Shown: positions 1 to 42,965 of the stretch, in pieces | Position numbering within the stretch: position 1 is the first letter of the stretch | How the letters are laid out: each line of letters begins with the position of its first letter | NCBI RefSeq assembly: GCF_018977255.1 | Contig: NW_024704749.1 | Span: 21,142,001 to 21,184,965 of the forward strand | Origin: Callorhinchus milii | Lineage: Eukaryota | Direction: 5' to 3' | Length of the DNA stretch: 42,965 nt | The notes under the pieces: generated by a model | What the model was told of the DNA's origin: nothing | Databases searched by the model: none | What the model saw: only the letters and a program-made list of their open reading frames with translations | Made by a program: the position numbers and the translations under genes

Positions 1-186
1 TAATAAATTGGTCATTTTCAATCTACGACTGTTTGTGGACACTGCTGTGCGCAATTGGCTGCCGCGTTCGCCCACAAATATACAGTCAATTCACTTTACA
101 GTGTATTCTGTGAAGTGCTTTGGGACGTCCTCCCGACGTGAAAAGCGCTATATCAAATGCAAGGATTATTATTATTATATTATTAT
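1..186 (+). mobile_element. Deu-type SINE, 3' part (young subfamily)
   Basis: Core ctgctgtgcgcaattggctgccgcg, L2-like tail and (TTA)n; near-identical to 11575-11750. Confidence 0.85.
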
Positions 187-503
187 GTTAGAGATCCCGT
201 GGTACCGTTCAAAAGAGAAGGTGAGTTTCTACCGGTGTCCCAGCCAATAATCCCCCAGATAAGAGTGGTCGTTTGGTTCACAGCTGGTTGTGGGGCATTG
301 CTGTGTGCAAATTGGCTGCCGCGTTTGCCTGCAAATATCCTGGGAATCACTTTGAGACATCCTCCTTCCTGATGTGAATAACAACAACCAGTTGCATTTA
401 TATAGCTCCCTTCAGGCAAGGTAACGTCTCAGAGCGCTTAACACTTTATCGAATGCATGAAACCCGTAACAAGTAATCATTTTATCAAATACACAGATTA
501 TTT

Positions 504-509
504 TTTATT
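504..509 (-). terminator. Candidate polyadenylation signal of the unrecognised gene
   Basis: AATAAA on the minus strand in AT-rich sequence after exon F. Confidence 0.45.
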
Positions 510-692
510 AAACTATTGGTACAAAAGTTCTATTAATATGGTCGTAAAGACATGGATAATGCATCTTTAAATGAAACACACTGCACAAGATTGTTCTGTT
601 TCTGTATTGCAAAACATTCTGCTTCCAGTTGAGCCCAAACTTATGACTCAAAAGAGTCCAGAGTTCAAATCCCAATGGGTTCGCTCAGCCCT

Positions 693-944
693 TCAACCTG
701 TAAACGGGTTCTCCCTGAAATTGAAGTGCTTCCTCAGAGACCCGGCAAAGCCAGACAGACCCACACTACTCCGTGTGACAACGACTGTCTGCTTGACTCG
801 AAAGGGAGTCTGGAACAGCCATTCTATAAGATTAGGGCTGGAAAGATATCGAGGTACGATTTTGATTCTCCCACGGTTATTGTTATGGAGTAAATTTTTC
901 GTGAGGAACTTTCTACACTGTGTCTGACTGACATAACTACAGAC
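693..944 (-). CDS. Candidate terminal exon F (VCSYVSQTQCRKFLTK...FRENPFTG*)
   Basis: ttttctaacttacag| acceptor with CTAAC branch-like motif; 83 open codons to TGA; AATAAA about 185 nt downstream. Confidence 0.5.
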   Translation of the reverse strand, partial: VCSYVSQTQCRKFLTKNLLHNNNRGRIKIVPRYLSSPNLIEWLFQTPFRVKQTVVVTRSSVGLSGFAGSLRKHFNFRENPFTG

Positions 945-1227
945 CTGTAAGTTAGAAAATAAATTGCTATAAGTTCAGTTGATTCGTCCACAAAATATAC
1001 AGTTAATTCACTTGACAGTATATTCTGTGAAGCGCTTTGAGACGTCTCGAAGACGTGGTAAGGCGTTGTATCAAATGCCAGGATTATTATTATTATTAGG
1101 TAGCTTGGGACGTTTGTACATGCGACCGACAGGAAGCTGGAAGGCGAACTAGATGGCCCTTAATCTTTTTGAGTCTAGCATTTCTTGCGTTCTTATGTTA
1201 TGTTCTTATTATCGTTTAATTTTGCAC

Positions 1228-1409
1228 CTTTCCACTTTTAAACTGACGTGAAGGTATATTGACTGTGTAAATCTCACTGCATTTGGGCATTTGCTCTGTT
1301 TGATCAGACTGTTGAGTGAAATGAGAGAGCGAGTTTCTGACTAACAGTGATGGAACTTTGCTGGAAATGGGAAAGTGCGGCGTTCCATTGTTGAGCATTT
1401 TTATTCTCT
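1228..1409 (-). CDS. Candidate exon E (RIKMLNNGTPHFPISSK...QFKSGK)
   Basis: cttcctgcag| acceptor, AAG|gtgcaa donor; open frame is ORF 1216..1398; phase-0 end joins exon F. Confidence 0.45.
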
Positions 1410-1533
1410 CTGCAGGAAGAGGAACGCATCAGGAAATGATTCCCTCCCCCCCCCATCCACCCCACCCCACTCTCCCCCCCAGGGAGGAGCAAGAGGCAGG
1501 GGGAGGGTTGGGCCCTTCCTCGGTGTTTGTTAC

Positions 1534-1691
1534 CAGGCGCAGGACATCTCGGATGCTGCGTCGCTGTTTCGTCGGGTCCTCGCCGGAGACCAACCAACCT
1601 CGGACCGGGTGTCATCAGCGTAACCTGGGCTAGTCCAGCGGCTGTATCGCTTGCTGTTCGGCTTGTTCCACACCCGCGGTTTGGTGTTCAT
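1534..1691 (-). CDS. Candidate exon D (frame unresolved; alternative acceptor would start it at 1624)
   Basis: tgttttcag| acceptor and CTG|gtaaca donor around a CpG-rich unique segment; 158 nt is 1 nt out of phase with exon E. Confidence 0.35.
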
Positions 1692-2220
1692 CTGAAAACA
1701 CAAACCCGTCAACTGTATAGAATCATAGAATCTTACAGCACAGAAGGAGGCCATTCGGCCCATCGTGCCTGTGCTGGCTCTTTGAAAAGAGCTATCGAAT
1801 TAGTCCCACTCCCCCGCTCTTACCCAATAAATCATTCATTATTGTATTATTATAATAATATACACTTTACAGTATATTCTGTGAAGCTCTTTGAGACGTC
1901 TGAACAACGTAATAAGGCTCTATATCAAATGCAAGGATGGTTATTATTATTATTGTCGGGGATGCCATCCTTCAGATGGGGGGGTGTTAAACCGAGCTCC
2001 CCGTCTGCCTGTTCAGATGGATTGTAAAGCTCACATGGCACCGTCTGTCTATGACTTGAGGCACCGGGATAATGAATTAAAGACTTGACGTAGCCACAGG
2101 GAAACTTCCACACTCTGTGCTGCTCTGGCACATCACAATGATCAGGATCGTAGAGGGTGGGAGTTATCAAAAGCGGGTTCCGAGAAAAATCCCAGTGAAA
2201 GATCTCCCAGCCACACTCGC

Positions 2221-2370
2221 CTGCATAAAGACAGCTGTGTTCATCTGCAGGGTCTCCATCCGTTCGTTCAGTCTGACCAGCCCCTCACCATGCTCAGCGA
2301 TGGACATCTTCAGCTCCTCATTACTGTCTTGGATGCAATCGAAGCCGGCGTCACTGTTGGGTGAGAGAGC
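2221..2370 (-). CDS. Candidate exon C (ALSPNSDAGFDCIQDSNEELKMSIAEHGEGLVRLNERMETLQMNTAVFMQ)
   Basis: Long pyrimidine tract + tcccag| acceptor, in frame with exon B; putative GC donor CAG|gcgagt gives exactly 150 nt; heptad-like Leu/Met spacing. Confidence 0.6.
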
Positions 2371-2988
2371 CTGGGACAGACAAACACATAGACAGAGCAA
2401 ATATATAAATAGAGTTCAGGCTCAGCTAAAGATCTCACTACAAATACATTGAGTAAATGCAGCATTTTATGAGTGTTCTCAACCCAATTATAAGCCCAGT
2501 GACCAAAGACACAGAGTAGGGTCTAGGGAACTCCAAAATTCTCCCAGCCTCTTCGACTGCACCTTCGGTCACCCTCCTACCCCCATCCTCCCTGCCCTCC
2601 TCCCCTTACCCCTCCTGATCTCAACTCCCAACTGAGGTCCAAATCCCTGACTGTCCAGCGCCTTTAGATGTCCTCCCAACGTGAAAGGCGCTGTACAAAT
2701 GTAATTTTTTGCTGTTGGTTGAGCATTTGTGGGACAGCAGTGCACAATTAGCTGCTGCCTTTTGCCCACAGAATACACAGTCACTCCACTTTACAATATA
2801 TCCGGTGAAGCGCTTTGAGTCTCAACGATACGATAAGGTACCGTATCAAATGTCAGGATTATTATTATTATTATTATTCAACAAGAAACTAAAGCTGAAC
2901 TCTCATACTCACAGTCCCCGACTCTGACACAAAGATCTAAACATCAGTAACTATAAAGGTGACAGTGTGGAATGTTAAACTTACGCAC

Positions 2989-3113
2989 CTCTGAAATGGA
3001 AAGACGCAAGTGATCCAACTTGTGGATTTCAGCTCTTAAACGATCCTCCAGACCTTTCATCAGAGCCAGAGTGCCGTCAGCTTTGGTACTCTCTCTCAGC
3101 AACATGTTCACAC
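2989..3113 (-). CDS. Candidate exon B (GVNMLLRESTKADGTLALMKGLEDRLRAEIHKLDHLRLSISE)
   Basis: ttacag| acceptor, GAG|gtgcgt donor; only one frame is open; helical composition. Confidence 0.6.
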
Positions 3114-3124
3114 CTGTAATAGCA

Positions 3125-3870
3125 GCACAACAACAACAACAAGATTACATTTGTATAGCGCCTTTCACGTTGGGAGGACGTCCCAAGGCGCTGGACAGTG
3201 TACAGCATTTCAGACCCGAGCGCTGGGGTCAGGGGGGGAGAAGGGAGGGGAGGGGAAGGGGGGTGGCCACTGGCATGGTCAAAGAGGAGGGTTTTGAGGC
3301 GGGACTTGAAGGAGGCTAAGGAGGGGGCGAGGCGGAGTGACCGGGGGATGGAATTCCAGAGGTTGGGGGCGGAGTGGCTGAAGGCTCTCCCGCCAATGGT
3401 GGGATGGGTGGGTTGGGGGACATGGAGGAGGCTGGAGCCGGCTGAGCGGAGGGAACGGACGGGTTGGTAGGGGTTTAGGAGGTCGCAGATGTAGGGTGGG
3501 GCGAGGCCATGGAGGGCTTTGTAGGTGAGGACCAGGATCTTGAACTGAAGGATAGGGAGCCAATGGAGTCGAGTGAGAATGGGGGAGATGGGGTCACGGA
3601 GTTTGGTGCAGGAGAGGACACGGGCTGCAGAGTTCTGGATTATCTGCAGCCTGTGGAGGGAGGAGTTGGGAAGGCCGACACGCAGGGGGTTTGCATAGTC
3701 GAGCCCGGAGGTGATGAAGGCATGAACACGAATTTCAGTGGCCTGAGGGGTGAGGTAGTGGCGGAGTCGGGCGATGTTACGGAGATGAGGGAAGGCAGAG
3801 GAGGTCATGGCTTGGATGTGGGGGAGAAGACAGTTGAGGGTCGATCAAGGCACCGAGGTTCCTGACTGGC
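3125..3870 (-). mobile_element. L2-clade LINE 3' fragment
   Basis: ORF 3077..3808 has L2 ORF2 C-terminal motifs ([51 protein letters not shown]); stem-loop tail and (GTT)n. Confidence 0.92.
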
Positions 3871-3984
3871 TTGGTGAGTTGTAGTCAGCAACCACGGAGG
3901 TTGGTGCTGCCAGAGCCTGATTCAAGTCAGAACAAAAAAGCTTATTATCCACGGAAAGTGATCTCCCTTTGGCCATTTATTCAA

Positions 3985-4255
3985 CGGCAAGCTACTGCGG
4001 GTTTAGCTGGTTAGACTCCCAGCAGTTATCCCAACGCACACTCTGGGCTCCGCCCAAGCCTTGGCTCTTGCCAACCTGTGCCTCATACTTTTTGGAATTA
4101 GCTAAGCAGGAGGCGTCCCTCCAGGAAGAGAGAGAGAGAGCGCATTGAAGGTGGGAGGCACGCAATTCCCAGTTGGGTTTGGATGCACTTAAGCAACGGT
4201 GATGGGCGATGGCTGCGTGTGTCAGACACCCGTCCGACCCAAAGGTTTCTGACAT
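3985..4255. repeat. Unclassified dispersed repeat with an internal (GA)n tract
   Basis: Shares cagcagtt..cccaacgcacactct...caagccttggctcttgccaacctg and later blocks with about 9795-10070; partial copies near 24665-24830 and 28075-28167. Confidence 0.75.
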
Positions 4256-4653
4256 CCAGCCCACTTTCCAACAACTTTAATGGAACTGCCTACAAAAACA
4301 AGTCACTGTAACAAGTTACAATACATCCCGGGAACTGCTCCCACCGTGAAAAGCTCTACATTACGTTAACTTCAAGCCCCCCCCCCCCACCAAACCCCCC
4401 CCCCCCCCACACACCTTTGAGCAATGAATCAGATGGGTTTAATATAAACCAGGCTGATGATCTACTTAATATAAATACCATTCAGACAGGAGAGCGAGGA
4501 AAATGGGGAGCAAACTCTTTATAAACACCGAGTACAATTCCTGGATCCACGAGAAGATTTCACTTAAAGCTTTTTGCTCTCTCTCTCTCTCTCTCTTGGA
4601 TCGTAGGCAAATCAGCGACATGTTTTTTTCTTGCTACAAACAGACTCGCTCAC

Positions 4654-4879
4654 CTTCAGGGGATGTGTTTCGACAGCTGGTTTGGTTGCGTGGAAGTGCG
4701 GACAGACAAAGACAAAAGTTTCCCTGTTTTTTCGTCGAAAAAAATTGTTTCCTCTCATTTGTTTGTGGCGGTGCCCAGTAGTGGTAGGAATGTGAAGTAT
4801 GTTCACTCAAACGAAACAACCCTGATTTCAGTCTGTTCGGAGTTTTACAGGCTTTGACATGAAGCTCAATTCTCAACAT
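4654..4879 (-). CDS. Candidate exon A of an unrecognised gene (MLRIELHVKACK...RNTSPE)
   Basis: ATG at 4879, open frame (ORF 4634..4897), strong donor GAAG|gtgagc in phase 1 matching exon B. Confidence 0.45.
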
Positions 4880-7377
4880 GACCTTCTTCCCGATCAAAGC
4901 GATCGGGCAAAAAAAAAACAGACACCAAATAGCACTTTATGAACATTTAAACAACTTCTCAGTTCCCATCAAGTTTAATGTCAAGTTCTGGAAACATTTG
5001 CAAGAGAGAGCTTTGCCTTCGTCTCCCCTCCATTCGCTGCATTTGGTTACACAGTATGTACAGTGTATACAAAATATTTTTTTTGATTAAAAGGTATTTA
5101 TTTTTTAAACCATCTCTGTGAGTGTTTTGGGGATGCTGTCTGTGCGCAATTGGCTGCCGCGTTTCGTCCACAAAACCACTATATTCTGTGAAGCGCTTTG
5201 AAAGACCTCTCAATGATGTGATAAGGCACTATATGAAATGCAAGGATTATTAATATTATATTTCTGTATACCCAAAATGCTCTCAAGGTTTTTCTTCAAA
5301 GCCTCCAGCAGTCACTGCAGGTTATTCCTCATTCCAAAAGAGTTATAGGTGTAAAATATGTAGTTTTGTAATCCTCAGAACCGCAAAAATATTTTTGGGT
5401 CAATTAAAAAAAATTCTCCGCGCAAACTGTTGATGTGGGTGGTTACTGTGGACAGACTCCCACAGACAGATCAGTACTGTCAGGAGCCAAGTGTGACCCC
5501 CCAGAACATCTATCAGCTGGGTACAGAAACAACAACTTGCATTTATAAAGCGTCCCTCACGCAGGGCAGCTTCTCAGAGCTCTAGGCAGTGGCAGAGAAA
5601 CACCAGTGTTGGGGACAGTTAGAAGTGGTGTTGGCGGTATTGAACAGTTTGTATTTGCTGCAATCCTGGACTGTTTATTGCCTTTGGTTTGCATATGTTG
5701 GACTCCAGTGAAGGGCATATAATAATCTAATAATCCTTGCATTGGATATAGCGCCACATCAGGTTGTTGAGACGTGTCAAAGCTCTTCACAGGATAGACA
5801 GTACTGTAAAGTGTACTGTGTACTTTATGGGTGAAACGCGGCAGTGTCCCACAAACAGCCATGGAGTGAGTGACCAATTTTTTTTTAAAAAAAAGGTTTT
5901 TATTTGGGGGGATTGTGGGCAGGACACTGGGGGGGGGGGAGGGGGGGGGAGAAAGAGAGAAGAGAGACAGAAACTCCCTTCGCTTTTTACGAATAGTGCC
6001 ACGGGATCTTTAGCGTCCACCTGAACAGGCAGACAGGACATTGGTTTAATGTCTCATCCAAAGGTTTGAGGTCTGTTCTGGCGGACGCTTTGTCAAGACT
6101 CGTTGCATGGTCAGGAAAAAGTAGCTTGGAGACACTTGACAGCGGGAGGGAGGAGTGAGTTAACCCAATCTTGTATTCCGTCCCCACAAAACAGCACACG
6201 AGCACAAAACAGGAGACAGTAACATTTCCAACATCCCTTTAACAAATGTAGAACTACAAACAAAGGTTTTCAAAAATCATACATCAAATACGAGCACGGA
6301 ATAGTTTTCAAGAGTCTGAGTTTGTTATGTGTGTGTATGTGTCTGTGTGTGTTGTGTACTTGTGTTTTTATTCACGTGCCTGTGTATCTGGCGTGTGTGT
6401 GTGTGTGTGTGTGTGTGTTTGGGTCATTTCATATGGGGAGGGCTGAACTCTTATGCCCTATGTGTATCTACAGTAAAATCATTATTTCCCCCCTTCATTC
6501 AAGTCTCACATGCACCTTCGAAACCAAGATAAAATACAATCAATCAACTCAAACAAAAAAATTTAACACGGAAAAGTGCTCACGACTGACATGATACAAT
6601 AGCCACACTGCCGACCGAGGCCTCCAGTTAGTTGTGTTGTGTTGCGGAGGCCGTCTTTGCCGGCAGCAGTGATTAAACAACGTTTCTCGTTAGGAGACGC
6701 ACAGGCAGCCTCTCAACCCCTCTCTGCAGGTTCGTCAGCTCTGACATGGGGAGGATCTGTTGGAAACTCTGCTGAACACCAGGGCTGTCTGTCTAACTGC
6801 TGGGTGTGCAGGCAACTACATTTGTGCAGTGTGATCTGGCTCCGTACCAGGGGAACGCACATCCCCTCAGGCCCACACGCACACATACACGCCCCTCATC
6901 CATCCAACACTATCCACTGGCTCCTTCCAGCACTGAATTAGTGGCACCGACACGTTGGGAGCGCAGCTGAGGCGCTTGCCAAGCTTCACGGTGCTTGCGA
7001 AGCTGACCCTCGAGTTCGCACAAGACCCTGTGACAAGGAGACGGGCATTTCTGTCTCTCTCCAGCAGCCGGCAGCTTGCAGACATGACAGGTGTAGTGAG
7101 ACACGCGGCAGACACCTGTGCTCCAGAGCAATGCCTGAGGAGGGAGCAGACATATTCAGACGGTCTCTCTTTCTCTTTCCCCCTCTCACCCCCTCACCTC
7201 ACCCCCTTCCCAGCGCCAGATCGGTGAGTGAAACCACAGTCGGATGGGATCAGTTGCTCAGTTTAAGACATTCCTCTGTGGAGTTTTTTTGTTTGGAAGT
7301 TTATAACCGTTTGTATTGAGTAACTGGTACATCCCAGTTAAGAGACAAACCATGGAAGCACGTTTTATACAAGAGAC

Positions 7378-7418
<41 letters not shown>

Positions 7419-7843
7419 CGGGGAGAAACCCACAGAGAAACAGAAAGTAAGAGAAAGTGAGTGAGAGAGAAAGAAAGCTAGAGAAGGACATGTTTGTGGG
7501 TGTGCGCGTGTGAAAGAGAGAGAGAGTCAGTAAGCAGGGTAAAGTAAGAGAGAGAGAGAGAAACACACATACACACAAGGAGGAGGGTAGAGAGAGTGAA
7601 AGAGACACCAAGGAGAGAGAGAGAGAGAGAACATTAAACCTCCCAGTCATAAAAAAAATTATACGAATTAACATTTTCTTGTGCAACATCGAATGTTTCC
7701 CCTGCGTGCCATCAAATAACAGTGTCACACACAGAGGCTCCTTCCTATGACGCATTGCTGTGAGGCAGTACGGAAAGGATCCTTGGTATTTACACAGATG
7801 CCACGGGAGATGGGAAGCAGAGGTCAGCAAACAGTCTCAGCCT

Positions 7844-7898
7844 TTATCTGGACGTGTCCATTCGATCTTTGTAATCCTCACAGAAACTGAACACTTTC
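7844..7898 (-). CDS. ZER1: ZER1 last coding exon ([17 protein letters not shown])
   Basis: tatcag| acceptor; TAA at 7846-7844; conserved MDTSR C-terminus. Confidence 0.92.
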
Positions 7899-10800
7899 CT
7901 GATAAATGAATGCAACAAAACAAAATGAAAGATTAACACTCTTCTGGAGCCGGAGGGGAATCAAAGCTCGTTCACTTATTGTTAGCCAGAGCACCCCTGT
8001 TCTTGGTGAGGCCAGCACAGTGACACAGTCGCCTTCTGCGAGTGCTCAGGAGCACAGAATCTGGTTAATTTTGTGGAGTCCCGTAGAGTGGTGGTGAGAG
8101 CGCTCGCCTCGCAAGCCAGAAGCCCCGGGTTCAATTCCCGGGCAAGGCAAAACCTTAGGTAAGTTTGCTTCCTCCACACGCTTCTGTTTATCTAGCAGTA
8201 ATTAGGAACCCGGTTGTTAGTCGATCGGTGGATCGCTTGCCAGGGGTAATAATGCCTTCCAAAAAAATATTGGTCATTCAATCCAAGACTGCTTGTGGGA
8301 AATTGCTGTGCGCAATTAGCTGCCGCGTTTCGCCCACGAAACACACAATCAAGTCACTTTACAATATATCCTGTAAAGGGCTTTGAGACCTCTAAACGAC
8401 TTAAGGCGTTGTATCAAATGCAAGAGTTATTATTAATATTACTATTTTGTTGACTGATTGAAGCCACGAAAGATGTCAGTAATTTAGGGCAGTAGCGAGG
8501 CTTTGGACCAACAACAAATTACATTCAGGGATCAACACCCGAGCTGGTGGTTGGGATCAAGAGGGGTGGAGGGCGGGGAGATTAGGGGTAGGAGGGTGAC
8601 CAAAGGTACCAGGGAGCTGCCTGCTCTGTCTGACTCAGCTACTGGCTGTACAAACCAGCTGAACCCTAGAACATCTAGCGGACTTTTAACAGTGTTAGCT
8701 TAACAGAAGCAGCTGTATCATGATAACCATTTTCACGGGAGAGGGGGCTAACTAATGCTTTGTGCGTAAACACAACGTGAAATCCAAAGCCCTGGAGCAG
8801 GGAGCAGCACAGGAAGAGGAAGGCGATCACGTACCTGGCCATGGCTTTGGTCTCTGACCTGGCCTCCTCGCTGTCGATCACCCCTTTCAGCAGCTCAATC
8901 CCGTTTTCTTTTATAAGCAACGGACAGTATTTATCAGCTGCAGAAGCAAAACAGATGTCAGCTCTCACACAGGGTAAAGCGAGACAAACTTAGCAAACAC
9001 CCACCCACTGGGGAACCTGTACCTCGGGGGTTGAGGTCAACAAAAATAATAATAATAATAATAAATTGGTCGCTTCAATCCACGACTGTTTGTGGGACGC
9101 TACTGTGCGCAACTGGCTGCCGAGTTTCACCCACAAAATATACAGTCAATTCAATTTAATAATAATCCTTGGATTTGATATAGCGCTTTTCATGTCTTCT
9201 CGACGTCTCAAAGTGCTTCACAGAATAAGCTGTAAAGTGAATTAACCGTATATTTGTGGACGAAACGCAGCAGCCAATTGCGCACAGCAGCGTCCCACAA
9301 ACAGTTATGGATTGAAAATGACCAATTTATTATTGCTTTGTTTTGGAGGGATTATTATTAGGTGTGTGGAGTAAGGAAACTTGCCTAAGGTTTCGCCCTG
9401 ACCTGCCTGAAATTGAACCCAGGTGTCTCGCTTGCAAGGCGAGTGCTCTAACCACTGAGCTACAGTGTATTCCGTGAAGCGCTTTGAGACGTCTCGACAA
9501 CGTGATAAAGTGCTGTATCAAATGCAAGGATTATTGTTTTGTTATCAATTTAGGACAGCGCTGACAAAAGGGCAAAGAGCACTCGTTGGGTGCAAACAGT
9601 CCTCCTTTATGGATCCGAGCTGAAGCAGTGAGGTGGATTAATGTAGCAAACACGGGAAGTGGCTCCAGGGAGGGAGGGCTCCGGCCTACACTGACCCGTC
9701 GCTGAGCACCCTTCACAGCGGGCATGTCTATTTGCCAAGGACCCTCTCACATGAGGACCTGGATTAAGCAGCTGGTGCTGAGTAAGGCTGGTATGTAGCT
9801 TTGGACATGGAACTCCAGCAGTTTACCCAACGCACACTCTAGCTCCCACAAGCCTTGGCTCTTGCCAACCTGCACCTAATGCTTTCTGGAATCAGGTAAG
9901 CAGGATGCATCCCTTCAGAGAGGGAGAGAGAGAGAGAGTGTGCATTCCATTTCAATAATCATCTCTGGGATTTCCATGTGTTGGTGGGATGTCTGGAATT
10001 CTCAATTGGGTTTGGAGACTCTTAAGCATGGTGATGGGTTTCCGCATATGTTAAGACATCTGGTTGACCAAAAAAAAAAACACTGACTGGCCCTTAAAGA
10101 AAAGTTCCACCTAATAGTCTGACATTTACAATAAGTCAATACTTACGATAGACAGAGGTGAGATTGAAGAGAGCCCAGGTTGCCCAGTGCTGGCTAACGG
10201 GAGCAATTCGCTGAGGGAGAAGGCGTAGGATTGGCTCAAAAGACCTGCAAATAATAATAATAAATAATTATAATAAATAATAATAATTTGACACAGCGAG
10301 AGTGCATCTAAAATAACATTCCCCATCTGTACAGGGTGTCCACAAAGTCCTGTAACCCCTTCATGTTTTTTTTTCCCCCTTACAGCGCACCGACCAACAA
10401 CTGAAACATGTGGAAGATGATGATAAATTGTGTTTAGAAGTTATTTCACTGTATTCAGTACAAGTGCTTAACTGTATTAGACTGTCCAGAGGATCAGTGT
10501 GTGTGAGTGTGAGAGTGTGTGTGTGAGCGCCATCATTTTCATGGCAGTTAATGATCCTTCGCCATGTTCGTTGTCCACATCTTCGGTAACATGGATGGAT
10601 GGAGTGAGTGAGTGAGTGCGGAGGCGAAATGCATCTCCGACAGATTGTTTCTGCTCCTCCGTTGTCTTGTTTTGTAACAGAGGGGTAACAGGACTTGGTG
10701 GACACCCCATAGAACCTCCCAGCTTTGAGTAGAACCATAATAATTATTATAATAGTCCTTGTGTTTTACACCGTTGCCTCTCGAAGCGTTTCGGTTGGGC

Positions 10801-13266
10801 CATTGTCAGCTGTCGTCAGCAGCAGCCGATACGTACAAAGTACCGTCATGTGTGCACACAAAGCGTACGGTGTCAAGCTCCTGTTAGACCGATCAAACAG
10901 GCTCAGGGCAAGGTGGGGCCATGTCCTTGGTCACTGGAAGTATAGCAGCAACACACCCTTACCCTACCTGTAGTTGATGTTCCGCCTGGATTTTTCATCC
11001 CAGCTGGAGATGGCTTGCCACATCCGGTCCATCACCGTCTCTCTCCGGGGCTCGGCGATAGCCCAGGCCTCGTCCCCGTCAAAGATGATGTGAGACAGGA
11101 CGCCGCACGCGTTGTACGACACCTCAATCCCATCGGCATCACTTTCTAGGAGGCGACTGTAAGGGACAGTGGAGTCACCAAACTGATGATGGTAACGATA
11201 ATAATCTTTGCATTTGATGTGACGCCTTATCACGTTGTCGAGATGCATCAGAGCGCTTCACGGAATATACGGCAAAATGCAGTGACTGTGTGTTTTGTGA
11301 GCCAAACTTGGCAGCCAATTGCACACAGCAGTGTCTCACAAACACTGATGGATTGAGTGACTGCATTTTTTTATTTTGGAGGATCATTACATCTGCTAAT
11401 CGACTAACAGCCTGGGTTCCTACTTGTGGAGTCCTGTAGCTCAGTGGTTAGAGCACTCGCTTTGCAAGCGAGAGACCTGAGTTCAATTCCAGGCAGGTCA
11501 GGGCGAAACCTTGGGCAAGTTTCCTTACTCCACACAGAGCCTAATAATAATCCCTCCAAAAAAACCCAAAACAATAATAAATTGGTCATTTTCAATCTAC
11601 GACTGTTTGTGGGACATTGCTGTGCGCAATTGGCTGCCGCGTTCGCCCACAAATATACAGTCAATTCACTTTACAGTATATTCTGTGAAGCGCTTTGGGA
11701 CGTCCTCCCGACGTGAAAAGCGCTATATCAAATGCAAGGATTATTATTAAGGATTATTACTGCCAGGTAAACGGAGACGTATGTGTGTGTGTGGAGTAAG
11801 GAAACTTGCCTAAAGTCTTACCCTGCCTGGGAATCAAACCTAGGGGTCCTCTCGCTTGTGAGGCGAGCGCTCTAACTGCTGAGCTACAGGACTCCACTGT
11901 AGAGACGAAGTGTCACTTGAGCACATACGTGATCCCAGACTCAGTTCCCACTCGCCTGGAGTGAGGACACTGTCTCCGTTATGTGCTCCGTCGCTGTACA
12001 GGAGATGCACTGACCTGAAGACGCTGATGAACTGTGTGGTCATGAGGTGCGGCCTCAGCTGTCGGACCTCGGCGACGTTTCCCAGCAGCCCCAGCATATT
12101 CCGATGTAATTCCTGCTTCCCCTGGAATTCCTGGAAGGAAAAAAAAAATCAGGATATTCAGAGTGAATGTGAGAGAGAGTGAGACAGAGGGTGGGCATAT
12201 GAGAGAGAGAGAGGGAGAGAGTGAGAGAGAGAGAGAAAGAGAGGGAGTAATAGAGAATAAGAGAGAGAGGGGGAGTGAGAGAGTAATCGAGAGAGAGCAC
12301 AAGAGAGGGAGGGAGGGAGGGAGAGGAGAGGGAGGGTGAGAGGGGGAGGGGGGGAGAGTGAGGAGCAAGTGGAGTGGGGGTGCTGTTAAATCACTAAGAA
12401 TAAACCTAGAATGAAAGCATGTAGTTGTTCTCACACGACTCTGACTGTTTAGTAAATGTGTTAGCGAGTCTCACGTTCAGGCAGTCGAGGAACAGCTTCA
12501 TCCCGTTACAATTCAGGAACATCTCACAGTTATCCGGGGTCTCATCCGTGATGTTCCACAGAGCGCTCCACGAGAACTCCATCACCTGGTCACACTGTCG
12601 GGACACACAAAAGCCTCGTTAGGTAAAGCCTCGCTCGCGCTGCAGGACTTAAGGTAGAGGTGGAGGTGAAGGAGTGAACACTTACCACTTTGTCTGCCAG
12701 TTTCTTCTGAATCAGCTTCAACATCGTCTGGAAAACAAGACACTCTTAAAGCAGGATGNNNNNNNNNNNNNNNNNNNNNNNNNNNNNNNNNNNNNNNNNN
12801 NNNNNNNNNNNNNNNNNNNNNNNNNNNNNNNNNNNNNNNNNNNNNNNNNNNNNNNNNNNNNNNNNNNNNNNNNNNNNNNNNNNNNNNNNNNNNNNNNNNN
12901 NNNNNNNNNNNNNNNNNNNNNNNNNNNNNNNNNNGCTCCCAGGGGTGGAGCACATTTAATAAGCAGAACATTTTGCCAGACCCCGGGGGAGGGTGGGAGG
13001 AGAGAGTGGGGGGGGGCGGGGGGAAAAACCACACACATACCGTAACAAAGCCCATCTTCCCGACGGCCTCCTTATGATCGTTGTCCACCTGACAGACCAG
13101 GGCGTTGCACAGGTGCACGGCGATGCGCTGGATGGACTCGTCCGGCCGCGGCTGGTTCAGGATGCTCAGGAGCAGCTCGTTGACTCTGCGATACTGGAAC
13201 TCCAGCTCCTCGGGAATGCTGAAGTTACACAGCGTCAGACAGCAGTTCCTCTGTACCTGCAGCGCG

Positions 13267-13303
<37 letters not shown>

Positions 13304-16300
13304 TGGTCAGGAGAGATCGGGTTATACTACTGATAGTAATAATAATCCTTGCATGTGACGTAGCGCCTTATCACATACGCCGAGACGTCGCGATACATTG
13401 TGAAGTGGATTGACTACATTTTGTGAGCAAAACGCGGCAGTCAATTACGCACAAACAGTCGTGGATTGGCTGACTTATTTATTTGAGGGATTATTACCCC
13501 GCAAAGCGATCCGCCAATCGCCTAACAACCAGGTTCCTAATTACTGCCAGGTAAACAGAGGAGCGCGCGTGTGTGTGTGTGTGTGTGAAGTAAGGAAACT
13601 CGCCTAAGGTTTTACCCTGCCCGGGGATCGAACTTGCGAGTCGAGGGTACTAACCACTACACTACGGGACTCCATGTAACGTGGGTGGCCCCGTCCTTCC
13701 CGCCCCACTAAACCAACCACCCCCCGTCCCCACCAACCCACCTCCCATCAGCCACTCACCGTCACTTCCTGGTACGATTCCATCCCATTGAGCACCACCT
13801 GAATGACCTGTCGCCGCAGCTTGGTGCTCTGCTCGGGCCGGTAGTCGGAGCCGGTCAGGTAGAAGAGAGCCGCGCTGGCCGTCACCTGGATACTCTTGTC
13901 GTACTTGTGGCACCGCAGAGCGGCGATCACCAGCTACAGCACAGGGAGGCAGCACCAGGCACACCATTTATTTTTCCTTAAAACACCGTGTATTGTAATT
14001 CACTTCACAGTATATCCTTTGAGACGTCTCAATGGCGTGATAAGGCTCCATATCAAATGCAAGGATTATTATTATTATTTATTATTATTATTTTTCCCTC
14101 CTCGCCCGAAGTTAGCACAAATTTATTTTCACTCTGGCTAACAAGAATAATCCTTGCATTTGATATAGTGCCTCATCACATCTTTGAGATGTCTCTCAGC
14201 GCTTCACAGAATATATTATAAACTGAATCGACTCTGTGTTTGGTGGGCAAAATGCGGCAGCCAATTGCGCACAGCAGCGTCCCACAAACAGTTGTGGATT
14301 GAGTGACCGCATTTGTTTTGTGGAGGGATTATTACTCCCGGAAAGCGATCTGCTGATGGACTAACATCCGGGTTCCTACATTAGTGCAAAGAAAACAGAG
14401 GCACGTGGAGAAAAGAAAACTTGCCTAAGGATTCGCCTCACTCAGAAATCGAACCCTGCTTGAGAGGCGCGCGTGCTAACCACTACACTACCGGACTCTA
14501 AGGGATGGAGTGTGCCTGTGCGGGACACAGACTTTGGGGCTGTTCATTGCTGGTGCACATAACCTTGGTTTGCAGGTTAAAAACCCCAAAAATCATAACG
14601 AATGTCAATGTTGTTGAGTTATTTGGACAATGACCTGTGGATCTGTTGGAAATGTTTACAGGAAAAGTGCAGAGTACAAGGTGTGCAGGAATGTGGAAAA
14701 GGCATTGCAAGAAGGAGAGGCAACAGTGTCCAATTGATTCAGCCTGACTGCGGGCCTCGGGCAGGAGCTCCATGCCAGCAATTCATCGATATGTTCACTT
14801 TATAAATTTCTATTTTATACCTCTGTGACCTGCTAACTCCATACCAACCTGTCCATTCTCTCCGCTCAGCGGACTTCGGTCTGCTCCACATCCCCCTCCC
14901 GGCTCGGCCCACCATCAGCGATTGGGCCCTCAGCCTCTCTGCCCCACCCTTTGGAATTCCATCCCACAGTCCCTTCGCCTTGCACCCCCCACCTCCCTCG
15001 CCTCCTTCAAGGCCCGTCTCAAGACCTTACTCTTCGACCGCGCCTTCGGTCACCCTCCTACCCCCACCATCCCTTGCCTGCCAACCCTCCTGATCCCAAC
15101 CCCCAGCTCGGGTCCAAATCCTAGACTGTTCAGCGCCTTAGGACGTCCCTCCTGACGTGAAAGGCTGCTGTGTAAATGTCATTTGTTGTTGCTGTTTTTG
15201 TTTCTAATCGTGTCACAGGATCGTTAAGGTTTAACGTAGATGGGTCCTTGGTGCAACATTTCATCTGCAACAATGGAGTGCTTTCCCCAGTACCGCACTG
15301 GAATGTCAGCTGTGAACTCGAGGTCCTGATATGAGGCTTAAACTTCACAGCCTTACTGTAGAATCCTGGAACGAAAGATAAATAGTTGCTCCCTCCCTCT
15401 GTCCTCTGACTCTCACCTGTAAAGCCCGCAGCGGTTGCTCGCACTGGTCTATCCGCGCGATGTCAAAGAGGTGGTTGATGGCGCGGGAGGCGATCTCGGG
15501 CCGAAATTCCGTGTAAGCTTCGATCGCGTTCAAGATCTGATCTTCGTTCGCTTCGCCGGTTACCTGGAAACGAGAGCACAACACAGGGAATGGGGGGGGG
15601 GGTCATCAACAACAACAACTTGCATTTACATTTACACAGCGCCTTTCACATCAGGAGGACGTGCCAAGGCGCTGGACATTCAGGGATTTTTCACCCGACC
15701 TTGGGACTCTACCATAAGTATTTACATATAATAATATATAATTATTATTATCATATATAATATATATGAGAATAATATATAATTCTCAGTCCTACCATAA
15801 GCTGTGGTTTAGTAATTCCAGGTGAAGTGTCTTTTTGTGTGGGGGTGGGGGAGAATATCTAATCTCTCAAGTCAAGGTTCGCCTTGTCTGGTCAAGTTTG
15901 CCAACAAAACGCACACAGTCACTACACTTAACAGCTGACAAAAAGCCCTAAAACTACCTGTGAACAGCGGCTGAAAGCTGCAGCATCCCCCGCAAGGACC
16001 CAGATGGGGACCAGATTCCTTTGGATAAAAAAAATTGCCCGGTGTGACCTTGCAGTCATTCTCGTGTCTGTGCAAACAGCAGCACAACCGGCCCACGTCA
16101 CCACAAACAAACTTCCCTTCTGCTTTGCCAGACATTCTGTCCTCATCCAGGTCAAGGATGTTGGTGCTGGGAAATGGAACATCCAATGCCAACTCAATAA
16201 CACATACACTACAACAACAACAAAATGATATTCATATAGTGCCGTTCATGTCGGGAGGATGTCCCAAGGCGGTGGACAGACAGTTTTGGACCTGAGCTGA

Positions 16301-19300
16301 GGGTCGGGGTGGGGGAGGGTGGAAGGCAGGAGGATCGGGGTGGGGGGAAGCAGGGAGATCGAAAGCACGGTCGAAGAGGAGGGTCTTGAGGTCAGTCTTG
16401 AAGGTGGTGAGGGAGGGGGCGAGACGGAGGGACTGCGGAATGGAGTTCCAGAGGGTTGGCGCAGAGTGGCGGAAGGCCCACCCACCGACAGTGAGCGTGC
16501 AAGGCGGGGGACGTGAAGCAGGCCAAAGCCCGCTAAGCAGACAGGATGGTAGGGGCTTAGGAGGTTGGAGGGAGCAAGACCGTGGAGGGTTTTGAAGGTG
16601 AGGACCAGGATCTTGAACTGTATCCTCTTTGTGATGGGAAGCCAGTGGAGTTGGGCAAGGATGAGGTTGGTAGGGTCGTGGAGCCCAGTGCGGGAGAGGA
16701 CACGGGCTGCAGAGTTCTGGATGATCTGCAACCTGTGGAGGGAGGAGTTGGGGAGGCCGACAAGCAGTGAGTTTGCAGTCAAGCCTCGATGTAATGAAGG
16801 TGGGTATGAGGGTTTCAGTGGCCTGTGGTGTGAGACGGAGCCGGGTGACTTTGCGGAGTTGGGGGAAGGCAGAGCGGGGTCATGGCGTGGATACGGGGTA
16901 GAAAGGATAGTTGAGGGTCAAACAAGACCCCAAGGTTCTGGACTGGCTTAGCAAGGTGGAGTGTGCAACCATGGATGGTGACGTTCAACTGAAGAAAGTT
17001 AGCTCTCATCCAGGACTCGCTCACCTCCACTGGCTCCCCATCCCACAGAGGATCGAATTCAAGATCCTCATCCTCACCTACAAGGCCATTCACGGCCTTG
17101 CTCTCTCCTACGTCTCCGACCTACTATCCCCCTACTTACCTGCCCGTACCCTCCGTTCCTCTGGCTCTGGTCTGCTCCACATCCCCCGCCCTAACATCCG
17201 TGGCCAGGCCTTCAGCCTCTCAGCCCCTAGGCTGTGGAACGCCATCCCCCAGTGCCTTCGCCTTGCTTCCTCCCTTTCCTCCTTCAAGGCTGGTCTCAAA
17301 ACCTTTTTCTTCAACCGTGCCTTTACCCCCCCTCTCAACTCTCAACCCCCTCCTTGCTCCCTCCCTTCCCTCCCCTTGACCATTTCCCCCCCAATGCTCG
17401 GGTCCCGACCCAACTGTCCAGCGCCTTGGGACGTCCTCCCGACATGAAAGGCGCTCTATAAATGCAATCTTGTTGTTGTTGTTGTTGATGTCTGACAGAT
17501 ATTCTGTCAGGACAGCAGTGGTCCTGGAGTCAAGGGTGGAGGCAGAGAGGTAGACTTGGGTGTCATCCACATACATGTGGAAGTTGACCCTATGTTTGCG
17601 GATGTTGTCACCAAGGGGAAACATATAGGTGTTGAAGAAGAGAGGACCAAGGACAGAGCCCTGAGGAATGCCACATGAGACGGTCTGGGGGCTAGAGGAG
17701 AAGCCACTTGAGGAGATGAAGTGCAGGCGGTGTGAGAGGTACGATCTGAACCAATCAAGGACAGTGCAGTGGAGGTTGAGGTGAGAGGAGAGATGGTGGA
17801 TGAGGACGAGTAGTCGACTGTGTCAAAAGTAGCAGAGAGGTAAGGAGGACGAGGAGGCAGAGGGAGCCCTTGTCGCTGATGGACAGAATGACCTTTGTTA
17901 CTTCTGTGCTGTGGGTGGCACGGAAGCCCGATTGGAGGGGTTCGAGGAGGGAGTGGCGGGAGATGAAGGAGCGAAAAGCAACAAGTGGTTCCAGGACCTT
18001 GGAGAGGAAGGGGAGGTTGGAGTTAGAGAGTAGAGAAGGGTCCAGAAGATAGGTCAGTGCGGGAGGATGCCCAGAGGGGAAGGAATTCAGATGACTCCAA
18101 GGCAGCCAAAAGGGAAGGCGGGGAGATTTTTTTTCCTGGGGCGGTATGAGATGGAGGTGGGTTGGGTGGTGGTGGGGAGAGGGATTGAGGAGTTAAGGGA
18201 GATGAAGTGATGATCCACACTAACACACACAACCACCTAAACAAGCAGATGGGACATCGGTTTAACGTCTCATCCGAAGGACGGCACCTCCAACAATGCA
18301 ACATACGCCCCCCCAGCACTGCATTGGAGCGTCATCTTAGACTGTGTGATTCCGAGTCCTCACTTGGGGCTCGAACTGATACTCCTTTCTTAGCCCCTTA
18401 GAAAGAGGAAACTTTCTTTCTCGGTCTGGGCTGCAGGTAAACTCTGGTCCCAAAGGCCAGTGTCTAAGCCACTGAGTCACCAGGCAGCCACCTTATTCAA
18501 AGCATATTTGGAGAAGCAACAAAAGGTGCAAAGGCATCTCGATAATAGTAATAACAATAATCTTGGCATTTGATATAGCGCCTTATCACGTCTTCGAGAC
18601 GTCTCAAAGTGCTTCACAGAATATACTGTAAAGCGGTTTGACTGTGTATTTTGTGGGCAGCCAATTGCACACAGCAGTGTCTCACAAACAGTCTTGGCTT
18701 GAGTGACCAAATTATTATTATTTTTTTTTTGAAGGGATTATTACCAGTCGACTAACAATCGGGTTCCTGATGAATGTTGAAGCCAGCCTGATCTCCCTGT
18801 GATTGACTGAGTGGCTGGCAGGCAGCCTGACTCACCTTATAAGCAGGGATGTGAGTTAGGTTACACAGTGTGGTGTCAAACAGCCCCAGGAACTGAAAGG
18901 ATCGCTTCAGTGTTCGGAACGGTTCAATGCTGCTTTTCTGTGGTTCGTTACTAGCAGAAAGCAGAAAAGACATTCAGCAATGTACAAGGTGTCTGTACAC
19001 AAAGTCATGTTACCCTTCTGTTACAAAACAGCGATACAAGACTACAGAGGAGTTGAAACAAGCTGTCAGAGATGTATTTTGCCTCCTCGCTCCATCCATC
19101 CATGTTACGGAAGATGTCACACCAAACATGGAGATGGATCATTATTTTCCATGAAAATGACGGTGTTCACAGTTACACACATCGAACCTCTGGACGGTCT
19201 AAATACAGCTAAATGCTTGAACTGAACACAATTAAGTAACTTCTAAATACAATCATCATCATTTTTCCACATGTTTCAGTTGTTGTCAGTGCAGGGGTGG

Positions 19301-22300
19301 GAGGGTGAGGGAAGGTAACAGGACTTTGTGGACAGCCCTGATGGCCAATGTACAGAAGGCAATGTATATTAAATGTGTATTTGATGTGCATTAAACAGCT
19401 CACATCAAACTTGCAACATACCTCAGGTCTGTTCTGCTCCTTTGTGGGCAGCATTTGATTTCTTTCTTATCTACCGAGCGACAGTTCCATGGGGGCCTTT
19501 TGGTACGTTGCCCAAAGGGCCATTATTCATGAACCTCGATGGACAGTGAGTGTAGCAGATCTGACCACTGGAACGTCACACTGCCCTTGTCCCCAGCGCA
19601 TACTACCGACGCCCCCCCCATCCCAGCACACACCCACCCCCCCCCAGCACACACCCACCCCCCCCAGCACACACCCACCCCCCCCCCAGCACACACCCAC
19701 CCCCCCCCCAGCACACACCCACCCCCCCAGCACACACCCATCCCCCCAGCACACACCCATCCCCCCCAGCACACACCCATCCCCCCCAGCACACACCCCT
19801 CGCCCAGAACACACCCCTCGCCCAGAACACACCCACTGCCCCTCACCTTCCTGGCCCCAGGGCTTCGTCATGATTGGAGACGGCACAATTATCGAGCATC
19901 AGTTGCCCCGAGATGTCCAACGAGAGGAGGTTTTTCAGGTTTTGTACGAAGGCGGTGAACACTTTCCTGGTGAGCTTGAATTTGTAGAAACTCGAGGCCC
20001 GATCCCGGGAAATGTCCAAGTGTCTGCGGAGAAGAGCAAAGTCACTGCAGCCTAAGAGCTGGAGACCGCAGCGAGCTTCATTTTGGTGCTTCTAAATCTC
20101 TCCTGCATAAATATTACATCAAACACAACACCAACTCCCCCAACCCTCAACTTACATATCAACACCAAATATCCACACTCCAACCCCAAAGCTCGACACT
20201 CAAACTACACCCAACCTGATGGATTATTGCGCAGAATAATAAATATAATATTCCTTCAAAAAATAGATAGTAAATATACAATTCCTTCAAAATAATAATA
20301 ATAAATTGGTCACTCAATTGGCTGCTGCGTTTCAGGCACAAAATACAGTCAATCCATTTTACAATATATTCTGTGAAGCACTTTTGAGATGTCTCAACGA
20401 TGTGATAGGGCGTGATATCAAATGCACAGATTATTATCATTATCATCATCCTGCTCTACACCTGATTAGATTCCTCTCGCAAGCACTCCCAGGGATCTAC
20501 TTTTGTGTATGAAGGATAATTAATATCTATAGTAGCCTTTCTCCAAACTGAGTAGCTCTAGTTAGTGTTGACCAGAAATTGGCCCCAACAATCTCTACTT
20601 TTCTGACCAGACTGTTACAGCTGGAGCCCAAGCTCCAAGCCAAGCCCTTACCTAAACTACCTTTGAGTTTAGAAGGCTGAAGCGTGATCTAATTGAGGCT
20701 TTTAAAATAATAAAGGGATTCGATTGGGTGGCTACAGAAAAACTATTGCCTCTGGTGGGGGAATCCAGAACAAGGGGGCATCATCTTAAACTTAGAGCTA
20801 AGCCATTTAGGAGTGAAATCAAGAGGCATTTTTTCCCTCAAAGGGTAGTGGAAATTTGGAACTCTCTCCTCCAAAAGGCTGTGGATGTCGGATCCATTCA
20901 TATTTTTAAGACTGAGGTGGATAGATATTTGTTAGGTCAGGGTATCAAGGGATATAGGGCAAGGGCGAGTAATTGGAGTTGAGGTACAGATCAACCATAT
21001 AACAACTTGCATTTATATAGCGCCCTTCACGCTGGGTAGCATCCCGGAGTGTGAGTCTGACAACAAGCCAGGGGGAGAGGGAAGAGGGGAGGTGACCAAA
21101 AGCACAATCAAAAAGAAAGGTCTTCAGGCGGGATTTAAGATGGGGAGGGAGAGGGCAAGGCGGAGGGATTGATGGAGAGAGTTCCAGCCATGATTGAATA
21201 GAAATGGCAGAGCAGGCTCGAGGGGTTGAATGGCCTCCTGTTCCTATGTTCCTTCGTTACCTGAGGTTAGAGAGTTGCATGATGACCCAGAGGTGCTCCT
21301 CGGATAGGTCCATGTTGTAGAGCACCAGGGAGCCGAGTCGCTCCTGCCACTGCAGCAGAAACTGCACGTCGTTCAGCTGGATCCCGGAGAGATCGAGGGA
21401 GGTGAGGGAGGCGAGCGGGCGCAGGAGGGTCTCCACGTTCACGCCGTCGGTCAGTTGTCCAAGATTCAGGAAGCAGAGCTTCTGGAAGCCGCTGAAGGTG
21501 AAGTCCTTGACCAGCACCTGGCGGGTTGGGTTCACCAGACGCTCGTCGTCGCCCTCACAGCCCCCAGGACTCTCCTCCTCGTAAAAGATGTTCTTGCAGC
21601 CGAAGAGGCTGAGGGAGACCAGGGAGCTGCGGAAGTTACTCAACGTCTGCAGACTCTTGGCCGAGAGCTTCTCGCAGTTCACCAGACGCAATTCTACCAA
21701 GTCCTGGAGGACAGCAACAACAACAAATTACATTAGTATAAGACCACAAACCTGTTAATTTAACAGTCACCACAGAAGTGCCGTTCAGTTCATGGAATCA
21801 TAGAATATTACAGCACAGAAGGAGGCCATTCAGCCCATCGTGCCTGCGTCGGCTCGAGTTATATAAAAATCAAAACAACAACAAATTACATTTCAGTCCA
21901 ACACCCCCCAACTCCCCCTTTCCCCACCCACCCCTCCCTCCATTTCATCTAGCCCTCCCACTCCCCTCCATACACCGTAAATGTTGTGTCATTATTTCTG
22001 TAAAAGAAAACGCAAAAATATGACCTGCAGATGTTTCTCAAATAGGGCACCCGGCCCTCAGCAGCCAAACCTTGGACCCCCCCCCCTCCCCTCCTACAGC
22101 CCATTTCAAGTCGAAAGGACGTCCCAAGGCGTTGGACGGTCAAAGATTTGCACCTGAGCCGGGGGTTGGGATCAGGAGGGATGGACGGCAGGGAAGGTTG
22201 GGGGTAGGAGGGTGACCGAAGGCGCGGTCGAAAAGAAAGGGTCTTGAGACGGACATTGAAGGAGTCAAGGGAGGGAGGGTGAGGCGAGAGAACTTCCAGA

Positions 22301-23649
22301 GTTCCAGAGGGTGGGGGCAGAAAGGCTGAAGGTCCCACCGCTGATGGTGGGGCGGGCAGGGCCGGGGACACGGATCAGGTCGCTGAGCGTTTAAATGAAA
22401 CACCATTTAACCTCTTGATGTAAAAACAGCCAAGCGCCCAGATGTGACCCCACTCTCACACCTGTTTGGAAAGTGCTTCCAGGTCGTGGTCCTGGACACT
22501 GTCTTCTCGCAGGTGAAGCCGCATCAGCCGGGTGCTGCGATGGTCTGAGAAGAGGCTGAAGAAGCTCTCGTGGGGCTCGAAGCCATGGTCTGTGTTCACC
22601 AGCTCCATGTACCTGGGAGGACACAGTTACACCGCAGTGGACGGTGGTTAGCCAGAGCAAGTCACAGGACCTTCAGTGTAGACTTTTAACAATTTGCACC
22701 CATGATGGATTGACAACAACAACTAACATTTACGCAACTCTTTTCACGTCAGGAGGACGTCCCAAGCGCTGGACAGGCAGGGATTTGGACCCGAGCTGGG
22801 GGTGGGGATCAGGAGGGGTGGAGGGCAGGGATGGTGGGGATAGAAGGGTGACTGAAGACACAGTCGAAGAAGATCTTCAGACGGGCCTTGAAGGAGTCAA
22901 GGGAGGGAGGGGGCGAGGTGGAGGGACTGTGACATTCACATCTCAAGAGCAGCATAAACCCATCAGGGCGCCCCCTACTGATACTACCGATTGCCACAGC
23001 GGCCATTATAATAATAATAATAATAATCCTTGCATTTTTCATACAGCGCTTTTCACGTCTTCTCGACGTCTCACAGCGCTTCACAGAATAGACAGTAAAG
23101 TGAATTGACCGTATATTTGTGGGCGAAATGCGGCAGCCAATTGCGCACAGCAGTGTCCCACAAACAGTCATGGATTGAAGTGACCAATTTATTATTGTTT
23201 TTCAGAGGGATTATTATTATTAGGCGTGTGGAGTAAGGAAACTTGCTCAAGGTTTCGCCCTGCTGGGAAACCTTGGGCAAGTTTCCTTACTCCACACACC
23301 TAATAATAATTAGGCTGTCAGGCTGTCAGTTGCACAACTGTTGCACTTTGATAGTCTCTGACCTTTGAAGTGATCTTTTCCTCTCAACTCCTGTTAACAC
23401 TACAAGCCAAAGTACTAACGGGTAAGGTGGTTTTTGCACGTGTCAGATACCCGGCTGACCAAGAAACTAAAACTAAAGCCCCTGAACTCACATGTTGACG
23501 AGCCGGTCGCAGATTTCGCTCGGCAGAAAGACGTCGGGGTGCAGTCGAAGCCTCTCATTGTCCTGCAGGTAGCACAGGGTACTCTCCAGGTTACGCAGGC
23601 AGTACTCAGTGCACACAGTCATCAGCGATTCTGGGCTGTATGACGCCAT
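7844..23649 (-). CDS. ZER1: ZER1 (protein zer-1 homolog, CRL2 E3 ligase substrate receptor, LRR+ARM repeats); 15 coding exons, 2304 nt, 767 aa
   Basis: Hand-spliced GT-AG exons with consistent phases: 23649-23492, 22612-22462, 21703-21261, 20023-19847, 18950-18836, 15563-15417, 13933-13760, 13256-13041, 12727-12686, 12594-12475, 12130-12015, 11156-10968, 10244-10147, 8937-8835, 7898-7844. Protein [10 protein letters not shown]...MDTSR* matches recalled vertebrate ZER1 (human MASDTPESLM...MDTSR). Confidence 0.96.
8074..8445 (+). mobile_element. Full-length tRNA-headed SINE
   Basis: A box (tagagtggtgg), B box (ggttcaattcc), Deu-like core, tail tatcaaatgcaag(tta)n. Confidence 0.85.
8835..8937 (-). 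CDS. ZER1: ZER1 coding exon 14 ([17 protein letters not shown]...KAMAR)
   Basis: ORF 8675..8968; ctgcag| acceptor and AG|gtacgt donor. Confidence 0.94.
9045..9535. mobile_element. Minus-strand SINE (about 9157-9465) nested in a plus-strand SINE
   Basis: Host breaks at cagtcaattcaattta and resumes at cagtgtattccgtgaagcgc. Confidence 0.85.
10147..10244 (-). CDS. ZER1: ZER1 coding exon 13 ([32 protein letters not shown])
   Basis: Manual translation; ttgcag| acceptor and C|gtaagt donor. Confidence 0.94.
10332..10709 (-). mobile_element. Non-autonomous Tc1/mariner-superfamily element (MITE)
   Basis: About 29-bp imperfect TIRs (cagggtgtccacaaagtcctgtaacccct / aggggtaacaggacttggtggacacccca) flanked by TA on both sides; interior resembles a transposase C-terminus. 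Confidence 0.85.
10968..11156 (-). CDS. ZER1: ZER1 coding exon 12 ([22 protein letters not shown]...RNINYR)
   Basis: ORF 10964..11248; ttacag| acceptor and AG|gtaggg donor. Confidence 0.95.
11195..11897. mobile_element. Plus-strand full-length SINE (about 11426-11757) nested in a minus-strand full-length SINE
   Basis: Host splits at ggttcctact|tactgccaggtaaac, which is contiguous in the copy near 13531. Confidence 0.88.
12015..12130 (-). CDS. ZER1: ZER1 coding exon 11 ([22 protein letters not shown]...ISVF)
   Basis: ORF 11840..12097; ttccag| acceptor and AG|gtcagt donor. Confidence 0.95.
12475..12594 (-). CDS. ZER1: ZER1 coding exon 10 ([27 protein letters not shown]...DCLN)
   Basis: ORF 12406..12606; WNITDE motif of the ZER1/ZYG11 ARM substrate-binding region. 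Confidence 0.96.
12686..12727 (-). CDS. ZER1: ZER1 coding exon 9 ([14 protein letters not shown])
   Basis: 42-nt exon, ttccag| acceptor and GTG|gtaagt donor. Confidence 0.92.
12759..12934. other. Assembly gap (176 N) in a ZER1 intron
   Basis: Run of N; flanking exons splice in phase, so no coding sequence appears to be missing. Confidence 0.99.
13041..13256 (-). CDS. ZER1: ZER1 coding exon 8 ([22 protein letters not shown]...KMGFVT)
   Basis: ORF 12582..13271; ctgcag| acceptor and ACG|gtatgt donor. Confidence 0.95.
13335..13673 (-). mobile_element. Full-length tRNA-headed SINE
   Basis: Head gagtcccgtagtgtagtggttag (tRNA-Val-like), core and tail. Confidence 0.85.
13760..13933 (-). CDS. ZER1: ZER1 coding exon 7 ([27 protein letters not shown]...YQEVT)
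   Basis: ORF 13748..13930; ctgtag| acceptor and ACG|gtgagt donor. Confidence 0.95.
14145..14499 (-). mobile_element. Full-length tRNA-headed SINE
   Basis: Head gagtccggtagtgtagtggttagc, core and tail. Confidence 0.82.
14830..15195 (+). mobile_element. L2 LINE 3' fragment
   Basis: [12 protein letters not shown]...[11 protein letters not shown]; tail cagcgccttaggacgtccctcctgacgtgaaaggc. Confidence 0.85.
15417..15563 (-). CDS. ZER1: ZER1 coding exon 6 ([23 protein letters not shown]...LRALQ)
   Basis: ORF 15345..15584; ttccag| acceptor and CAG|gtgaga donor. Confidence 0.95.
16210..18130 (-). mobile_element. Degraded L2 LINE with RT domain, interrupted by an opposite-strand L2 (about 17016-17487)
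   Basis: [13 protein letters not shown] (YADD-type RT motif) ...LSDI resumes after the insert as [11 protein letters not shown]; C-terminal LHWLP/FKILVL; tail near 16215. Confidence 0.9.
17016..17487 (+). mobile_element. L2 LINE 3' fragment nested in an older L2
   Basis: ORF 16911..17447 [24 protein letters not shown]...[10 protein letters not shown]; stem-loop tail and (TTG)n. Confidence 0.9.
18836..18950 (-). CDS. ZER1: ZER1 coding exon 5 ([24 protein letters not shown]...HIPAYK)
   Basis: ORF 18752..18973; tgctag| acceptor, AAG|gtgagt donor. Confidence 0.93.
18985..19340 (+). mobile_element. Second MITE copy, opposite orientation
   Basis: TA-caaggtgtc...acaaagtcatgttaccc left TIR; ggtaacaggactttgtggacagccctg right TIR; interior homologous to 10332-10709. 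Confidence 0.82.
19612..19835. repeat. Minisatellite (CCCCCCCAGCACACACCCAC)n, about 20-22 nt unit
   Basis: About 10 tandem copies ending about 12 nt from the ZER1 donor at 19846. Confidence 0.92.
19847..20023 (-). CDS. ZER1: ZER1 coding exon 4 ([21 protein letters not shown]...ALGPG)
   Basis: ccgcag| acceptor, AG|gtgagg donor; manual translation shows LRR segments. Confidence 0.93.
20661..21253 (+). mobile_element. CR1 LINE 3' end, interrupted by an L2 fragment (about 21000-21185, minus strand)
   Basis: ORF 20728..20982 [10 protein letters not shown]...[15 protein letters not shown] is a typical CR1 ORF2 C-terminus; 3' UTR ends gaatggcctcctgttcctatgttcct. Confidence 0.9.
21261..21703 (-). 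CDS. ZER1: ZER1 coding exon 3 ([21 protein letters not shown]...MQLSNLR), leucine-rich repeats
   Basis: ORF 21257..21700; ctccag| acceptor; AG|gtaacg donor. Confidence 0.95.
22095..22375 (-). mobile_element. L2 LINE 3' fragment
   Basis: [11 protein letters not shown] and tail ggacgtcccaaggcg. Confidence 0.8.
22462..22612 (-). CDS. ZER1: ZER1 coding exon 2 ([23 protein letters not shown]...ALSKQ)
   Basis: cccag|G acceptor, CAG|gtgtga donor, phases fit neighbours. Confidence 0.93.
23005..23310 (-). mobile_element. SINE with 5' inverted duplication
   Basis: SINE core and tail followed by 44-bp inverted arms 23213-23256 / 23267-23310. Confidence 0.85.
23492..23649 (-). CDS. ZER1: ZER1 coding exon 1 ([25 protein letters not shown]...DRLVNM)
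   Basis: ATG at 23649 (a second in-frame ATG lies 6 nt upstream); donor AT|gtgagt; homology to ZER1 N-terminus. Confidence 0.93.
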
Positions 23650-23789
23650 GTCCATTCCCCCAACATTCACAACGAAGAGAATGAGACTGGGCGGCGAGAG
23701 ACTGCGGAGGTCAGAGTCACACATTCAGGAGAGACAGGAGCTTTGGTGAGATGCACACAGGAACCCTGAACTCTGCCGATTCATCAAAT

Positions 23790-24162
23790 GAAATAATAAT
23801 AATGCTTACATTTGGTATAGCGCTTGCCTTATCACGTCTTCGAGACGTCTCAAAGCGCTTCACAGATTATACTGTAAAATAAATTGACTGTGTATTCTGT
23901 GGGTGAAACACAGCAGCCAATTGCACACAGCAGTGTCCCACAAACAGTCACGGTTTGAGTGACCACATTTTTTAGAGGGATTGGGGGCAAATTATTACTC
24001 CCAGAAAATGATCCACCGATCGACTGGCCACCTACTTACTGCTAGGTAAACAGCTGGGTGCGGAGTAAAGAAACTTGCTTCAGGTTTTAACCTGCCCGGG
24101 TCCAAACCCGGGTCCTCTCGCCTGTGAGGCGAGCGCACTAACCACTATCCTACAAGACTCCA
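23790..24162 (-). mobile_element. Full-length tRNA-headed SINE
   Basis: Head with anticodon arm ctcgc-ctcacag-gcgag, core and tail. Confidence 0.82.
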
Positions 24163-24666
24163 GGTTTTAAACCTAAACAGCGTCACAGCTGACTTGACCT
24201 GTACTTTAACTCATTCCCACTGTAGAAAAGCACCTGCACACTGGACTCTGTAAATCATTCAGCCGCCCTTGGATGACGGGAAAACCCCGGTCGTCAAATA
24301 ACTGTTTTGCAATTGGCTTGCACGCGTCTTCCTCGTGAACCTGCCTTGGTCGTCTATCTGTATGTCCGTCTGTCCAACAGGGTCAGCTAGAAGCAGGAGC
24401 TTGCGGTCAACTGCTTCTCGTCAGCAGTCCGCAACTCGAACTCTCCACTCGGTCGGTGCTTCGGGTCAGGGCTCCCTGCTGGACATCACACGAGGTCAGG
24501 TTCAACCACAACGGCAACGACTTGCATTTCACATAGCGCCCTCCACGCGGGGCAGTGACCCGCGGCGCTGGTCAACAGTCCGCAACCGCAACAACAACGA
24601 ATTACATTTCTTTCGGCTGTCGTACCAACCACCCACCCACCCACCCGCTCACCAGGGAGAAGGGGG

Positions 24667-24697
<31 letters not shown>

Positions 24698-25081
24698 CGC
24701 GTCCCATTCTAACAATCTATCTCGGGAATTCCCACGTGTACGAGGGACGTGCGGAATTCTCAGCTTGGTTTGGAGGCTCTTAACCACGTCACCGGGTTTC
24801 CCACATGTGTCAAGACACCCGGCTGACCCCCTCCCACCAAAAAAAACACCGCCCACCCCACGGAGACACTCACTGTCTGGAGACACAGGGAGAGGAGGAA
24901 AAGGCTGTCAGGACAGGAGATGGCCTGTGACTGGAGTCGACATGGACTGTGTGTGTGTGTGTGTGTGTGTTGAGAGCGTCTCTGCTCCGGATCCCGATAT
25001 AAACCCTATAAATAAACAGACACCAGTGACTGAGGGAAGGGCCCGTGTCCCCCCCACCACCAAACACCAGACCCGGCCCCC

Positions 25082-25360
25082 TTTCTCTCTTTCTTTCCTT
25101 CCTTTCTTTCGTTCTCCCTCCCTCCCTCTTCTTCTCTCCCCCCACACCCCTTCTCCCCCACCTCTCCCCCCCCCTCTCTCTCTCTCTCTCTCCCCTCTCT
25201 CTCTCCCCCCCCCCTCTTCTCTCTCCCCCCTCCCTCTCCCCCTCTCTTCTCTCCCCCCCTCTCTCCCCTCCTCTCTCCCCCTCTCTCTCCCCCACCTCTC
25301 TCTTCTCCCCCTCTCCCCTCTCCTCTCTCCCCCTCTCCCCCCCCTCTCTCTCTCCCCTCA
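25082..25360. repeat. Polypyrimidine (CT-rich) low-complexity tract at the start of ZER1 intron 1
   Basis: Almost pure C/T on the plus strand. Confidence 0.92.
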
Positions 25361-25361
25361 C

Positions 25362-25826
25362 CTGCCGCCGCCGCCGCTGTTGCTCTCGGGTTGTCAACAA
25401 ACCACTTCGCCTCCGGGTCACTCACCGCCGACCGGGGTCCGCCACACCGGAAGTCCGGAGGGAAACCAATCCCAACCCCTCATTGACTGAGATACAACCT
25501 GAGCGGCTCCTTAGTTTATATTACCCCCGACCCCCCCCCCCCCAGCCTCACCCCCCCGACCCCCCCCCCAGCCTCACCCCCCCGACCCCCCCCAGCCTCA
25601 CCCCCGACCCCCCACCAGCCTCACCCCCCGACCCCCCCCCCCCAGCCTCACCCCCCCCAGGCTCCCCCCCAGCCTCACCCCCCACCCCCAGCCTCACCCC
25701 CCCCCCCCCCCAGTGAGTTTGGGCAGTTTATTCCCGGGAGGAGAGTGTTTTGTGATGGGAGGAACTTGATTCCAGACGGACCAGATATCAGCTTCCGGTA
25801 CCGCGCCGAAGAATAAGGAAGTGAAG
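25362..25826. promoter_or_regulatory. Bidirectional CpG-rich promoter of ZER1 and TBC1D13, including ZER1 non-coding exon 1
   Basis: CCGGAAGT (ETS/GABPA) 25447-25454, CCAAT 25466-25470, GCTTCCGGT 25791-25799, GGAAGTG near 25817; minus-strand donors GCAG|gtgagg (exon end 25362) and GGCG|gtgagt (25426). Confidence 0.8.
25525..25712. repeat. C-rich tandem repeat (CCCCCCGACCCCCCCCAGCCTCA)n inside the bidirectional promoter
   Basis: Repeated cagcctca units separated by C runs. Confidence 0.9.
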
Positions 25827-25849
25827 ATGTCGCGGCTCCACCGGACCCG
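25827..25849 (+). CDS. TBC1D13: TBC1D13 exon 1 coding part (MSRLHRTR)
   Basis: gaagATGTCG...ACC CG|gtaact; resembles recalled human MSSLHKSR. Confidence 0.88.
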
Positions 25850-28800
25850 GTAACTGAGCTCCGGGGGAGAGACCCGGGGGGGGGGGGAGAGACCCGGGGG
25901 GAGAGACCTGGGGGGAGGAGGGGAGAGAGAGACCTGGGGAGGAGGGGGGAGAGAGACCTGGGGAGGAGGGGAGAGAGACCTGGGAGGAGGAGGGAGAGAG
26001 AGACCTGGGGAGGAGGGGGTAGAGAGACCTGGGGAGGAGGGGGGAGAGAGACTGGGGAGGAGGAGGGGAGAGAGAGACCTGGGGAGAGGGGGTAGAGAGA
26101 CCTGGGGAGGAGGGGGGAGAGAGACCTGGGGAGGAGGAGGGGAGAGAGAGACCTGGGGAGGAGGGGGTAGAGAGACCTGGGGAGGAGGAGGGAGAGAGAC
26201 CTGAGGAGGAGGAGGGAGAGAGACCTGGGGAGGAGGAGGGAGAGAGAGACCTGGGAGGAGGGGGAGAGGACCTGGGGAGGAGGAGGGGAGAGACCTGGGA
26301 GGAGGAGGGGAGAGAGAGCCTGGGAGGAGGGGGTAGAGAGACCTGAGGAGGAGGAGGGGGAGAGAGACCTGAGGAGGAGGAGGGGAGAGAGACCTGGGGA
26401 GGAGGGGGGAGAGAGACCCGGGGAGGAGGAGGAGGGAGAGACCTGAGGAGGAGTGGGGAGAGACCTGAGGAGGAGGGGGGAGAGACCCGGGGAGGAGGAG
26501 GAGGGAGAGAGACCTGGGGAGGGGGGGGTGAGAGAGACCCGGGGAGGAAGGGTGGGAGAGAGACCCGGGGATGGGGGGGTGGGAGAGACACCCGGGGAGG
26601 GAGTGGGGGGTGGGAGAGACACCCGGGGAGGGAGTGGGGGAGAGGGAAAGATCCGGGGAGGTGGGGGGAGAGGGCCCCAGAGAGAGAGAGAGAGAGAGTC
26701 TCAGGCCCCAGAGGGAGCGAGAGAGACATTGTCCCAAGAGAGAAAGAGACTGCCCCAGGGAAGGAGAGAGAGAGAGAGAGAGATCCAGACCTGAGAGACT
26801 GAGGAAGAAGCCTGAGCCCAGGAAGTCGGATCCTCAGAGTAGATTAATCCCGAATGTTGTGTTTACCGGTTGCATTTTGTTTCAGAGTTGCCGAGTTCCG
26901 AGATGCTTTGGATGAACCAAACATCAGCCTCGTCAGACTGCGAGAGCTGTGCTTCAGTGGTAAGTTGTGCAGCTTCGTGCCTCAGCATTGGCTTCCGTTT
27001 CCCTAACAATAATTTTGCTTTTGGGAGAACCCGGTGTTGTAGATGACCCGTGAGGTGGTCATCATGTTGTAATCGCCTTACAAAGCACAGTTACTACACC
27101 TTGCAGCGAATCCTACGAAGCACTTTGAGATGTCTTCCTGCGTGAAAGATATTATATCAAATGTAAGGATTATTATATCTGGATCAAGCTTTTCTTTTTG
27201 TAAAATGCTCCTCAGTCAATCAAGAAGATGAAAAGTTCTATCTTGGTCTCAGCTGCGCTTAAATTCATTCATAAACTGGTGTTATTCGTTAAGAATCGCG
27301 CACAATTAATAATAAAAATAGTCCTTGCATTTGATATAAAGTCTTATCGCATTGTTGTGATAGCTGAAAGTGCTTCACAGAATGTACTGTGAAGTGTAGT
27401 GACTGCATATTTGTACGGGCGAACAGACTGTGAACAGACTTTGCTCCCACTTTAGTAAATCGTAATCCGTGGAATAAACTTCACCCGAATCTGTTGCCAT
27501 GTGATGTCTGTAACATCATAACATTTGTACCCTCCTGTTTCTGCCACAGGGATCCCTTTTGAAGGGGGACTACGTTCCATTTGTTGGAAGGTGAGAAACT
27601 TGCTTCATTTCCTGGTGGGTGGGGCGGTGGGGGGAAGGGTTCTAGTGACAGACCACATTGACCTCACACCCTCCATACCCAGCCCAACTCCCTCCAATCT
27701 CGGGGCCTTTGTTAAAGTGCTTTTAAGGCACGTTCCTAACGTGAAAGCCACCGTCACCTTGGCAGCGGAGTCTCCTTGGAGCTGAACTGGCTCCGGATGA
27801 CATGTCTGGCAACGGAATGTCAAAATCGAGCCAGCCCTCTGTGTCGTTCTTGGTAGTGCAGTTCTTAAGCCAGGCAGGTCTACAGTATTCCAGGGCACTG
27901 CTGATGACAGCACAGCCAGCCTGGCTCATCGGCATGACCTGGAAGGGCAGACCAGTCACTGGGGGCAGGGAGTCATCCGACTCAGCACCTGTTAACCCTG
28001 CAAGCCAAAGCCCTGATGGCCAAGGTGGTCCAAGCTGGACAGGCAGCAGAAAAGCTTGCCAGGCAGAGCTACCTATGGCAAGTTATGTGGTTTTAGCTGG
28101 TTAAACTCCAGCGGTTACCTCAGTGTACACTCTAGGAACCCCCAAGCCTTGGCTCTTGACAACCTTGGGTGGTGGGGGGGGATTTGCCTCAAAAGCATTC
28201 TCATCCAGTTTGTTGCTACAGAACCTCAAGCTGCTGGGTTTGACAGCAATAAACCGTCACCCTCCCAATTGCTTTATTTCCCTGCAGCAATTTACAAAGT
28301 GACGTAAAAATTCCATAATTTCTTATCTCTTCACAGATCCTGCTGAATTACCTGCCCACGGAGCGGGATCAGTGGAGCTGCTTCCTGAAGAAACAGAGGT
28401 GACATGTTTCTTTCAATTGTATGTTAACAAGATGTTGGGAGGTGTCAGCCGACCTGTGCCTGACTGAGGTGTTGTGTTTACACATATAGTGCCTGGGGAG
28501 GGCTTAAGTTTACCCATAGTGTCAGGGGTGTTGAAATACAGGAGGGTTTTAAGGCAATGAAACAGCGCCTTGGGACGTCCTCCCGATGTGAAAGGCGCTT
28601 TACATATGTAACTTATTGTTGTTCTAAACACATTCACTGTGAGGTTTTGAATTTCAGGGAGGTTTACACACAGTTCCTGAAAGAGCTGATAATACAGCCG
28701 GGAATCGCTAAAGCCAATCTGGGTTTCTCCCGTGAGGACGTTACACTGGAAGATCATGTGAGTGTCCAGTTACTGCGTGGAAAGGAATTTCTCATTTTCC

Positions 28801-31800
28801 CCCTGCCCTGTGCACTTATCCTCTCCCCAGGGATTTGTGTCCCTGTTCTTTTCCCCAACCCCCCACCACAATGTTGCTGTAAATGTGTGTTCGTGTGTTT
28901 CCCACTTGCGTGTAAGACATAAAGAATCTGTTCTTAAATCAGGTGAGAGTCGGTCAATCTCATTGAAGTGCGATCCTCCCCTTATTTGAAATGCTGTACG
29001 CTGTCCAGCGCCTTGGGGCGTCCTCCCGACATGAAAGGCGCTGTACAGATGTAATGTTGTTGTTTCTCAATCTCCAGATCTTGTATCTTATCTAATTTGG
29101 TCTCTGTCTCTGAAACAGCCATTGAACACCAACCCGGACAGTCGATGGAACACATACTTTAGGGATAATGAAGTTCTTCTGCAGATTGACAAGGATGTGC
29201 GGTAAGTGAAGACAGCTGGGTTACTTGTGTAGTTTCCTCTCCACTTGTGTCATCGTCATCTCTCTCTCTCTCTGTGACTCATGTTTGCTTGTCTGTCTTT
29301 GCACTGGGGAGTCTCTCTTTTTGTGCTCCACCACTGTCAAGCGCTCTGGGACGGTACTCTGCGTGAGGGGCGCAATATAAATGCAAGTAGTCGTTGATTT
29401 CCTTGAGTGATCTCACTCCTCTTTCTCTGTCTGTGCGTGGTCAGTCAGTGTCTGCCCTTACCCCCACCCTCCCTGTCCTCTACACCTTCTGATCCAAACC
29501 CCCAGCTTGTGTCTAAATCCCTGATTGTCCAGCACCTTGGGACGTCCTCCCGACGTGAAGGGCGCTGTGTAAGTGTAATTTGTTATTGTCGTCTCTGCCT
29601 GTCTCACGGTTCCTCTACCTCGGCCCCTTTCCCAGGAGGCTGTACCCAGACATGGCGTTTTTCCAGCGCCCGACCGACTACCCGTGCCTCCTGATCATGG
29701 ACCCACAGAACGACTACGAAACATTGCGGCGACGGGTGGAACAGACGACGCTGAAAGCTCAGACCGTGGCGCACAACCGCAGTGGGGTCACTAACGTAAG
29801 GAATCCCCCACGACTTTGTGCAGCCAGTTCTGTCCCCTCACTTGCACCCCCTTCAGCTGTTACTCTGATCGGTAGAACCTTAAAACTCTGCAGCTTGAAG
29901 GAAAGCCATTCGTCCCGTTGTGGCTGAGCTGGCTCTTTCCATTCTCTCTCCTCGGCCACCTACACCTCCTCCCAAGATCATCCTGGACCCTCCCTCCCTC
30001 CAGCCTCACTTCCCACTCCAGATGTGAGGAGGTCATCAGACTTCCCGGTGTCCTAAATCAATAAATAATGTGGTCACTTGATCCACGACTGTTTGTGGGA
30101 CAGTTGCTGGGCGCATTTGGCTGCCATGTTTCACCCAAAAAGTATACAGTCGATCCGCTTTACGTTTTTTTCCTGTGAAGCGCTTTGAGACGTTTCGAAG
30201 ACGTGATAAGGCGCTGTATCAAATTCATGGATTAGTATTAGAATTAAAATTGACCAGTTTTATTCTGTTTAGCTGACACCACTTATGAACTCTCCCGAAA
30301 TCTCTCGGCCTCGCTCGCCCCTTCTCCCTCCTCTCGGTTCAGTTTCTGCAAAATACTTTGATGCAAAAAAAAAGGTTTCTTTTAGCAAATAACATTATGG
30401 GATATAGTACATAGGTAGTTCGGGACATATGTGCATGCGACCACCAGGAAGGTGGAAGGTGAACTAGATGGACCTTGGTCTTTTTTCGTCTAGTATATCT
30501 TATGTTCTTCACGTTTTCGAGACACCTCACCCCCTTCTCTTGCCTCCTTCAAGTCCCATCTAAAGACTTCCCTCTTCAACTGTGCCTTCGGCCACCCTAA
30601 CCCCCCTGCCCTCCACCCCTCCTGACCCCCAACTCCCAGCTCAGGTCCAAAAACCCCTGAGTGTCCAGTGCCCTGGGACGTCTTTCTGATGTGAGGGGCG
30701 CTGTACAAGTGTAATTTGTTGTAGTTTTTAATGTTATGCATTTCTCCCAGTGCTGTCTGTTGACGTGTAGATTGTCTGACGTGTCTGCAGGTCTCCTCAC
30801 CCCGGAAAGTGCCCTCCTCGAGCGAGTACGAAGTGCTGCCTGAGGGCTGCGAGGCTCACTGGGAGGTGGTGGAGAGGATCCTGTTTATCTACGCCAAGCT
30901 GAACCCAGGCATCGCGTATGTCCAGGGCATGAACGAGATCGTGGGACCGGTTTACTACACGTTCGCGACTGACCCCAACACAGAGTGGAAAGGTTAGCAC
31001 CGGGAGCTTTCATATCCTACCGCCTAACTTCTAGAACTCTCTCCTTTTACCTTAGGCGAGTTTTCTAACTCCACACGCCTCTGTTTACTTAGCAGTAAGT
31101 AGGAACTTGGTTGTTAGTCCATTGGCAGATCGCTTTCTGGGGGTAATTATCCCTCAAAAAAAAGTGGTCACTCAGTCCATGACTGTTGGTGGGACACTGC
31201 TGTGTTTCTCCCACAATATACAGTCAATTCACTTTTTACGGTATATTCCATGAAGTACTTTGGGACATCTCAACGACGTGATAAGGCGCTAAATCAAATG
31301 CAAGGATTATTATTGTTAGAGTACGGACTTAATACAGAGAAAAACTCAAGTAGTAAGTAGTAGTGTTACTACTATTATAAGCCTACCTCTTTGACCATGT
31401 CCACTCTCCACCCCCCCCCCCCCCCCCACCCACCCTTTTGCTTGGTGTCCATCCCTCTGTCCGAGAAGCGGCTATTGTCTGAGGTTTTGACCTGTTCCCA
31501 CGCTGTGATTGTCAGAGCACGCTGAGGCCGACACCTTCTTCTGCTTCACCAGTCTGATGTCTGAGATCAGGGACAACTTCATCAAGAGCCTCGACGACTC
31601 CCAGTGCGGAATCAGCTACAGGATGGAGAAGGTTTACTCCACCCTCAAAGAGAAGGACCTGGATCTCTACTTGAAACTGGTGAGGAACCGCCCGAGGAAC
31701 ACCATCACCAACAACTTGCATTTATATATTCGCCCACAAAAATATACAGTCCATTCACTTCACCCCGTGAGGCGCTTTGAGGCGTCTCGAAGACGTGATA

Positions 31801-42965: not shown

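Follow-up and report, generated by a model that had tools for sequence, protein, structure and literature searches.

Described systems with which the protein considered here can be compared include two soluble R-SNARE-motif proteins, L027 and L028, which we take to be amisyn (STXBP6) and tomosyn (STXBP5), and the phosphorylated tails of kinase substrates. R-R-x-S is a basophilic kinase consensus of the PKA type and acidic sites are of the CK1 type, while lipidation under the CaaX rule uses a cysteine that is fourth from the C-terminus. GSK3 depends on primed substrates, phosphorylating P0 once P+4 has been primed, and the FBXW7 phosphodegron in its refined form has proline at P+2, the loose pattern having scored 5/22 (PMC8955265). 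Here we describe a coiled-coil protein with a near-invariant tail, encoded in a window of 42,965 nucleotides from Callorhinchus milii (RefSeq assembly GCF_018977255.1, contig NW_024704749.1, positions 21,142,001 to 21,184,965 of the forward strand; position 1 below is the first letter of the window). The gene itself is ordinary; its family is undescribed and strongly constrained.

The spliced frame is identical in sequence to database records of RefSeq LOC103184639 ('uncharacterized', Callorhinchus milii; XP_007900964.1 and.2). Thus, the locus is already modelled rather than unrecognised, as an earlier note on this DNA had called it, and what is new here is the family more than the gene. There is almost no doubt about the gene structure and the family: the locus is a spliced single-copy gene with four exons on the minus strand (Table 1). 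The contig sample covers eight of the 14 listed sequencing runs, seven RNA-like and one DNA-like (X11); none is recorded as RNA, and the seven are treated as RNA because canonical splice joints are present in them and missing from X11. RNA contigs lay out the exons as 4654 to at least 4769, 3113-2989, 2370-2221 and 1691 to about 492. The earlier note had singled out junctions 4654/3113 and 2989/2370, and spliced contigs carry both, in at least two and at least six of the seven RNA-like runs, respectively. In addition, a GC..AG junction that it did not name, 2221/1691, is found in at least 5/7. All three boundaries are crossed unspliced in X11. The sequence also confirms the splice signals claimed for segments A, B and C (GT at donor positions 4653 and 2988, AG at acceptor positions 3114 and 2371) and their phases, A(1)-B(0)-C(0). 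That this is a real spliced gene is therefore borne out by RNA contigs with a DNA-like control, splicing being found in three studies with the DNA control alongside. A genome search with the protein returned one locus, with three exon matches and one stop-containing match at E 0.12.

Table 1. Features of the LOC103184639 locus in window coordinates
Feature	Positions	Strand	Basis or remark
Exon 1 (earlier A), probably 5' UTR	4654..4918	minus	RNA contigs; 5' end unsure
Upstream in-frame ATG, source of the older 220-aa model	4877..4879	minus	Not conserved; joined translation is database protein P0002
Out-of-frame upstream ORF, 36 codons, ATG 4758	3108..4758	minus	Sequence only
Intron 1, GT-AG	3114..4653	minus	Sequence and RNA contigs
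Exon 2 (B)	2989..3113	minus	Residues 1-39, helix 1; RNA contigs
Intron 2, GT-AG, phase 0	2371..2988	minus	RNA joints
Exon 3 (C)	2221..2370	minus	Residues 40-89, variable loop and helix 2; RNA contigs
Intron 3, GC-AG, phase 0	1692..2220	minus	RNA joints; donor read in sequence
Exon 4 (D), coding part	1530..1691	minus	Residues 90-142, basic linker and conserved tail
Near-invariant tail: S124-P, T128, R129-R130-N131-S132, S136, S139, C140, W142	1533..1589	minus	Alignment of relatives
3' UTR, about 1.04 kb	492..1529	minus	Unspliced contigs; holds earlier E (1411-1228), F (944-693) and repeat fragments
AATAAA, likely poly(A) signal	504..509	minus	X3 contig stops at 492 (contig ends are a weak hint)

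The protein has 142 aa and reads from ATG 3105 (start codon 3105-3103, in exon 2), which has A at -3 and at which relatives begin with a matching Met. The ATG at 4879 proposed earlier is present in the sequence but is not conserved, and the frame of exon 1 matched the N-terminal extensions of none of the three relatives tested. Contigs start within exon 1 at 4769 in X5 and X6 and at 4918 in X3, and after splicing the upstream ORF from ATG 4758 ends in a TGA 2 nt before the main ATG. Intron 1 contains, near 3130-3850, a decayed retroposon fragment of very high repeat depth, presumably an L2-type LINE, on which Pfam gave no match. The RefSeq model was 220 aa long in version.1 and is 142 aa long in version.2.

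The earlier note had proposed a lineage-restricted gene of six exons and 340-360 aa that continues through segments E and F. The TGA at 695-693 and the AATAAA at 509-504 on which it drew are both present, E and F are open frames, and there is a GT at 1227 and an AG at 945. However, a conserved in-frame TAA (1532-1530, in exon 4) follows directly after W142. Moreover, contigs of X1, X3, X7 and X4 cross position 1533 unspliced, those of X2 (1070-1424) and X7 (1070-1454) cross 1228, and those of X1, X2, X3 and X7 cross 944; four exons are found, E and F being unspliced 3' UTR. Junction 1228/944 is not among the joints listed, and a rare splice there inside the 3' UTR may occur. None of 21 candidates proved to be a relative of exon F read as a protein, and a HMMER scan of 1.84 billion proteins gave two tandem-repeat chance matches only. 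All six variants seen in exon F would alter an amino acid, which fits neutral DNA because 77% of sites are non-synonymous. The six-exon model is refuted for the main transcript and keeps next to no probability; it and the 220-aa model are wrong.

Equally, the locus does not sit in the slot of ZDHHC12. The protein is not ZDHHC12, as had been stated, since it has neither a DHHC motif nor a PF01529 match. An intact DHHC gene lies on the same strand, roughly 1.4-5.6 kb outside the start of the window, its PF01529 match marking a separate gene (G000:C8:21137441-21137632); it is ZDHHC12, intact and just downstream, so nothing was replaced. EDF1 is also a separate gene in Callorhinchus milii, about 64 kb from LOC103184639. 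In ray-finned fishes the coiled-coil gene seems to adjoin edf1, not ZDHHC12, and some family members carry its name: the Dunckerocampus EDF1/MBF1 'isoforms' X1, X3 and X4 and Doryrhamphus isoform X2 belong to the coiled-coil family (E 9e-29). Unlike true EDF1, these pipefish records have no MBF1 or HTH domain; MBF1 (PF08523) and HTH_3 (PF01381) are absent from P0001, P0041 and P0043 and occur only in the fused sturgeon model P0023. They probably owe the label to a locus that the two genes share or in which they overlap.

Contrary to the earlier note, the gene is not restricted to one lineage and does not evolve fast. It has relatives at 44-76% identity in cartilaginous fishes (sharks and a skate), in lobe-finned fishes (coelacanth) and in ray-finned fishes (bichir, sturgeons and teleosts), 20 of the 36 candidates tested being relatives at E <= 4e-12, and the family tree separates ray-finned fishes from the rest with support 99/98. 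Unnamed orthologues are LOC144685547 in basking shark, LOC106702816 / H3B5F4 in coelacanth, LOC121307038 in paddlefish and LOC120535117 in bichir. LOC103184639 and its orthologues exist as automatic models only, without a name, a Pfam family or a paper that we could find; literature searches with locus ids, family peptides and neighbour genes returned nothing relevant (supplements, such as fish phosphoproteome tables, fell outside them). On sequence comparison, the protein is conserved across non-tetrapod jawed vertebrates, and the gene seems to be missing from land vertebrates, one word-based search of proteins of 78-249 aa having returned no tetrapod relative. It is improbable that the family persists in tetrapods as a diverged, named coiled-coil gene such as CCDC184 (DUF4677), which may bear a likeness where helix 1 begins and where helix 2 ends. 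PF15726 matches 0/21 members at E <= 10 and does not match P0001, in searches whose HMMER filters drop weak matches. A PF15726 search of the Callorhinchus milii genome gave no candidate, a blank that is uninformative.

AlphaFold2, run with 32 sequences, places helices at residues 3-40 and 52-90 (core pLDDT 81-94, tail <60; pTM 0.48). The predicted structure is a soluble two-helix coiled-coil hairpin over residues 3-90, the alternative being a single long helix within a complex, and the C-terminal tail is predicted to be disordered; a basic-aromatic linker of net +6 lies between the two. These results agree with the earlier view of B+C as a helical, coiled-coil-like peptide (the quoted peptide is confirmed and helices are predicted). 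They also agree that there is no transmembrane helix (maximum Kyte-Doolittle 19-mer 0.22-0.26, and 0.10-0.58 over 6/6 proteins) and that no characterised family fits, Pfam searches giving sub-threshold coiled-coil noise only, whether run with single exons, with P0001, with 19 aligned members or with 21 members one by one. No relative of the family was found in the PDB by sequence and profile searches, where the best match, a flagellin at E 0.0013, stood among generic coils and was rejected. Foldseek returned generic hairpins (best E 0.36), and the best ESM Atlas values, 0.83 and 0.80, are at chance level. Generic helical hairpins (ESCRT-III cores, SMC arms, designed heterodimers) share the predicted antiparallel two-helix fold in VIA (Z 8.5-10.2), but the rows are tied, with 4-18% identity and Z values below a bar of about 13 for helical bundles, and ESCRT-III (Z 8.6-9.2) is tied with unrelated rows. 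A search for HR1 found no PKN-type gene on this contig, which does not prove that none is there.

Helix 2 might be taken for a degenerate R-SNARE motif with His66 at the zero layer, which would make the protein a soluble fusion decoy. Compared with nine R-SNARE exon fragments of the same genome, the register that sets H66 on the zero-layer Arg comes first among 29 shifts with a score of 12.3, the next one scoring 0.3; of 5000 shuffles that preserve the heptads, 21 score as high. Layers +1 to +8 then carry L70, L73, M/V77, L80, T84 and F87 (Phe at layer +6), and the coinciding residues are Leu at +4, +7 and +14 and Phe at +21. However, the register was picked by eye and is hence post hoc, it yields 0.3 per position versus 1.1-2.3 for true R-SNARE members, layers N-terminal of -1 mismatch, and the zero layer is His, not Arg, in 16/16 rows. 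Furthermore, PF00957 does not match exon 3 and matches one of 21 members (E 0.54, 10.5 bits versus a curated cut-off of 26.4), and no SNARE appears among 28 PDB profile matches. An R-SNARE-like register is thus weakly hinted at by the residues of helix 2, and a fusion decoy is very unlikely.

Mean pairwise identity over 16 rows is 0.69 and 0.70 in the helices, 0.28 in the loop, 0.46 in the linker and 0.98 in the last 15 residues. The tail chain S-P-x-x-T-x-x-x-S-x-x-x-S is kept by 40/41 family proteins (isoforms and near copies counted), and C140 and W142 by 39/41; within the tail block, residues 121, 126 and 127 vary and residues 120, 122-125 and 128-142 are constant. We tentatively favour a soluble adaptor whose near-invariant tail may be a phosphorylation-controlled docking or degradation motif. 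The hairpin would bind one partner or itself, and a priming kinase would mark either S132, in a basophilic R-R-x-S site of PKA type, or S136, in an acidic site of CK1 type. GSK3 would then walk the i-4 chain (S132, T128, S124), and the tail, once phosphorylated and with Cys-x-Trp free at its end, would bind or release a slowly evolving partner. The feature of a GSK3 relay, a Ser/Thr chain at i+4 spacing in a predicted disordered region, is present, at a chance of 1-5%: a four-member chain arises in 1.1-2.4% of tail shuffles, or 4.8% when any step of 2-5 is allowed, a statistic that is modest and post hoc. The loose FBXW7 phosphodegron (S/T-P at P0 and P+1; S/T/D/E at P+4) fits S124-P125-x-x-T128 in 40/41, and the refined consensus fails, P+2 being Ala, Val, Thr, Ile or Met.

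A phospho-relay alone leaves the invariant Ala, Met, Cys and Trp unexplained. Cys140 might be S-acylated or otherwise lipidated, the tail and the basic-aromatic linker then tying the hairpin to a membrane; the conservation of C140 and W142, the lack of a transmembrane helix and the neighbouring DHHC acyltransferase gene speak for such a signal. We consider it unlikely, given that Cys140 occupies the third place from the end where CaaX calls for the fourth, that lying next to ZDHHC12 says nothing about function, and that ray-finned copies seem to adjoin edf1 instead. It is also quite unlikely that the tail is frozen by nucleotide constraint, as a regulatory element or a Trp-stop splice donor for read-through into edf1, and not as a protein motif. 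CpG o/e is indeed 1.08 in the coding part of exon 4 versus 0.57 for 1-6000, and the final Trp codon together with the stop makes up a GT donor, at which the sturgeon model P0023 joins the tail to EDF1. However, in Callorhinchus milii RNA contigs of four runs cross this donor unspliced and EDF1 lies about 64 kb away, and the variation at three positions inside the constant block resembles that of a binding motif.

The contrast between a 15-residue disordered segment that is 98% identical from chimaera to pipefish and a folded part at about 70% points to one conserved binding partner, for which the tail is a ready bait. If the tetrapod loss is true, the gene belongs with those that disappeared when vertebrates came onto land, and it is open to testing in zebrafish. 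Moreover, annotation is corrected for the 220-aa and six-exon models and for the EDF1-isoform names of pipefish. The most far-reaching account joins these threads: a gene of jawed vertebrates that has escaped description, that fishes have retained for about 450 million years and tetrapods have lost, and that the EDF1 label hides in model fishes, would encode a soluble membrane-fusion regulator. In it, an R-SNARE-like helix with His at the zero layer would be part of a hairpin and be switched by an invariant phospho-relay tail. As a whole, this account is a long shot.

In comparison with amisyn/STXBP6 and tomosyn/STXBP5, the coiled-coil protein is similar in having no transmembrane anchor and in its heptad register, which agrees in the C-terminal half, including Phe at layer +6, and differs in its His zero layer, its unmatched N-terminal half and a score that is a fifth of that of true members; it has in addition a first helix and a 50-residue tail. 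The tail resembles GSK3 relay substrates and FBXW7 phosphodegrons (c-Myc, cyclin E) in its Ser-Pro at P0, Thr at P+4, Ser at +8 and +12 and predicted disorder, and it departs from them in that P+2 is not Pro, that P+3 is Arg in most members and that invariance extends up to the C-terminus (PMC8955265).

The gene downstream of ZER1 is real, already modelled by RefSeq and unstudied, and it belongs to an undescribed fish-wide family. A search with exon C matched one protein among six candidates, the uncharacterized 142-aa LOC103184639 of Callorhinchus milii, whose gene has a single copy in that genome. The earlier note had proposed six minus-strand exons, A to F; the splice signals and phases claimed for A to C, and the coiled-coil-like helix quoted from B and C, are present in the sequence, where C is followed by a GC donor and an acceptor that opens in frame at 1691. 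RNA was assessed in eight of 14 listed runs, of which seven, from three studies, are presumed RNA and one looks like DNA. Spliced contigs carry junction 2989/2370 in at least six of the seven RNA-like runs, 2221/1691 in at least five and 4654/3113 in at least two, and a single 966-nt contig (run X3) chains all four exons; in the DNA-like run X11, every exon boundary is crossed without splicing. Contrary to this simple exon picture, a contig of run X1 extends exon 2 into intron 1, by either an alternative start near a retroposon end or intron retention, and run X2 crosses the 4654 donor unspliced. In X1, exon 1 lacks coverage below 4812.

Features in and near the window, G000:C8:21142001-21184965
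Feature	Position	Strand	Remark
Segment A as proposed (exon 1)	4879-4654	-	
Exon 2 (B)	3113-2989	-	
Exon 3 (C)	2370-2221	-	
Stop codon TAA	1532-1530	-	last exon
Segment E	1411-1228	-	3' UTR
Segment F	944-693	-	3' UTR
AATAAA	509-504	-	contigs extend to 492
Upstream ORF	4758 to 3108	-	36 codons, out of frame; ends 2 nt before main ATG after splicing
X1 extension of exon 2	2989-3162		
Presumed ZER1 3' UTR	5031-7900	-	contigs extend to about 5031
AATAAA in presumed ZER1 3' UTR	5102-5097		
Contigs bridging the ZER1/exon 1 gap	4812-5169; 4610-5031		X1; X2
Purine/pyrimidine-skewed tandem repeats	24900-26850		long; near presumed ZER1 5' region; several low-complexity ORFs of 150-380 codons
Compound minisatellite, intron 1 of ZDHHC12	L002:7120-8290		~1.1 kb; short constant unit alternating with GT runs

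The last exon is undivided, and its frame closes at the TAA. Since RNA contigs cross 1533, 1228 and 944 without a joint, to just beyond the AATAAA, and the frame has already stopped, E and F are 3' UTR rather than coding exons, and the proposed junction 1228/944 is absent among the joints listed. All six variants in F would be non-synonymous, none of 21 candidates is a relative of F, and a full protein-database scan with F matched only two tandem-repeat proteins. Thus, the gene had been correctly detected but overbuilt; with E and F unspliced after the stop, six exons are rejected as the main transcript, and the six-exon model has next to no probability, though a rare splice inside the 3' UTR may occur. 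At the other end, translation of the 142-aa form begins at ATG 3105, which matches the first Met of its relatives, and an older 220-aa version in the same cluster is the A-B-C-D translation from ATG 4879. The exon A frame does not match the N-terminal extensions of three relatives, and two contigs start at 4769, below ATG 4879; 5' UTR is the likeliest reading of exon A, and a longer isoform is possible. The upstream ORF could damp translation or allow reinitiation.

ZER1 lies upstream (Pfam matches), with the end of the last coding exon near 7845. Contigs assigned to its presumed 3' UTR end only 100-300 nt above exon 1, and others bridge the gap, so that ZER1 read-through is possible. Within this UTR an X11 contig joins 6321 to 6429, where RNA contigs end at both points, probably reflecting a 107-bp deletion allele or assembly insertion. 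The gene had been placed in the slot of ZDHHC12; downstream on the same strand, ~1.4 kb past the window, an intact DHHC gene begins at a GC-rich start of its own, which places the present gene between ZER1 and ZDHHC12, where it replaces nothing. Past the window (G000:C8:21079000-21141000) follow ZDHHC12, an opposite-strand cyclophilin, two or three genes of the CD39/ENTPD family, one of the UDPGP family and EDF1, ~64 kb away. PKN3 adjoins ZDHHC12 in human, but a search for HR1-domain (PKN-type) genes gave no match on this contig.

With the 142-aa protein as query, 20 of 36 candidates passed (all E <= 4e-12), 19 of them covering 90-100% of its length at 44-100% identity. The 17 with organism names come from chimaera, shark, coelacanth, paddlefish, sturgeon, bichir and teleosts, and cluster members add three sharks, one skate and further teleosts; the gene is thus not the lineage-restricted one that had been supposed, its age having been misjudged, but spans cartilaginous, lobe-finned and ray-finned fishes. 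A 23-row tree separates ray-finned fishes from the rest (support 99/98), cartilaginous fishes forming one side at only 71/34. Paddlefish and coelacanth isoforms differ at the exon 2/3 junction, which points to shared introns. None of the 17 is a tetrapod; because the search used exact five-residue words and proteins of 78-249 aa, tetrapod loss is only inferred. A hidden relative among tetrapods is very unlikely; CCDC184, one candidate, gained no support. Pipefish members (P0019, P0041-P0043) carry the label of EDF1 isoforms without having EDF1 domains; in one model from a sturgeon (P0023) the last exon is fused to EDF1. We infer that in ray-finned fishes the gene adjoins edf1 and is masked by it in annotation; fish edf1 labels may mix two genes. 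Full-text searches on ids, LOC103184639 and family peptides found no paper (subscription papers and supplements lie outside their scope), and the excerpts among the matches listed for the neighbours, tetrapod gene loss and CCDC184 do not mention the gene. What gives the family weight is its nearly unchanging tail, its apparent loss in tetrapods and the mislabelling of members as EDF1.

From 32 sequences, AlphaFold2 predicts two helices, residues 3-40 and 52-90, and a tail of low confidence (pLDDT averaging 68 over the model, pTM 0.48), and a single-sequence run is similar; the predicted form is a hairpin with a disordered tail. The protein has no transmembrane stretch, no Pfam family scores above its cut-off, and PDB, Foldseek, VIA and ESM Atlas return generic coiled coils only. 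The protein is very unlikely to be an R-SNARE-like decoy: the His66 register of helix 2 is the best of 29 shifts, matched or beaten by only 21 of 5000 heptad shuffles, but it scores 0.3 per position against 1.1-2.3 in true members (two near-duplicate rows of 11 removed), and PF00957 does not recognise it. Over 16 rows, pairwise identity averages 0.69 and 0.70 for the helices, 0.28 for the loop, 0.46 for the basic linker (net charge +6) and 0.98 for the final 15 residues. Of the 41 family proteins collected, a count that takes in isoforms and near copies, 31 share an identical stretch here, eight depart from it at one residue and two are aberrant models.

Nucleotide-level constraint could have frozen the tail, given the high CpG content of exon 4 and the overlap of its stop with a splice donor used in the sturgeon model, but C. 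milii RNA reads through that donor, and we consider this quite unlikely. Lipidation of Cys140 is unlikely too. Our tentative preference, somewhat short of even odds, is for a putative adaptor whose tail would be switched by phosphorylation. In 40 of 41 family proteins, S124, T128, S132 and S136 follow one another at exactly i+4, a chain found in 1.1-2.4% of shuffled tails (4.8% with any step of 2-5). S132 lies within R-R-x-S and S136 three residues after Asp, which are the patterns of PKA and CK1. As Ala, Met, Cys and the terminal Trp are invariant, the free C-terminal end might sit in a pocket. The chain itself would form a GSK3-type primed relay, GSK3 acting on primed substrates at P0 after P+4 priming (PMC8955265). 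S124-P-x-x-T128 fits the loose FBXW7 pattern and not the refined one, and since the loose pattern worked in 5 of 22 cases in that paper (PMC8955265), docking is as likely as degradation.
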